64,000 nucleotides of DNA from Vulcanimicrobiota bacterium (GTDB lineage Bacteria > Vulcanimicrobiota > Vulcanimicrobiia > Vulcanimicrobiales > Vulcanimicrobiaceae). A program made the translations under genes and the position numbers. Below the pieces are notes generated by a model that was not told the origin of the DNA, did no database searches, and saw only the letters and a list, made by a program, of their open reading frames with translations. Positions 1 through 64,000 of the stretch are shown in pieces. Location: positions 1 through 64,000 of the forward strand of contig CAWCIZ010000006.1 of assembly GCA_963795855.1 (NCBI GenBank), written 5' to 3'. Within the stretch, counting starts at the first letter, position 1; every line of letters begins with the position of its first letter.

Positions 1-522
1 TGTCGGCGCCGAGGGGCGACGCACGCTCGCGCGGGAGCGATCGTCCTGCATCCCGGTGCGGCCAGCGAATCCCGCCGTTGGCCCGCCGATCGATGGGTCG
101 ATCTGTGCCGGCGCCTGCTCGACGAGGGCCATCGCATCGTGATGACCGGATCTGCGCGCGAATTCCGGCGTTGCCGCTTTATTGCAAAGGCGGCGCATCT
201 GCCGATCGAGGCGGTACTCGCCGGTCAAACCGATCTCGAAGACCTCGCTTGCATCATCGCTTCGGCGCGAGCGATCGTATGCGGGGACACGGGAATCGCG
301 CACGTCGCAACCGCCTTACGCACGCCGTCCGTCGTCTTATTCGGACCGACGTCGCCGCGGTATTCGGGATCTCCGGTCAATCGTCCGTTTCATCGAGTTC
401 TTTGGCGCGGAATTCTCGGCGATCCGCACGCTCCGTACGTCGATCCGGGGCTCGCGTCGATCACAGTCGAGGAAGTGCTCGCAGCGTTGCGCGAGTTGTT
501 GCACCTCGCGCGCGCCGGGTAA
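1..522 (+). CDS. Glycosyltransferase family 9 (heptosyltransferase-like), 5'-truncated by the window edge
   Basis: Frame 1 is open from base 1 and reads IVLHPGAASESRRWPADRW...IVCGDTGIAHVATALRTPSVVLFGPT, typical GT9 motifs. Confidence 0.85.
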   Translation, partial: CRRRGATHARAGAIVLHPGAASESRRWPADRWVDLCRRLLDEGHRIVMTGSAREFRRCRFIAKAAHLPIEAVLAGQTDLEDLACIIASARAIVCGDTGIAHVATALRTPSVVLFGPTSPRYSGSPVNRPFHRVLWRGILGDPHAPYVDPGLASITVEEVLAALRELLHLARAG

Positions 523-531
523 ACTGCGTTC

Positions 532-803
532 ATGCCAGTACGTAAAACCGTCAAATCATCGAACCGCACTCGCGCGCAACGCGCCGGCAAATCGGATATG
601 GTGCTGCCCGGCCGCCGCGGCAAGTCGCAAGGTTCGCCGGCGATCGATGAAAACAACGAGGAAGTATTCGGCGTCTTGCTTTCGGAACGGCGCCGCATGG
701 GTGAAGCGATTCCAAGCGTTCCCGAGTCGAAAACGAAAACGACGCAAAGCGCGCAACCCAAAAAAGCGCCGAAGACCGCGTCACGAAGCGGCGGCGCGCA
801 TGA
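532..803 (+). CDS. Small basic hypothetical protein (3' end uncertain, possible frameshift)
   Basis: ATG at 532 follows GGGTAAACT. The N-terminal ~80 aa look protein-like (MPVRKTVKSS...EEVFGVLLSERRRMG). The raw ORF runs on to 1221 across the next gene; an ATGA at 800-803 suggests the true end. Confidence 0.4.
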
Positions 804-970
804 GCACGTTTGGCGTCGAACGCTTCGAGGGCGCCGGCGGAAGTATTGCGATCAAACTCCACGGCGGCGATGCCAATCGACTACTGCTCGCTTTGGAACG
901 ACTCGATCAGCAAGGCGGTCTCGACCCGCCCTCGCGCAACTGCGTGAATCACTACGTGCTGGGCTCGTAA
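800..970 (+). CDS. Small hypothetical protein
   Basis: MSTFGVERFEGAGGSIAIKLHGGDANRLLLALERLD... with typical codon usage; end uncertain. Confidence 0.35.
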   Translation: MSTFGVERFEGAGGSIAIKLHGGDANRLLLALERLDQQGGLDPPSRNCVNHYVLGS

Positions 971-1020
971 CGAAATCCTCCGGCGACACGGACAGCGCGC
1001 CGAGCAGCGGCGATAGCAGG

Positions 1021-1046
1021 GTTTTTCCCGCTCGCACTGCGGGTAA
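1021..1046 (+). promoter_or_regulatory. SigB/SigF-like promoter GTTT-N16-GGGTAA
   Basis: GTTT 1021-1024 and GGGTAA 1041-1046, upstream of RBS AAGGAGGT and the GTG at 1077. Confidence 0.6.
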
Positions 1047-1076
1047 CCGTGAGTGCAGAGATAAGGAGGTCACGAA

Positions 1077-1880
1077 GTGGCAACAGCACAGCGCACAACC
1101 GATCACAACGAGATTCGGCGCTGGGTCGAAAGCCGCGGCGGCCGTCCGGCAGTTATTGAGGGAACCGGCGGCGTCTTGCGCATCGACTTCGGCGAACCCG
1201 ACGCGAGCTTGGAACAAGTAGCGTGGGATCGATTCTTCGATATTTTCGATCGCAGCAACGTCGCGTTCTTGTACGATCCGGAAGGCCACATGGTCAAGTT
1301 CGTCCAGGACTCGCAGGCGGCGGCCTCGCGCAACGGCAGACGCAAAAAGACCAGCAACGGTCGCAAAAAGAGCAGCAACGGTCGCAAAAAGAGCACCGGC
1401 GCTCGCAAGAAGAGCACCAGCGGCCGTAAGAAGAGCACCGGCGGCCGTAAGAAGAGCACCGGCGGTCGCAAGAAGAGCACCGGCGGTCGTAAGAAGAGCA
1501 CCGGCGGTCGCAAGAAGAGCACCGGCGGTCGCAAGAAGAGCAGCAACGGTCGCAAAAAGAGCACCGGTGGTCGCAAGAAGAGCACCGGCGGTCGCAAGAA
1601 GAGCACCGGCGGCCGTAAGAAGAGCACCGGCGGCCGTAAGAAGAGCACCGGCGGCCGCAAGTACGGGAAGAAAGCCGGACGTAAAGTCGAGCGCGCAATG
1701 CACGAGATGAAAAGCGGCGAGCCCAAGTCGGGCCGAAGCGGAAAGAAAGTGAAGAGCCGCAAACAAGCGATCGCGATCGGGCTTTCCGAGGCGCGTCGCA
1801 GCGGCGGAAAAGTACCGCCGAACCCCAACCGGCGAAAGTCTTCGCGGCGCAAACGCAGCTCAGAAAAAGCCCGATCGTGA
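1077..1880 (+). CDS. Histone-like basic protein: conserved N-terminal domain (TTDHNEIRRW..LRIDF..WDRFF), 15 RKKSTGG-type repeats, C-terminal DUF6496
   Basis: Strong RBS and GTG start. The C-terminal KVERAMHEMKSG..SGRSGKKVKSRKQAIAIGLSEARRSG matches DUF6496 from recall. Confidence 0.85.
   Translation: MATAQRTTDHNEIRRWVESRGGRPAVIEGTGGVLRIDFGEPDASLEQVAWDRFFDIFDRSNVAFLYDPEGHMVKFVQDSQAAASRNGRRKKTSNGRKKSSNGRKKSTGARKKSTSGRKKSTGGRKKSTGGRKKSTGGRKKSTGGRKKSTGGRKKSSNGRKKSTGGRKKSTGGRKKSTGGRKKSTGGRKKSTGGRKYGKKAGRKVERAMHEMKSGEPKSGRSGKKVKSRKQAIAIGLSEARRSGGKVPPNPNRRKSSRRKRSSEKARS
1341..1655 (+). repeat. 21-bp tandem repeat x15 (consensus cgcaagaagagcaccggcggt, RKKSTGG)
   Basis: Counted directly: RKKTSNG, RKKSSNG, RKKSTGA, RKKSTSG, 5x RKKSTGG, RKKSSNG, 5x RKKSTGG, with synonymous variation between units. 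Confidence 0.95.
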
Positions 1881-1895
1881 ATCGGGCTTTCTCTT
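1866..1895. terminator. Bidirectional intrinsic terminator
   Basis: AAAGCCCGAT-cgtga-ATCGGGCTTT flanked by A and T runs between convergent genes. Confidence 0.8.
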
Positions 1896-2344
1896 TACAC
1901 CGGAACGGTTGCCTGAGCGGCCGCCTCCTCCAGTTTCGTGCCTATTTCTTCCAACTCGGGTTTGTCGAAGAGATGATGCGCGATCTTGAACATCGTGCTT
2001 TCTTCTTCGTCCACGTGATGCTGGACCAGGTCGCGCAGAACGACGAGCTTGGCACGATACTGCTCGGTTCCGGGGTCGAGTTTTTCCAAACTCTCGATGG
2101 TGATCTTGACGAGTCCGTGCTCTTCATACGCTTCGGCGACCTCGAGACGTTGATCGCCGTTTTCCGCGCGCCGCCGTATTTCCGGATAGAAAATTTCTTC
2201 TTCGATTATCGCGTGCAGCCGAAGGTCGCGATCGATCTGTTTGAACAGATTCATGCGCTCGGTTGGTTCTTTTGCCTCCAACACTTTTTTGAAGAGCGCT
2301 TCAACCTCACGGTGCTGCTTCTTGAGCAGATTGAGTGCGTCCAC
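1895..2344 (-). CDS. Hemerythrin/HHE cation-binding domain protein
   Basis: QHREVEALF, LHAIIEEEIFYP, EEHGLVK, HHVDEEESTMF; GGAGGT RBS. Confidence 0.9.
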   Translation of the reverse strand: MDALNLLKKQHREVEALFKKVLEAKEPTERMNLFKQIDRDLRLHAIIEEEIFYPEIRRRAENGDQRLEVAEAYEEHGLVKITIESLEKLDPGTEQYRAKLVVLRDLVQHHVDEEESTMFKIAHHLFDKPELEEIGTKLEEAAAQATVPV

Positions 2345-2358
2345 GGTAGTACCTCCGA

Positions 2359-2392
2359 ATTTTGCATCTACCCACTGTGGGTAATGAGCAAC
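2359..2392. promoter_or_regulatory. Overlapping divergent SigB-like promoters
   Basis: Palindrome TACCCAC-T-GTGGGTA gives GTTG-N15-GGGTAG on the minus strand and ATTT-N16-GGGTAA on the plus strand. Confidence 0.5.
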
Positions 2393-2423
2393 AACGAAAG
2401 TCAGCGGTTACGAGAGGGAACGT

Positions 2424-2795
2424 ATGAACGAAGCAGGCGGCGTGCGGCGGGTCAGGGCGAACGAACTCGACAGCGCGACGATGCCGATAGTCGACGCGCG
2501 CAGACATCCAGGCAAGGAACAGATCCGCGGTGCGTTGCGCTACGACGAAAAGGCACTGCTCGACGAAGAGCGCCTGACGTTGCCGCTTCCCCACGACGGC
2601 ACTATCGTCGTGTATGCCGATTCCGAGGACGAGGCGCAGCAAGTCGCCGCGCGCCTGCGCGAGCAAGGCTATACGCAAGCCGCGGTTCTCGAGGGCGGTT
2701 TCGATTCGTATCGTCAGGCGGGCTTGCCGACCGAAGAAATTACGCAAGAGCAGCCGGTGCCCGGCCACGAGGGAACGGGCATTCCGCGCGGATAG
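2424..2795 (+). CDS. Rhodanese-like domain protein (no catalytic Cys)
   Basis: IVDARR..IRGA..IVVYADSEDEA..AAVLEGGFDSYRQAGLP; the usual VVYC position is Ala. Confidence 0.8.
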   Translation: MNEAGGVRRVRANELDSATMPIVDARRHPGKEQIRGALRYDEKALLDEERLTLPLPHDGTIVVYADSEDEAQQVAARLREQGYTQAAVLEGGFDSYRQAGLPTEEITQEQPVPGHEGTGIPRG

Positions 2796-2801
2796 CGCCG
2801 C

Positions 2802-3311
2802 ATGCACGACATCGATCCCGAACTACAAAAGGACGGTACGCTCCGCGTCGTCGTGGAAACGCCGCGCGGCAGCCGCCACAAGTACGCCTGGAACGAAGAA
2901 CTCCGCGCGTTCGAGCATAAGGCAACGCTGGGAAGCGGCCTCGTTTGGCCGTACGATTACGGCTTCATTCCGCGAACGAAGGGCGGTGACGGCGATCCGC
3001 TCGATGTTCTCGTGCTAATGGACGAGCCGGCGTTTCCGGGCTGCGTCGTGCACGTGCGCATCATCGGCGCATTCGCGGTCGAAAAGAACGGCACGACGAA
3101 CGACCGTTACGTCGCCTGCCTGCTGCCGAGCCGCGAAATATCGCTAAGCACCGACGGGTACGAAACGCTGAGCGACTTACCGAAGGCGCTGCTCGCTCAG
3201 TTGGAACATTTCTTGACGGCCTACTCGGTTCAACGTGGAAACGACGTGCGCGTTCGCGGACGCATGCAAGCGAAAAGCGCCTTTGCGCGGATTAAAAAGT
3301 CAGTCGCTTAA
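2802..3311 (+). CDS. ppa: Inorganic pyrophosphatase, family I
   Basis: VETPRGSRHKY, YDYGFIPRTKGGDGDPLDVLV signature. Confidence 0.9.
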   Translation: MHDIDPELQKDGTLRVVVETPRGSRHKYAWNEELRAFEHKATLGSGLVWPYDYGFIPRTKGGDGDPLDVLVLMDEPAFPGCVVHVRIIGAFAVEKNGTTNDRYVACLLPSREISLSTDGYETLSDLPKALLAQLEHFLTAYSVQRGNDVRVRGRMQAKSAFARIKKSVA

Positions 3312-3818
3312 CCGCGGCGGCGAGATCTGCAAAAGTCCGAGGACATGCGAGAGGCGCGTTGCATAGCTTTCTTGGCCGCTGCGTAGCAACTCGTCGCGCA
3401 TTTGGCGCAGTTCGTCGACGGCGCGGCTTACGTTCGGCCGGTTCATCTCCCGGAACACTTCACGAGCTCGGTTGAAGCGCGTTTCGTCGTCGTCTTGCGG
3501 TATGCGGCGTTCGAACGACGGCAGTTCCTCGGAATGCCCCAAGACGATGTCTCCGACGATCTCGATGATGGCGTCCGCATGCACGCGCGCGTTCGTGGCC
3601 GCGAGATCCACGTAGCGGTCCTCGCGGTCGCGGGCCGAAATGGCAACCAGGTTGGCCTCGACGCACAATTCCAGGAGCCCACCGACCAGGGGAACGGCAT
3701 CTGAAGCGGCTTCCAAATACGCTTCGTAGACTTCATCCTCGTCCTCGTCCGTCGCGTCCAGATAATCGTTCCAAGCGCGGCGCGCATCCAGAACCGCGCG
3801 GTAGACGTCTTCAGCCAT
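3300..3818 (-). CDS. Hypothetical acidic helical protein
   Basis: ORF from MAEDVYRAVLDARRAW with typical codon usage. Confidence 0.65.
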   Translation of the reverse strand: MAEDVYRAVLDARRAWNDYLDATDEDEDEVYEAYLEAASDAVPLVGGLLELCVEANLVAISARDREDRYVDLAATNARVHADAIIEIVGDIVLGHSEELPSFERRIPQDDDETRFNRAREVFREMNRPNVSRAVDELRQMRDELLRSGQESYATRLSHVLGLLQISPPRLSD

Positions 3819-4071
3819 GCGCGGTTCTTCTACGGGCGGCTTCCGCACTACTCGCGAAGCCCCGAAGGAAGCAAACATGCGATGCCGCACGCACAACGGG
3901 GAGGTTATTGGGCGCGGCATCGCATTTAGGGTTTACGTTACGCGCAATCGTGCAAATCGATGCTCGCCTTTTTTGATCGATTTCCGCAGCTGCGCATCCT
4001 CATGATACCCGGTGCCGGCGCAATCAACCGGTATTGTTTGCAGATTGACTAATGTGAAAAGGCGGAACGTC

Positions 4072-4987
4072 CTAAGCGTTGCTCGCATGGCGCAGCAGAT
4101 AGCCGAGCAGCACGTCGCCGCCGGAAACTAATGCTGTCGTGTGCTTGCTCAAACGCATGAAAGACTCGACGATCACTAGGCCGCCGAGTAAAATGTCCGC
4201 GCGCTGCGGATTCATGCCGTCCAACGCTCGCCGCTGGTCGAGCGAAGTCTTTGCTAAACGCGCGATCCAACCGCGGATATCTTCGCTCGACAGACTCCGC
4301 GTACGTGAACTGGTCGCGCCGTCCTCGCTTCAGCGATACGGTCGTCGTCGCGCTTCCGCCCACGAGCATGAGACGCTGAACAGGCGAAAGGTTCGCAGCA
4401 GGCTCAAGCGCTTGCCGTGCCGCCGCCGCCGCGTCCTTAATCACGTCGGGCGGTACATTCCCATCGCGCCCGGCCAACATGGGAAACGCTTCGGTCAAAC
4501 GCACGCCGCCGATCTCGCACGAAACGACGCGCTCAACGCATTCTTTCGTTCCGACCGCATATTCGGAACTGCCGCCGCCGACGTCGAGAACGCCGAATCC
4601 GGCGTGCTCCTCGTCCTCCACACCATTCAACGCGCCGGCAAAAGAACACGCCGCTTCTTCCTCACCGGAGATGATTTCTATCGAGCAGCCGGTCAGCGCT
4701 CGAACCCGCTCGGAGAAGTCGCGTTCGTTATCGGCGCGGCGAAGCGCGCTCGTCGCGATGACGCGAACGTCGGCGGTATGTTCGCGCAGTGCTGCCGCGT
4801 GCTCGCCAATCGCGTCGAGCGTGCGTTGCATCGCTGCTTCTTCCAAATGGCCGCGCTCGCGAAGTCCCTCACCGATCCGCGTGCCGATCGATCGCTGCAA
4901 CACGGCCACAGGCGGCCGTTGGCTCAAATCCGCAGCCAGCACGCGCGTGGAGTTCGTGCCGATCGAAATGAGTCCGCGAACGCTCAA
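4072..4987 (-). CDS. ppx: Ppx/GppA exopolyphosphatase family (apparent +1 frameshift ~4295)
   Basis: ISIGTNSTR, ATSALRRADN, ISGEEEA, LDVGGGSSE. After the shift it continues GMNPQRADILLGG..GGDVLLGYL to a TAG at 4072. Confidence 0.85.
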
Positions 4988-5346
4988 TGGTCGCCGGCGT
5001 GCCGGGATTCAAACAGCGCCGCTCGGCGCTTCTTCTGCAAGAAATGCCGCTCGTGAGCGGGCGGCAGTTCGGGGTTCTCCCACTCTTGCGTCGATTTCAG
5101 ATAGTTCGCGATCTGCGTTTCCAACTGTTCGTCGCGAAGTTGCGGCGCCAGTACCACCAACGGCCGGCGGCCCGACGACTGGATCAGAAAAACGAACGGT
5201 TTGCGCGATATGCTCGCGCGGTCGTAGTAACCCCGATGTTTTTCCACATCTGCCGCAGGCGCACTCGCAAGACGCCCGTCGTCGAGCCGCACGGTTGCGC
5301 CGTAGGCGTTGAGATTGATGACTATGCCGCGCTGCGTTTCCGTCAT
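4984..5346 (-). CDS. Divergent S1 RNA-binding domain protein (YabR-like)
   Basis: GIVINLNAYGATVRLDDG S1-like start and LETQIANYLKSTQE tail; divIC-yabR-ppx synteny. Confidence 0.65.
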   Translation of the reverse strand: MTETQRGIVINLNAYGATVRLDDGRLASAPAADVEKHRGYYDRASISRKPFVFLIQSSGRRPLVVLAPQLRDEQLETQIANYLKSTQEWENPELPPAHERHFLQKKRRAALFESRHAGDH

Positions 5347-5663
5347 TCCGTGGGCCGGCGCGCCGGCTTGACGTAAATGATCGCTTCATTGGGCCGCACC
5401 AGTCGCAGGCGGTCGTGAATTTCAGGAACTGCCCCCTGCGGATCGAGTAATCTGCGCAGCTCGCGTTCGTCGGCGCGCCGATGTTCTCGCAGGGTCGCGA
5501 CGTCTTGCTCGACGGACGAAAGCGAATGCGCCATCGCGATGTTCTCGTTCACGATGCGCGCGAATTGGATCGAGACGAGGGTGAAGACGACGACGGCGAC
5601 GGCACCGAAGACCAGGCGGCTGAAGAGACGGAGAATTCCGGCAGCTCCTCTGCGCCGTTTCAT
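5343..5663 (-). CDS. ftsB: Septum formation initiator FtsB/DivIC family
   Basis: TM helix, coiled coil and IHDRLRLVRPNEAII motif. Confidence 0.75.
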   Translation of the reverse strand: MKRRRGAAGILRLFSRLVFGAVAVVVFTLVSIQFARIVNENIAMAHSLSSVEQDVATLREHRRADERELRRLLDPQGAVPEIHDRLRLVRPNEAIIYVKPARRPTE

Positions 5664-6613
5664 TTTTGAGCGAGCGACCCCATTTGCCGGTACTTCAAAT
5701 ATCGTGCCTCGCGTAGACGGCCGGCGGAAAGAGCGGAAAGTTCATCCAGTGCCGACTCAACAGCTTTCAGCACGCGCGCGACGGTTCCCCCTGCATCGCG
5801 GTGCGCGCCGCCGAGCGGCTCCGGCACGATTTCGTCGACGATCCCGAACCCTTTGAGATCTTGAGCCGTCAATTTGAGATGCGCGGCCGCTTCGTCGGCT
5901 TTACCGGCGTCGCTCCACAAAATCGCCGCGCAGCCTTCCGGGCTCGCTACCGAGTAATAGCTGTGCTCGAGCATGATGATGCGATCGGCGATGGAAAGCG
6001 CGAGCGCGCCGCCGCTTCCGCCCTCGCCGATTACGGTCGCGACGATCGGTACGGGCGTGATGCTGAACTCGTACAGGCAAGCCGCGATCGCTTCCGATTG
6101 CGCGCGTTCTTCGGAACCCAGACCTGGATCGGCGCCCTTCGTGTCTACGAACGTCACGACCGGAACGCCCATGCGGCCGGCCAGTTTGGCCAAACGCTGG
6201 ACTTTGCGATACCCCTCGGGCGCGGGCATGCCGAAGTTCCGCTTCAAATTTTCTTTCGTATCCCGGCCGCGCTGCTCGCCGATGACCATGACCGCGCGCT
6301 CGCCCAGCTTGGCAAGCCCGCCCACAATGGCGTGATCGTCGCGGAAATGCCGATCGCCGTGCAGTTCATCGAAGCTCGTAAACTGCGAGATGTAATCGGC
6401 GGCAGTGGGGCGGTTGGGATGGCGCGCCATGTGCACTTTCTCCCAGGGCGTCATCGATCCGAAGATCTCGCGCTGAATTTCGCCGTACTTGTTTTCCAGC
6501 GCGCGGATTTCGGCGGACATGTCCACGGGCTGCTGCGCATTCGCCTGCCGCAGTTCTTCGATGCGCCGTTCGAGTTCGAGCAAACCCTTTTCGCGCTCCA
6601 CGATCAGATTCAC
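5660..6613 (-). CDS. accA: Acetyl-CoA carboxylase carboxyltransferase alpha subunit
   Basis: ARHPNRP, ELHGDR, NFGMPAPEGYRK, IGEGGSGGALA; GTGA overlap with accD. Confidence 0.95.
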   Translation of the reverse strand: MNLIVEREKGLLELERRIEELRQANAQQPVDMSAEIRALENKYGEIQREIFGSMTPWEKVHMARHPNRPTAADYISQFTSFDELHGDRHFRDDHAIVGGLAKLGERAVMVIGEQRGRDTKENLKRNFGMPAPEGYRKVQRLAKLAGRMGVPVVTFVDTKGADPGLGSEERAQSEAIAACLYEFSITPVPIVATVIGEGGSGGALALSIADRIIMLEHSYYSVASPEGCAAILWSDAGKADEAAAHLKLTAQDLKGFGIVDEIVPEPLGGAHRDAGGTVARVLKAVESALDELSALSAGRLREARYLKYRQMGSLAQK

Positions 6614-7488
6614 GCCGTCGTCGCTCCGCCGACGGCATCCTGTGTCGCGCGCCGCCCGCGAGCGGCGTAATCCAGGAGTCGCGTGAGCGTCGCTTTCATC
6701 TCGTGGCGATCGATCACCATGTCGATGTGGCCCTTCTCCAATAAAAACTCCGCCGTTTGGAATTGTTCCGGAAGTTTTTGGCGGATCGTCTGCTCGATGA
6801 CGCGGCGGCCGGCGAAACCGATCATCGCTTTCGGTTCCGCAACGATCACGTCGGCTTGAAAAGCGAAGGATGCCGAAACGCCGCCCGTCGTCGGATCGGT
6901 GAGAACCGTGATGAACAAATTTCCGTCTTCCATGAAGCGCGCGACCGCGGCGGTCGTCTTTGCCATCTGCATCAGCGCGAGCATTCCCTCTTCCATGCGC
7001 GCACCGCCGCTTGCCGTAAAGATGACGCACGGCAGTTTGCGTTCGAGCGCCCCTTCGAGCAGCATCGTGATGCGCTCGCCGACGACGGTTCCCATCGTGC
7101 CGCCGCGAAAATGAAAATCCATGACGGCAAGCGCGACGTCGAAGCCGTTGATCTTACCGAAGCCGCAAACGACGCCTTCGCTCAATTGCGACTTCTCGCG
7201 GTCGGCGGCTAGTTTGGCTTGATAGCTCTTCTTATCCGTCCAGTTCAGCGGATCGCCCGGAAGTATGTCGTTGCCGATTTCCGTAAAGTCGCTGTCGACG
7301 AGCAAACTGATGCGATCGAACGCCGTCATCCGAAAATGATGATCGCACTTCGTGCAGACCCACGAGTTCGATACGAGATCGCGGCGGTACAGCACTTCCG
7401 AACATTTCGGGCACTTCGTCCACAGTGCGGCTTCTTCGGCCTCTTCCGGTTTATTGCGGCGATGACGCAGCCAGTCGGGCATCGGCAT
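6610..7488 (-). CDS. accD: Acetyl-CoA carboxylase carboxyltransferase beta subunit
   Basis: WTKCPKC..CTKC zinc finger, SGGARMEEG, PTTGGVSASFA, FQTAEFLLEKG. Confidence 0.95.
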   Translation of the reverse strand: MPMPDWLRHRRNKPEEAEEAALWTKCPKCSEVLYRRDLVSNSWVCTKCDHHFRMTAFDRISLLVDSDFTEIGNDILPGDPLNWTDKKSYQAKLAADREKSQLSEGVVCGFGKINGFDVALAVMDFHFRGGTMGTVVGERITMLLEGALERKLPCVIFTASGGARMEEGMLALMQMAKTTAAVARFMEDGNLFITVLTDPTTGGVSASFAFQADVIVAEPKAMIGFAGRRVIEQTIRQKLPEQFQTAEFLLEKGHIDMVIDRHEMKATLTRLLDYAARGRRATQDAVGGATTA

Positions 7489-8216
7489 TAGGCTTTGCTC
7501 TGCGCCTTTTGCGCCTTCGGGAACATGCGCGCCGCGTAGAGTTTTCGCAACTGCTTGAGGTAGTTCACGATCTCTTTCTGGTTCATCTTCGACTGGCCGA
7601 CTACGCGATCGGTGAACACGTACGGCACCTCGACGGCTTTCCCGTAATGCGCCTTCGCGATCACTTCCAGACCGATCTTGAAACCGATGGGATCCAGATC
7701 GACGCCTTCGAGCGCCTCGCGCCGCACCAAAAAGTAACCGCTGGTGATGTCCTTGATGTGCGTGAGCGGCTGCGCCAGCATGCACGCGACTCTCGAGGTA
7801 ACGATGCGCTTCGCGGGCCAGTTCGTGATGCCGCCGCCGGCGACGTAACGGCTTCCGACGGCAAGTCCGTAACCGCTCTCGAGCGCCTGCACCATCTTCG
7901 GAAAAATCTGGATGTCGTGGCTGAAGTCGGCGTCCATCGCGCCGAGCGCTTGCGAATCGGGCCGCGCGAATTTCCAGCCGTCGATGACGCCGCTGGAAAG
8001 CCCGAGTTTGCCCGGACGATGCAGGCAGCGCACCGGCAATTCCGCGGCGAGCCGGTCCACGATCGCGCCCGTACCGTCGGGAGAATTATCGTCCACGACG
8101 ATCGCTTCGCCATCCAATTGGTGCTGCACGAACACGTCGTTCAGCGCGCGGAGCAGGCGTTCAATGCCGCCGGCTTCGTTGTATGTCGGGATGACGATGG
8201 AAAACTTCAGAGCCAT
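7488..8216 (-). CDS. Polyprenol monophosphomannose synthase-like GT2
   Basis: SIVIPTYNE, VDDNSPDGTG, MDADFSHD, GSRYVAGG, FTDRVVGQSKM. Confidence 0.9.
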   Translation of the reverse strand: MALKFSIVIPTYNEAGGIERLLRALNDVFVQHQLDGEAIVVDDNSPDGTGAIVDRLAAELPVRCLHRPGKLGLSSGVIDGWKFARPDSQALGAMDADFSHDIQIFPKMVQALESGYGLAVGSRYVAGGGITNWPAKRIVTSRVACMLAQPLTHIKDITSGYFLVRREALEGVDLDPIGFKIGLEVIAKAHYGKAVEVPYVFTDRVVGQSKMNQKEIVNYLKQLRKLYAARMFPKAQKAQSKA

Positions 8217-8265
8217 GACGATCCCCGGATATACGACATGCGCCCTGACGGTTCCGCGTTGGTGA

Positions 8266-8544
8266 TTACAGGCGGTGCAGTGCCGGGTTTGACGCCGGAT
8301 CGAAGGCGGGCTGATCCTCGTATGCAAGCACCGACTGACGCAGGGTGATGCCGTCGTCGCCGACGTGCATCACTTCGTCCGCGGGAACCAGCGCTTCTTC
8401 TTCGCGACCGCTCCAGTAGACCAGCAAAAACTCAGCCGACTGGGCGTCTCCGGAACCGTACACGGCGCGAATTTCCCCGACGGAGGCGCCGGCATCGTCA
8501 CGAACGGGCGTTCCGGGCTGCAATTCTTCCAGCAACCTAGGCAT
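8266..8544 (-). CDS. Small PRC-barrel-like hypothetical protein
   Basis: GTPVRDDAGASVGEIRAV..LVPADEVMHVGDDGITL; GGGTAT 10 nt upstream. Confidence 0.65.
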   Translation of the reverse strand: MPRLLEELQPGTPVRDDAGASVGEIRAVYGSGDAQSAEFLLVYWSGREEEALVPADEVMHVGDDGITLRQSVLAYEDQPAFDPASNPALHRL

Positions 8545-8574
8545 CGGTGCCGTTATACCCGCACGCCGCCGCTT

Positions 8575-9300
8575 TCAGTCGGTCAGGTAATTGAGCAGCG
8601 CCAACGCGACAAGCGCGGCGGTTTCGGTTCGTAAGATACGGCGGCCGAGTGAGACGACATGTGCGCCGGCGGCCTTTGCAGCATCGGCTTCGCCATGCGA
8701 GAAACCGCCTTCGGGACCGACGACTATGAGCACGCTTCGCGTCGTTGCGACGATCTGCGGCAGACGTTCGCGAAGCGGCACGCCTTCCGCCAATTCCCAT
8801 GGAAAAAGCACGGCGTCGAACTCCGCGAACCGGCCGCAGAGGTCCGCGAACGCGATCGGATCCGCAACGTGCGGGACATCGTAGCGCCCGCACTGCAGCG
8901 CCGCGGTTTTCGCCAAACGCCGCCAGCGCTGGAGTTTATTCTCGCTGACGTCCGTGACCACCGTGCGCTCCGATTGCAGCGGCAGAATTCGCGCAACGCC
9001 GAGTTCGGTGAGTTTTTCGACCACGAAATCCATCTTCTGGCCTTTCGGTACGCCTTGCGCGACGGTAACTTCCAAACGCGCGCGCGTTTTGCCGGACGTA
9101 CGTTCACCGAGCGTTGCTCGAACGCTGCGGCCTTCGATGGAGAGCGTGGCCTGGAACTGCTGTGCTTTCGAATCGATAACCTCGACTGCATCGCCGCTGC
9201 GCTTGCGTAAAACGGCAACGATCTTGTGAGCGTCGGTTCCGTCGAGGGTTACGACGTCGCCGGGTTCGTGCGAACCTTCGACGAAAAACCGGTCACTCAG
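8575..9300 (-). CDS. rsmE: 16S rRNA m3U1498 methyltransferase (apparent CTG start)
   Basis: In-frame extension (L/M)[16 protein letters not shown] to a CTG at 9300; VEKLTELGV, VGPEGGFS, LGRRILRTETAA. Confidence 0.9.
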   Translation of the reverse strand: MSDRFFVEGSHEPGDVVTLDGTDAHKIVAVLRKRSGDAVEVIDSKAQQFQATLSIEGRSVRATLGERTSGKTRARLEVTVAQGVPKGQKMDFVVEKLTELGVARILPLQSERTVVTDVSENKLQRWRRLAKTAALQCGRYDVPHVADPIAFADLCGRFAEFDAVLFPWELAEGVPLRERLPQIVATTRSVLIVVGPEGGFSHGEADAAKAAGAHVVSLGRRILRTETAALVALALLNYLTD

Positions 9301-10430
9301 GTTTGAACGCGTCTTTCACTTTATCGAGGAACGAACGCTCGTCGACGTTGTCGCCGCCATGACGCGCGTATTCCTCCAGCAACTCGCGCTGCCGTTTGTT
9401 GATCTTGGACGGTACGACGACGTGAACCGTCACGACGTGGTCGCCGCGGTGGGTTCCGCGAACGGCCGGCATGCCGCGGCCGCGCATTCGGAACGTCGTT
9501 CCGCTTTGCGTACCGCCATTCATATTCAGCGCCAGTTCTCCGTCGAGCGAGGGAACCGTGATTTGCGCGCCCAGCGCCGCTTGCGGGAATGAAACCGGCA
9601 CGTCGACGTACGTATCGAGGCCGTCGCGTTTGAACAGCGCATGCGGCGCAATACTGAGGTAGACGTACAGATCGCCGGCCGGACCGCCGCGAATTCCCGC
9701 TTCGCCGCTGCCGTTGATGCGAATGCGGCTTCCGTCGTCAACGCCCGCCGGAACTTTGACCGTAAGGTGGCGCTCCACTTCGCGCCTTCCGCGGCCGCGC
9801 GCACGTCGGACACGGTTCTTGAATGACTTGACCTTCACCGCCGCATTTCGTACACGTCGACTGTGTCACGAATTGTCCGAGCGGCGTCTGACGCACCATG
9901 CGTTGCACGCCGCTCCCGCTGCAACGATCGCATGGAACCACCAGCGTGCCGGGCGAAGCACCGCTTCCGCGGCACGTTTCGCACTGCGCCAAATGACTGA
10001 ACTGGATTTCGCGCGTCGTCCCGCTGAACGACTCTTCGAGCGCGATCTCGAGATCGTACCGCAGATCGGATCCGCGCGCCGGCCCGCTGCGCCGTGCCTG
10101 TTGCTGCTGCGCTCCCATGCGGTCGCCGAAGAACATGTCGAAGATGTCGCCGAACCCGCCGGCGCCGCCAAAACCTTGACTGAATCCGCCGAAGTCGCCC
10201 ATGCCGCCGTTGCCGACGGTTCCGAAACGATCGTACTGCGCGCGCTTCTGCGGATCCGAGAGCACCTCGTATGCTTCGTTGATTTCCTTGAAGCGATGCT
10301 CGGCTTCCGCTTTGTTGTCCGCAACGTCGGGATGATGCTTGCGGGCAAGCCCGCGATACGCACGCTTAATGTCATCGGCGCTCGCGCCGCGGTTTACCCC
10401 GAGCACCTCATAGAAGTCTTTGGTCGGCAT
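9293..10430 (-). CDS. dnaJ: Chaperone DnaJ (apparent +1 frameshift ~9800)
   Basis: J domain with HPD, G/F region, CxxCxGxG repeats, C-terminal domain in the second frame. Confidence 0.95.
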
Positions 10431-10439
10431 CCTGCTGGG

Positions 10440-11510
10440 TTATTTGATCTCGACGTCGGTCAGTCGTTGGGAAAGTGTTTCCGCCGTACCCGAAGCGAGC
10501 GCCATCAAACGCCCGTACGGCATCCGGCGCGGCCCCAGAATGGAGAGCATCCCTATCGCGTGCTCCCCAAAACGGTACGGCACCGTTACGATGCTGAAGT
10601 CGGTCATTTCCTCCACGCCCAGCTCGTGACCGATTTTCGCAGCCGGCGCTTCGGCGTTCATCGAATCGGCAACGAGGTCGTACAACGTCTTTTGTTCTTC
10701 GACGATGCGCAAAATCGAGCGCAGCTTGCGCAAATCCTGAAATTCCGGCTGATCCAGCAAGTTTTGCGCCCCGGACGCGCTGACCGGTACGGTGTTTGCT
10801 GAGGAAGCGCTGCGCAGCGCATTGACCACCGCGTTCTTCAAATCGTCGTTGAGGTTCAGCTCTTGTGCCGCGGCGGCGACGTCACGCTCGCTTATTTCGC
10901 GCAGCGTGCGGTTTCCCAGGCGCGCGTTCAACGCGTTCGAAAAACGCGTGAGATCGTCGGGCGTCACATCGGTCGCGAGTTCGAACAGACTCTGTGCCGA
11001 AACGCCTATCGAAGTCACGACTATCGCGACCCCGGTTCGCGCGCTCAGCCAAATGAGCTGAATATGCTTGAAGGTAGTCGTCTCGTTGACGGGTTTCGTA
11101 ACGAACGCCACGTTTTTCGAAAGACGCCCGAGCAGGCGCGTCGTGCCTTCGATGATCTCGTCGAGCTCGCGGCTTGCATCGCGCAGTTCGTCCCGGATTC
11201 GCTTGCGATCGTCGGCCGGCAGCTGCTCCGGACGCATCAGTTGATCGACGTACGTGCGGTACCCGGCGTCCGAGGGAACGCGGCCTGCGGACGTGTGCGG
11301 CTGCACCAAATATCCGCCCGCTTCCAACTCCGCCATTTCGTTGCGAACGGTCGCGCTGCTCACGCCGAGGTTGTATTTCTGCGTGAGGGACTGCGAGGCC
11401 ACCGGTTCGGCCGTGGCAATATACTCGTACACTACCGTGGCGAGGATGTACGCCTTTCGACTGTCCAGTGCGCCGGCGGGCGCGCCTTCATCGTGGGAGC
11501 CGCTGCTCAT
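10440..11510 (-). CDS. hrcA: Heat-inducible transcription repressor
   Basis: YIATAEPVAS..VSSATVRNEMAELE..QPHTSAGRVPSDAGYRTYVD; ILGPRRMPY. Confidence 0.95.
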   Translation of the reverse strand: MSSGSHDEGAPAGALDSRKAYILATVVYEYIATAEPVASQSLTQKYNLGVSSATVRNEMAELEAGGYLVQPHTSAGRVPSDAGYRTYVDQLMRPEQLPADDRKRIRDELRDASRELDEIIEGTTRLLGRLSKNVAFVTKPVNETTTFKHIQLIWLSARTGVAIVVTSIGVSAQSLFELATDVTPDDLTRFSNALNARLGNRTLREISERDVAAAAQELNLNDDLKNAVVNALRSASSANTVPVSASGAQNLLDQPEFQDLRKLRSILRIVEEQKTLYDLVADSMNAEAPAAKIGHELGVEEMTDFSIVTVPYRFGEHAIGMLSILGPRRMPYGRLMALASGTAETLSQRLTDVEIK

Positions 11511-11519
11511 TGCTTTATC

Positions 11520-11546
11520 TTAGCAGTCTCGGCAAGGGAGTGCCAA
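11520..11546. promoter_or_regulatory. CIRCE operator overlapping the hrcA promoter
   Basis: TTAGCAGTC-N9-GAGTGCCAA versus consensus TTAGCACTC-N9-GAGTGCTAA. On the minus strand TTGGCA-N18-TAAGAT ends 6 nt before the ATG. Confidence 0.9.
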
Positions 11547-11587
11547 GACTTTACTTCGATGCGTGGCCATTCAGCGCTTGGCCGCTT

Positions 11588-12067
11588 TCAATTTTGCCGT
11601 GGAAGGACGCTCTCGACAGCCGTCTGGAGTTCGGTCCACGACAGTTCGCCCACCGATACGTACGTGACGTTGCCCGCGGCATCCAAAACCACGGTGTCCG
11701 GCACCTCTGAGAGCGAGTACGCGTGATAGATGCGGCTCTGCCTGTCGGCAACGACCGGCAGATTCAAGTCGTGGCTGCGCAAGTACGTAGCGGCCACGTT
11801 CGGATCTTCGTCCCAATCCACGGTGACGATTTCGACGCGGTTTCCATAGCGTTGCGCGAGGCGCTGGAAGTACGGCAGCTCGTCCAAACACGGCGGACAC
11901 CACGACGCCCAGAAATTGATGACGACCGGCTTGCCGCGCAGCGCTGAAAGCCGCTCGGTGCCCTGCGTCGTGCGGACGGAAAAATCCGGTGGCGGAACGC
12001 CGTAATGGATCGCCGTCAGGCCGGTGCCGGAAACCGCCAAAAGGACGAGCGCGACGAGGAATTTCAC
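11588..12067 (-). CDS. TlpA-family thiol-disulfide oxidoreductase
   Basis: N-terminal hydrophobic segment, VVINFWASWCPPC, cis-Pro VPDT. Confidence 0.9.
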   Translation of the reverse strand: MKFLVALVLLAVSGTGLTAIHYGVPPPDFSVRTTQGTERLSALRGKPVVINFWASWCPPCLDELPYFQRLAQRYGNRVEIVTVDWDEDPNVAATYLRSHDLNLPVVADRQSRIYHAYSLSEVPDTVVLDAAGNVTYVSVGELSWTELQTAVESVLPRQN

Positions 12068-12116
12068 GCCGACTTTTTCGGCAGGCATGCGGTGCCGTTC
12101 CCGGTAAATCGGCCGC

Positions 12117-14075
<1,959 letters not shown>

Positions 14076-14084
14076 CGGCTGCGC

Positions 14085-14792
14085 TCAGTGCAGCGTATAG
14101 GACGTCAAGAGACACAGGAAATGCGGGTTGTTCGGCACGTTGTCTAACTCCACGCGGACCGGCCCAATGTTATGCGCATATTGGAACGTGTCGAGCGGTG
14201 TGCCCGAAATTGTGTCGTGATACATGAGAGTCCCGCTCCACGTCCCTGCGGGCGTCGTAATGCTGCCGACATCGATGAGCGTACGAAGTATCTCACCCAA
14301 CGAGCCGCCGGGAAACGTCGAGGTGAAATTCCTCGACCCGTCCGGTAAATAAGGCGCTGCGCCGAATGCCGTGACGGTACCGCCGTTGAAGGAGACCGCG
14401 CTGATAAACGTGTTGCCGCTCCCGTCGTTCGACAACGTTTGGGTCACGCTAAACGACGCGGTCGGAATGCTCGCCGTTACCGAGTATCCGCCCGGAATAG
14501 CGTTGGCCACGATCGTTGCGGGAATCGCGCGGTTGCCGCACGTGTAGTTCCATCGGTCTTGGTCCGCGAGCGGAAAGAAACCGCTAGTTTGCAGGCCGGG
14601 TGCAAACGTGGGTGTGGGCGTCGGCGCCGGCGTCGAAGGCGAGGAGGTCGCATGCGGCGGTTCAGTCGAACGCGGCCCCGGGCCGCCCGACGTTTTGGGC
14701 ATTGTCGACGTTGTGCCGCCGCCGCCGCAGGCGACGAGTGCCAAAACGCTGCAAATACCCCATGCGATCGCTACTTTATTGATTTTAGTCAT
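14085..14792 (-). CDS. Hypothetical lipoprotein with Pro/Thr linker
   Basis: Lipobox LVAC followed by GGGG and a PTPTP linker. Confidence 0.75.
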   Translation of the reverse strand: MTKINKVAIAWGICSVLALVACGGGGTTSTMPKTSGGPGPRSTEPPHATSSPSTPAPTPTPTFAPGLQTSGFFPLADQDRWNYTCGNRAIPATIVANAIPGGYSVTASIPTASFSVTQTLSNDGSGNTFISAVSFNGGTVTAFGAAPYLPDGSRNFTSTFPGGSLGEILRTLIDVGSITTPAGTWSGTLMYHDTISGTPLDTFQYAHNIGPVRVELDNVPNNPHFLCLLTSYTLH

Positions 14793-14923
14793 TTACCTAC
14801 ACGCTTGCCCCCTCGCCCATGGTACGCGAAAGACGCCAATGGGGCGCGCGCTAGGCTGCCTACTTAGGGACCATCATCGTCCCTGCTTTTTTATGGTGCG
14901 TTCGGCTTATCGATGTAGTGCGT

Positions 14924-15890
14924 TTAGGGCTTGGGCGATTTTCCGGCGAGAATGTCGCGTACGCTCCGCGATGGATAGCCGACGCGCGCATTGAGGCTGT
15001 CCGCCCACGCCCATACGGTGAGGTCGCGCAGTTCGGCGGCACCGGCCGCCAGACGCGCTGCGGTGAATTGCACCGCCTGGGGACTGCCGCTCGCGAAACC
15101 GCCGGCCTTTTCGATTTGGTAGAGCTGCGGCACCGTGCGGTTCGTTTGGGCGAGATAACGCGAAATTTCGCGTAGAACGGTTCCCTGCGCAAGCAAGTCC
15201 GAAGATGCGTGCAACGAGGTAGCGCGCGGCATGAGCGACGCAACGCGCTGCTCGCTCACGTATGCGTTGACGAACCGGCCCTCGAACATTGCGTGCGTTC
15301 GGCGCGATTCCGTGTACCCGTTCGGATTCGGGTATCGTCCCCAACCGTTGAAATGCACCGTCACGTGCAGCGGTTGGCACGCATCCGCGACGTAATGGCC
15401 CCACGTGCCGATGTCGCGCAGAATCAGTCTGCTGGTCGATCGCGCGCGCTTCACCCCGGTCCACGCGCCAGTACGCAAAATCTTCGCGGACCTGCTCCCA
15501 CCCGTCCAGCAATGTATATGGAAGAAACCCTTGCCGGTATTGATCCGTATTCGCCGCGCGCAGCGCGTCGTCGTACGCCTCACGCGAGGCCGGCAAAGCC
15601 GTGAGTCGGAGGGCTCCCGCGACGGTTCCGTCATCTTGCACGTCGAGATAATGGCCGGGATCGTAATCCGAGTCCCACGATTTTCCCGATCCTTTGAGGC
15701 GATCCGGTTCCGGTCCCAGGTACGTAATTTCGAACGTCGCCTGTGCACTCGTGACGAACGCGGGCAAACGCCCCGCAAAGCCTTTCGCAGCGAGATTGTT
15801 GACGATTTCGTGGCCCTTCTGTTCCCACGCAACGGCCGGTGCCGCGCACGCGATAACCGCAGCGGCGATAAGGACAGCGATGCGACTCAT
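14924..15890 (-). CDS. Secreted S1/P1 nuclease / Zn-dependent phospholipase C family (apparent +1 frameshift ~15429)
   Basis: Signal peptide then W-E-Q-K-G-H; GHYLD; GHYVADACQPLH; HAMFE. Confidence 0.85.
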
Positions 15891-17800
15891 TACTTCTGAA
15901 AAAACTCCGTCAGTTCGTCCAAGTGCGTGATGCGCGCAGCAGGCGGTAAGGCGTTCAGAATTACCGCGCCGTAACGCGAAGACGTCGCGCGTCCATCGAG
16001 GAGCGCGACGAGTCCCTTATCGCTTTTACTGCGAATGAGCCGTCCGAACCCCTGTTTGAGGCGCACGATCGCGGAAGGAATCATGTAGTGCTCGAAGCCG
16101 CTTTGACCGCGCGCTTCGAGCGATTCGACGCGCGCCTGGACCAGCGGATCGGCCGGCGAGGGGAACGGAAGCCGATCGATGATGACGCATGAAAGCTGCT
16201 CGCCGACCACGTCGATGCCTTCCCAAAACGTTCCCGTCGCGAAAAGCACGGCGTTCGGCGTCGAGCGGAACCATTCGAGTAAATGCGTGCGCGGCAGTTC
16301 GCCCTGCAGGCGAATCGGAAATGGAATGCGTTCCCGCACGAGCGCGTACACCTCGCGTAAGCGCGCGTACGAGGTGAACAGGACGAATGCGCGCCCACGG
16401 CTTCGATCCAAACATTCTTCTACCAGCGGCGCGGCCCGGCGCGCGAAGTCGGCGGCCTTCGGATTGAGCGCTGGCGGCGCAACGTAGAGGCGCGCCTGTT
16501 TGGGGTAATCGAACGGCGAGGGCGCGATGAGCTCTTGCGCGTGCGCAACCCCCAGCGAGCGCTTGAGAAAATCGAATGCGCCGCGATCGACGGACGATGC
16601 GTTTGCGATCGTCGCGCTGGTCAGAACGACGCTGGAGGTGCGTTCGAACAGCGCGGCTTGCAAAAAATCGGCTACGTCGAACGGCGCGCTGTTCACTTGG
16701 TATCGTGCGTCGTTTTCGCCGCGCTCGACCCAAGCGATCGCTGTTTCCGTCGGCTGCTGGGCGCGATCGATCGTGGCTTGATGCGCGAGAATCGCCCGCA
16801 TTGCCAGATCCCGCCGGCGTTCCGCTTCCGCATCGTTCTGCGGCCGTTTCTTGAGCGCGTCGTGCCAGTTGGCGTAGAGCCAGTTCTCGAGCTTGTACAG
16901 CGTCTCGCGCAGCGTTTCGAGGGCCGGCCACGCCTCTTCGTTCGCGTGCAGCGGATACCGGTCTCCCGGCACGCGCGCCAGCGCCGATTCCAGACCGCGC
17001 ATGCCGCCCTCGAAGTCCGCGTCGAAATGCCCGGGCAGCGCGTACGAGCGGTGCATCTTTCGCAGCATCCGTCCAACCGTCGCGCGCGATAGCGTCGCGG
17101 TCAAGGCCGCCGTCGCCCAGCGTTCGCACTGATGCGCCTCATCGAGAATCGCGAAGTCGTACGGCGGCAGCAATCCGCCGCCCATCGCCAAATCTAGAAA
17201 GAACAGCGCGTGATTGACGACCACGATGTCGGCGTACTTCGCCTCGTCGCGCTTACGGAAAAAGAAGCAGTCGCGAAAATGTTCGCAAAACTCGCCGACG
17301 CAATCGTCCGCATCCGCATCGAGCTGCTCCCATTCATCGCTCGGCGGCGTGAAGGGCAGTTCGGCGCGATCGCCGGTTTCCGTCCGGTCGCCCCAGACCC
17401 ACATTTGCTGCATCGTGCGCGACGACGCCAGCAACCGCTCCGAACGCATGCGTTCCAATTTTTGCTTGCACAGATACTGACTGCGCCCCTTGAGCAGCGT
17501 TATGCGCGCCGGAATGCCGAGCGCGCGAGTCACGAGCGGAATGTCTTTATGGTAGAGCTGCTCTTGCAGCGCGATCGTCCCGGTGGAAACAACGATCTTT
17601 TTTCCGCTGCGCAGCGCGGGAATCAGATACGCAAGCGATTTGCCGACGCCGGTGCCCGCTTCCACGATCGTGTGCATGCCTTCGAGGAATCCGCGCTCGA
17701 CCAGCTGTGCCATTTGCACCTGTCCGGGACGCGCTTCGAAGCCTTCCAGCACACGTTCGATCGGACCGCCTGCGGCGAAGACGTCGTCAAGTGCGATCAT
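15890..17800 (-). CDS. ATP-dependent DNA helicase, DinG/YoaA family
   Basis: EAGTGVGKS, Fe-S Cys residues, ILDEAH, FWEGIDVVG, LKQGFGRLIR. Confidence 0.93.
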   Translation of the reverse strand: MIALDDVFAAGGPIERVLEGFEARPGQVQMAQLVERGFLEGMHTIVEAGTGVGKSLAYLIPALRSGKKIVVSTGTIALQEQLYHKDIPLVTRALGIPARITLLKGRSQYLCKQKLERMRSERLLASSRTMQQMWVWGDRTETGDRAELPFTPPSDEWEQLDADADDCVGEFCEHFRDCFFFRKRDEAKYADIVVVNHALFFLDLAMGGGLLPPYDFAILDEAHQCERWATAALTATLSRATVGRMLRKMHRSYALPGHFDADFEGGMRGLESALARVPGDRYPLHANEEAWPALETLRETLYKLENWLYANWHDALKKRPQNDAEAERRRDLAMRAILAHQATIDRAQQPTETAIAWVERGENDARYQVNSAPFDVADFLQAALFERTSSVVLTSATIANASSVDRGAFDFLKRSLGVAHAQELIAPSPFDYPKQARLYVAPPALNPKAADFARRAAPLVEECLDRSRGRAFVLFTSYARLREVYALVRERIPFPIRLQGELPRTHLLEWFRSTPNAVLFATGTFWEGIDVVGEQLSCVIIDRLPFPSPADPLVQARVESLEARGQSGFEHYMIPSAIVRLKQGFGRLIRSKSDKGLVALLDGRATSSRYGAVILNALPPAARITHLDELTEFFQK

Positions 17801-18434
17801 CGGGCATCTCAACCTGCGAGGGATATTCCACGCCGGTCGACGCATCGTATGCGCGCGTCATCACCGGACGCGGCGGCGAGTAAATGACGTACGTGAAGAC
17901 GAAGCCGGCGATCAAGCCGCCGATGTGCGCCTGCCACGAAATGCCGGGGAACGAGAACGACCAGACCAAGTTCAAAATGAGGATGCCGACGTTCGAACGC
18001 ACCAGCGCGCGGCCCGGTTCGCCCAGTTTCAAACCAATCGCGAAGAGCGCCCCGAAGAGCCCGAAGATCGCTCCGCTCGCGCCTAGCGTCGAAACGTTCG
18101 GCGGCGAAAAATACACGATGCTCAAGCCGGATACGATGAGCGACACGAAATATACGAGCGTCATGCGCACGGGCCGCAGCGCCATTTCGATGAAGCGCCC
18201 GAGCCAGTACAGCGAGAGCATGTTCACGCCGATGTGGACGATGCTGCCGTGTAAAAACGCGGCGGTGATGATGCGATAGTACTCGTGGTTGATCAGCACG
18301 TCGTTCGGCGCGAGCAGGCCGTTGTCGATCGCGGTGCCGGACGGAATCTTTCCGCTGAAGACGCCCGGACCGCCGACGCGCAATTCCCACAAAAAACCCA
18401 GGACGTTGAGCGCAACCAGGATGCGAGTGATCAA
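17787..18434 (-). CDS. Rhomboid family intramembrane serine protease
   Basis: FLHGSIVHIGVNM, GASGAIFG, ISWQAHIGG; TTG start. Confidence 0.9.
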   Translation of the reverse strand: MITRILVALNVLGFLWELRVGGPGVFSGKIPSGTAIDNGLLAPNDVLINHEYYRIITAAFLHGSIVHIGVNMLSLYWLGRFIEMALRPVRMTLVYFVSLIVSGLSIVYFSPPNVSTLGASGAIFGLFGALFAIGLKLGEPGRALVRSNVGILILNLVWSFSFPGISWQAHIGGLIAGFVFTYVIYSPPRPVMTRAYDASTGVEYPSQVEMPDDRT

Positions 18435-18435
18435 G

Positions 18436-19122
18436 TCAGACGTTCGCTGCGGGAATCGGTTCCGCGACCACGACCATACGCGCCAGTTCCAATGAAATCG
18501 CATGGCGTTGCGCATCTATTGCAACGGTCATTGGACCGCCGAGCGGCGCTTTTTCTTCGACGCGCACGCGCGCACCGGGACGCAGCCCAACCTCGCCGAG
18601 ATAGCGAAGCATCTCCGGAACTTCTTGCGTTACGCCTTGCACGACGGCATCGCTGCCGATCTCCAGCTGCGCGAGCGGAATGCCGCTGCGATCCGGCTCG
18701 CTCAAGTCTTTCGGTGGAATCGGCAATCCATGCGGACAGACTTTCGGATCGCCGAGAATAGCGACCAGCCGCTCTTCCACGTTTTCCGAGATCGCGTGTT
18801 CGAGCATGCACGCCTCCTGCTGCACCTGATCCCACGGCATGCCGAGCACGTCCGTCAGTAATCGCTCGGCGAGACGATGTCGGCGCAGAACTCTCACCGC
18901 CACTTCCAGCCCGCGGCGCGTCAGGGTGACTTCACCGCGCGCGACGTGCTCCAAATAGCCGTCGGCCGCGAGTTTTTTCAGCATGCCCGACACGGACGCC
19001 GGCGCCACGCCCAATTCCGATGCCAAGCCGGACGTCGTGACGCCCGGGCCTTCGCGCTCCAAACGATAAACCGCCTCGAGATATTCCTCGGTCGACTCGG
19101 CGAAATGGCTATGGCCCGACAT
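18436..19122 (-). CDS. DtxR/IdeR/MntR metal-dependent regulator with FeoA-like domain
   Basis: EEYLEAVY, RRHRLAERLL, EACMLEH, CPHGLPIP. Confidence 0.92.
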   Translation of the reverse strand: MSGHSHFAESTEEYLEAVYRLEREGPGVTTSGLASELGVAPASVSGMLKKLAADGYLEHVARGEVTLTRRGLEVAVRVLRRHRLAERLLTDVLGMPWDQVQQEACMLEHAISENVEERLVAILGDPKVCPHGLPIPPKDLSEPDRSGIPLAQLEIGSDAVVQGVTQEVPEMLRYLGEVGLRPGARVRVEEKAPLGGPMTVAIDAQRHAISLELARMVVVAEPIPAANV

Positions 19123-20165
19123 GCTGCCGGTAAAGTTCGAGCCGCCGGTGCAGGGCGGCCTTCCGCTGCGCCGGCGCAAAGCTCGGCGTCGACGGCATTT
19201 CCTACGAACCGCACGAGCGCTTCGAGCCCCGCCAGGTCGGCGACGTACGCATACTCGTCGGTAAGCGTCGTGCGGAAGAGTGCCGGGTCGTCGGCGTCTA
19301 TCGTTACGACGCAACCCTTCGCATCCAACTGTAGCAGCGGATGCGGCTCGCCGGGCTTCGCAACGCCGGTCATCAGGTTCGACGTAGGACAGATCTCGAG
19401 CGGAATACGTTTGCGAGCCAATAGTTCCACGACGCTCGCATCTTCGAGCGCACGAATGCCGTGTCCGATGCGTTCGGCGCCTAACACCTCAACCGCCGCG
19501 CGCACGCTTTGCGCGCCGGCCGCTTCGCCGGCATGCGCAACCGTATGCAAACCCGCATCGCGCGCGTATGCATATACGTCCTGGAAGAGCTCGGCCGGGT
19601 AGCGCGCTTCATCGCCGCCCAGGCCGATGCCCACGACGCCCAGATCGCGCAATTCGATCGCCATGCGCGTCGTTTTCATCGCGCTTTCGACGCCGAAGTT
19701 GCGCGTAACGTCGGCGATGAGAAACACTTCCAGATACGGCTTTGCCGGGTCGAATGCATCGCGCATTGCCTGCACGCACTCGCGCACGTTGATGTCCGGA
19801 TGAAAGAATTGCCAGACCGAGGGAGAGATGAAGAGTTCGGCATGCACGACGTTCTGCGCAAGGGCATCCTCGACGTATTCGGCCGCCAGCCTGCCGTAAT
19901 CGCCCGGCTCAGCGAGCGAGCGGCTTACGGCGGCGAAGGTCAGGAGGAACTGCTGGAAATCCGCAAAGCGATAGACGCTGTCCGGGTCCGCCGCCGCGGA
20001 TTGCGCAAAACGCCCCGCACCGCGCACTTGGTCTCCATGGTAAGTAAGCGCAACCCCATGCCTGCGCGCCAGGTCTACGAAGGTAGCGGCACGCAGCGTT
20101 CCCTCGAGATGGCAGTGCAGCTGAACTTTCGGGATGCTACGCAGGAGTTCGGCGGTCGTCATCAC
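19109..20165 (-). CDS. add: Adenosine deaminase (apparent +1 frameshift ~19185)
   Basis: PKVQLHCHLEG, AHAGE, RIGHG, EICPTSN, DADDP. The corrected C-terminus DASFAPAQRKAAL..P ends at a TAG at 19109. Confidence 0.9.
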
Positions 20166-20214
20166 GTATATGAGGGTTCGCGACGCGCCACGATGGCGCT
20201 AGTGTCATCCACGA

Positions 20215-20291
<77 letters not shown>

Positions 20292-20294
20292 AGT

Positions 20295-20336
20295 ACAGGT
20301 CCAATAATTGAACAATTATTGGACCTGTTTGCTTTT
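20295..20336 (+). terminator. 16-bp perfect inverted repeat plus T-rich tail after the tRNA
   Basis: ACAGGTCCAATAATTG-aa-CAATTATTGGACCTGT-ttgctttt. Confidence 0.75.
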
Positions 20337-20514
20337 CCGTGCTGCAATAATTGGACCATTCCTTTGCGCAGACGCCGCACTTTTGCAGCGCTTACCTGGA
20401 GCCCCAGGGTCGCCTCGACCGGCACCATTTGCAAGCGAGGAGCGGCAGCTGGACATCCTCCGGGGCAACGGGCATCATGGACAGCGCGCTGGAAAAGCGC
20501 GAAGGAGGGCCAGG

Positions 20515-20769
20515 ATGAAAGAAGAGCCGTCGATGCGGGCGACCTGCGCCGGCATGGTGCCAGGCGAGGGCATCTCGGAGGAGGAGCGCCGCAGGCGCGA
20601 CCTCTCATACAAGCCGAAGAGCGTCCGCAAGCGTTCGCCGTATGCGGAAGAGAAATGCGCAGCCCGAGCCGCGCTCGATCAGCCGTGCTGGCGCATCGCG
20701 ACGGTGATCATCGACAACGTACCTCTCTGCCACCAGCACGCGCGGCAGACGTACGACCGCACGTGCTAG
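20515..20769 (+). CDS. Small hypothetical protein with a Cys/His motif (C-x9-C-x13-C-x2-H)
   Basis: GAAGGAGGG RBS, ATG at 20515; KCAARAALDQPCWR..PLCHQH. Confidence 0.55.
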   Translation: MKEEPSMRATCAGMVPGEGISEEERRRRDLSYKPKSVRKRSPYAEEKCAARAALDQPCWRIATVIIDNVPLCHQHARQTYDRTC

Positions 20770-20855
20770 ACGGTGGAACGTCGCTAAAGGTCCGCAAGGC
20801 GAGCGACGTGTTCGCGAACGAAGCGGAGTAAGCATAAGCACGCGAGCCCACGCGA

Positions 20856-21221
20856 CTATGCGCTGTCCTCGCTGCGCATCATACAAAACACAACTGTGTA
20901 TATCGCTATTATTGTGGCATTTACTGTGCCACCAAATATTAGGGCAGTGAAGGCTCCTCCAATTGGCTGATCAGAGAAGGCAAATGCATTTCCTACGTAA
21001 GAAGCGATAATTCCAATCGCAGCGAAAATCGCCAAAGTTCTCGCCCGACACCGTTCAATTGCTCCTACAACTTGTACGGGTAGCAGTAAAAGGGACGCGC
21101 TAAACATGCCCAGCGCGTTAGGAAAGCCGATCCGAGTCTCTATCGTTATGATAGCGAAAGTTCCTACCGCGCAATATGCAGCGACCCCGCACACGAGCGC
21201 TATCTTACGTTCTAATTTCAT
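20856..21221 (-). CDS. Low-GC 4-TM membrane protein (immunity-like)
   Basis: MKLERKIALVCGV..., four hydrophobic segments, AT-rich codons. Confidence 0.6.
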   Translation of the reverse strand: MKLERKIALVCGVAAYCAVGTFAIITIETRIGFPNALGMFSASLLLLPVQVVGAIERCRARTLAIFAAIGIIASYVGNAFAFSDQPIGGAFTALIFGGTVNATIIAIYTVVFCMMRSEDSA

Positions 21222-21259
21222 AACGGCTTCTGTTTTGTAGGGTTGGCCAACGAGTTGGG

Positions 21260-21530
21260 CTATGTCGGTGACAGGCCTTTCTGTTGAAATTCCCATGCGC
21301 CATATTTCGGATCAACACGAAGTTGGATGTCAACACCAGCTGCTTTAAACGCCTGATTAACCGTACTGATTCCGAAATTCGTTAGCGCGCCGAGAACGTC
21401 AACAACAGTCAAATAGTTTGCATCGGGCCAGCCCTAATTGCGACGCCATTGTTTCTTCCATAGGCAGCGGTCCGCTTCTCGGATCATTGGGGTCACCCTG
21501 CAGCCGGACGCTAAAGGAAGCGGCGGGGAA
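21260..21530 (-). pseudogene. Degraded C-terminal fragment of an unknown low-GC gene
   Basis: ..GDPNDPRSGPLPMEETMASQLG / WPDANYLTVVDVLGALTNFGISTVNQAFKAAGVDIQLRVDPKYGAWEFQQKGLSPT*, broken by a frameshift or stop and lacking a clear start. Confidence 0.3.
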
Positions 21531-21784
21531 ATCTCAACACCAACCAAATTGGAAGCAAGGTGTTTTACCGGCTTTGCGCCGGGTGGAGCAGTTCGGTGCT
21601 TTTACGGTCCGAGCGTCAGCGAGCCCGTCAAATTGTGGTTTCGCAAAGCCGTTAGGCCGTCGCAAACCGCATCGTTCGGCCCTAAAATAATTCGACCGCT
21701 GCAACCGGTGCTGGAGCAATAACGCCCTGTCCTATAGCGACCCGAGCGCTATTGTTCGACACCGGCGGTACGTCGTCATGGGTT

Positions 21785-22813
21785 CTAAGGCGGGTCGAAT
21801 GTGGAAAGCGCGGAAACCTCGGAATCATAGTACGATGGTAGCGTGTTATACGGGTTGGAGTTGGCATTATCAGTGACGTATAGCCATTTTACGTACGCTG
21901 CATCCGCGAGAACCGACGAAGCATCGAACGTAGCAACGCCGTGAGCGATGAATGACCATTTCGCCGGCGGATATGAGGTATGGAACGAACTGCTAAGGTA
22001 CGCCGGTGTCGGTAACCCGGCATTTTCGTAGAAAACGACATTATCGACGGACGCGGCAAGATTCGCAGTCGTGTCCGTGCCGGGATTACCGACCACGTAT
22101 GCTAAACCCAGGCCATGCGCGTAACCCGTTAGCGCAGTATAGTATGCAGCACACGGATCGTATCCCGGCGGGGGCGTGGCGGGAGCGTAAGAGTTGTACT
22201 CGCACTTCGTGCCGTTCGCCATTTCGTCAATGAAGATGCCATTGGGATGATACCAGCTATTTTGATTGGCGATTTCCCGTTCTACGGTCGCAAGCGTTTG
22301 CGTAAATCCCGTACCACCCTTGTCATATGACGAATGCACGTACATCAGTATGGTTGCGCCCGCTGCTTGCTCGCTCCTTACAACGGTCCCATAATTCGGA
22401 TCAGGCGTTGCACCAGCACCGTTACTGTCGTCCGCAATCACGGCTACGGGAACGTTCGGATGCGTTTCACGGTCTGCAATCACTTTATTCCAAGCCGTCA
22501 AACCGCTTCCTGACGGATAGATATAGAGTGGAATCATTACGCCTGTTGCCTGATTCGGTGTTGGCGCTGGCGTTGGGCTGGGCGTGGGTGTCGCTGCGGC
22601 ACTCGTCGGCGTCGGCGTGGGGCTCGGGATCGAACCCGTAGGCGTCGGCATAGGGCTCGGGATCGAACCGGTGGGCGTCGGCGTAGGCGTGTTTTGCCCG
22701 ACGGTTGCACTTACATGTGGAGTTGGAGTCGGTCCAGTGTACGGGGCCGTTGCTTGTCCTGGACTCGAACAGGCCGCAAAGGCGACTACCGCGAGAATCG
22801 ATACATATTTCAT
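21785..22813 (-). CDS. Spherulin-4 / GH135-like lipoprotein with Pro/Thr linker
   Basis: Lipobox FAAC; GVMIPLYIYP, SNGAG..PDPNY, GIFIDEM, VVGNPGT, VFYEN, YNTLPSY. Confidence 0.85.
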   Translation of the reverse strand: MKYVSILAVVAFAACSSPGQATAPYTGPTPTPHVSATVGQNTPTPTPTGSIPSPMPTPTGSIPSPTPTPTSAAATPTPSPTPAPTPNQATGVMIPLYIYPSGSGLTAWNKVIADRETHPNVPVAVIADDSNGAGATPDPNYGTVVRSEQAAGATILMYVHSSYDKGGTGFTQTLATVEREIANQNSWYHPNGIFIDEMANGTKCEYNSYAPATPPPGYDPCAAYYTALTGYAHGLGLAYVVGNPGTDTTANLAASVDNVVFYENAGLPTPAYLSSSFHTSYPPAKWSFIAHGVATFDASSVLADAAYVKWLYVTDNANSNPYNTLPSYYDSEVSALSTFDPP

Positions 22814-22879
22814 GATTGCTGGTTGCGGCGACTTACTTTGCGCCAACAGCTCGTGACAACCTGTGATGCGCCTTACCAA

Positions 22880-22923
22880 CACAGTAGCATGACAATAAGA
22901 GCACAATAGCATGACAATCGGAG
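22880..22923. promoter_or_regulatory. 11-bp periodic direct repeats (OmpR/PhoB-type box candidate)
   Basis: ACA(G/A)T at 22881, 22892, 22903 and 22914; minus strand reads TTGTCAT-gcta-TTGTGCT-ctta-TTGTCAT-gcta-CTGTGTT. Confidence 0.55.
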
Positions 22924-22944
22924 CGCAAAGCGCAAAAGCCGGGC

Positions 22945-23730
22945 ATGGCAAAGGTTCGCGATTTTGTCGCAATTTGGCCAAGCATCTTCCGCAAAGCGCT
23001 TGACCTGTGGCGCAAGCATCGCGTCTCGCGCGTCGCCGCAGGCCTCTCATTCTATGCAGTGTTCTCGCTCGCGCCCATAATCTTTATTCTAGTGATTGTG
23101 GCGCGGGCGGTGGGACGCGGAGACGCGCAGGCGCTGCTGGATTCCCAGCTCGGTCTGTTGATTGGCCAAAAAGGCGCAAGCGGCGTCGACACCCTGGTGC
23201 GTGCGTCGCAGCACAATGTGACCTCGACGCCGATGTTCATCGGCGCACTGCTCATTCTGATCGCGGTATTCGCGATCTTCATGCAGGTGCAAGAAGCGCT
23301 CGACGACGTTTGGGAGATTCCGGAACACCAGCGCGGCGGTGCCTGGGAGATTATCGTTCTGCGCCTACACGTGGTAATCGCGATTCTCGTGCTGGCGTTC
23401 CTCGTCATAGCAGCGCTTTTCGCCGCGGAAACCGGAGGGCGCGCCGCGGGCATCGCCGCGAACGCCGTCGTGCTACTGCTCTTTCTCACCGTCGCGTATC
23501 GAACGCTGCCTCGGGAGAACGTCGGTTGGCGCAGCGCAGCGCTGGGCGCGCTGATCACGGGAATCATCTTGCTGTTAGGGCAGGCCGCGATATCGCTGTA
23601 TTTTCTCCGCTTTCACCCGGAGAATGGTTACGGCGCTGCCGGCTCGTTCATGGTTATTTTGATTTGGATCTACTATTCCGCGCGGCTGTTCTTGTTCGGC
23701 GCGGTGCTCACGCGGGCAATAGAGAACTAG
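22945..23730 (+). CDS. YihY/virulence factor BrkB family membrane protein
   Basis: AAGLSFYAVFSLAP, YGAAGSFMVILIWIYYSA..FLFGA. Confidence 0.9.
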   Translation: MAKVRDFVAIWPSIFRKALDLWRKHRVSRVAAGLSFYAVFSLAPIIFILVIVARAVGRGDAQALLDSQLGLLIGQKGASGVDTLVRASQHNVTSTPMFIGALLILIAVFAIFMQVQEALDDVWEIPEHQRGGAWEIIVLRLHVVIAILVLAFLVIAALFAAETGGRAAGIAANAVVLLLFLTVAYRTLPRENVGWRSAALGALITGIILLLGQAAISLYFLRFHPENGYGAAGSFMVILIWIYYSARLFLFGAVLTRAIEN

Positions 23731-24190
23731 CGCCGATGCCTACTGGATAGGTCATGGGATATCGTGAATGCCACATAAGTGCAAACGCGATTATAACCCA
23801 AAGGCATCGTAACGAAGTCTCAGTGGACGGCGATCGAAAAATGAACCAGGCGACAGTCATAGCATTTCGGATCGCCGCCTGAGGCGTTTTTAGGCAACTC
23901 AACCCAATCGGTTGTTCCCTCCCCCTTTCGCCAACCACTCGGAACAGCGCAATGCGCCCGGATTCGTGCCGAGTATAATTCACACTCGGCCACACGATCA
24001 CGCACTGCATCGTAGGTACCGTAATCGTCCCGAGGTACTTCAGCACGGATGCGGAGTGCTCGGACTTGATCAACACCCCATCGAACAGCGGGATCGCAAT
24101 GAGTGCACCGCTGCGAACCGCAAAGGTCCGTTCGGGCCGCACTATTGCGAAGTCGTGGCCTCGAACATGCACCGCTGCGGCGCAGACCAT
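23708..24190 (-). CDS. Hypothetical protein
   Basis: GAGGA RBS 7 nt before the ATG, directly downstream of the GAF membrane gene; 3' end uncertain. Confidence 0.4.
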   Translation of the reverse strand: MVCAAAVHVRGHDFAIVRPERTFAVRSGALIAIPLFDGVLIKSEHSASVLKYLGTITVPTMQCVIVWPSVNYTRHESGRIALFRVVGERGREQPIGLSCLKTPQAAIRNAMTVAWFIFRSPSTETSLRCLWVIIAFALMWHSRYPMTYPVGIGASSLLPA

Positions 24191-24205
24191 CGTAGATTCC
24201 TCGCG

Positions 24206-25951
24206 CTACGTCGCCGCTAGCGTAAGGCCGGCCGTGGATTCGGGCGCAGCGGCATGCGGAAGCAGCGCAGACGCGATCGCAGTGTGATGAGCGAGCAATG
24301 AAAGCGCTTTCGTTTCGTCGTCCAGGTACGCAGTGCGGTCGGGTTTCGGACCGCAACACAAAAACCCGACTAGATCGCCGCGCACCGACATCGGCACGAA
24401 CAGCATGTGCAGCCGTTCGTCGGAATCGTCGTCTACTTCGAACGGTTCTTGCCAGCGGCGCAAACGAAGCGGCACACCGTCGTTGAAGCGGTATGTCTCT
24501 GGAAAATTTCCGCCTCCGGCGTCCGCGCAGCGCTCGTACCGGTCGCCCCGGTGCAGGTAGTACGCAGCGCCGAGCGGGCTGAGCGCACCCTTCACCGTCT
24601 GCACTCCGAGTTGCATCAGGTCGGCGGCATCCGTTGCGGCGTCTGCTTCCCGCGCGACGCGTTCGATGTCGGCCAAACCCTGCAAACGCTTGCGAAAGAA
24701 CGCGCGCGTCAACCGTTCTTCGACGAAGCGGTGAATCGAGCGCGCCGACATGCCCAGTGCCAGCACGATGACCAGCGTCAGCAACTGGGCCGCTAAGCCG
24801 CTTTTGTCGTGCGAAAGCCCGAACGATTGCTCGAAGATTTTGGCGATGCCCCACTCCGCTGCAATGAAGACGCCCACGATGATCATCGAAACGAGCGTGA
24901 ACACGGTGGCGCGTGAAACGAGGATGTTGAGATCGACCAATCGGTGACGCAGCACCGGATAGGCAACGCCGAACGCAACGAACAGCACCTGCGCCGCATT
25001 CACGAAATCGCCGTAATGCGTTTGCAGCGCCGTCCCGCCCGCCAGATATTCAACTGGCGGCGCCATGCTGAAGGCGGTCGCGACCAGCCACATGCCGCCG
25101 AGCCAATGCACCGGTGCCGCGTCTTCACGGCGTGCACTCGCAAAGGCGTCAACAATAGCCACGACGAGAACCAGCGCGAATGCAAGCGAAAGAATTGCCG
25201 CGCCTCGGGCGATACCGATTCCTTCATTCACCAGGGTATTGGTGACGCCGTTGGCGACAAAACTTGCGTTCCCATAAATTGCCAGTGCAGCGACAAGCAA
25301 TTTGGCCAGACCACACCAGGAGAGCGCAGCACGCAGTTTCAAGCGATGAGGCGGATAGATAGCCAGCAAGGACAGCGCGGCCCAATACGCCGCGGCCGCA
25401 AGGGGAAGCGGCAAGAATTTATTCAAGATCTCCGCACACCACGAATTGCCGCAGACGAGGCTGCCGCTCAACGAAAGTGCGGCCGCACCGGAGAAGAATA
25501 GCACGGCCGCGGCGCGCACGGCCACGCGCTGATTGCGCGCTCGCAGCAGCACGAGAATCGCCACGATGAAGGCGCACAGTGCCGTCAGCGTATTGACCAG
25601 TTTGTTGATCTGCTGCTGCACGCCGAGCGCTCCGGTGAACGGAACAAAGGCAAAACTGATGACCCGCACATTGCCGTTCGCCTCGACGACGTGCTCGCGG
25701 ACGACGGTTCCGACCGGCCCCGCGTCTTCTCGCACGTAGTCGTTGCCTTTGTTGGCGATGACGCGCTGCCCCACGCGCAATCCGGCAGCGTATGCCGGCC
25801 CGGACGGATCAGAGAAATAGACGTGCGAGTACAACGCACCCGGCGCGAAATTGTAGCCGCCGTATCCCCAGGTAATCGGGAGCGCGAGCACGAGCAGCGC
25901 CAACGGTATGCCGGCAGCGGCGCAAATCAGGACCACGGTGCGAACATTCAT
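24206..25951 (-). CDS. Multi-pass membrane sensor-like protein (PDZ-like N-region, ~8 TM, C-terminal GAF-like domain)
   Basis: GPAYAAGLRVGQRVI; AYPVLRHRLVDLNILVSRA; LFVPMSVRGDLVGFLCCGPKPDRTAYLDDE; GGAGGGG RBS. Confidence 0.8.
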   Translation of the reverse strand: MNVRTVVLICAAAGIPLALLVLALPITWGYGGYNFAPGALYSHVYFSDPSGPAYAAGLRVGQRVIANKGNDYVREDAGPVGTVVREHVVEANGNVRVISFAFVPFTGALGVQQQINKLVNTLTALCAFIVAILVLLRARNQRVAVRAAAVLFFSGAAALSLSGSLVCGNSWCAEILNKFLPLPLAAAAYWAALSLLAIYPPHRLKLRAALSWCGLAKLLVAALAIYGNASFVANGVTNTLVNEGIGIARGAAILSLAFALVLVVAIVDAFASARREDAAPVHWLGGMWLVATAFSMAPPVEYLAGGTALQTHYGDFVNAAQVLFVAFGVAYPVLRHRLVDLNILVSRATVFTLVSMIIVGVFIAAEWGIAKIFEQSFGLSHDKSGLAAQLLTLVIVLALGMSARSIHRFVEERLTRAFFRKRLQGLADIERVAREADAATDAADLMQLGVQTVKGALSPLGAAYYLHRGDRYERCADAGGGNFPETYRFNDGVPLRLRRWQEPFEVDDDSDERLHMLFVPMSVRGDLVGFLCCGPKPDRTAYLDDETKALSLLAHHTAIASALLPHAAAPESTAGLTLAAT

Positions 25952-26145
25952 CGAAGGCCCCTCCGTGACCGATACTTCGCTTGCCTGTCGCGCGTTCCGC
26001 TTATAGACCTCTAGACCCACGTTCGCTCCCCGTGGCCGGGCCGCGGCCGTTGGCGAAGCGAAGCAAACCGACCATAGGCCGACGCAGCACCCGCCTATGC
26101 AGTTGGCGAATGACCTACATCGACGCAAGAAAACGGCGGTTATAT

Positions 26146-26491
26146 ATGGCAGATCTGGCAGATCGGACGTGCGTTCCTTGTCGCGGCGGCGAGCCGCCGA
26201 TGGAGCGCGCGCAGGCGCAGAAAACGCTCCAGCAGGCTCGATGAATGGGATCTGAAAGAGAATGGGCATCTGATGCTCGAAAAAACATTTCGATTCAAAG
26301 ACTTCGCGCAAGCGCTCGATTTCGTGAATCGCATCGGAGCACTCGCCGAAGATCAGGCGCATCACCCGGATCTGTACCTTGCGTGGGGACGCGTTACGGT
26401 ACGGATTTGGACGCATAAGATTAAAGGTCTGACCGAAAGCGATTTTGTCTTCGCGGCAAAATGCGATCGCTTAGCAACTGCCGGCCAATGA
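26146..26491 (+). CDS. Pterin-4a-carbinolamine dehydratase (apparent +1 frameshift ~26236)
   Basis: LADRTCVPCRGG..FKDFAQALDFVNRIG..AHHPDL..WTHKIKGLTESDF. Confidence 0.9.
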
Positions 26492-26514
26492 TGTGCCGCG
26501 CCGGCTGCGATCTT

Positions 26515-26736
26515 TCACTTCGAAAAAGACGCGGTGACGATAACTACCACCGCTAGGACGAGCAAGCTGCCGGCGATCAACAGGATCGCCGCTTTTTTGT
26601 TGACCGGCGTTTCGTCGACCCCGCCGCGCTCGCCCGCGACGGTCGTCGCCGCGGTTGCGGCGATCACCGCTCCGCACGCAGCACAAGATGCGGCGCTCGC
26701 CGCGCACGCCGCCCCACAAGCCGAACAACACGCCAT
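26515..26736 (-). CDS. Small zinc-ribbon plus TM protein
   Basis: CSACG..CAACG, C-terminal TM; GAGGAGG RBS. Confidence 0.65.
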   Translation of the reverse strand: MACCSACGAACAASAASCAACGAVIAATAATTVAGERGGVDETPVNKKAAILLIAGSLLVLAVVVIVTASFSK

Positions 26737-26788
26737 GTCTCGTCCTCCTCTGCCAGGTGTTTCGTTCAGCGCTTCGCACTTAACTGCA

Positions 26789-27175
26789 ATGCTCGACCAT
26801 ATCTCGCTCGGCGTCGAAAACCTGCAGCGCTCGATGCGCTTCTATGACGCAGTCTTGGGCACGTTGGGACACGTGCGTCTGTGGTCCGACGATGATGCAG
26901 CCGGGTACGGGCCGCCCGATGGCACCGACGAGCAGTTCGCAATCAAACAACAGCGCAGCGGCGCGATAGCGCCTCCCGATCGATTACATATTGCGTTTCA
27001 GGCGGGCGATCGAGCATCGGTGAAAGATTTCTACGCGTGCGCGATGGCCAATGGCGCCGTGGACAACGGTGCGCCGAAAGTGCATGAGGAATATGGCCGC
27101 GGCTACTTCGCCGCGTTCGTCATCGACCTGGACGGTTATCCGCTCGAAGCGGTGTACCACGAGGCGACGGTGTAA
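26789..27175 (+). CDS. VOC/glyoxalase family protein
   Basis: MLDHISLGV..FYDAVL..HIAFQA..DNGAP..YFAAFVIDLDGYPLEAV. Confidence 0.92.
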   Translation: MLDHISLGVENLQRSMRFYDAVLGTLGHVRLWSDDDAAGYGPPDGTDEQFAIKQQRSGAIAPPDRLHIAFQAGDRASVKDFYACAMANGAVDNGAPKVHEEYGRGYFAAFVIDLDGYPLEAVYHEATV

Positions 27176-28156
27176 CGACGGGCGTAGCCGTGGACAGCGG
27201 CGTAGCAGTCGGTGACGGCGTAGCCGTCGGTAACGGCGTAGCCAGTGGGCAAAGGCGTAGCGTAGAGACGGCGTAGCGCCGGTTGCGCACAGCGTCTGCA
27301 GCGAAGCGACCGCGTTTTTGTCCGCAGCCGCGGTGCCGAGTTGCGTATATACCAGCGCGTACGCGTTGCCGCTTCCTTGCGTTACCGCCAAATGTACCGT
27401 TACCGGCATGGGGCCGGCGGTAATCCGCAGTTCCGAAATCAATCCCTGATAGCCGCACATGGTCATGCGCTTCTGCTGCACGATCTTCAGCGGCATTTTG
27501 CGTCTGGTGTTTTTCATCGTTTGCTGCTGCGCGCTTCCGAGCAACGACTCGAGCGAACCGGCCGGCGAACCGCGCATCAGCAGCAAGATTTGGCCCGGCT
27601 GGGTGCCCATCCACATACCTTCAATCTGCATCGCATCTGACGTCTTCGTCCAGCCGTGCGGCGGCGAGAGCGTTTGCACGCTCGCCGTTCCGCTGGGGCA
27701 AAATGCATGCATCACGGAGGCGATTGCCGGATCGGCGGCATGCTGCAAAGGACGCGTGTAGACGAGCATATACGCGTGGCCGTTCTTCACCGCCACCTCT
27801 TGCTCCAGCATTGCTCCTTTGCTGCCGCTTCCAATGCGCACGTTCACCATTCGCGCAGGCGATCCGCAAAGTTTGATGGCAGTGTTGGAAATCGTCTTCG
27901 CGGCGCCCGTGTCTGCGCTCCCATGCAAGGTCGACATCGGCGAGGTAAGCATCTCGACTGTTCCGGGAAACGGAAATGCGACGGCGCTGAATGTCGCGCG
28001 GCCACCGCCGCTCAGAGCCGGGCCTTTCCAAACGTTGGTAACTTGGCCTGCTACGGCGCTCTGCGGCAGTTGCACCCATCCCGCCGGCGGCGTGAACGGC
28101 AGCGCCGCAACGACGGCCAACACGACGGCTTGCACCCCCGAAATCATGCTTGCCAC
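27120..28156 (-). CDS. Secreted protein with two PsbP/Mog1-like repeats and an ATP(L/S)PT tail (frameshifts ~27250-27265)
   Basis: Two PPxGW-initiated domains, each ending AYxLVYT..S(V/L)xxxC; the repeat tail continues in another frame. Confidence 0.65.
27180..27278 (-). repeat. 18-bp coding repeat (gctacgccgNNNccgact, ATPxPT) x~5-6
   Basis: Repeated ggcgtagc on the plus strand at ~18-bp spacing. Confidence 0.7.
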
Positions 28157-28166
28157 TCCTCGTTTC

Positions 28167-29369
28167 TCACACTTGCGCTTTGAGCAGGCCGACTGATTTT
28201 CCGACCGCTTCGAACGCCTGCAGGGCGCGATCCATTTCTTCCTTCGTCAGTTTCGCGCTGATCTGCACGCGTATCCTCGCCGTGCCTTCCGGCACGACCG
28301 GGAAGCCGAAGCCGGTAACGAACACGCCCTTCTTCAACAGTTGATCGCTCATTGCGATCGCGAACGCGGTGTCGCCGACGATGATCGGAATGATCGCGCT
28401 CTCACCCTCGAGCGGCGAGAATCCAAGCCGCTTGAGTTCGCCGCGGAAATAGGCGACGTTGTCGCGCAGACGCTGCACGAGTTGCGGATGTTCGTCCAGG
28501 TAGTCTAGCGCCGCTAGAGCGCTGCACGCGACGGTTGCGGGAAGCGCGTTCGAAAACAACTGCGGACGCGATTTTTGGATCAGCGTGTCGACGAGCGCCG
28601 CACTTCCCGCGACGAAACCACCCGCGGCGCCGCCCAGCGCTTTCCCGAGCGTGCCGGTGATGATGTCGATCTGATCGTCCAAACCGAAGTGCTCGATCGT
28701 TCCGCGGCCGGTTCTCCCCATCACGCCGGTGCCGTGCGAGTCGTCCACGACCGTCACGGCGTTGTACTTCTTCGCGAGTTCGACGATCGCGGGCAGGTTG
28801 GCGATGCTGCCTTCCATCGAAAACACCCCGTCGGTCACGATCACAATTGGCGAGCAGCCTTGCACCGCTTTCAGCTTCTCTTCCAGATCGCCCATATCGC
28901 TGTGCTTGTATCGCTCGCGCCGGGCTTTGCTGGCCAGGCGCGACCCGTCGATGATCGAGGCGTGATTCAGCTCGTCCGAAAGCAGGGCGGAGCCTTCCTC
29001 ACAAATCGCGGGAAACAAGCCGGTGTTGGCGTTCCAGCACGACACATACGTGAGCGACGCTTTCAAGCGCAAAAACTCAGCGATGCGCTCTTCAAGGCGG
29101 CGATGAATGTCGAAGGTTCCGCAGATGAAGCGCACGGAGGCGGTGCCGGCACCGTACTTTTCCAACCCGCGCTTGCCCGCATCGATTACCGACGATTCAT
29201 CCGAAAGCCCGAGATAGTTGTTGCTCGAGAGAATGATGACGTCGCCCGCTTCCTCCATGTGCACTTCGGCGGCCATCGGCGTCGTAAGATGACGCAGCGT
29301 CTTATACGTGCCGGCGCTCCGTAGTTTGTCCAGGTCCGCTTGCAGCTTTCGTTCGAACGTCGCGTTCAC
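28167..29369 (-). CDS. kbl: Glycine C-acetyltransferase (2-amino-3-ketobutyrate CoA ligase)
   Basis: SNNYLGL, SVRFICGT, SDELNHASIIDG, TGTLGKALGG, ARIRVQIS; GTGA overlap with tdh. Confidence 0.95.
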   Translation of the reverse strand: MNATFERKLQADLDKLRSAGTYKTLRHLTTPMAAEVHMEEAGDVIILSSNNYLGLSDESSVIDAGKRGLEKYGAGTASVRFICGTFDIHRRLEERIAEFLRLKASLTYVSCWNANTGLFPAICEEGSALLSDELNHASIIDGSRLASKARRERYKHSDMGDLEEKLKAVQGCSPIVIVTDGVFSMEGSIANLPAIVELAKKYNAVTVVDDSHGTGVMGRTGRGTIEHFGLDDQIDIITGTLGKALGGAAGGFVAGSAALVDTLIQKSRPQLFSNALPATVACSALAALDYLDEHPQLVQRLRDNVAYFRGELKRLGFSPLEGESAIIPIIVGDTAFAIAMSDQLLKKGVFVTGFGFPVVPEGTARIRVQISAKLTKEEMDRALQAFEAVGKSVGLLKAQV

Positions 29370-30427
29370 TTTGCCAAATCTCCCTTGAGGTCGAGAACGA
29401 TTTTTGCGGCTTCGCCGCTGTGCATCAGTTCGAAGGCGCGGTCGAATTGCCCGAACGGCAGTACGTGCGTGATGATTGCGCGCAGATTGACGCGTCCGCT
29501 TCGCACGAGCGCCTGCGTTTGGTACCACGTTTCGAACATGCGGCGTCCGTTGATGCCTAGGACCGTGAGGCCTTTGAAAATGATCCGCTCGGCAAGATTG
29601 AGATTGATATTATCGCTCGGAATTCCGAGCAGGGCCGCTGTCCCGCCGTTGCGCACCATGCGAAGTCCGCTGTCGATGGCTTGACCGCTGCCGGACATCT
29701 CCAGCAGGACGTCCGCGCCGTCGCCGTTGGTGCGTTTCAAAATTTCGCTGACGAGATCGGGATGCGTTGCAGAAAACGTTTCATCCGCACCAAGCGACTC
29801 GGCAAGTTTCAATTTTGCAGGATTGACGTCGATTGCGTAGACAGCCGACGCGCCGGCCGCGCGCGCAACGGGAATGGCCATCAGTCCAATCGATCCGACG
29901 CCGGTAATGATGACCGACTTCACGCTGACGCCGGCAGCCATCACTGTGTGCACGGCGTTGCCGAGCGGATCGAAGATCGCCGCGAATTCGTCCGGTATCG
30001 ACGGGTCGAGCGGCCAAACGTTGACTTCCGGCATCGCGATGTAGTCCGCGAAAGCGCCATCGCGATCGACGCCGATTATTTGAACTTTTTCGCAAATGTG
30101 CGCTTCGCCCGTGCGGCAAAGAAAGCACGTACCGTCGGCAATATGCCCTTCCGCCGAAACGCGATCTCCGACTTTCACCAAGCGAACCGCGGCGCCCACC
30201 GCGGCGACGGTGCCCATGAATTCGTGGCCAATCGTGAGCGGCGGACGAACGCGATGCTGCGCCCACTTATCCCATGAATAGATGTGCGCGTCCGTGCCGC
30301 ATACGCCGGCTTTCTCCACGCGGATAAGCACATCCGATGGACCGAGGTCCGGCAACGGAACTTCTTGCAGGACGAACCCTTCTTCGGGCTTCATCTTGCG
30401 CAGCGAGCGCATGGTCTTGGGTAACAT
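29366..30427 (-). CDS. tdh: L-threonine 3-dehydrogenase
   Basis: GVCGTDAHIY.WD.WAQ, GHEF, DPLGNAVHT, GINGRRMFETWY. Confidence 0.95.
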   Translation of the reverse strand: MLPKTMRSLRKMKPEEGFVLQEVPLPDLGPSDVLIRVEKAGVCGTDAHIYSWDKWAQHRVRPPLTIGHEFMGTVAAVGAAVRLVKVGDRVSAEGHIADGTCFLCRTGEAHICEKVQIIGVDRDGAFADYIAMPEVNVWPLDPSIPDEFAAIFDPLGNAVHTVMAAGVSVKSVIITGVGSIGLMAIPVARAAGASAVYAIDVNPAKLKLAESLGADETFSATHPDLVSEILKRTNGDGADVLLEMSGSGQAIDSGLRMVRNGGTAALLGIPSDNINLNLAERIIFKGLTVLGINGRRMFETWYQTQALVRSGRVNLRAIITHVLPFGQFDRAFELMHSGEAAKIVLDLKGDLAK

Positions 30428-30475
30428 GACGGGCCGGTTTATTCGCGCCCGGCCCGCCGCGCTCATGCGAAGACG

Positions 30476-31993
30476 TTAGAAGTCGTATTCCAATTGGGTT
30501 CGATTGTATTTGAAGTCCGGCGTGCCGCCATAAGCGTTCGTAAACGATTGCGTTCGTTCGGCGTAGCGGTGGCGCAGCGACCATCCGTGATACGCGCCTT
30601 TCCCCACTTTGCTGAAAAAGTACGTGCCGTCGATGTCCGTTTCTTGCGTGGGCGATACGCCGACGGCTGCGTTACCGTACGCGTACCACGCGTGACTGAC
30701 GATGAGGCGGACTTGTTTTTGCAGGCTGTAGAAAGTGCCCGCGACTTTGACGCCGGAGCCGGGGCTGCGGCGATCGATCATACCTTGGCTGATGCTGGTA
30801 TCGAACAGCGGATCCGTCGCGTATGAGTCGCTGTAGGGGCTCGCCCAGCCGCCGTAATAAACCGTCGCCGTTGCCCCCGCGACGCCGGGCGCCGCCGTGG
30901 TACAATTCGGCGTTCCGCCTGAAGGTAAGAAGTACATCAGCGTGCCGCCGATCAGATCTTTAGAAGAGCACGAAGCCCCGGCCGGCAGCGCGATCGTGTC
31001 GCTCTTGATCGGAATGAAATCCGCGCCGACGGTCAGGTCGACGTTGTTCCACGGCGAGTAGCCGCCTTGGATGCCGAAGATTTGACTATTGATTTTACCG
31101 GCGAGCGAGCTCCCCGTATTGGTTTCGCTGCCGCCCTGCACGGCGATGAACGGCTTGCCGTACGCCTTCCAAGCATATTTTCCGTCAGCCCAAATTGCGT
31201 TCGCAATTTGATCGAAAGCATAAAAATGCAAGTTTGCGGTGAACGGACCGCCGTTGTAGCCGAGGCGACCGTAGTAGAAGCCGTTGTTGGCGGCGATCCC
31301 GCCCTTGGGAATTCCGGTATTCGCAAGGCCTCCGGTATCCGGAAACGACGCATTTTGCGTAATGAGCGTGGCCGGAATGAAATCCGACTGCACCCGGTCC
31401 TCGAAGCGATTGGCATAGGTCGCCTCAATCGCCCAGTTCTTGCCGATGTTGTAACTGACGTCCGCCGCGCGGTATGCCGCCGGCTTCAGACGGCTGTCGG
31501 AAGACGGCGCCCACGGCGTATTGAGCACTTGGTCGCCGATGCGCGCGTACAGCGCCGGATCCTTGTACTGTAAATATGCTTCGTACAGCGTGCTCAGTCT
31601 GTATCCGGGAAGAGTGTCGTCCGGATTGGTGCCGGGCAGCGACACGGGATGCTTCGCGCACGGCGCACTCAGATGCGATACGGGATCCGCGCAGTTGTTG
31701 AACGGATCCGCGTACAGGTACGTTCCGCCGGCGGAAAAGCCGCCGCCGAAATCGTAGCCGGCATGCAAACTGATCGCCGCGTTGAAGCTCGCCTGATTCG
31801 TCGTTTTGGTCGCGCTGGGTGAATTCATGCGCGTGAAGTAGTAAGCGCGCAAGAAGCCGCCGTACGTAAAGCCGGACTGCGCCGTCGGTTTCGGCGCAGG
31901 CGTCGCTTGCGCCCATGCGAGCGCGCCGCCGCACAGCGTGAAGAGCGCGCCCATGCAGAGCGAGCGAAAAAAAGTTCTTTCCATAGCGCTCAT
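30476..31993 (-). CDS. Outer-membrane porin (OprD-like beta barrel)
   Basis: Signal peptide, GFLRAYYF, LYEAYLQY..IGDQVLNTPW..DSRLKP, C-terminal YNRTQLEYDF BAM motif. Confidence 0.8.
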   Translation of the reverse strand: MSAMERTFFRSLCMGALFTLCGGALAWAQATPAPKPTAQSGFTYGGFLRAYYFTRMNSPSATKTTNQASFNAAISLHAGYDFGGGFSAGGTYLYADPFNNCADPVSHLSAPCAKHPVSLPGTNPDDTLPGYRLSTLYEAYLQYKDPALYARIGDQVLNTPWAPSSDSRLKPAAYRAADVSYNIGKNWAIEATYANRFEDRVQSDFIPATLITQNASFPDTGGLANTGIPKGGIAANNGFYYGRLGYNGGPFTANLHFYAFDQIANAIWADGKYAWKAYGKPFIAVQGGSETNTGSSLAGKINSQIFGIQGGYSPWNNVDLTVGADFIPIKSDTIALPAGASCSSKDLIGGTLMYFLPSGGTPNCTTAAPGVAGATATVYYGGWASPYSDSYATDPLFDTSISQGMIDRRSPGSGVKVAGTFYSLQKQVRLIVSHAWYAYGNAAVGVSPTQETDIDGTYFFSKVGKGAYHGWSLRHRYAERTQSFTNAYGGTPDFKYNRTQLEYDF

Positions 31994-32008
31994 TCTAGCC
32001 TGACTTTC

Positions 32009-32815
32009 TTATCCGTAGCGGCCCGTGATGTAATCTTCGGTGCGCTTATCCCGCGGTTTGAAGAAGATGTCGCGCGTGTTGCCGATTTCGACCAGTTCTC
32101 CCATCAGGAAAAACGCGGTGTAGTCCGAGATCCGCGCAGCCTGTTGCATCGAGTGTGTGACGATGACGACCGTGTATTCCTTCTTCAACTCGCCGATGAG
32201 GTCTTCAATCTTGCTGGTAGCGATTGGATCCAGGGCCGAGGCAGGCTCGTCCATCAGAATCACTTCCGGTTCAACTGCCAGCACGCGAGCGATGCACAGA
32301 CGCTGCTGCTGTCCCCCGGAAAGGTCGAGCGCGGACTTGTCGAGGCGGTCCTTCACTTCATCCCACAGCGCAGCGTGGTGCAAGCTGCGCTCGGCGATCT
32401 CCATCAGCCGCTTGCGATTGCGAATACCGTGAATGCGCGGCCCATACACCACGTTTTCGAAGATCGACTTCGGAAACGGGTTCGGACGCTGAAACACCAT
32501 GCCGATGCGATGCCGGATCGTTACCGGGTCCACGTCCTTTGCGTAGATGTCCTCGCCGTCCAGCGTAACGGTGCCTTCCACCCGAACGTCGGGAGCCAGG
32601 TCGTGCATACGGTTGAGCGCGCGCACGAACGTTGACTTGCCGCAGCCGGACGGTCCGATCAGCGCCATCACGCAATTCTCGGGAACCCGTAGTGAGGCGT
32701 TTTTGATGGCTTGAAAGGCGCCGTAGTACACGCTCAAGTCATCGATACAGAGTTTGATTTCCGCATCGGGATGTACGTGCGCGGTGAGGAACGGGGCCTG
32801 CATACTTGCCGTCAT
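32009..32815 (-). CDS. pstB: Phosphate ABC transporter ATP-binding protein
   Basis: [45 protein letters not shown]. Confidence 0.97.
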
Positions 32816-33720
32816 TTTCCTGTGAGCCGTTTGCTGAGCGCGCGTCCGAGTAAACGTGCCGAGATGTTGAACAGGAGCACCATTACGAGCAGAACCAGCG
32901 CGGAACCGTTTCCGATTTTCGTCACGTCCGGCACGACCGCCTCGGAGTGCGTATACCACAGGTGCACCGAGAGGGTCTCCGCTTGGTGAAATAGTCCCGG
33001 GTCGTATGCGGATCGCCCGACCGAGACGCTCGTGCCGGCAGTGAAGATCAGAGCCGCCGTCTCACCGAAAATGCGCCCGGCGATGAGCACGACGCCCGTG
33101 GTAAGCGGTGCGATCGCGCTAGGAAGCACGACTCGGCGAATCGTTTGCCATTTCGTCGCGCCCAGCGCCATCGACCCTTCGCGGTACGCCTTGGGAACGG
33201 TTTGCAATGCTTCTTGCGTGACGCGCATGAGCGCGGGCAGGTTCAGAATCGTCAACGTCAACGCGCCGCCGATGGCCGAGAAACTCCAATGGAACAGATC
33301 GACGAACACGAGCATGCCGAACAAGCCCATGACGATCGACGGAATCGTGGAAAGCGATTCGGCGCAGAACTGAACGAGCGACGTAAAGAGTCCGGGGCGC
33401 GCGTACTCCTGAAGATAAATGCCGCCGGCAGTCGCAATCGGCGTCGTAAATACCAGCGTCAAGACGAGAATGTAAAACGAATTGTAGATCTCGGGACCGA
33501 TACCGCCGCCCGCGGCAACTTCGCTCGGCGGCGAGGTGAGAAAGTGCCACGAGATGACCGGCGCTCCGAGATACAGGATGTACCCGACGAAAAAAATCAG
33601 CAGCACGATAATCGAAAGCGCCGCACCCCACAGCACGGCGGTCATCAGCGAATTCATCGTGCGGCGCTGCGCGGTCGTGTCGCGGCGCGGCATCCTGCCC
33701 GCCGCTGCGCTCACCGCCAT
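32812..33720 (-). CDS. pstA: Phosphate ABC transporter permease
   Basis: [40 protein letters not shown]. Confidence 0.95.
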
Positions 33721-33721
33721 G

Positions 33722-34606
33722 TCATGCGCTCCGGCGAAGCGCGAAGCGCACGGCCAAAATCAGCGCCATCGCAATGAGCAGCAGCAGCAGCGCCATCGTG
33801 AACAAGGAGTGGTACAGCACCGTGCCTTCTTGCGCGCTGCCCATGTCGGTGACGATTTCGGTGGTGAGCGCCGCGGTCGGCGAGAGCAGACCTTTCGGCA
33901 GAATGGCGCTATTCCCGATGACCATCTGGACTGCGAGCGCTTCACCGATCGCGCGCGCGATACCTAAGATGACCGCAACGGTTAGGCCGCTTCGCGCCGC
34001 GGGCAACATGACGCTCCAAATCGTCTGCCATTGCGTCGCCCCGAGCGCCATGGAGCCTTCCTCGAGGGCCACCGGAACGGCGCGCAGCGCATCTTCGGCA
34101 AGCGAGATCACCGTCGGCAGAATCATGATCGAGAGCACGATGCCTGCGGTGAGCAAACCGAAACCGGTAAGACTGCCCAAATGTTCGCGTATGAACGGCG
34201 CCAGCAGCGTCAGGCCGAGCCACCCGTAAACCACGGAAGGAATGCCGACCAGAATTTCGATCGTCGGCTTCATAAACGTCGCCAAGCGTTTCGGCGCGAG
34301 CTGGGAGAGAAAAATGCCTACCGCGACGCCGAACGGACCGCCCACGCAGATCGCAAACATCGTTATGAAGATCGAACCCAGAATGAAAACGAGCGCGCCC
34401 GGATGTCTCGCATCGGGATTGAAGTTCGGCGAAAACAGAAAGACGAACGGCGAGACGTGATCGGAAATGAAAAGTTTGAGGCCCATGAAGGCCAAATAAC
34501 CGATCAGCGCACCCATGGCGACGATTACGAAAACGCTCGCGAGAAAGAGCGCCGATGAAGCGATGCGTTCTTGCGCGTGCGCGCGTCCGGGCCGCGTGGC
34601 TATCAA
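33722..34606 (-). CDS. pstC: Phosphate ABC transporter permease
   Basis: GIPSVVYG, SIMILPTV, ARAIGEALAVQMVIGN. Confidence 0.95.
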   Translation of the reverse strand: MIATRPGRAHAQERIASSALFLASVFVIVAMGALIGYLAFMGLKLFISDHVSPFVFLFSPNFNPDARHPGALVFILGSIFITMFAICVGGPFGVAVGIFLSQLAPKRLATFMKPTIEILVGIPSVVYGWLGLTLLAPFIREHLGSLTGFGLLTAGIVLSIMILPTVISLAEDALRAVPVALEEGSMALGATQWQTIWSVMLPAARSGLTVAVILGIARAIGEALAVQMVIGNSAILPKGLLSPTAALTTEIVTDMGSAQEGTVLYHSLFTMALLLLLIAMALILAVRFALRRSA

Positions 34607-34615
34607 AGCCTCCCC

Positions 34616-34669
34616 ATCGTACGGACCCGGGAGTAACGGCTCCTTAACTCGACATTAAGGAAGATTAAG
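34616..34669 (-). promoter_or_regulatory. Pho box (TTAA-type repeats at 10-11 bp spacing) plus -10 TACGAT
   Basis: Minus strand cTTAAtcttccTTAAtgtcgagTTAAggagccgTTACtccc...TACGAT directly upstream of pstC. Confidence 0.7.
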
Positions 34670-34677
34670 CCGCTCTA

Positions 34678-34782
34678 TCAGCCGACGATGAGCACTTGGG
34701 GAGCGAGCTCCTTGATGCGCGTTTCAACATAAGGCGTGCGGCTGCCCCACACGTCCTCGATGCTGTCGCGCGACTCTCGCAT
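34678..34782 (-). pseudogene. 34-aa ORF resembling the fused N- and C-termini of a molybdopterin oxidoreductase
   Basis: MRESRDSIEDVWGSRTPY-VETRIKELAPQVLIVG*; starts 8 nt after the hemerythrin stop. Confidence 0.55.
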
Positions 34783-34790
34783 CCCAGCGG

Positions 34791-35345
34791 TCAGCGCGTG
34801 GACTTACGCCCGCTTTTCTTTCGGGTTGACGTTTTTTTCGCGGTCTTCTTTTGTCCGCGCGCCGGCGTACGCTTCTTCGAACCGCTCGCGGGGCGCCGCG
34901 ACCGCATCAATTGGGCTTTCTTTGCCTCGGCGCGTTTGCCAATCTCTTCGAGTTCTTCCTCATCGAGAAGTTCTCGCGCCAGCGTAAAAATCGTCGATTC
35001 TTCTTCGCGAACGTGGTGCTTGACGTTCTCGCCCAAGACTTGCAGTTCGGCTTTGAACAGGGCCGCGTTTTTCTGCCGCCCGTTCAGAAGTGAAATCAAA
35101 TGCTTGACGACGTCGTGCTCGGTGAATGCTTCGAACACGTCAACGAGTTCTTCGTCCTCTTCGGCGCGATCGCGCAGTAACGGATAGAACATCGATTCCT
35201 CGAGCGTGGCGTGAACGGTAAGCGCCTGCGACATCTGCTGCGCCAGTTCGCTCAGCTTGCGATCGTCGGGTTCCAAGCGTTGCACCTCATCGATCATGCG
35301 GGCCACCATCTGATGATCTTGCTTGAGCAAATCGAGTACGTTCAT
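34791..35345 (-). CDS. Hemerythrin domain protein with Lys/Arg-rich C-terminal tail
   Basis: LKQDHQMV, VHATLEESMFYP, TEHDVVK, HHVREEESTIF; tail KKTAKKTSTRKKSGRKSTR; AGGAGG RBS. Confidence 0.9.
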   Translation of the reverse strand: MNVLDLLKQDHQMVARMIDEVQRLEPDDRKLSELAQQMSQALTVHATLEESMFYPLLRDRAEEDEELVDVFEAFTEHDVVKHLISLLNGRQKNAALFKAELQVLGENVKHHVREEESTIFTLARELLDEEELEEIGKRAEAKKAQLMRSRRPASGSKKRTPARGQKKTAKKTSTRKKSGRKSTR

Positions 35346-35374
35346 CGCATATCCTCCTGCTGCGTCGTTCCACT

Positions 35375-35400
35375 CTTCCCCCGCGCAGTCGCGCGCTAAC
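35375..35400 (-). promoter_or_regulatory. SigB-like promoter GTTA-N16-GGGAAG
   Basis: Upstream of the second hemerythrin gene. Confidence 0.5.
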
Positions 35401-35484
35401 CTCACGACAACGTACCGATTAACAGCAAGCAGGCATCCTCGTCTGAAAGCATGCCTGCATTAGCCTGCGATTATCGCCGCGCTA

Positions 35485-36663
35485 TTAACGTTCTAGGACG
35501 AGCATCGGAATGCGGACGGTGAACTTCGTTCCGGCGCCCAGCGTCGACTCGGCCCGTACCGTGCCGCGATGCGCTTCCACGATGTGCTTGACGATGGATA
35601 GCCCGAGGCCGGCCCCGCTCACGCCCCGCGCTCGCGAACGGTCAACCACGTAGAACCGCTCGAAGACGTAGGGCAAGTCCTTGTACGGAATGCCCATGCC
35701 CGTATCCGCGACGCAAATGACGGCATGCCCCGCCTCGACGTCGAGCGTGACGGTAACCGAGCCGCCTTCGGGCGTGAACCGAAGCGCGTTGTCGATCAGG
35801 TTCACGAACACTTGCGAGAGCCGCTGCTCGTCCGCTTCGACGATCGCCGGCCGCTGCGTCCGCAATTCCAGATTGACGTTTCTGGACGAGGCTTGAGGAA
35901 CGAACGACTGCACGATCGGGCGCGCCACTTCTTCCAAGTCGATTTCCGCGATTTGCAAGACGAGTTCGCCGGACTCCACGCGCGCTTGTTCGAGCAGGCG
36001 CTGCACGAGCGCGGCAAGACGATCGACCTGACCCTGCGCTTGCGGAAGAAACGTTTTTCGCGCCTCTTCATCTCCGGATTCCACTACCGTATCGAGCATC
36101 AGTTTGATGGACGCGAGAGGCGTGCGAAGCTCGTGGGAAACGTTCGTAAGAAACTCTTGGCGCGCGCGCTCGAGCGCGAGCAGCTCGGTTTGGTCCTCCG
36201 CAATCACCAGCAAACCAGTGATCTCCGTGAGCTCTTCCTGCGCTTCGTCGCCAAGCGGATAAACCGACACTGCGTAGCTGCGCGTGACGTTTTTTCCGGT
36301 CACGTGCAGCGGCGAGCCCAGCAGTTCGCCTCGCAACGCCGCCTGCGCGCGCCGCTCGAGTTCGATCGACGGAATCGCAGCGATGAGATGCGTCCCGCGC
36401 GCCCGCGTTCGTTCGAAACCGAAGATGGCCGCCGCCGCGCGGTTCGCAAACCGCACGCGCAGCCGACGGTCCAGCATGACGACGCCAAGCGGTAACGCGC
36501 GCACTAATGCATCGAAGCGATCGTCCGCGGGCACGTGCGATTCTGGTGGCGGCTGTTCCATGCCGCCGGCATTTGGATTCGGGGCATACCGGCGAAACGT
36601 AAGCGCGACGATGAGGCCGATAGCGAACGCGCCTGCGGCCACGAACCACGCTTCAGCCGTCAT
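35485..36663 (-). CDS. phoR: PhoR-like sensor histidine kinase (TM-PAS-HisKA-HATPase)
   Basis: [53 protein letters not shown]; next to pstCAB. Confidence 0.8.
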   Translation of the reverse strand: MTAEAWFVAAGAFAIGLIVALTFRRYAPNPNAGGMEQPPPESHVPADDRFDALVRALPLGVVMLDRRLRVRFANRAAAAIFGFERTRARGTHLIAAIPSIELERRAQAALRGELLGSPLHVTGKNVTRSYAVSVYPLGDEAQEELTEITGLLVIAEDQTELLALERARQEFLTNVSHELRTPLASIKLMLDTVVESGDEEARKTFLPQAQGQVDRLAALVQRLLEQARVESGELVLQIAEIDLEEVARPIVQSFVPQASSRNVNLELRTQRPAIVEADEQRLSQVFVNLIDNALRFTPEGGSVTVTLDVEAGHAVICVADTGMGIPYKDLPYVFERFYVVDRSRARGVSGAGLGLSIVKHIVEAHRGTVRAESTLGAGTKFTVRIPMLVLER

Positions 36664-36681
36664 GCGGTAATGGCCGAAGGA

Positions 36682-37419
36682 CTATTCCTTGAACATGTAG
36701 CCGCGGCTGCGTACCGTAATGATGTGCCGGGGATTGCGCGAATCTTCTTCGATTTTCTCGCGGACCCAGCGAATGTGCACGCTCACGGTCTGCTGCTCGC
36801 CTTCGAAATCGTAGCCCCAGACTTTGTCGAGCAGCGTCTGGCGCGTAACGACGCGGCCGGCGTTCTCCATCAGCACGCGCAGAAGCGCAAACTCTTTGGG
36901 CGCGAGCGCCACGTCTTTGCCGCGCACGGTCAGGTGCTGTCGCGACGGATCGAGCACGATTTCGCTCAGGGCGATCGCTCGGTCATGGTTTTCCGCGGCC
37001 AGCGGCGCCGGACGGCGCAAGCGAGCTTTGACGCGCGCGAGAAATTCATGCAGCGCAAACGGCTTGGTCACGTAGTCATCGGCGCCCAGTTCGAGCGCGA
37101 TGACTTTGTCGATCTCCTGATCCTTCGCGGTCAGCATGATGATCGGGACGGAGCTGGTCTTGCGTATCTCTTTGCAGACTTCGATGCCGTCCAGAACCGG
37201 CAGCATGACGTCGAGAACGACTAGGTCCGGCTGCTCGCGCTGCGCAATCGCAACGGCGCTCCGCCCGTCGCCGGCCGTGATGACCGCGTAACCGCTGCGC
37301 TCGAGGTTGTAGCGCAGCGTCTGCAGCATCGCAGCCTCGTCTTCGACGACGAGGATTTTCTTGTTGAAATCCGGGTGTTTGTTGAACGACCCGCGGTTAC
37401 TCTCCAGCTGCGAACTCAT
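36682..37419 (-). CDS. phoB: PhoB/OmpR-family response regulator
   Basis: ILVVEDE, VLDVMLP, GADDYVTKPF, winged helix TVSVHIRWVREKIE..TVRSRGY. Confidence 0.8.
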   Translation of the reverse strand: MSSQLESNRGSFNKHPDFNKKILVVEDEAAMLQTLRYNLERSGYAVITAGDGRSAVAIAQREQPDLVVLDVMLPVLDGIEVCKEIRKTSSVPIIMLTAKDQEIDKVIALELGADDYVTKPFALHEFLARVKARLRRPAPLAAENHDRAIALSEIVLDPSRQHLTVRGKDVALAPKEFALLRVLMENAGRVVTRQTLLDKVWGYDFEGEQQTVSVHIRWVREKIEEDSRNPRHIITVRSRGYMFKE

Positions 37420-38281
37420 AGAATTTGGCGACTGCGCTGTAGTCGAGTCCCCCGTCTCCTTCGGCGGATTGAAGTGTGTAGAGTTGGTACGCGAACGCGG
37501 ACGCCGGTAAAGGCATCTTCATCTCCCGAGCCGCATCCAAAGCCGCTCCCAAGTCCTTGCGGAGCAAATCGAGAGCAAAACCTCCCTCAAACGTACCTGC
37601 AAACCACGTTTTGGGCAACCACTGCTCGAGTAAATAATTCGAAGCCGTCGCGCTGGACAGCACCTTTCGGACCGCTTCGAGGTCGGCGCCGGCCTTGCGC
37701 GCGAACGTCAACGCCTCCGCGTTCGCGATCATGACGTTCGAAATAATCAGCTGGTTGACGAGTTTGACCGTCTCGCCCAGGCTCACGCCTCCGACGTGAT
37801 GCGGGGTCCCCATCGCCTTGAGAACCGGCTCGACGCGCGCGAAATCATCTTGCGCCGCTCCGACCATGATCGTCAGCGTGCCGGATTCGGCACGTGCCGG
37901 CCCGCCGCTGACCGGCGCGTCGACGAAGCCGTAGCCGCTTGCTTGCAGCCGCTCCGCGATCGACCGTGTTGCGACCGGCGAAATCGTCGACATGTCGACG
38001 AACGTCGCTGCGGGCTTTGCGCCTTGAACCGCACCGCGCGGCGAAAAAAGGGCGTCCTCTACTTGCGGCGCGTCAGGCACGCACGTAATGACGATATCGG
38101 CGGCGGCGGCAACGGCCGCCGGATCCGCCGCCTCGGCCACGCCATGACCGCAAACCCGCTCGAGACGCTCCCGATTGCGATGCGCGCACGCGGTAACCGA
38201 AAACCCTGCGCGAACGAGCGCGAGCGACATCGGTTCGCCCATGGCGCCGATTCCGATAAAGCCGATAGCGGGCAAGTCCAC
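37397..38281 (-). CDS. Beta-hydroxyacid dehydrogenase (3-hydroxyisobutyrate dehydrogenase / tartronate semialdehyde reductase family)
   Basis: GFIGIGAMG, DAPVSGG, VKLVNQ, LLRKDL. Confidence 0.9.
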   Translation of the reverse strand: MDLPAIGFIGIGAMGEPMSLALVRAGFSVTACAHRNRERLERVCGHGVAEAADPAAVAAAADIVITCVPDAPQVEDALFSPRGAVQGAKPAATFVDMSTISPVATRSIAERLQASGYGFVDAPVSGGPARAESGTLTIMVGAAQDDFARVEPVLKAMGTPHHVGGVSLGETVKLVNQLIISNVMIANAEALTFARKAGADLEAVRKVLSSATASNYLLEQWLPKTWFAGTFEGGFALDLLRKDLGAALDAAREMKMPLPASAFAYQLYTLQSAEGDGGLDYSAVAKFYEFAAGE

Positions 38282-38354
38282 GCCGGGGCATTATCTCAAG
38301 GGGGGCCGCGCGCCTCCAAAGAAGCCGCACGAACGACCAAAGAGGGAGAACGCG

Positions 38355-39263
38355 ATGTTAGCAGCGGTTCGTCGGCCGACGTTCGACGAGATGAATCTTT
38401 CGACCGGAAAGCGCGTGCGTCTGCACCGCATGATGTTCGAGCACGGCCCGGCCAACGGTACGCTCATGCTGCTGCCGATCGACCAGGGCCTGGAGCACGG
38501 TCCGATCGACTTTTTCGCCAACCCCGAATCGCTCGACACCGATTGGATCTATCGCTTAGCGGTAGAAGGAAATTTTTCGGGCATTGCACTGCACATCGGT
38601 TTGGCCGAGAAGTATCACAAGGCATACGCCGGCAAAGTCCCGCTCGTCCTGAAGATCAACGGCAAGACGAGCATACCGAACGACGACGATGCCTTCAGTT
38701 CGCTCACCTCGTCCGTCGAGGACGCCGTGCGGGTCGGCGCCGATGCGGTCGGCTATACGCTTTACGTCGGAAGTCCCGCGCAAGACGTCGACATCGCGCA
38801 ATGCAACGAGGTGCGGCGCGAATGTGAAAGATACGGAATGCCGCTCATCGTGTGGGCTTACCCGCGAGGTGCCGCCATCAAGGCCAAGGGCGGAATCGAC
38901 TCGCTCTACGCGATCGATTACGCGGCGCGCGCAGCGTGCGAAGTCGGCGCGGACATCATCAAACTCAACGTTCCGAAGTGGGACGCAGCGACGGCCGACA
39001 AATTGCCGAAACCGTACAACACGCTCGAACTCCCGGAGCTCGACGGGCTGCGTAAAGTAGTGAAGTCCGCCGGGCGTTCGCTGGTGCTCGTTTCCGGCGG
39101 CAGCAAATTAAGCGATGACGACACCGTGCACAAAGCGCAAATCGCAATGGAAGCCGGCTGCGTCGGACTGATATTCGGACGCAATATGTGGCAGCGCGAC
39201 TGGGACGACGCCCTGCAAATTGCGGGCCGCATGCACGAGCTCATGAAGGGTTATGGACAGTAG
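38355..39263 (+). CDS. Class I fructose-bisphosphate aldolase (DhnA family)
   Basis: LPIDQGLEHGP, VLKINGKT, VWAYPRG, GADIIKL, IFGRN. Confidence 0.92.
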   Translation: MLAAVRRPTFDEMNLSTGKRVRLHRMMFEHGPANGTLMLLPIDQGLEHGPIDFFANPESLDTDWIYRLAVEGNFSGIALHIGLAEKYHKAYAGKVPLVLKINGKTSIPNDDDAFSSLTSSVEDAVRVGADAVGYTLYVGSPAQDVDIAQCNEVRRECERYGMPLIVWAYPRGAAIKAKGGIDSLYAIDYAARAACEVGADIIKLNVPKWDAATADKLPKPYNTLELPELDGLRKVVKSAGRSLVLVSGGSKLSDDDTVHKAQIAMEAGCVGLIFGRNMWQRDWDDALQIAGRMHELMKGYGQ

Positions 39264-39486
39264 CACGCTCGAGACAAGAGTAAACGCGGCGCTCGACAAG
39301 GTTCGTCCCGGCATTCAAATGGACGGCGGCGAAGTGTGGCTCATCAAAGTCGAGAACGGTACGGCTTTCGTGCAAATGCTCGGCGCCTGCGGCGGATGCC
39401 CCGCTTCGAACATGACGTTGAAAGGCGCGATCGAACAAGTCGTGCGCGCCGACGTTCCCGAGATTAACGAGGTCGTGCAGATCTAG
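39253..39486 (+). CDS. NifU/NfuA C-terminal domain protein
   Basis: VRPGIQMDGG..LGACGGCPASNMTLK. Confidence 0.92.
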   Translation: MDSSTLETRVNAALDKVRPGIQMDGGEVWLIKVENGTAFVQMLGACGGCPASNMTLKGAIEQVVRADVPEINEVVQI

Positions 39487-39498
39487 GAATCGAGCTCC

Positions 39499-40362
39499 TT
39501 ACACTTCCGCGATAAGCTCCGACGCCCGCGCTTCGGAAATCGGGGTGAGTGGCGGGACGCACCGTTCCCATTCCGCCGCGCCGGTGCGCCGCGCGAGCAC
39601 GTATCGGACCGCTGGTATGATCGCATGCGCAGAAACCGCCTGCCGGTGTTTCGTCAGTTGCGGCTGCGACGCACTATCGCCGGCCCAAACGCGCGCGCCG
39701 AGCTCGGGCCACAGCGCGACCGTACCGGAGATGCATCCCGCGAAACCCTCTTGGCGAGCATCGCTCAGGAACGCCTCGGAACTCGGATAGACGAGCAAAT
39801 CCGCATGACGCCGGTGGATCTCGCGCTGCAGCGCAAGATCGTTCGAACTGTCCTTGATTCCGGCGATGATTCCCGGAAAGCTTTCCAACAGACGATCCAC
39901 CAAATCGGGGCGGAACGCGATACCGGACATCGCCGGATAGTTGTACAGCAGCACGCTTCGTTGCGGCGGATCGACGGCTGCAAAAAGCCGTTCGAAAAAT
40001 TGCACGACTCCGTCATCGTCGATGCCGCGGAAGAAAAACGGCGGCATGACGAGCGCGGCGCCAAAGCCGAGCTGCATCGCTGCTGCGGTAAGCCGGATCG
40101 AATCCCCCAACGCGCTCGCGCCGGTGCCGACCATCATGCGCTCGCGCGGCAATCCACCGGCGCACACCGCTTCCATGAACGCGAGCCGGTCCTCGACGCA
40201 AAGCGACATCGCTTCACCCGTACTGCCCAAGACGTTGAGCGAATCGCAGCCCGATTCGAGCAAAGATTTATAATACGCCGTCCCGGTAGCGGCATCCGGA
40301 CGAAGATCGGCATTCAACGGCGTGACGACCGCGGCGCAAACGCCGCGCAGGTGCGCGCTCAT
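39499..40362 (-). CDS. Dihydrodipicolinate synthase family (DapA-like) protein
   Basis: GSTGE, LLYNYP, GIKDSS. Confidence 0.9.
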   Translation of the reverse strand: MSAHLRGVCAAVVTPLNADLRPDAATGTAYYKSLLESGCDSLNVLGSTGEAMSLCVEDRLAFMEAVCAGGLPRERMMVGTGASALGDSIRLTAAAMQLGFGAALVMPPFFFRGIDDDGVVQFFERLFAAVDPPQRSVLLYNYPAMSGIAFRPDLVDRLLESFPGIIAGIKDSSNDLALQREIHRRHADLLVYPSSEAFLSDARQEGFAGCISGTVALWPELGARVWAGDSASQPQLTKHRQAVSAHAIIPAVRYVLARRTGAAEWERCVPPLTPISEARASELIAEV

Positions 40363-41285
40363 CGCGTAAACGCGCCTTTCAGAAAGAACGCCAGATTCGC
40401 GGGACGCTCGGCGAGCCGCCGCATCAGATAGGGAAACCAGTACGTGCCGAACGGCGCGGCCAGGCGCACGCGATACCCGGCGCGCACCAGATCCTGCGCA
40501 AACGGCGTCGAGATGCCGTACAACATTTGAAATTCGAACCTTCCGCGTTTTGGAATATGACGGTTCTCGACCAGATCGATGACGCGTTCCACGATGCGGC
40601 GGTCGTGCGTCGCGATCGCCGTGTAGCCTTCACCTTCGAGCGCCGCTCGAACGAGGGCCACGTAGTTCGCGTCGACGTCGCGCTTCTGCGAAAAAGCAAT
40701 CGACGGCGGTTCGAGGTATGCACCCTTGACGATGCGTAGATTCGGCGCAAGCGGCTGCAGCGAACGCAAGTCGTCCATGCTGCGAAAAAGATACGACTGC
40801 AGAACCGCTCCCACGCACTGGAACTCCGAACGCAAGCGGCGATACGTTTCGAGCGTCGCGTCCACGTATCGCGACTGCTCCATGTCGAGCCGCATCGTGT
40901 TCCCCGTTTCGCTCGCCGTTTGTGCAATACGGCGCGCGTTCTGCAGGGCGAGTTCAGAGTCGATGTCCAGGCCGACGTGCGTGAGTTTGAACGCGACGTT
41001 TGCATCGATGCCTTCACGCGCGAACGTACGCAGCAGATCGCAGTACTGATCCGCCGCAGCTCGCGCTTGTTCGCGGTTCGCCACACCCTCGCCTAAAATG
41101 CCGCACGCGACCGCGAAGCCTCGCGCGTTGAGCGCCTTCGCTGCGTCCAGAAACGCCGCGGCGTCTTCGCCTGCGACGAAGCGCTTTGCGCCTAAACGAA
41201 AACCGTACCGGCTGACAACGCGCCGCACGAACGCATTGTCAGCCGCTGCGAGAATCGCCGCACGGAGCGGCCGGTCGAAAATCAC
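40359..41285 (-). CDS. Monofunctional proline dehydrogenase
   Basis: RFVAGE, LDME, VLQSYLFRS, RIVKGAYLE, ATHD, FQMLYG, YLMRRLAERP. Confidence 0.92.
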   Translation of the reverse strand: MIFDRPLRAAILAAADNAFVRRVVSRYGFRLGAKRFVAGEDAAAFLDAAKALNARGFAVACGILGEGVANREQARAAADQYCDLLRTFAREGIDANVAFKLTHVGLDIDSELALQNARRIAQTASETGNTMRLDMEQSRYVDATLETYRRLRSEFQCVGAVLQSYLFRSMDDLRSLQPLAPNLRIVKGAYLEPPSIAFSQKRDVDANYVALVRAALEGEGYTAIATHDRRIVERVIDLVENRHIPKRGRFEFQMLYGISTPFAQDLVRAGYRVRLAAPFGTYWFPYLMRRLAERPANLAFFLKGAFTR

Positions 41286-41288
41286 CCG

Positions 41289-42560
41289 TTACGGATACAA
41301 GCCGCGAAGCTTCGTTGCCTCCGCGACGCGGCTGACGGCCACAACGTAGGCACCTCGCCGCATATCGATGCTCAACCGCTGCGACTGGTCGTAGGCTTCT
41401 TTGAACGCCTTCGTCATTATACGTTTGAGCCGCTCGTTGATTTCGTCTTCTTCCCAGAAGTTTTCTTGAAGATCTTGCACCCACTCGAAGTACGAGACGG
41501 TGACGCCGCCTGCGTTCGCAAGAATGTCCGGAAGCACCATGATTCCGCGATCGAAGAGTATCTTGTCGGCCTCGGGCAGCGTCGGACCGTTCGCCGCTTC
41601 CGCCACGATTTTTGCGCGGATGCGCGGCGCGTTTTCCGCCGTAATGACTTTTTCGAGCGCCGCGGGCACCAAGACCTCGCAGTCGTACTCCAGCACGTCC
41701 TTGTTCGGGATGCGCTCGCCGCCCGTAAAGCCGACGACCGATCCCGTTTCGGTTTTGTGCGCGATGACGCCGGCCATGTCGAGGCCCTTCGGGTTCGCCA
41801 CGCCGCCGCGAGAATCAGACACGGCGACGATGCTGTAGCCGGCTTTCTGCAGCAAATCGCCGGCATGCATGCCTGCGTTTCCGAAACCTTGAATGGCGAC
41901 GCGCGCGCCTTGCACCGGAATGCCCTGGACGCGCATCGCTTCATCGATGACGTACAAGCAGCCGCGCGCGGTCGCTTTGTCGCGTCCGAGCGATCCGCCT
42001 ATCGCGACCGGTTTGCCGGTAACGACTCCGGGAACCGAATATCCGCACTGCATCGAGTACGTGTCCATAATCCACGCCATCACTTGCGGGGTCGTGTACA
42101 CGTCGGGAGCGGGAATGTCTTTGTCGGGACCGATGATGATCGAAATTTCGCTGGTGAAGCGGCGCGTGAGGTTTTCGAGTTCCTGCATCGACATCGCCTT
42201 GGGATCGCAGATGACGCCGCCCTTGGCTCCGCCGAACGGAATGTTCACGAGCGAACATTTCCAGGTCATCCACATCGCGAGGGCCTTGACTTCGTCGAGC
42301 GACACGTCCGGGTGAAAGCGAATGCCGCCCTTAGACGGTCCGCGCGCCATGTTGTGCTGCACGCGGTAGCCCTTGAACATTCGAAAGACGCCGTTGTCCA
42401 TGCGGGCGGGAACTGAGACTTCGAGCACGCGTTTGGGTTCGCGCAAATAGCCGTGAATCGATTCGTTCAAACCGATGAGGCGAGCCACGTCGTCGAGTTG
42501 CTGCTGCGCCATCTCCCAGACGTTTTGCTCGGCCTGGACCGCAGAAATATCGAGGGTCAT
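41289..42560 (-). CDS. gdhA: Glu/Leu/Phe/Val dehydrogenase (glutamate dehydrogenase)
   Basis: GPSKGGIRFHP, GGAKGG, DIPAPD, QGFGNAG, ANAGGVTVSYFEW. Confidence 0.93.
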   Translation of the reverse strand: MTLDISAVQAEQNVWEMAQQQLDDVARLIGLNESIHGYLREPKRVLEVSVPARMDNGVFRMFKGYRVQHNMARGPSKGGIRFHPDVSLDEVKALAMWMTWKCSLVNIPFGGAKGGVICDPKAMSMQELENLTRRFTSEISIIIGPDKDIPAPDVYTTPQVMAWIMDTYSMQCGYSVPGVVTGKPVAIGGSLGRDKATARGCLYVIDEAMRVQGIPVQGARVAIQGFGNAGMHAGDLLQKAGYSIVAVSDSRGGVANPKGLDMAGVIAHKTETGSVVGFTGGERIPNKDVLEYDCEVLVPAALEKVITAENAPRIRAKIVAEAANGPTLPEADKILFDRGIMVLPDILANAGGVTVSYFEWVQDLQENFWEEDEINERLKRIMTKAFKEAYDQSQRLSIDMRRGAYVVAVSRVAEATKLRGLYP

Positions 42561-42603
42561 TGCTGAGACCTCCCTCTCGCAGAATAGCGGTCCTTATAAA
42601 ATA

Positions 42604-42637
42604 GCAAAAAAAACCGCGATGGGCGCGGAATTTTTGC
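42604..42637 (-). terminator. Intrinsic terminator
   Basis: Minus strand CCGCG-cccat-CGCGG-TTTTTTTT downstream of the kinase-cheR-Zn-finger operon. Confidence 0.7.
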
Positions 42638-42672
42638 AATGGACTTCTTAAAGCGGCAGGAGCGCCTGCCTG

Positions 42673-42906
42673 TCAGTGCGCGCAGCGGGCGCAGTACCAG
42701 ACGACCGCGCCCTCATGCGTCACCGGAACCATGTGATCGTGGCTGCCCCTGCGGCCGCATTGCGCGCACGCGTACGTCTTCGAGTACGCCGTCCCGGAGT
42801 GCGCCGCGCGGCCCCGCGTTGCGCGGTAGAGCACGATCATGACGATGACGAACGCCGTCAGCGGCGCCCAAGCGAAGACTTCGGTAATCAGTTGCGGCGA
42901 TGTCAT
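42673..42906 (-). CDS. Small membrane-anchored CxxC..CxxC protein
   Basis: TM helix then CAQC-x21-CARC; starts 6 nt downstream of the cheR stop. Confidence 0.7.
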   Translation of the reverse strand: MTSPQLITEVFAWAPLTAFVIVMIVLYRATRGRAAHSGTAYSKTYACAQCGRRGSHDHMVPVTHEGAVVWYCARCAH

Positions 42907-42912
42907 GGCGGC

Positions 42913-43785
42913 TTACCGCATACGCCGGTAAATCGGGAACACCTCGTCGATTTTGCGGAATGCGCCTTCGTGCGGCGTTGCGTGCAGCGACTCGGCGGAA
43001 CTCAAGCAAATGAAGCCGAAGCGCGTGAGGCTTTGAAGGAATAGGTTGTGCACGCGATACTGCAGCGACTTGCTGAATTGCGGCAGCACTCCGCGCGCCA
43101 CGATCGCGTGAAACTCGTTGAGCGATGCGTCCGTCGCCAAACTATGCGTCGAAAAGATGAGCTGGCGCTGCAGATTCTCTTTGAATTGGACGGTGCCGTC
43201 GCTCCAGTCGCAAAACTCGGAGATGGAGCCGTGTCCGCCGCTGAGGCGGTAGTCGTTGGCGAACTCTTCGAGCGAGTTCGCCGGATACATACCCGAACGC
43301 GCTTGCGCGAGCGCGAGATCGCTCGCATCCGTCGCGTAGATCATGCAGCGGTCGAGCAGCTTCTCCTCGCAGAGAATCGAAGCGACGGTGTAGACGTCTT
43401 CGCCGGTCGAACACGCGGGGAACCATAACCGCACGAACGAGTAGGTGCGCAAGAACGGCACGACGCGTTCCCGGATCGCGCGGAAGTACTCGGGTGCGCG
43501 GAAGAGCCTGTTCGGACTGGCCGAGAACGCGAAGACGAGCCGCCGCAGCGCCTCGTGGTCGTGCAGCACGCGTTCCTGCAGACCCGAGATAGTCTCGACG
43601 CCTTCCGCACGCATGCGCTCGGCAATGCGCCGCTTGAGCGTTGCCGGCGCGTATTCGCGGAAGTCGTAGCCGCTCCAGCGCACGATGGCCTCGAGCAGCA
43701 AGGACAGCTCGACGGCGGACCGCTCCTCGTTTCTATCGGGGAGCGGTACGCCGTTCGGAATGTCCGTGATTATCGATTCAACCAT
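42913..43785 (-). CDS. cheR: CheR-family protein-glutamate O-methyltransferase (divergent)
   Basis: [36 protein letters not shown]. Confidence 0.85.
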
Positions 43786-46700
43786 GCACGTAACAGCGAG
43801 ATCAACTGATCGATGTCGACCGGCTTACTGATGTATTCGGACGCGCCGGCCGCGATGCAGCTTTCGCGGTCGCCCTTCATGGCTTTTGCCGTGAGAGCGA
43901 TGATGGGCAGATCCTTGTAGCCCAGCTTCTGACGAATGCGCCGGATCGTCTCGTATCCGTCCATCTCCGGCATCATGATGTCCATGAGCACCAAGTCGAC
44001 GTCGGGGTTGCTCATGAGTTTTTCGATGCCTTCGCGTCCGCTTTCGGCGCTCACGACGTGCATGCGATGCCCCTCGAGCGCCGCGGCAAGCGCGAAGATG
44101 TTGCGCGAGTCGTCGTCGACGATGAGCACCGTGCGGCCTTCGAGCGACCCCGTGCCGAGCGGCGGGATCTCTATAGCGCGCTTCGCTGCGGGAAGCCGTG
44201 CTTCGACCTGATGTAAGAAGAAGCGCGTCTCGTCGAGCAGACGCTCCGGCGACATTGCGTCCTTCACGATGACCGCCTCGGTGAGTTTGGTGAGCTTCGA
44301 TTCCTCCTGCTTGTCGAGTTCGCGGCCCGTGTACACGATCACCGGCGTACGCGCGTGATTGCGCTGCATGCGAATCCGTTCGATGAGTTCGTCGCCGCCG
44401 ACGTCGGGTAATCCGAGATCGACGACGATGCAGTCGAACTTGGCGTTTTGCAGCGCCTCGAGCGCTTCGGCGCCCGTTCTCACCGCGGTAATCTGCACTT
44501 CGCCGCTGCTTATCAGGTTGACCATCGCGTTGAGTTGCGTGAGGTCGTCCTCGATGACCAGCAGATGTTTGGTGCTTCGATCCGCGAAGCCGAGCAGGTT
44601 GTCGAAGGTTTCGGTGAGCGCCTCTTCCGTGACCGGCTTGCGAAGGTGCGCGATCGCGCCCGAGTCGAGCGCGCGCTGCCACTGCTCCTCGCCGGAGATG
44701 ACGTGAATCGGAATGTTGCCGGTATTCGGGTCGTTCTTGATTTCCGCCAGCAGATTCCAGCCGTCGACGTCGGGCAATCCGATGTCGAGTGTGATGGCGT
44801 CCGGCAGATATTTCCGGGCAAATTCCAAGCCTTCCGAGCCCTTGAGCGCCACGATGCCCTTGAAGCCGCGATCGCGGGCGAGCCCCAAGAGAATGCGCGC
44901 AAAGATCGCGTCGTCCTCGATGATGAGCAAGACGCGATCGGTGCTTTCGATGCTTTGACGATCGTCGTGAATGACGTCGAGTCCGTGCGGGAGATCTTCG
45001 AGCTGGCTGGGAACGGCTTCGCGACGAATCGTCCGGCCTTCCGGAACCATGTTGCGAATGGCCGACGGCGTGATGTTGCGCTCGAGCGGATGGAACAGCG
45101 TGAACGTGCTGCCCTCGCCGAGCGAACTTTCGACGCCGATTTCGCCGCCGAGCAGACCCGCGATTTCGCGGCTGATCGCCAGGCCGAGCCCGGTGCCGCC
45201 GAATTTACGCGACGTGCCCATGTCGGCTTGCTGGAACGCTTCGAAGATGACGTTGAACTTGTCCGGCGGTATGCCGATGCCCGTATCGGACACGGAGAAC
45301 GCGATCGCAGGACCTTGGACCGACGAGAGATGGTGCTCGCGATGCAGCGAGATGTCGAGCGTGACGCGGCCCTCGCTCGTGAACTTGAACGCGTTCGAAA
45401 GCAGGTTCTTGAGGATCTGCTGCAGACGCGTCGGGTCGGTGAGGAGATTCTCCGGGACGTCTTCGTGACGCCGGATGATGAACTCCAGGCCCTTGTCTTG
45501 GGCGATTTGATCGAACGTGCGGACGACGTCGTCCTCGATCGTTTCGAACGGAATCTCCTGCAGATCGATGGACGTCGTGCCGGATTCGATCTTCGAGAGG
45601 TCGAGGATGTCGTTGATGAGCGTGAGCAAGTCGGTACCCGCAGCGCGAATCGTCTGCGCGAACTCGATTTGCTTGGGCGTCATGTTCCCTTCGGGGTTGT
45701 CCGCGAGCTGCTTGGACAAGATCAGCAGCGAGTTGAGCGGCGTGCGCAACTCGTGCGACATGTTTGCAAGGAACTGCGACTTGTACTTCGAGGTGAGCGC
45801 GAGCTGCTCGGCCTTCTTCTCGAGTTCTTGGCGCGCTTCGTCGATTTCGCGCGTGCGGCGCTCGATTTCTTCGTTGCGTTCCTGCAGCAATCGAGCCTTT
45901 TCTTCGAGTTCGTCGTTCGTTTGCTGCAGTTCCATCTGCTGGCTCTGCAACTCGTTCGTGAGCGCCTGCGACTGCTTGAGCAGTTCTTCCGTACGCATCG
46001 AGGCGGCGATGGTGTTGAGAATGACGCCGATCGATTCGGTGAGCTGATCGAAGAATTGCAACTGGATTTCGCTGAACCGCTCGAGCGAGGCCAGCTCGAT
46101 GACGGCTTTCACGTCGCCTTCGAAGAGCACCGGCAGAACGATGAGCGCGAGCGGCTTGCTCTCTCCAAGCCCCGATGCGACGCTCATGTAATCGGCGGGC
46201 ACCTCCTCGAGCAGAACGCGGTGCTTCTCGACGACGACTTGGCCGACGAGGCCTTCGCCCTCGCGAATGGTTCGCTGCGCCGCTTTCTTGCGGTTGAGCG
46301 CGTAACTGGCGACCAGACGCAGCATCTGCTGCTCGCCGATGGGCTCGTTCAGATAGAACGCGCCGGCATGCGCGTTGACCAACGGTGCGATCTCCGACAT
46401 GATCAGACGGCTGACCGTCTTGATGTCGCGCTGACCTTGCAGCATGGCCGTGAAGCGCGCGAGATTGGTCTTGAGCCAGTCCTGTTCGGTGTTCTTGCGC
46501 GTCGTGTCGCGCAGGTTTTGAATCATTTCGTTGACGTTGCGCGTCAACTCCGCGACTTCGCCGCGCGCTTCGACTTCTACCGCGCGTGAGAGGTCGCCCT
46601 TCGTCACGGCCGTCGCGACTTCACCGATTGCGCGAATCTGCGAGGTCAGCTGCGCGGCGAGCTGGTTGACGGAGTCCGTCAGGTCGCGCCACAAACCGGC

Positions 46701-49502
46701 GGCGCCGGGAACCTCGGCTTGACCGCCGAGCTTTCCTTCGAAACCGACTTCGCGCGCAACGGTCGTAACCTGGTCGGCGAACGTTGCGAGCGTGTCGATC
46801 ATGAAGTTGATCGTGTCCGCGAGTTGCGCGATTTCGCCCTTCGCTTCAAGCGTGAGTTTACGCTTGAGGTCGCCGTTGGCGACGCCGGTGACGACCTGCG
46901 CGATGCCGCGCACTTGGTTCGTCAGGTTCGCCGCCATGGAGTTGACGTTGTCCGTGAGGTCTTTCCACGTTCCGGAAACGCCCGGGACCTGCGCCTGGCC
47001 GCCCAGTTTACCTTCGGACCCGACTTCGCGCGCGACGCGCGTGACTTCGCCGGCGAACGCGTTGAGCTGGTCGACCATCGTGTTGATCGTGTCTTTGAGT
47101 TCGAGAATTTCGCCGCGAACGTCGACGGTGATCTTCTTCGAAAGGTCGCCCAGCGCGACGGCGGTGGTGACCTTCGCGATGTTACGCACCTGAGAGGTCA
47201 GGTTCGAGGCCATCGTGTTCACGGACTCCGTGAGGTCTTTCCACGTGCCTGCAACGCCGCGCACGAACGCCTGGCCGCCGAGGCGCCCTTCCGAACCGAC
47301 TTCGCGAGCGACGCGCGTGACTTCGGAGGCAAACGCGTTCAGCTGGTCGACCATCGTGTTGATCGTGTTCTTCAACTCGAGAATTTCGCCGCGAACGTCG
47401 ACGGTGATCTTTTTCGAAAGGTCGCCGTTTGCGACGGCCGTGGTGACTTCGGCGATGTTGCGGACCTGGTTGGTGAGGTTCGACGCCATCGTGTTGACCG
47501 AGTCCGTCAAATCTTTCCACGTGCCGGAAACGCCCGTGACCTCGGCCTGACCGCCCAGTTTACCTTCGGAGCCCACTTCGCGCGCGACGCGCGTGACTTC
47601 GCCGGCGAACGAGTTGAGCTGGTCGACCATGACGTTGATCGTGTTTTTGAGTTCGAGAATTTCGCCGCGAACGTCGACGGTGATCTTCTTCGAAAGGTCG
47701 CCTTTCGCGACGGCCGTGGTTACTTCGGCGATGTTTCGAACCTGAGACGTCAGGTTCGATGCCATGAAGTTCACGGATTCGGTCAAGTCGCGCCACGTGC
47801 CCGAAACGCCGGCGACCTGTGCCTGACCGCCCAGTTTACCTTCCGAACCAACTTCGCGCGCGACGCGCGTGACTTCGGATGCGAACGCGTTCAACTGGTC
47901 GACCATCGTATTGATGGTGTTCTTGAGTTCGAGAATTTCGCCGCGCACGTCGACGGTGATCTTACGCGAGAGGTCGCCCTTTGCGACGGCGGTCGTAACG
48001 TCGGCAATGTTACGCACTTGGTCCGTGAGGTTGCCGGCCATCGTGTTGACGGAGTCCGTCAGGTCTTTCCACGTGCCCGAAACGCCCGGAACCTTTGCCT
48101 GTCCGCCCAGTTTGCCTTCGGAGCCGACTTCGCGCGCGACGCGCGTGACTTCCCCCGCGAACGAGTTGAGCTGGTCGACCATCGTGTTGATCGTGTTCTT
48201 CAACTCGAGGATTTCGCCGCGAACGTTAACCGTGATCTTCTTCGAAAGGTCGCCCTTCGCGACGGCGGTCGTCACCTCGGCGATGTTACGAACTTGAGAC
48301 GTCAGGTTCGCGGCCATGAAGTTCACGGATTCCGTGAGGTCGCGCCACGTGCCCGAGACGCCGGCGACCTGCGCTTGTCCGCCGAGAATACCTTCGGAGC
48401 CGACTTCGCGCGCCACGCGCGTGACTTCGCCGGCGAACGAGTTGAGCTGGTCGACCATGACGTTGATCGTGTTTTTGAGTTCGAGGATTTCACCGCGAAC
48501 GTCGACGGTGATCTTCTTCGAGAGGTCGCCCTTTGCGACGGCCGTCGTCACTTCGGCGATGTTACGAACTTGAGAGGTGAGGTTCGACGCCATGAAGTTC
48601 ACGGATTCCGTGAGGTCTTTCCACGTGCCCGAAACGCCGGCGACCTCCGCCTGGCCGCCGAGTTTGCCTTCGGAGCCGACTTCGCGCGCGACGCGCGTGA
48701 CTTCGCCGGCGAACGAGTTGAGCTGATCGACCATCGTGTTGATGGTGTTCTTGAGTTCGAGAATCTCGCCGCGCGCTTCGACCGTAATCTTGCGCGAGAG
48801 GTCGCCTTTCGCGACGGCCGTCGTAACATCGGCGATGTTACGCACCTGAGACGTCAGGTTCGACGCCATCGTGTTGACGGAGTCCGTCAAATCTTTCCAC
48901 GTGCCGGCGACGCCTTTGACGCTGGCCTGACCGCCCAGTTTACCTTCGCTGCCGACTTCGCGAGCCACGCGCGTGACTTCAGACGCGAACGCGTTCAGCT
49001 GGTCGACCATGGCGTTGATGACCTTCGCGGACTTCAAGAAGTCGCCGCGAAGCGCGTGACCTTCGATTTCGACGGTCATGCGCTGCGAGAGATCGCCCTG
49101 CGCGACGGCCGCGAGAACGCGGTTCGTTTCCGCCATCGGTGCGGCGACCGTTTCGATCAGCGAGTTGTACGCCTCAATTTGTTCTTGCCAACCGCCGCTC
49201 GCGCCATCGAACGAGGCGCGCAGCGAAAGGCGCCCGTCGCGAGAGATCGATCGGCTGACGCGTTTGATTTCGCCGAGCATGCGCGTGTTGGTTTCCAACA
49301 CCTCATTGAACGCTTGCGCAATCTCCGCTTCCGTGCCGCTGCCTTTTACGGGCAGACGTACGGAGAAGTCGCCGCTGCGAAACGATCGCAGTGCGTTCAG
49401 CAGGCGTCTTTCGCCTGCGGTGATGGAATGGGTAAGGTCGCCGTTCGTATGAGACGCGGCACCATTACCCTCGGCGGTTTTCTTGGCCGTTGTCGAAGGC
49501 AT
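43770..49502 (-). CDS. Cytoplasmic poly-HAMP hybrid histidine kinase (HAMP array-GAF-HisKA-HATPase-3x REC)
   Basis: Repeated [22 protein letters not shown]; three receiver domains. Confidence 0.95.
46560..49260 (-). repeat. 276-bp (92-aa) HAMP repeat array, ~9 conserved units plus a degenerate unit
   Basis: Nine VT(R/T)VAREVG..GGQA units at 92-aa spacing. Confidence 0.9.
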
Positions 49503-49541
49503 AAAAAGAAAGCTCCCTGGGCTGAGGGTTGCTACTTCCTC

Positions 49542-49607
49542 ATTTCCAAATCGTATCATTGCCAAACCGGGGCTCGCTAGGTTTAGCAAGCGGGCCTCGG
49601 GGGGCAC
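49542..49607. promoter_or_regulatory. Divergent pair of SigB-like promoters
   Basis: Minus strand GTTT(49567-64)-N16-GGAAAT(49547-42) before the kinase; plus strand GTTT(49581-84)-N17-GGGCAC before the SpoIIE gene. Confidence 0.55.
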
Positions 49608-49637
49608 AACGCATAAGAATGGTCGTCGGACATTGTC

Positions 49638-51184
49638 ATGCCCATGGTTGAGCCTGGCGCAATACGCCGTATCGACGCTCTCGATTTGCTTGCCGAGGCG
49701 AGCGCGCTTCTTGCACGCTCGTTCAATCTGTCAGCAACGTTACCGCTCGTGGCCGATTTGTGCATTCGCCGGTTCGCCGATTATTGCGCGATTCACGCCC
49801 GAATGGACGACGGCGGCGTCTCTCTCGTGGAGGCCTCCCGCGATCCCGGCTTTCATGCGCCCATAGGCGATCCGGACATCATGCCCGACGTCCTTCGCGA
49901 ACACGGCTTCGAGGCAGTCGTTGCCGCCCCGCTCGTCGGACGCCGCGGCTCACTCGGCATTTTCGTCGTCGCCTCGCATTCGCGTTCCGCGTTCAACGGC
50001 ACGGCGCAAAAACTGGCCAACGTGCTGGCGTTGCAACTTGCCGGCGCGATGGAACAGGCGATGCTGTTCGAGCGCACGTTCCGCGTCGCGGATCGCCTGC
50101 AGCGAGCGCTGCTCCCGGAACAGCTTTCCCAGACCCGCCGGAACTGAATTTCATGCCGCGTACCGCCCCGCCAGCGACGAGGCCGAGATCGGCGGCGATT
50201 GGTACGACGCCTTCCCGCTTCCCGACGGGCGCATCGCCGTTTCGATGGGCGACGTCGCCGGTCACGGCCTGGAAGCGGCGACCGTCATGGGCGAAATTCG
50301 CCAAGCGATGCGCACGGCCGCGGTTGGAGAGCATTCGGCAGCCGCGGTTCTGGAGCACATCAACAGCGTCATCAATCTTCGGAAAAGTATTGGTATGGTG
50401 ACCGCGATCTTCGGTTACTACAAACCGAAACTTCGCGAACTGAGCGTATGCGGTCGCCGGGCACCCGCCCCCAATCGTCACCATCGAAAACGGTTTCAGC
50501 GGATTCTTGCCGGGGGGCGGCATGCCGCTCGGCGTCGAGTCCCATATCAAAGCCACCGACTGGACCATCACGCTTCCGCCGCGCAGCTGCGTCATATTCT
50601 ACACGGACGGCATGACCGAATATTCGCGCGACGTCATCGCCGGTGAAAGCAAACTCCTCGAGTCCAGCGTGCGCGCTTTCGAAGCGGACCCCGAGAATCC
50701 GGCGATCGCGCTGCAGGAGCGCATCTTCGATGCGACGGTCAATCGCGACGACGCGGCAACGCTCACGCTTTCCTGCGAGAGCGGGCCGCTGCCCGAAGAA
50801 CTGCGCTTCTCCGCGCTGCCGCTCGTGGCTCCGATCGCGCGTTCATTCCTGCACCGGCTGTGCGACGAATACGCGCTCACGAGCGCTCAGCGCTTCTCGC
50901 TGATCACCGCAGTCGGTGAAGCCGTCGCGAATTCGGTGGAACACGCCTATCGCGGCGAGCCGGTGGGCGACCTCGTCATGCGCACGCACGTCGACAACGA
51001 AACGATCAGCGTCGAAGTCGAAGACCATGGGCGCTGGCGTCCGTTTCAGCGCCGCGACGAACGCGGCCGGGGCATCGTGCTGATGCACGAACTGATGGAT
51101 CACGTGCGGATCACGTCCGCTCAGAACAAAACGATGATCCGGCTCGTTATGAATCGAACCGCCGAAGAACGACCGCAGCATTAA
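49638..51184 (+). CDS. GAF-PP2C(SpoIIE/RsbU)-RsbW-like ATPase fusion (apparent +1 frameshifts ~50135 and ~50446)
   Basis: [56 protein letters not shown]. Confidence 0.88.
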
Positions 51185-52382
51185 GCCCGCCGAATCCTGA
51201 CGAGTTCGAAAGCACCACGCGCGATGCGATGCACCGTTCGGTGTTGCGGCAATCGACGCCGCACGCGCCGTCACGCTGCTCGAGGTTCACGGCCCCCGGG
51301 ATGACTTCGTCGCGCATGCTGAGCAGCGCGATCGCCATCTCCCACGCGCCGGTCGCGCCGAGCGCGTGGCCGTGCTGTCCCTTCGTCGCGCACACGGGAA
51401 TCGACGCGAGCCGCTCGCCGAATACGCGGCGGTAAGCGCGGGCTTCCGCCGCGTCGCCCAGCTTCGTCGACGATCCATGCGCGTTTATCGCTTCGACTTC
51501 ATCCGGATGCACGCACGCATCGTCGAGCGCGCGGTGCATCGCAGCCGCAGTCTGTTCGCCGTCCGCCAGCGGCGCAGACATGTGAAACGCGTCGTTGGAT
51601 GCGCCGTATCCGGCGATCTCGCCGTAGATGCGCGCGCCGCGCGCACGCGCCTCGTCGTATCGCTCGAGCATCAGCATTCCGGCGCCTTCGGCCATCACGA
51701 AACCGTCGCGCGCTTCGTCGAACGGACGGCTCGCGCGCTGCGGATCGTCGTTTCGCGCGGACATTGCGCGCGCGACGGTGAACGCGCCGTACGTGAGCGG
51801 CGCAAGCGGCGCTTCGACGCCGCCGGCCAGCGCCGCGCGCACTTCCCCGCGCCGGACCGCGCGAAACGCGTCGCCGATCGCCATCGCGCCGGCCGCGCAC
51901 GAGTTCGCGTTCGCCGTCGCCGGGCCCGTGATTCCGAATTCGATCGCGACGTTGCTCGCTGCCGCTCCGCCGAAAACCGAAATGGCCAGGAGCGGGTGCA
52001 CCGCGCGCAAACCTTGCGCGGCGAACACGTTCATCTGCTCTTCCGCCAGCGCCACGCCGCCGAGTGCCGAACCGGTAAAGACGCCGGTTTCGTTGCGCCG
52101 ATCGCCGACGGGAAACGCCGCATCGTCGACGGCCAATCGCGCCGCCGCGAGCGCGAGTTGTGAAAAGCGGTCGGTCCACTGAATGCGCCTGCGCGCGAGA
52201 AATGCGGCCGGATCGAAGTCGTCGATCTGCGCGGCGATGCGTGACGGAAACTCGCCGGCGTCGAAACGCGTAAGCGGCGCGACCGCGACGCGGCGCGATA
52301 ACACGCCTTGCCAAAGTTCTTCCGCGCCGATTCCGAGCGGCGTAATCATGCCCAGGCCCGTGACCGCGACGCGGTGATTCAC
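51147..52382 (-). CDS. Beta-ketoacyl synthase (FabF/KAS II-like)
   Basis: RVAVTGLG, NSCAAG (Cys), NAHGSST (His), KGQHGHALGA (His), NSSGFGG. Confidence 0.9.
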   Translation of the reverse strand: MNHRVAVTGLGMITPLGIGAEELWQGVLSRRVAVAPLTRFDAGEFPSRIAAQIDDFDPAAFLARRRIQWTDRFSQLALAAARLAVDDAAFPVGDRRNETGVFTGSALGGVALAEEQMNVFAAQGLRAVHPLLAISVFGGAAASNVAIEFGITGPATANANSCAAGAMAIGDAFRAVRRGEVRAALAGGVEAPLAPLTYGAFTVARAMSARNDDPQRASRPFDEARDGFVMAEGAGMLMLERYDEARARGARIYGEIAGYGASNDAFHMSAPLADGEQTAAAMHRALDDACVHPDEVEAINAHGSSTKLGDAAEARAYRRVFGERLASIPVCATKGQHGHALGATGAWEMAIALLSMRDEVIPGAVNLEQRDGACGVDCRNTERCIASRVVLSNSSGFGGLNAAVVLRRFDS

Positions 52383-52814
52383 GAGTTCTCGCAAACGCCG
52401 CTTCATGCATGCAAGGGTTCGCGTCGCAATCGGGTCCACGAAGTATTTGCCGATGAAAGTCGCGAGCGGCGATCGCCATTCGTGATCGATTTGCACTTGC
52501 GTTCCGCCGTTGCGCGGAACGAATCGCCACCACACGCGCATGCCTTTCGTCCAGCCGCCTACGTGCCGAAACGTTATGCCGGGCAAGGCGGCATCGTTGG
52601 TTTGCTCGGCGCGCCAACGCACCGGAATCGCCAGCGGCAACGCGCCGAAAGCACGGCGCGCCGCCATCTCCACGACGCTGCGCGGACCGGATGACTCCAG
52701 GACCCGCACGTACCGGTAGTGCGGCAGAATGTCGGGCCAGTTCTGCGTCCGGCTCGCGTAGTCGAAAATGCGCTGCGGCGGCGCCCCGATGAAGAGTTCG
52801 TTGCGCATGCGCAT
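52379..52814 (-). CDS. SRPBCC / polyketide cyclase family protein (in-frame fusion to the KAS is probably an artefact)
   Basis: WPDILPHYRYVRVL..IPVRWRAEQ..FRHVGGWTKGM.V.W..IATRTL; removing one base at 52393-95 gives a GTGA overlap. Confidence 0.8.
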
Positions 52815-53916
52815 TTAGGCGGCTCCGGTGACGCGCTCGATCAGCGGGCGAAGCATCCAGCTGTTTCGGCGCATAAGCGCCGCGGCGGTTCGGGCTACGA
52901 AACGGGAACCGATGATGCGGCCGATCCGCCGCGATGCCCTCGAGCGTGCGCGGATCTCGCGTCCCGCGCGAACCTCATACGACCAGAGATTGCCGGCAAC
53001 CACGGATTCCGCAGCAATTCTCGCGCACCGAAGCGCGAGATAGACGCCTTGCCCCGTGAACGGATCGAGAAAGCACGCCGCATCACCGACGAGCGCGACG
53101 CTTCCCCGCGTGAGCCGGCGCGCGCGATGCGCGAGCGGTCCGATTGCCACGCGCTTGCCTTCAGGCTGCGCGCCGTCGAGCAACGCGCCGGCGAGGCTCG
53201 CGAGCGCGCGTTTGCGCGAAAGCGTCGACGTCGTGCTGATGGTTCTTGAGATCCCGCTCGTCGACGATGAGCATGACGTTCGCGGTGTCGTCGCTGAGCG
53301 GATTCACCGCGACGTAACCCGTGCCGTGCACGAACATGTCGATGTACTCGTCCAATGCGGGCAGTTCGCGGTAATGACCGCCGAGCGCGAACCGCGATCC
53401 GCTCGGCCGTTCGCGCGACAGACCGCATTTTCGCGCCACCAGTGAATGCAAGCCGTCCGCCGCGATCACGGTCGCGGCTTCGACGTGCTGCAGCGCACCA
53501 TCCGGGAGCCGAAGCGCGACACGCGGACAACGGCCGCCTTCGATACAATCTTCCACGCGCGCGCGAACGACCGCCGCGCCGGCCGAACGGGCTGCATCCA
53601 GCAGCGCGTCGTCGAGCACCGCGCGCGGCAGAGACCAGCCGGGAGAGGAAAATTCGATTTGCGCGCGCACGCCGTGTCCGTGCAAACGAACGCCGCGCAC
53701 GGGACGAGCTTGCGGGAAAAGGCGGCCGGCTACGCCGAGTTCGCGCAGCAACTGCACCGTACCGGCGCTCAGATACTCACCGCACGCCTTCGTTCTTGGA
53801 AAAATACTGCGCTCGACGATGCAGACGCGAAGACCGGCGCGCGCGAGCAGCAGACCGGCCGTGGCACCCGCGGGGCCTCCTCCGGCGATGAGGACCTGTG
53901 CTGCTTCGGAAGTCAG
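52815..53916 (-). CDS. NAD(P)/FAD-dependent oxidoreductase (geranylgeranyl reductase/halogenase-like; CTG start; +1 frameshift ~53195)
   Basis: IAGGGPAG, FPRTKACGE, IAADGLHS, LVGDAACFLDPFTGQG. Confidence 0.85.
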
Positions 53917-54155
53917 CCCTTGAAGTACTCCGCGTTGACTTCTATGAAGTTCTGCCACTTCTCCGGCACGTCGGAATCGGCGAAGATGGCTTCGACGGGA
54001 CAGGCGGAAACGCAGGCGCCGCAGTCGATGCAAACTTCGGGATCGATGTACAGCATCTCGTCTTCATCCTTTCCGTGTATGCAATCGACCGGACACACGT
54101 CGACGCACGACTTGTCCTTGGTTCCGATGCACGGTTCGGTGATGACGTAAGACAT
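53913..54155 (-). CDS. 7Fe-type ferredoxin
   Basis: YVITEPCIGTKDKSCVDVCPVDCI..CIDCGACVSACPVEAI. Confidence 0.95.
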   Translation of the reverse strand: MSYVITEPCIGTKDKSCVDVCPVDCIHGKDEDEMLYIDPEVCIDCGACVSACPVEAIFADSDVPEKWQNFIEVNAEYFKG

Positions 54156-54279
54156 GATGGTTCTCGTTCGTCCTTATTGCTTTGGAAACGCTCGGCCCGC
54201 AGCAGGCTGTGATATACAGGGCTCCTCCAGTGAACGCCTTCCCGCAAGGCGTTTCAACGGCAAGAGTAGCACGGGCCGT

Positions 54280-54534
54280 TCAGGCGATGGTCCGGCGACC
54301 CGCAGTTGCCCGAATGACCAGGATGATGACGAACGCGCCGATGGCCGCGCTGGCGATACTCCAGCCGTTGTAGTCGTCCAACGGCGGCTTGTGCCCGAAC
54401 AACTTGTAGATGAAGCCGCCCAGAAGACCGCCGACGATTCCCGCGAGCGTATCGCCGCCGACTCCGGGCGAATCCGGCACGATGTACCGGGCGAGCACTC
54501 CGACGCAGAGGCCGGCTATGGCTTCCACCAGCAT
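54280..54534 (-). CDS. GlsB/YeaQ/YmgE family stress-response membrane protein
   Basis: GLCVGVLARYIVP..LAGIVGGLLGG..ASAAIGAFVIILV. Confidence 0.85.
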   Translation of the reverse strand: MLVEAIAGLCVGVLARYIVPDSPGVGGDTLAGIVGGLLGGFIYKLFGHKPPLDDYNGWSIASAAIGAFVIILVIRATAGRRTIA

Positions 54535-54588
54535 GGCTGAAGATTTCTTTCCCGTGCGGCGAACGCTCAAGCAGATGGAGGGCCACCG

Positions 54589-55287
54589 ATGACTCGAGTA
54601 CTAGCAGCGGCAACGCTTTTTGCGCTCCTTGCAGCCCCGGCTGCTGCGGCCACGCCGACGCAGATTACCGTAACGGCGGAGGGCCGCTCGAACACCCTGC
54701 CCGACATGGCGAGCGCCGCGTTCACGATTTCAACCAACGCGTCCGACGCCGCCGCGGCCACGTCGGACAACAACTCGCGCTACGAACGCCTGCTTCACGC
54801 TTTCTCGGGCCTGGGCATTGCGCAAGGCGACGTACGCACGACCTCGTTCAATATGAATTACAATGCTCCGCCGGCACCGCCGGACACGCCGCAGCCGGGT
54901 CAGCGCTACGGGTACTTCGTCTACCGCGGCGTCAGCGTTACGATCCGCCGGCTGGCTCTCGTCGGCAAAACCGTCGATGCGGCGCTTGCCTCCGGCGTAA
55001 CTGATTTGAACGGGGTCGCCTTCGATACGAGCGACGGCGCGGGGCAGTTCGCGCGAGCCTTGAGCGATGCCGTCAAGCGCGCCCGCGCGCACGCTGAGGC
55101 GATGGCCGGCGCCGCCGGGCTGCATGTCGTGCGCGTGCGTAGCATGCAGGAAGGCGCGCCGTCGCGGCCGGTTCCGATGATGGAAGCGGCGGTCTTTCGC
55201 GCAGCTCCGAATGCCGTTCCGACGCAAATCCAGCCCAGTTCCGTCGAAACCACCGCAACCGTAACCATCACGTATGACGCGCAATGA
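54589..55287 (+). CDS. SIMPL (DUF541) domain protein
   Basis: Signal peptide, ITVTAEG..PD.A, AVKRARAHAEAMAGAAG, V.ATVTITY. Confidence 0.9.
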   Translation: MTRVLAAATLFALLAAPAAAATPTQITVTAEGRSNTLPDMASAAFTISTNASDAAAATSDNNSRYERLLHAFSGLGIAQGDVRTTSFNMNYNAPPAPPDTPQPGQRYGYFVYRGVSVTIRRLALVGKTVDAALASGVTDLNGVAFDTSDGAGQFARALSDAVKRARAHAEAMAGAAGLHVVRVRSMQEGAPSRPVPMMEAAVFRAAPNAVPTQIQPSSVETTATVTITYDAQ

Positions 55288-55321
55288 AACCGGCGAGCGC
55301 GCAAAGGGTAGCACCTAACAC

Positions 55322-57274
55322 ATGACCACGACGTGCGAAATCTGCGGGCAGAACCCCGCCACCGTTTCGGATCCGGGTTCGCTGCAGGCGCGGTATTGCG
55401 CCGTCTGCGCGGTCAAACGGCAAGCAACCAAAGCTGCGCTGCCCTATCTCGGCGCGGCGCTTACCGCAGCGGCGCTGCTCGCGGGCGGCGCGATTCTCAT
55501 CGACAAGATGAGCGAGCGCGACCGCGGCGGTTCGGCCGGGAACCCGCTCGAGGACTGGACGCGGCGACTGCGCAACGCAACGCCGACGCTCGCCGCGTTT
55601 TCGCGGGATCTGACCGATCTGGCGCGCAGCGCCAAGCTCGATCCGGTCATCGGCCGCGACGACGAAGTCGAGCGGGTCGTGTCGATTCTTGCGCGCCGCA
55701 GTAAAAATAATCCGGTTCTCGTAGGCGAGCCGGGCGTCGGAAAGACCGCGATCGTCGAAGGGTTGGCGCAGCGCATCGTGGCCGGCAACGTGCCCGAACC
55801 GCTGCGCAACAAACGCGTTCTCGCGCTTTCGCTCGGTCCGCTCGTCGCCGGAACGAAGTACCGCGGCGAGTTCGAAAGCCGCGTCAAGAAAATTCTCGAC
55901 GAGGTGCGCAAGGCGGCACGCGACGTCATTCTCTTCATCGACGAACTGCATACGCTGGTCGGGGCGGGCGCCGCCGAAGGCGCGCTCGATCTCAGTTCGA
56001 TGATCAAGCCGGAGCTCGCGCGAGGCGATCTGCAGTGCATCGGCGCGACGACCTTCGACGAGTACCGCAAATACATCGAATCGGATGCGGCGCTCGAACG
56101 GCGCTTTCAGCCGGTAATGGTCGACGAACCATCGATAGAACAAACCGTTGCCATTTTGCGCGGCCTGCGCAAGCGTTATGCCGACCATCACAACGTCACG
56201 ATCAGCGACGAGGCCGTTCAAGCGGCGGCAGCGCTTTCGGCGCGCTACATCGCGGATCGCTTTCTGCCGGACAAGGCCATCGATCTGATGGACGAAGCTG
56301 CAGCGACCGTGGCGCTGCGCAACAAAGGGGAAGTCGCGGCGCCGCGCGTGACCGCGGACGACGTCGCGGCCGTGGTTACGAAGTGGACGGGAATACCGCA
56401 ATCGACGCTTTCGGAATCGCAAGCGAATAATTTGCTCTCGCTGGAAACGACGCTCTCGAAGCGCGTCATCGGACAGCGCCAGGCTATCTCCGCGGTGAGT
56501 GAAGCGATCCGCCGCGCGCGCGCCGGACTGCACGATCCGCATAAGCCGCTCGGAAGCTTCCTGTTCATGGGGAGCAGCGGCGTAGGCAAGACGGAACTCG
56601 CCAAAGCGTTGGCCGAAGCGCTCTTCGGCACCGAAGAGGCGCTCGTGCGGATCGATCTCTCCGAATTCACCGAAGCGCACACTATTTCGCGACTGCTCGG
56701 CGCACCGCCGGGATACCAAGGTCACGACGAACCCGGACAGTTGACCGAACCGGTTCGCCGCCGGCCCTATTGCGTCGTGCTGTTCGACGAACTCGAAAAA
56801 GCGCACCCGGACGTCGCGGCCGTGCTGCTGCAGATCCTCGACGACGGCCGCGTCACCGACGCGAAAGGCCGCACGATCGATTTCCGTCATGCGCTCATCA
56901 TCATGACGACCAACGTCGAAGACGACGAACTTTCGGCCGCGTTCCGCCCGGAGTTCCTCAACCGCATCGACGACGTCGTGCGCTTCAACGATTTACAACT
57001 CGGCGACATCGAGCAGATCGTCGCGATCCACGTTGAAGCGCTCGCCGAGCGTCTAGGCGCGCGCGACGTGAACCTTCAGCTCGACGAAGGCGCGCGGCAG
57101 TTCCTGGCGCGTGAGGCGATGAGCGCCGGCAACGGCGCGCGTTACGTGCACCGCATCGTCGCGCGGCACGTCAGCACGCCCCTCTCTACGGCAATATTGC
57201 GCGGAGAGTTGCCGAAAGGTTCGCGCGCCAGCGTCGAATTCTCCGGCGGCGCGCTCGTGGTGAAAGCGGCTTAA
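55322..57274 (+). CDS. Clp/Hsp100 AAA+ ATPase with N-terminal Zn-ribbon and hydrophobic helix
   Basis: CEIC-x17-[57 protein letters not shown]. Confidence 0.92.
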
Positions 57275-57597
57275 GCTTCCGCGAGCGGCTCTTTGCTGCC
57301 GGGCGCAGCCGTGACGACGGTCAGCAGCGTCACTAGGCCCGTTATTTCAAAAATGCGGCGCAGGTTCGGCGGCACGACGACCACGATGTCGCGGGCATCG
57401 CCTCCCGCGTCGATGAATCCGCGCCGATAACGCATCAACACCGCAACGATCGACGAGTCGAGCAGCGTCGCGTTCCGCAAATCGATCGCGAGCCGGTCGA
57501 TCGTTTCGGGCGGCGGAAATGCGGACGCGAACTCATCTCGACGGAACACGTCGAGATCGCCGGAAAACTCCAACCGCACAGTGCGCTGATCGCTCAA
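57271..57597 (-). CDS. STAS domain anti-sigma-factor antagonist
   Basis: [40 protein letters not shown] before a TTG at 57597. Confidence 0.88.
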
Positions 57598-57626
57598 GTC
57601 AGGTGCTCTCCACTGCCGCATTCATC

Positions 57627-57652
57627 ATACCGCAGTAGTGGGTCCAATAAAC
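57627..57652 (-). promoter_or_regulatory. SigB-like promoter GTTT-N16-CGGTAT
   Basis: Upstream of the STAS gene. Confidence 0.55.
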
Positions 57653-57668
57653 TGTATGGCGAGTCCTG

Positions 57669-58172
57669 CTAAAGAATCCCCTGAATCGCGGCGGCGATCT
57701 GGCTCTCGCTCATCTCGCCGGGAACGATCTTGCGCACGACGCCTTTGCGATCGATGAAGACGTGTACGGGCAGACCGTTCACGTCGTACTGCGTCTGTAA
57801 CGTGCCGTCGTCCACGACGGCGGGATAGATAAGTGCGTATTTCCTAACGAATTGCGCCGCCTTCGACGCGTTTTCCAGTTCGTCCACGCCGACAATCTGC
57901 AGCCCGTCGGCCGCATACCGCTTCTGCAGGGCATTGATGCTTGGGGCTTCTTCGTTGCACGGCGGACACCAGGTCGCGAAAAAGTTGAGGTACACCGGTT
58001 TACCGCGAAGCGAGCTCATCGAGAGGTGCCCGCCCGATGAGGTGGGCTCCGACCACGACGGCGCGACCGCGCCCACCGCGGCGGTGTGCGACGCGGACGA
58101 GCGGCTCGATGCGCATGCCGCGAGCGACGCCGCCATCGCCAACGCGAGGCCGGCGTTGACCGAAGTTCTCAT
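57669..58172 (-). CDS. TlpA-family thiol-disulfide oxidoreductase lipoprotein
   Basis: Lipobox LAAC; LNFFATWCPPC; GLPVHVFID. Confidence 0.9.
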   Translation of the reverse strand: MRTSVNAGLALAMAASLAACASSRSSASHTAAVGAVAPSWSEPTSSGGHLSMSSLRGKPVYLNFFATWCPPCNEEAPSINALQKRYAADGLQIVGVDELENASKAAQFVRKYALIYPAVVDDGTLQTQYDVNGLPVHVFIDRKGVVRKIVPGEMSESQIAAAIQGIL

Positions 58173-59096
58173 CAACCGAACGCCGGGTAGGCGACGGCGC
58201 GCAAATCGCGATCCATCTGCTCCTTTAACGCTGCCACGGAGTCAAAGCGTTGCTGTTCGCGCACGAACCGGAAGTCGCGCAGGGCAATTTCTTTGCCGTA
58301 GATGGTTTCTTGGAAGTCGCGCAGCCAAGACTTCAACCGTCCGGTGAGCGCCGTTGAACGTCGGGTTGGTTCCGATGGAAACGAGCGCCGCATAATCCCG
58401 CCCGTCGTATCGCGCGGTCGCCGCGTACACGCCGTCTTTGGGAAGCAATTTCGCGGGCAGCTCGACGTTTGCGGTGGGAAATTGCAGATCGTGCCCGAGT
58501 CCGCGGCCGACACGGACGCGCCCGCGAATTTCGTAACTGTGCCCCAGGAGGCGGTCCGCGGTTTCAACCTCGCCGGCGGCTAACGCCGCGCGTATGCGCG
58601 TACTCGAAACGCGCTCGCCGCTTTCGTCCGTCGTATGTTCTACCGGAACGAACGCCACGCCGCTCTGCGAGAACACGCGCTGCATCAGCGCGGTATCGCC
58701 GGTGCGCTTGTGTCCGAATCGGAAGGTCTTGCCGACGACGACGCCCCGCACGCCGAGCGTTTGTATCAGCGTTTCGGTGAGAAAACGCTCCGCGCCGATC
58801 GAGGCGATTGACGCGTCGAACGGCACGAAATAACATTCGTCGAAACCGGCCCCGGCGAGCAGATCGAGGCGCTCTTCCGGCGTGGTGATGAGCGGCGGCT
58901 CGGTGCCGGGGCGCAAAAACGACGCAGGGTGGTTCGCGAACGTGAGCGCCGCGCTGCGCCAGCCGGGCTTGCGCAGGAGCAGCGTTTGACGCGCGATTTC
59001 ACCGTGTCCGCGGTGCATGCCGTCAAAAAAACCGATTGCCGCGACGAGCGGGCGAGATTGCGCGTCGCGCGCTTGCAGCGCGTGATGAACTTTCAC
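58172..59096 (-). CDS. ribF: Bifunctional riboflavin kinase/FAD synthetase (apparent +1 frameshift ~58331)
   Basis: GFFDGMHRGH, VSSTRIR, FPTAN, GTNPT, IYG..FVREQQRFDS..LKEQM. Confidence 0.93.
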
Positions 59097-59980
59097 ACGA
59101 ACACTTTCCGCGGCGCAAGCAGAGCACCGTGCGTTTCGCCGACGCCCACGAGCGTTCGCGACTCATCCCGCACGAACACGTGCTTGTCGCCCGCGCCCTC
59201 CGGAAGCGGCACGACGCGTCCCGCACGAAAATCGGCGGAATGCCGCAGGTCGAGCACGATCGTCGGAAACGGAATGATGTGCTCCGGCGCAATGAGCGAC
59301 TCGCGCGGCCGGTCGGCGATTTCTTCGAGCGCTCGGGACTCGTAGAGAACGAAGGGTCCCGATGCTTCGCGCACGAGCGCCCCCATGTGCGCGGGAACCC
59401 CGATGGCTTTTCCGAGATCTTCGACCAGCGTGCGAACGTAGGTGCCCTCGCTGCACGCGATGCGCAGACGCGCTTCTTTCCGTTCGGCTGCGCCGGACGC
59501 AGACCCAAGCAGCGTCAAACCGTAGATCGTGATCGAACGGGGCTTTCGCTCGACCTGCTTCCCTTCGCGCGCGAGTTCGTATAAACGCTTGCCCTGGTGA
59601 TGAACGGCGCTGAACATGGGCGGCACTTGATCGACTCTCCCCACGAATTCGGCCAATACGTCACGCAATTTGCGCTCCCAACCGATCGGGACGACGACCG
59701 ATTCGACGGTTTCGCCGAGCGCATCTCCCGTCGTCGTCGAACGCCCCGGCACGAACGTGCACACGTACGCTTTGCGCTGATCGGTCAGCAGCGGGATAAG
59801 GCGCGTTGCCTTTCCAACCGCAATCGGCAAAACGCCGGCGGCTTGCGGGTCGAGCGTACCGAGATGGCCGACGCCGATGTGACGATCGCGGGAATACAGG
59901 CCGTAAACTCGCCTGAGACGCGCGACCACTTGGGCCGATGTGGGACCGGCCGGCTTGAAGACGTTGACGAAGCCCAGCAT
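59093..59980 (-). CDS. truB: tRNA pseudouridine(55) synthase
   Basis: GHLGTLDPQAAGVL, QVPPMFSA, CSEGTYVRTL. Confidence 0.95.
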   Translation of the reverse strand: MLGFVNVFKPAGPTSAQVVARLRRVYGLYSRDRHIGVGHLGTLDPQAAGVLPIAVGKATRLIPLLTDQRKAYVCTFVPGRSTTTGDALGETVESVVVPIGWERKLRDVLAEFVGRVDQVPPMFSAVHHQGKRLYELAREGKQVERKPRSITIYGLTLLGSASGAAERKEARLRIACSEGTYVRTLVEDLGKAIGVPAHMGALVREASGPFVLYESRALEEIADRPRESLIAPEHIIPFPTIVLDLRHSADFRAGRVVPLPEGAGDKHVFVRDESRTLVGVGETHGALLAPRKVFV

Positions 59981-59984
59981 CGCG

Positions 59985-60230
59985 CTACGGCTTCGAAAGA
60001 AAGAACCGCTCTCCGCGGAAAAGGCGGCCGTAGTAGTAGACGATCGAACCAGCGACAAAGAACGCGAGGCCGAGCGGGATCGCCCGCGCCGCGAACAACA
60101 CCGGCGACACGAAGACCAGGCTGCCCAACAGTGCGACGATCAGCCCGTAGCGCAAGAACGGCGTATTGCGCGACGTGCGCGTCAGGAATGCGATGCCGAT
60201 TATTGCAATCAGAATTGCGATCGGCTTCAC
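59985..60230 (-). CDS. Small 3-TM membrane protein
   Basis: Hydrophobic ORF tightly packed in the operon. Confidence 0.7.
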   Translation of the reverse strand: MKPIAILIAIIGIAFLTRTSRNTPFLRYGLIVALLGSLVFVSPVLFAARAIPLGLAFFVAGSIVYYYGRLFRGERFFLSKP

Positions 60231-60232
60231 GA

Positions 60233-61219
60233 CTATAAGCCTTCCGCGACCAGCGCTTCGTCGACCGCCCGAATTGCGTCGGTCAAGTTTCCGACGAACG
60301 TCAAGCCGGATGCGCGGAAATGGCCTCCGCCGCCCAGACGCGCCGCGGTAGCCTGCACGTTGACGCGGCCGCCGCTTCGCAAACTAACGCGAATGTCGCC
60401 TTCGTACGCCTTGAAAAGAGCGGCGACTTCAACGCCTTCGACGGACCTGAGATGGTTCACGATCTCTTCGGTGTCTTCGCCGTCCGCCTCGCACTCGCTC
60501 AACATGCGGTCGTCGACGTACGACCAAACGTAGCGGCCGTCGTGTTCGGCCCGCGCTTCGCTCAGTGCGCGTCCGAGCAGTTTGATCGCCGCGAGGCGCT
60601 TGTTCGCAAAAATCTCTTCGGTGATCTGCTCCTTGGAAGCGCCGAGGTTCATCAGTTCGGCGGCAAGCATCAAAACTTCTGGCGTCGTGTTGCTGTGCAT
60701 GAACCCGCCGGTGTCCGTCATGATCGTGGTAAGCAGACACGTTGCGATGTCGGCGTCGATTTCGATCTTCAAACCGCGCAGCAAATGCATGACGCACGTG
60801 CCGGTGGAACATTCGTGCGGAAGTACGTAGTTGAACGCGCCGAAATGGGCGTTTCCGAGATGGTGATCGATGTCGAGAACGTTCTCGCGATCGACTTTCG
60901 GCAGAAACTCTCCGGCGCGCGCCGTGTCGCTCATGTCGCCGAAAACCCACAGCGTGTCGGCGGGCAAGTCCGCCGGCAAATCGCGCGACACGAGCTCCGT
61001 GTCCGCGAGAAAGCGCAGATTCCGCGGCACCGCATCCTGCTGAAAGTAGTGTACGCGCTTTCCTAGCTTTTTCAGAGCCAGTCCGAGCGCGAGCCCGGAA
61101 CCCAAGGTATCGCCGTCCGGTTTCACGTGACTGACCATCACGAACGTCGAGCGTTTATTGAGCTCGGCGACCACTTCTTCGGTGGTTGCCGTGAGCGGAT
61201 GCTGCTCCTGGCCGATCAC
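60233..61219 (-). CDS. nrnA: DHH-family bifunctional oligoribonuclease/PAP phosphatase
   Basis: HVKPDGD, IDHH, TDTGGF, VSLRS, GGGGH. Confidence 0.88.
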   Translation of the reverse strand: MIGQEQHPLTATTEEVVAELNKRSTFVMVSHVKPDGDTLGSGLALGLALKKLGKRVHYFQQDAVPRNLRFLADTELVSRDLPADLPADTLWVFGDMSDTARAGEFLPKVDRENVLDIDHHLGNAHFGAFNYVLPHECSTGTCVMHLLRGLKIEIDADIATCLLTTIMTDTGGFMHSNTTPEVLMLAAELMNLGASKEQITEEIFANKRLAAIKLLGRALSEARAEHDGRYVWSYVDDRMLSECEADGEDTEEIVNHLRSVEGVEVAALFKAYEGDIRVSLRSGGRVNVQATAARLGGGGHFRASGLTFVGNLTDAIRAVDEALVAEGL

Positions 61220-61566
61220 GCGCTCCCTCCGCCGACTTCGCGAAGCGTCTTGCTCAGGTTGATCGCGCGTTCGGTGGAGCGATCCTCGACGAACTGCAAC
61301 TCCGGCGTATGACGCAGCTTCACTTGCTGACCGAGTTCCCCGCGCAAAAACCGCGAAGCGTGCGCGAGCGCGTCCATCGTTTGCTTGGCGACGTGCCGGT
61401 CCCCAATGATCGAGACGAACACTTTGGCATGCTTGAGATCTTGCGTGATCTCGACGCGCGTGACGGTGGTAAATCCAAGCCGCGGGTCCTTCAACTCTTG
61501 GGAGATGAGGGTGCCGAGCACTTTTTGGATCTCGTGATCGATCCGCTGCATTCTTTGCTGTTTCAT
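61216..61566 (-). CDS. rbfA: Ribosome-binding factor A
   Basis: LKDPRLG..DLKHAKVFVS..LRHTPELQFVED. Confidence 0.95.
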   Translation of the reverse strand: MKQQRMQRIDHEIQKVLGTLISQELKDPRLGFTTVTRVEITQDLKHAKVFVSIIGDRHVAKQTMDALAHASRFLRGELGQQVKLRHTPELQFVEDRSTERAINLSKTLREVGGGSA

Positions 61567-61701
61567 TTGGAAAGGCGCTCCGGCCGAGCAGTCGACCCTG
61601 ACGCACATCCTATGCTGGTCGACATGCTCCCATCCTGGTCGCTATGCGCGCCCCCCGCGCAGCGGGGCCCCCGTTGGGTTGCGTAGGCGGTAGACGCCGA
61701 A

Positions 61702-64000
<2,299 letters not shown>

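Follow-up and report, generated by a model that had tools for sequence, protein, structure and literature searches.

Chlamydial Hc2 (HctB) is described as having Lys-rich tandem repeats of variable number, with DNA binding expected (PMC2848022), and a basic repeat tail in Streptomyces HupS and mycobacterial HupB is described as compacting DNA in resting cells, tuned by acetylation (PMC11229371). The KPAA tail of AlgP is reported to position polyphosphate granules (PMC9239181). Knock-down of chlamydial HctA/HctB did not stop nucleoid condensation in the experiments described in PMC13317200, so a nucleoid "condensing" role is not assured for proteins of this kind. Given that result, and because the KPAA tail of PhaF is reported to bind RNA (PMC12818456), the ligand of such basic tails is not always DNA.

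We analyzed a gene near one end of a contig from a Vulcanimicrobiota bacterium, within a stretch of 64,000 nucleotides that we refer to as the window. An earlier note, made from the sequence alone, had proposed that this gene encodes a stress-induced, nucleoid-condensing protein whose 15 tandem heptads resemble the tail of histone H3. The closest relatives of the protein were found in metagenome-assembled genomes (MAGs) of Ca. Baltobacteraceae and Vulcanimicrobiaceae (Eremiobacterota), a group known from dry and cold soils. In a search of mostly open-access literature, no paper on Eremiobacterota histone-like proteins was found, and there was no relevant match on Eremiobacterota in connection with dormancy or sigma factors.

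Anatomy and control of the gene

The gene (1077..1880, + strand) has a GTG start and a Shine-Dalgarno sequence, AAGGAGG, at 1063..1069 (+), 7 nt 5' of the start; GGAGG is retained upstream of most orthologues. The product is 267 aa long, with a net charge of +64, a pI of 11.9 and no hydrophobic segment. It consists of an acidic alpha/beta domain (the N-domain, aa 1-78; 1077..1310, +) belonging to a widespread family without a name, a heptad tract of the form RKK(S/T)xxG repeated 15 times (1341..1655, +), and DUF6496 (PF20106; aa 195-248; 1659..1820, +), a predicted helix-hairpin-helix mini-domain matched at E 5e-22 and 78.5 bits against a gathering cut-off of 24. The tract contains 45 K+R, 31 S+T and no acidic residues. 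Both the open reading frame and a tandem-array scan (1330-1661; 21-bp period, 15.8 copies, score 454) confirmed the 15 heptads, 21-bp unit and 10 exact RKKSTGG copies of the earlier note; the other heptads are RKKSSNG (two), RKKTSNG, RKKSTGA and RKKSTSG (one each). By its composition, a long, predicted disordered, K/R-rich repeat tract in a strongly basic protein, the product belongs with the H1-like class. A hairpin across the stop codon (1866..1890, +; -17 kcal/mol), not called by the terminator scanner, is a possible terminator separating the gene from the convergent hemerythrin gene.

The synonymous variation among exact units, taken in the earlier note as a sign of selection, is real, but units that are identical in protein can differ only synonymously, and the argument is circular. 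When all 15 units were compared with their consensus, there were 15 synonymous and 12 non-synonymous differences (pN/pS 0.25), and the distinct variants were synonymous in four of nine cases (p = 0.14); within-gene purifying selection on the heptads is suggestive only. Window positions 1-5131 overlap positions 1-5100 of another contig of the same assembly (C1) in reverse orientation, with 97.9% identity and 35 gaps, and the two contigs can be joined. A true second copy of the gene was rejected, the C1 copy being this contig-end overlap. The array recurs in the C1 copy with indel errors and differs there at several third positions of the units, so single bases in the array region are error-prone. 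An example of a suspect base is that at aa 215, which is P here and L in homologues. Elsewhere in the window, ppx/gppA (4049-4987) and dnaJ (9293-10430) look frameshifted, probably by long-read errors.

We found a SigB/SigF-type promoter, GTTTTT-N14-GGGTAA, by reading the sequence at 1021..1046 (+). It fits the B. subtilis SigB consensus, given as GTTTAA-N15(±2)-GGGTAT in PMC9847131. A relaxed version of the motif (GTTT-N14-17-GGGTA) was present 5' of 19 of 24 orthologous loci and in 1.3% of 4800 control windows, in a comparison for which the pattern was drawn partly from these same loci and the related loci are not independent. A genome-wide scan with the motif gave no enrichment (37 found, about 45 expected). 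A SigB/F/G sigma factor scores above the profile cut-off in the host genome, and the genome's KGG/GsiB-like gene, which served as a positive control, has the promoter GTTTAA-N13-GGGTAT. This stress gene (L214:1013-1599; G000:C3:508.5-509.1 kb) is split in two frames, and its promoter is an exact B. subtilis SigB consensus. In the one RNA run with matches the share was 0.05, the contigs being short and mostly divergent.

Evidence on control also came from other phyla, where an EcfG-type motif (GGAAC...GTT, as given in PMC6599016) was found 5' of 22 of 68 stand-alone N-domain genes, compared to a background of 2.8%. The Sinorhizobium meliloti protein SMb21454 is 50% identical to the N-domain over 70 aa. 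The start site of its gene has been mapped, with an RpoE2 promoter (PMC3616915), and the gene is listed with a logFC of 3.10 (adjusted P 2.6e-17) upon RpoE2 overexpression (PMC6180224). The N-domain family thus appears to be controlled by general stress sigma factors in two systems that are unrelated, SigB-type here and RpoE2/EcfG elsewhere. Together with the 19 of 24 loci and the SigB/F/G factor, the induction of SMb21454 bears out the stress regulation that the earlier note had read from the promoter, and general-stress (SigB/F-type) control of the gene is well supported by sequence. No main-text mention of SMb21454 was found in mostly open-access literature, and a Rhizobium etli p42b tag was not found in the main text of PMC3892343.

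The gene lies in an apparent stress island of glycosyltransferase, hemerythrin, rhodanese and pyrophosphatase genes beside ppx/gppA. A GT9 glycosyltransferase gene is located upstream (1..522, +), a hemerythrin-domain gene is convergent with the repeat gene (1895..2344, -), and a rhodanese-like gene and an inorganic pyrophosphatase gene follow (2424..3311, +). There are back-to-back GGGTA boxes between the divergent hemerythrin and rhodanese genes. The region just 5' of the gene (532-970) is conserved, unnamed and without a Pfam match. Two putative open reading frames lie in it: a basic one that starts at 532 and is preceded by a separate GGGTAA box near 517, and a short one that stops at 970, an end shared by the orthologous loci. 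A second hemerythrin-domain gene (34790-35345, -) encodes a basic K/R/S/T C-terminal tail, and basic repeat tails also occur on several other host proteins, including an HU and products of genes on contigs C3 and C4. Other repeats in the window are a 276-bp unit present 7.6 times at 46920-49019 (-), in a gene that we take to encode a poly-HAMP sensor kinase, and Pro/Thr and Ala/Thr/Pro linker repeats at 22604-22687 and 27181-27277, in probable exported proteins.

Origin of the fused gene and its domain families

The N-domain, a repeat and DUF6496 occur together in 29 protein clusters (P0004-P0032) and in many MAG loci. Assembly chimerism as the source of the fusion was rejected on these grounds, the clusters being independent. 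We surveyed 201 genomes of the class. Seven of these (G059, G027, G153, G025, G210, G048 and G198) carry a flag as unpublished, and they enter the class tallies but no other claim. DUF6496 was present in 163 of them and the N-domain in 24. The two were fused in 17 of the 24 (four with frame breaks), adjacent and separate in three (G073, G096 and G200) and unlinked in four. The fusion is therefore patchy in the class (17 of 201), and the statement in the earlier note that the two domains are mostly separate proteins was borne out. In G073 and G096, a membrane gene of the lmo0937 family sits between the N-domain and DUF6496 genes; in G173, an in-frame GGAGG-ATG is retained at the fusion junction, a relic start.

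In split forms the repeat accompanies DUF6496, which indicates that the protein arose by the joining of a stand-alone N-domain gene to an adjacent repeat-DUF6496 gene. These arrangements show, at the level of gene sequence, a history in which two neighboring stress genes were joined while split forms survive. A phylogenetic tree, with 20 of 46 inner branches open, does not fix the number of fusion events.

The N-domain matched no Pfam, NCBIfam or PHROG family (PHROG matches were weak at best), and no phage match was found. There were 3,116 N-domain representatives at E ≤ 0.001, from clusters at 50% identity. Some sources label the domain "1,4-alpha-glucan branching enzyme"; a Pfam/NCBIfam scan found no GH13 catalytic domain in its 80-90 aa, a size that gives no basis for the label, which is probably mistaken. 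Confident AlphaFold models were alpha/beta for the N-domain (pLDDT 84) and helix-hairpin-helix for DUF6496 (pLDDT 82). Fold comparisons of the two gave best Z scores of 3.9 and 4.5, no Foldseek match at E ≤ 0.001 and nothing above background, nucleic-acid-binding folds such as Lsr2 and HU included, a result that does not establish new folds.

In different phyla, basic tails of unrelated sequence are attached to the N-domain. Among 120 long homologues, 83 were basic, 31 neutral and six acidic, and 81 contained two or three N-domains; the domain may self-associate, given how often it is duplicated in tandem around basic linkers. Among the best 150 matches (139 newly listed representatives), 76 had no tail, 28 a basic one, 18 a neutral one and 17 an acidic one. 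Because most of these representatives are tail-less and some are acidic-tailed, the N-domain does not appear to be tied to DNA binding. KSTGG was absent from the 120 long homologues and from the 139 representatives. Five proteins (P0208, P0236, P0308, P0315 and P0357) combine the N-domain with long poly-Asp/Glu tails in place of basic ones and are possibly chaperone or decoy counterparts, and haloarchaeal forms (P0163 and P0171) have tandem N-domains fused to a lamin-tail domain. DUF6496 proteins commonly have basic tails and usually stand alone. No paper using the term DUF6496 was found, again in mostly open-access literature.

Repeat variation and alternative readings of the tract

We compared repeats in 39 fused proteins (29 clusters, nine MAG loci and the window protein), leaving out L004, which has a frameshift, and the duplicates L007 and L011. 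Copy number and repeat unit shift freely between close relatives, and the linker varies from 43 to 143 aa, with a K+R fraction of 0.40 ± 0.03. Of 274 heptads, 89 read RKKSTGG, more than any other, and this unit also turns up in some proteins encoded next to topA (below). KSTGG was carried by 91 of 368 RKK units and was absent from 18 of the 39 proteins. ARKSTGG and KSTGGK never occurred in the 39 proteins, and RKSTGG occurred once. On a poorly resolved tree, KSTGG-rich and KSTGG-free proteins were scattered among each other. Ser or Thr followed [RK]K at 94% of 345 sites in the fused proteins compared to 35% of 314 sites in 14 topA-linked proteins, and the codons for the Ser after the basic pair are TCN or AGY, depending on the genome. 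The conserved features are the basic composition and the Ser/Thr after the basic pair, and RKKSTGG is best read as one of a range of rapidly evolving basic repeats found across the lineage.

A second, repeat-only H1-like gene is located elsewhere in the host genome (G000:C1:93413-93883, - strand; L124:3414-3884), divergent from topA-trmFO; it is new here for the host family. Such a gene adjoins topA in 16 of 16 genomes from the host family and order, and in none of 13 genomes examined from another family (two of them cut upstream). Each of the topA-linked proteins has its own unit (RKKAGG, RKKTAG, RKVRKA, KKSTA and others); they are mostly Ala-rich, and KSTGG was present in one of the 14 that had not been picked by a KSTGG pattern. 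Promoters differed between the two kinds of genes. Sigma70-type sites were found at 16 of 24 located starts of topA-linked genes, with SigB-like sites at none, and at none of 22 fused genes (5% of random windows), a contrast that shows the two to be under different predicted promoters. Of these two H1-like genes, the one in the window appears to be the stress partner and the topA-linked one the housekeeping partner. The repeat genes at 1425-1510 of the window and at 93.7 kb of G000:C1 share an exact stretch of 56 bp, the longest in a 9 × 8 comparison (the next was 34); other same-genome pairs were unremarkable. The shared stretch may stem from a recent gene conversion or from an artefact of polishing.

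The repeat survey bears directly on what the tract is. The tail of H3 continues beyond residue 10 to give the KSTGG stretch shared with the repeat unit. A true mimic of H3 K9/S10, or a substrate in a bacterial histone code with readers or writers of the SET, chromo or kinase type, would suit the prevalence of RKKSTGG among the heptads and its appearance in topA-linked proteins. The recognized H3K9-mimic motif is given as ARKS/ARKT (PMC6028506, PMC10611923); the unit here reads RKKS, lacks the ARKS core and overlaps with the H3 tail only in KSTGG, which nearly half of the fused proteins do without. Six units searched against PDB sequences returned no histone at E ≤ 10, and the protein has no signal segment. 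Comparing units across homologues and looking for SET-domain genes and kinases, as the earlier note had suggested, gave other units in homologues, the outcome that the note itself had named as making the H3 match coincidental, with two Hanks kinases and no SET gene found in the host genome (86% complete), in which no SIR2 gene was found either. Of the 201 class genomes, 13 had SET genes; all 13 belong to a single genus that lacks the fusion (g24; 13 of its 15 genomes), and no SET gene was found in the fusion carriers of this sample. The proposed identity with the H3 tail fails on these grounds, and we rejected mimicry as very improbable; judging from the homologous sequences, the likeness is coincidence and is not in itself a discovery. 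A different view, in which slippage produced the tract in a nearly neutral manner, would place the function in the two small domains, with any basic flexible linker serving and the unit and its Ser/Thr bias reflecting the seed that expanded. The free turnover among close relatives, the non-significant within-gene test and the existence of tail-less stand-alone N-domains agree with this view, but the narrow range of the K+R fraction, the maintenance of RKK-S across both families of Ser codons and the retention of a long tract in 39 of 39 fused proteins make it quite improbable. Variation among homologues shows instead a pattern in which charge and length, not the H3 motif, would be what matters.

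Other alternatives concern the ligand and the process served. The protein could be an accessory devoted to DNA repair in stationary phase, namely LigD/Ku end-joining, comparable to the basic tail of Ku. We surveyed up to 10 kb on each side of 19 loci, some of them cut by contig ends, and found ligD within 2.5 kb upstream in four and within 10 kb in five; at the window locus it lies 10-12 kb upstream. In addition, DUF6496 shares an open reading frame with LigD, UDG, TopIB or HNH domains in six of 120 matches. Against this, 11 of the same 120 join it to non-DNA domains, most joins have a Met directly before DUF6496 and resemble read-through gene calls, and the commonest neighbor is the GT9 gene (14 of the 19 loci). 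Because ku and ligD are themselves described as general-stress genes (PMC6379672), co-regulation explains the co-location as well as a dedicated role would, and we regard the latter as unlikely. It is somewhat less unlikely, although still doubtful, that the protein mainly binds polyphosphate or RNA, with polyphosphate granules or RNA/ribosome condensates, not the nucleoid, being organized in stressed cells. The reported behavior of the AlgP (PMC9239181) and PhaF (PMC12818456) tails, the presence of ppk in the genome and the pyrophosphatase and ppx/gppA genes downstream are consistent with such a role. ppx was within 6 kb in 10 of the 19 loci but missing from nine, and here it is on the opposite strand and resembles a core locus next to the island; polyanion ligands are in any case indistinguishable from sequence.

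Proposed function and comparison with known systems

The reading that we favor, and to which we give a somewhat better than even chance by analogy with known proteins, is that of a stress-induced, non-specific, polyanion-coating H1-like protein, comparable to Hc2, AlgP and HupS, that phosphorylation might tune. A SigB/F-type sigma factor very probably transcribes the gene under stress or growth arrest. By analogy, the disordered RKK(S/T)xx tract would bind the phosphate backbones of nucleic acids without sequence preference and would coat and protect the chromosome, possibly also RNA or polyphosphate. A small folded domain sits at each end of the tract, and the two probably serve to cluster or anchor it. 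The host genome also has the putative housekeeping H1-like repeat gene beside topA. The strong Ser/Thr bias after the basic pair would suit the phospho-switch proposed in the earlier note, and, with two Hanks kinases in the genome, we speculate that phosphorylation frees the protein from its ligand on recovery.

We also raise, as a tentative and rather doubtful extension, a two-variant H1-like system in Vulcanimicrobiaceae. A sigma70-driven, mostly Ala-rich topA-linked protein would act during growth, and a second variant, SigB-driven, rich in Ser/Thr and bearing two terminal domains of unmatched fold, would replace or supplement it under stress and be freed by Hanks-kinase phosphorylation of each repeat. 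If true, this would be a bacterial parallel to linker-histone variant exchange without histone homology. The findings point to the way in which dormant Eremiobacterota might pack their nucleic acids, with housekeeping and stress H1-like proteins side by side, and they offer a testable role for two large uncharacterized families, DUF6496 and the unnamed N-domain stress family.

The resemblance to described proteins is partial in each case. Histone H3 tail mimics (G9a ARKT, influenza NS1 ARSK) share at most the five residues KSTGG; the window protein differs from them in lacking the ARKS core, in its unconserved motif and in showing no sign of export or of a eukaryotic target. As in Hc2, there are basic tandem repeats of variable number. 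The analogy drawn in the earlier note to Hc2 and H1-like proteins gains support from this composition and from matches to the HC2 profile (PF07382) in two homologues (P0031, 48.7 bits; P0176, 37.1 bits; cut-off 40), which arise from Lys/Ala/Ser-rich tracts and which we treat as sub-threshold; the window protein itself had no match. Unlike Hc2, which uses K/A pentamers, the window protein uses R/K/S/T/G, is capped by two folded domains and has a general-stress promoter. It shares with Pseudomonas AlgP/PhaF, whose tails bind DNA, polyphosphate granules or RNA, the combination of a small folded domain with a disordered basic repeat tract of variable length, but the domains and the repeat are unrelated and its tract is Ser/Thr-rich, without Pro/Ala. 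In contrast to HupS/HupB, it has no HU domain, and the host genome has two separate HU genes and no SIR2 gene that we could find. DUF6496 (PF20106) proteins have the same C-terminal domain and often basic tails, but, unlike the window protein, they mostly stand alone. S. meliloti SMb21454 has an N-domain 50% identical over 70 aa and is likewise general-stress regulated, but it has neither a basic tract nor DUF6496 and its promoter is of the EcfG rather than the SigB type; it is now identified as a tractable model gene for the N-domain family.
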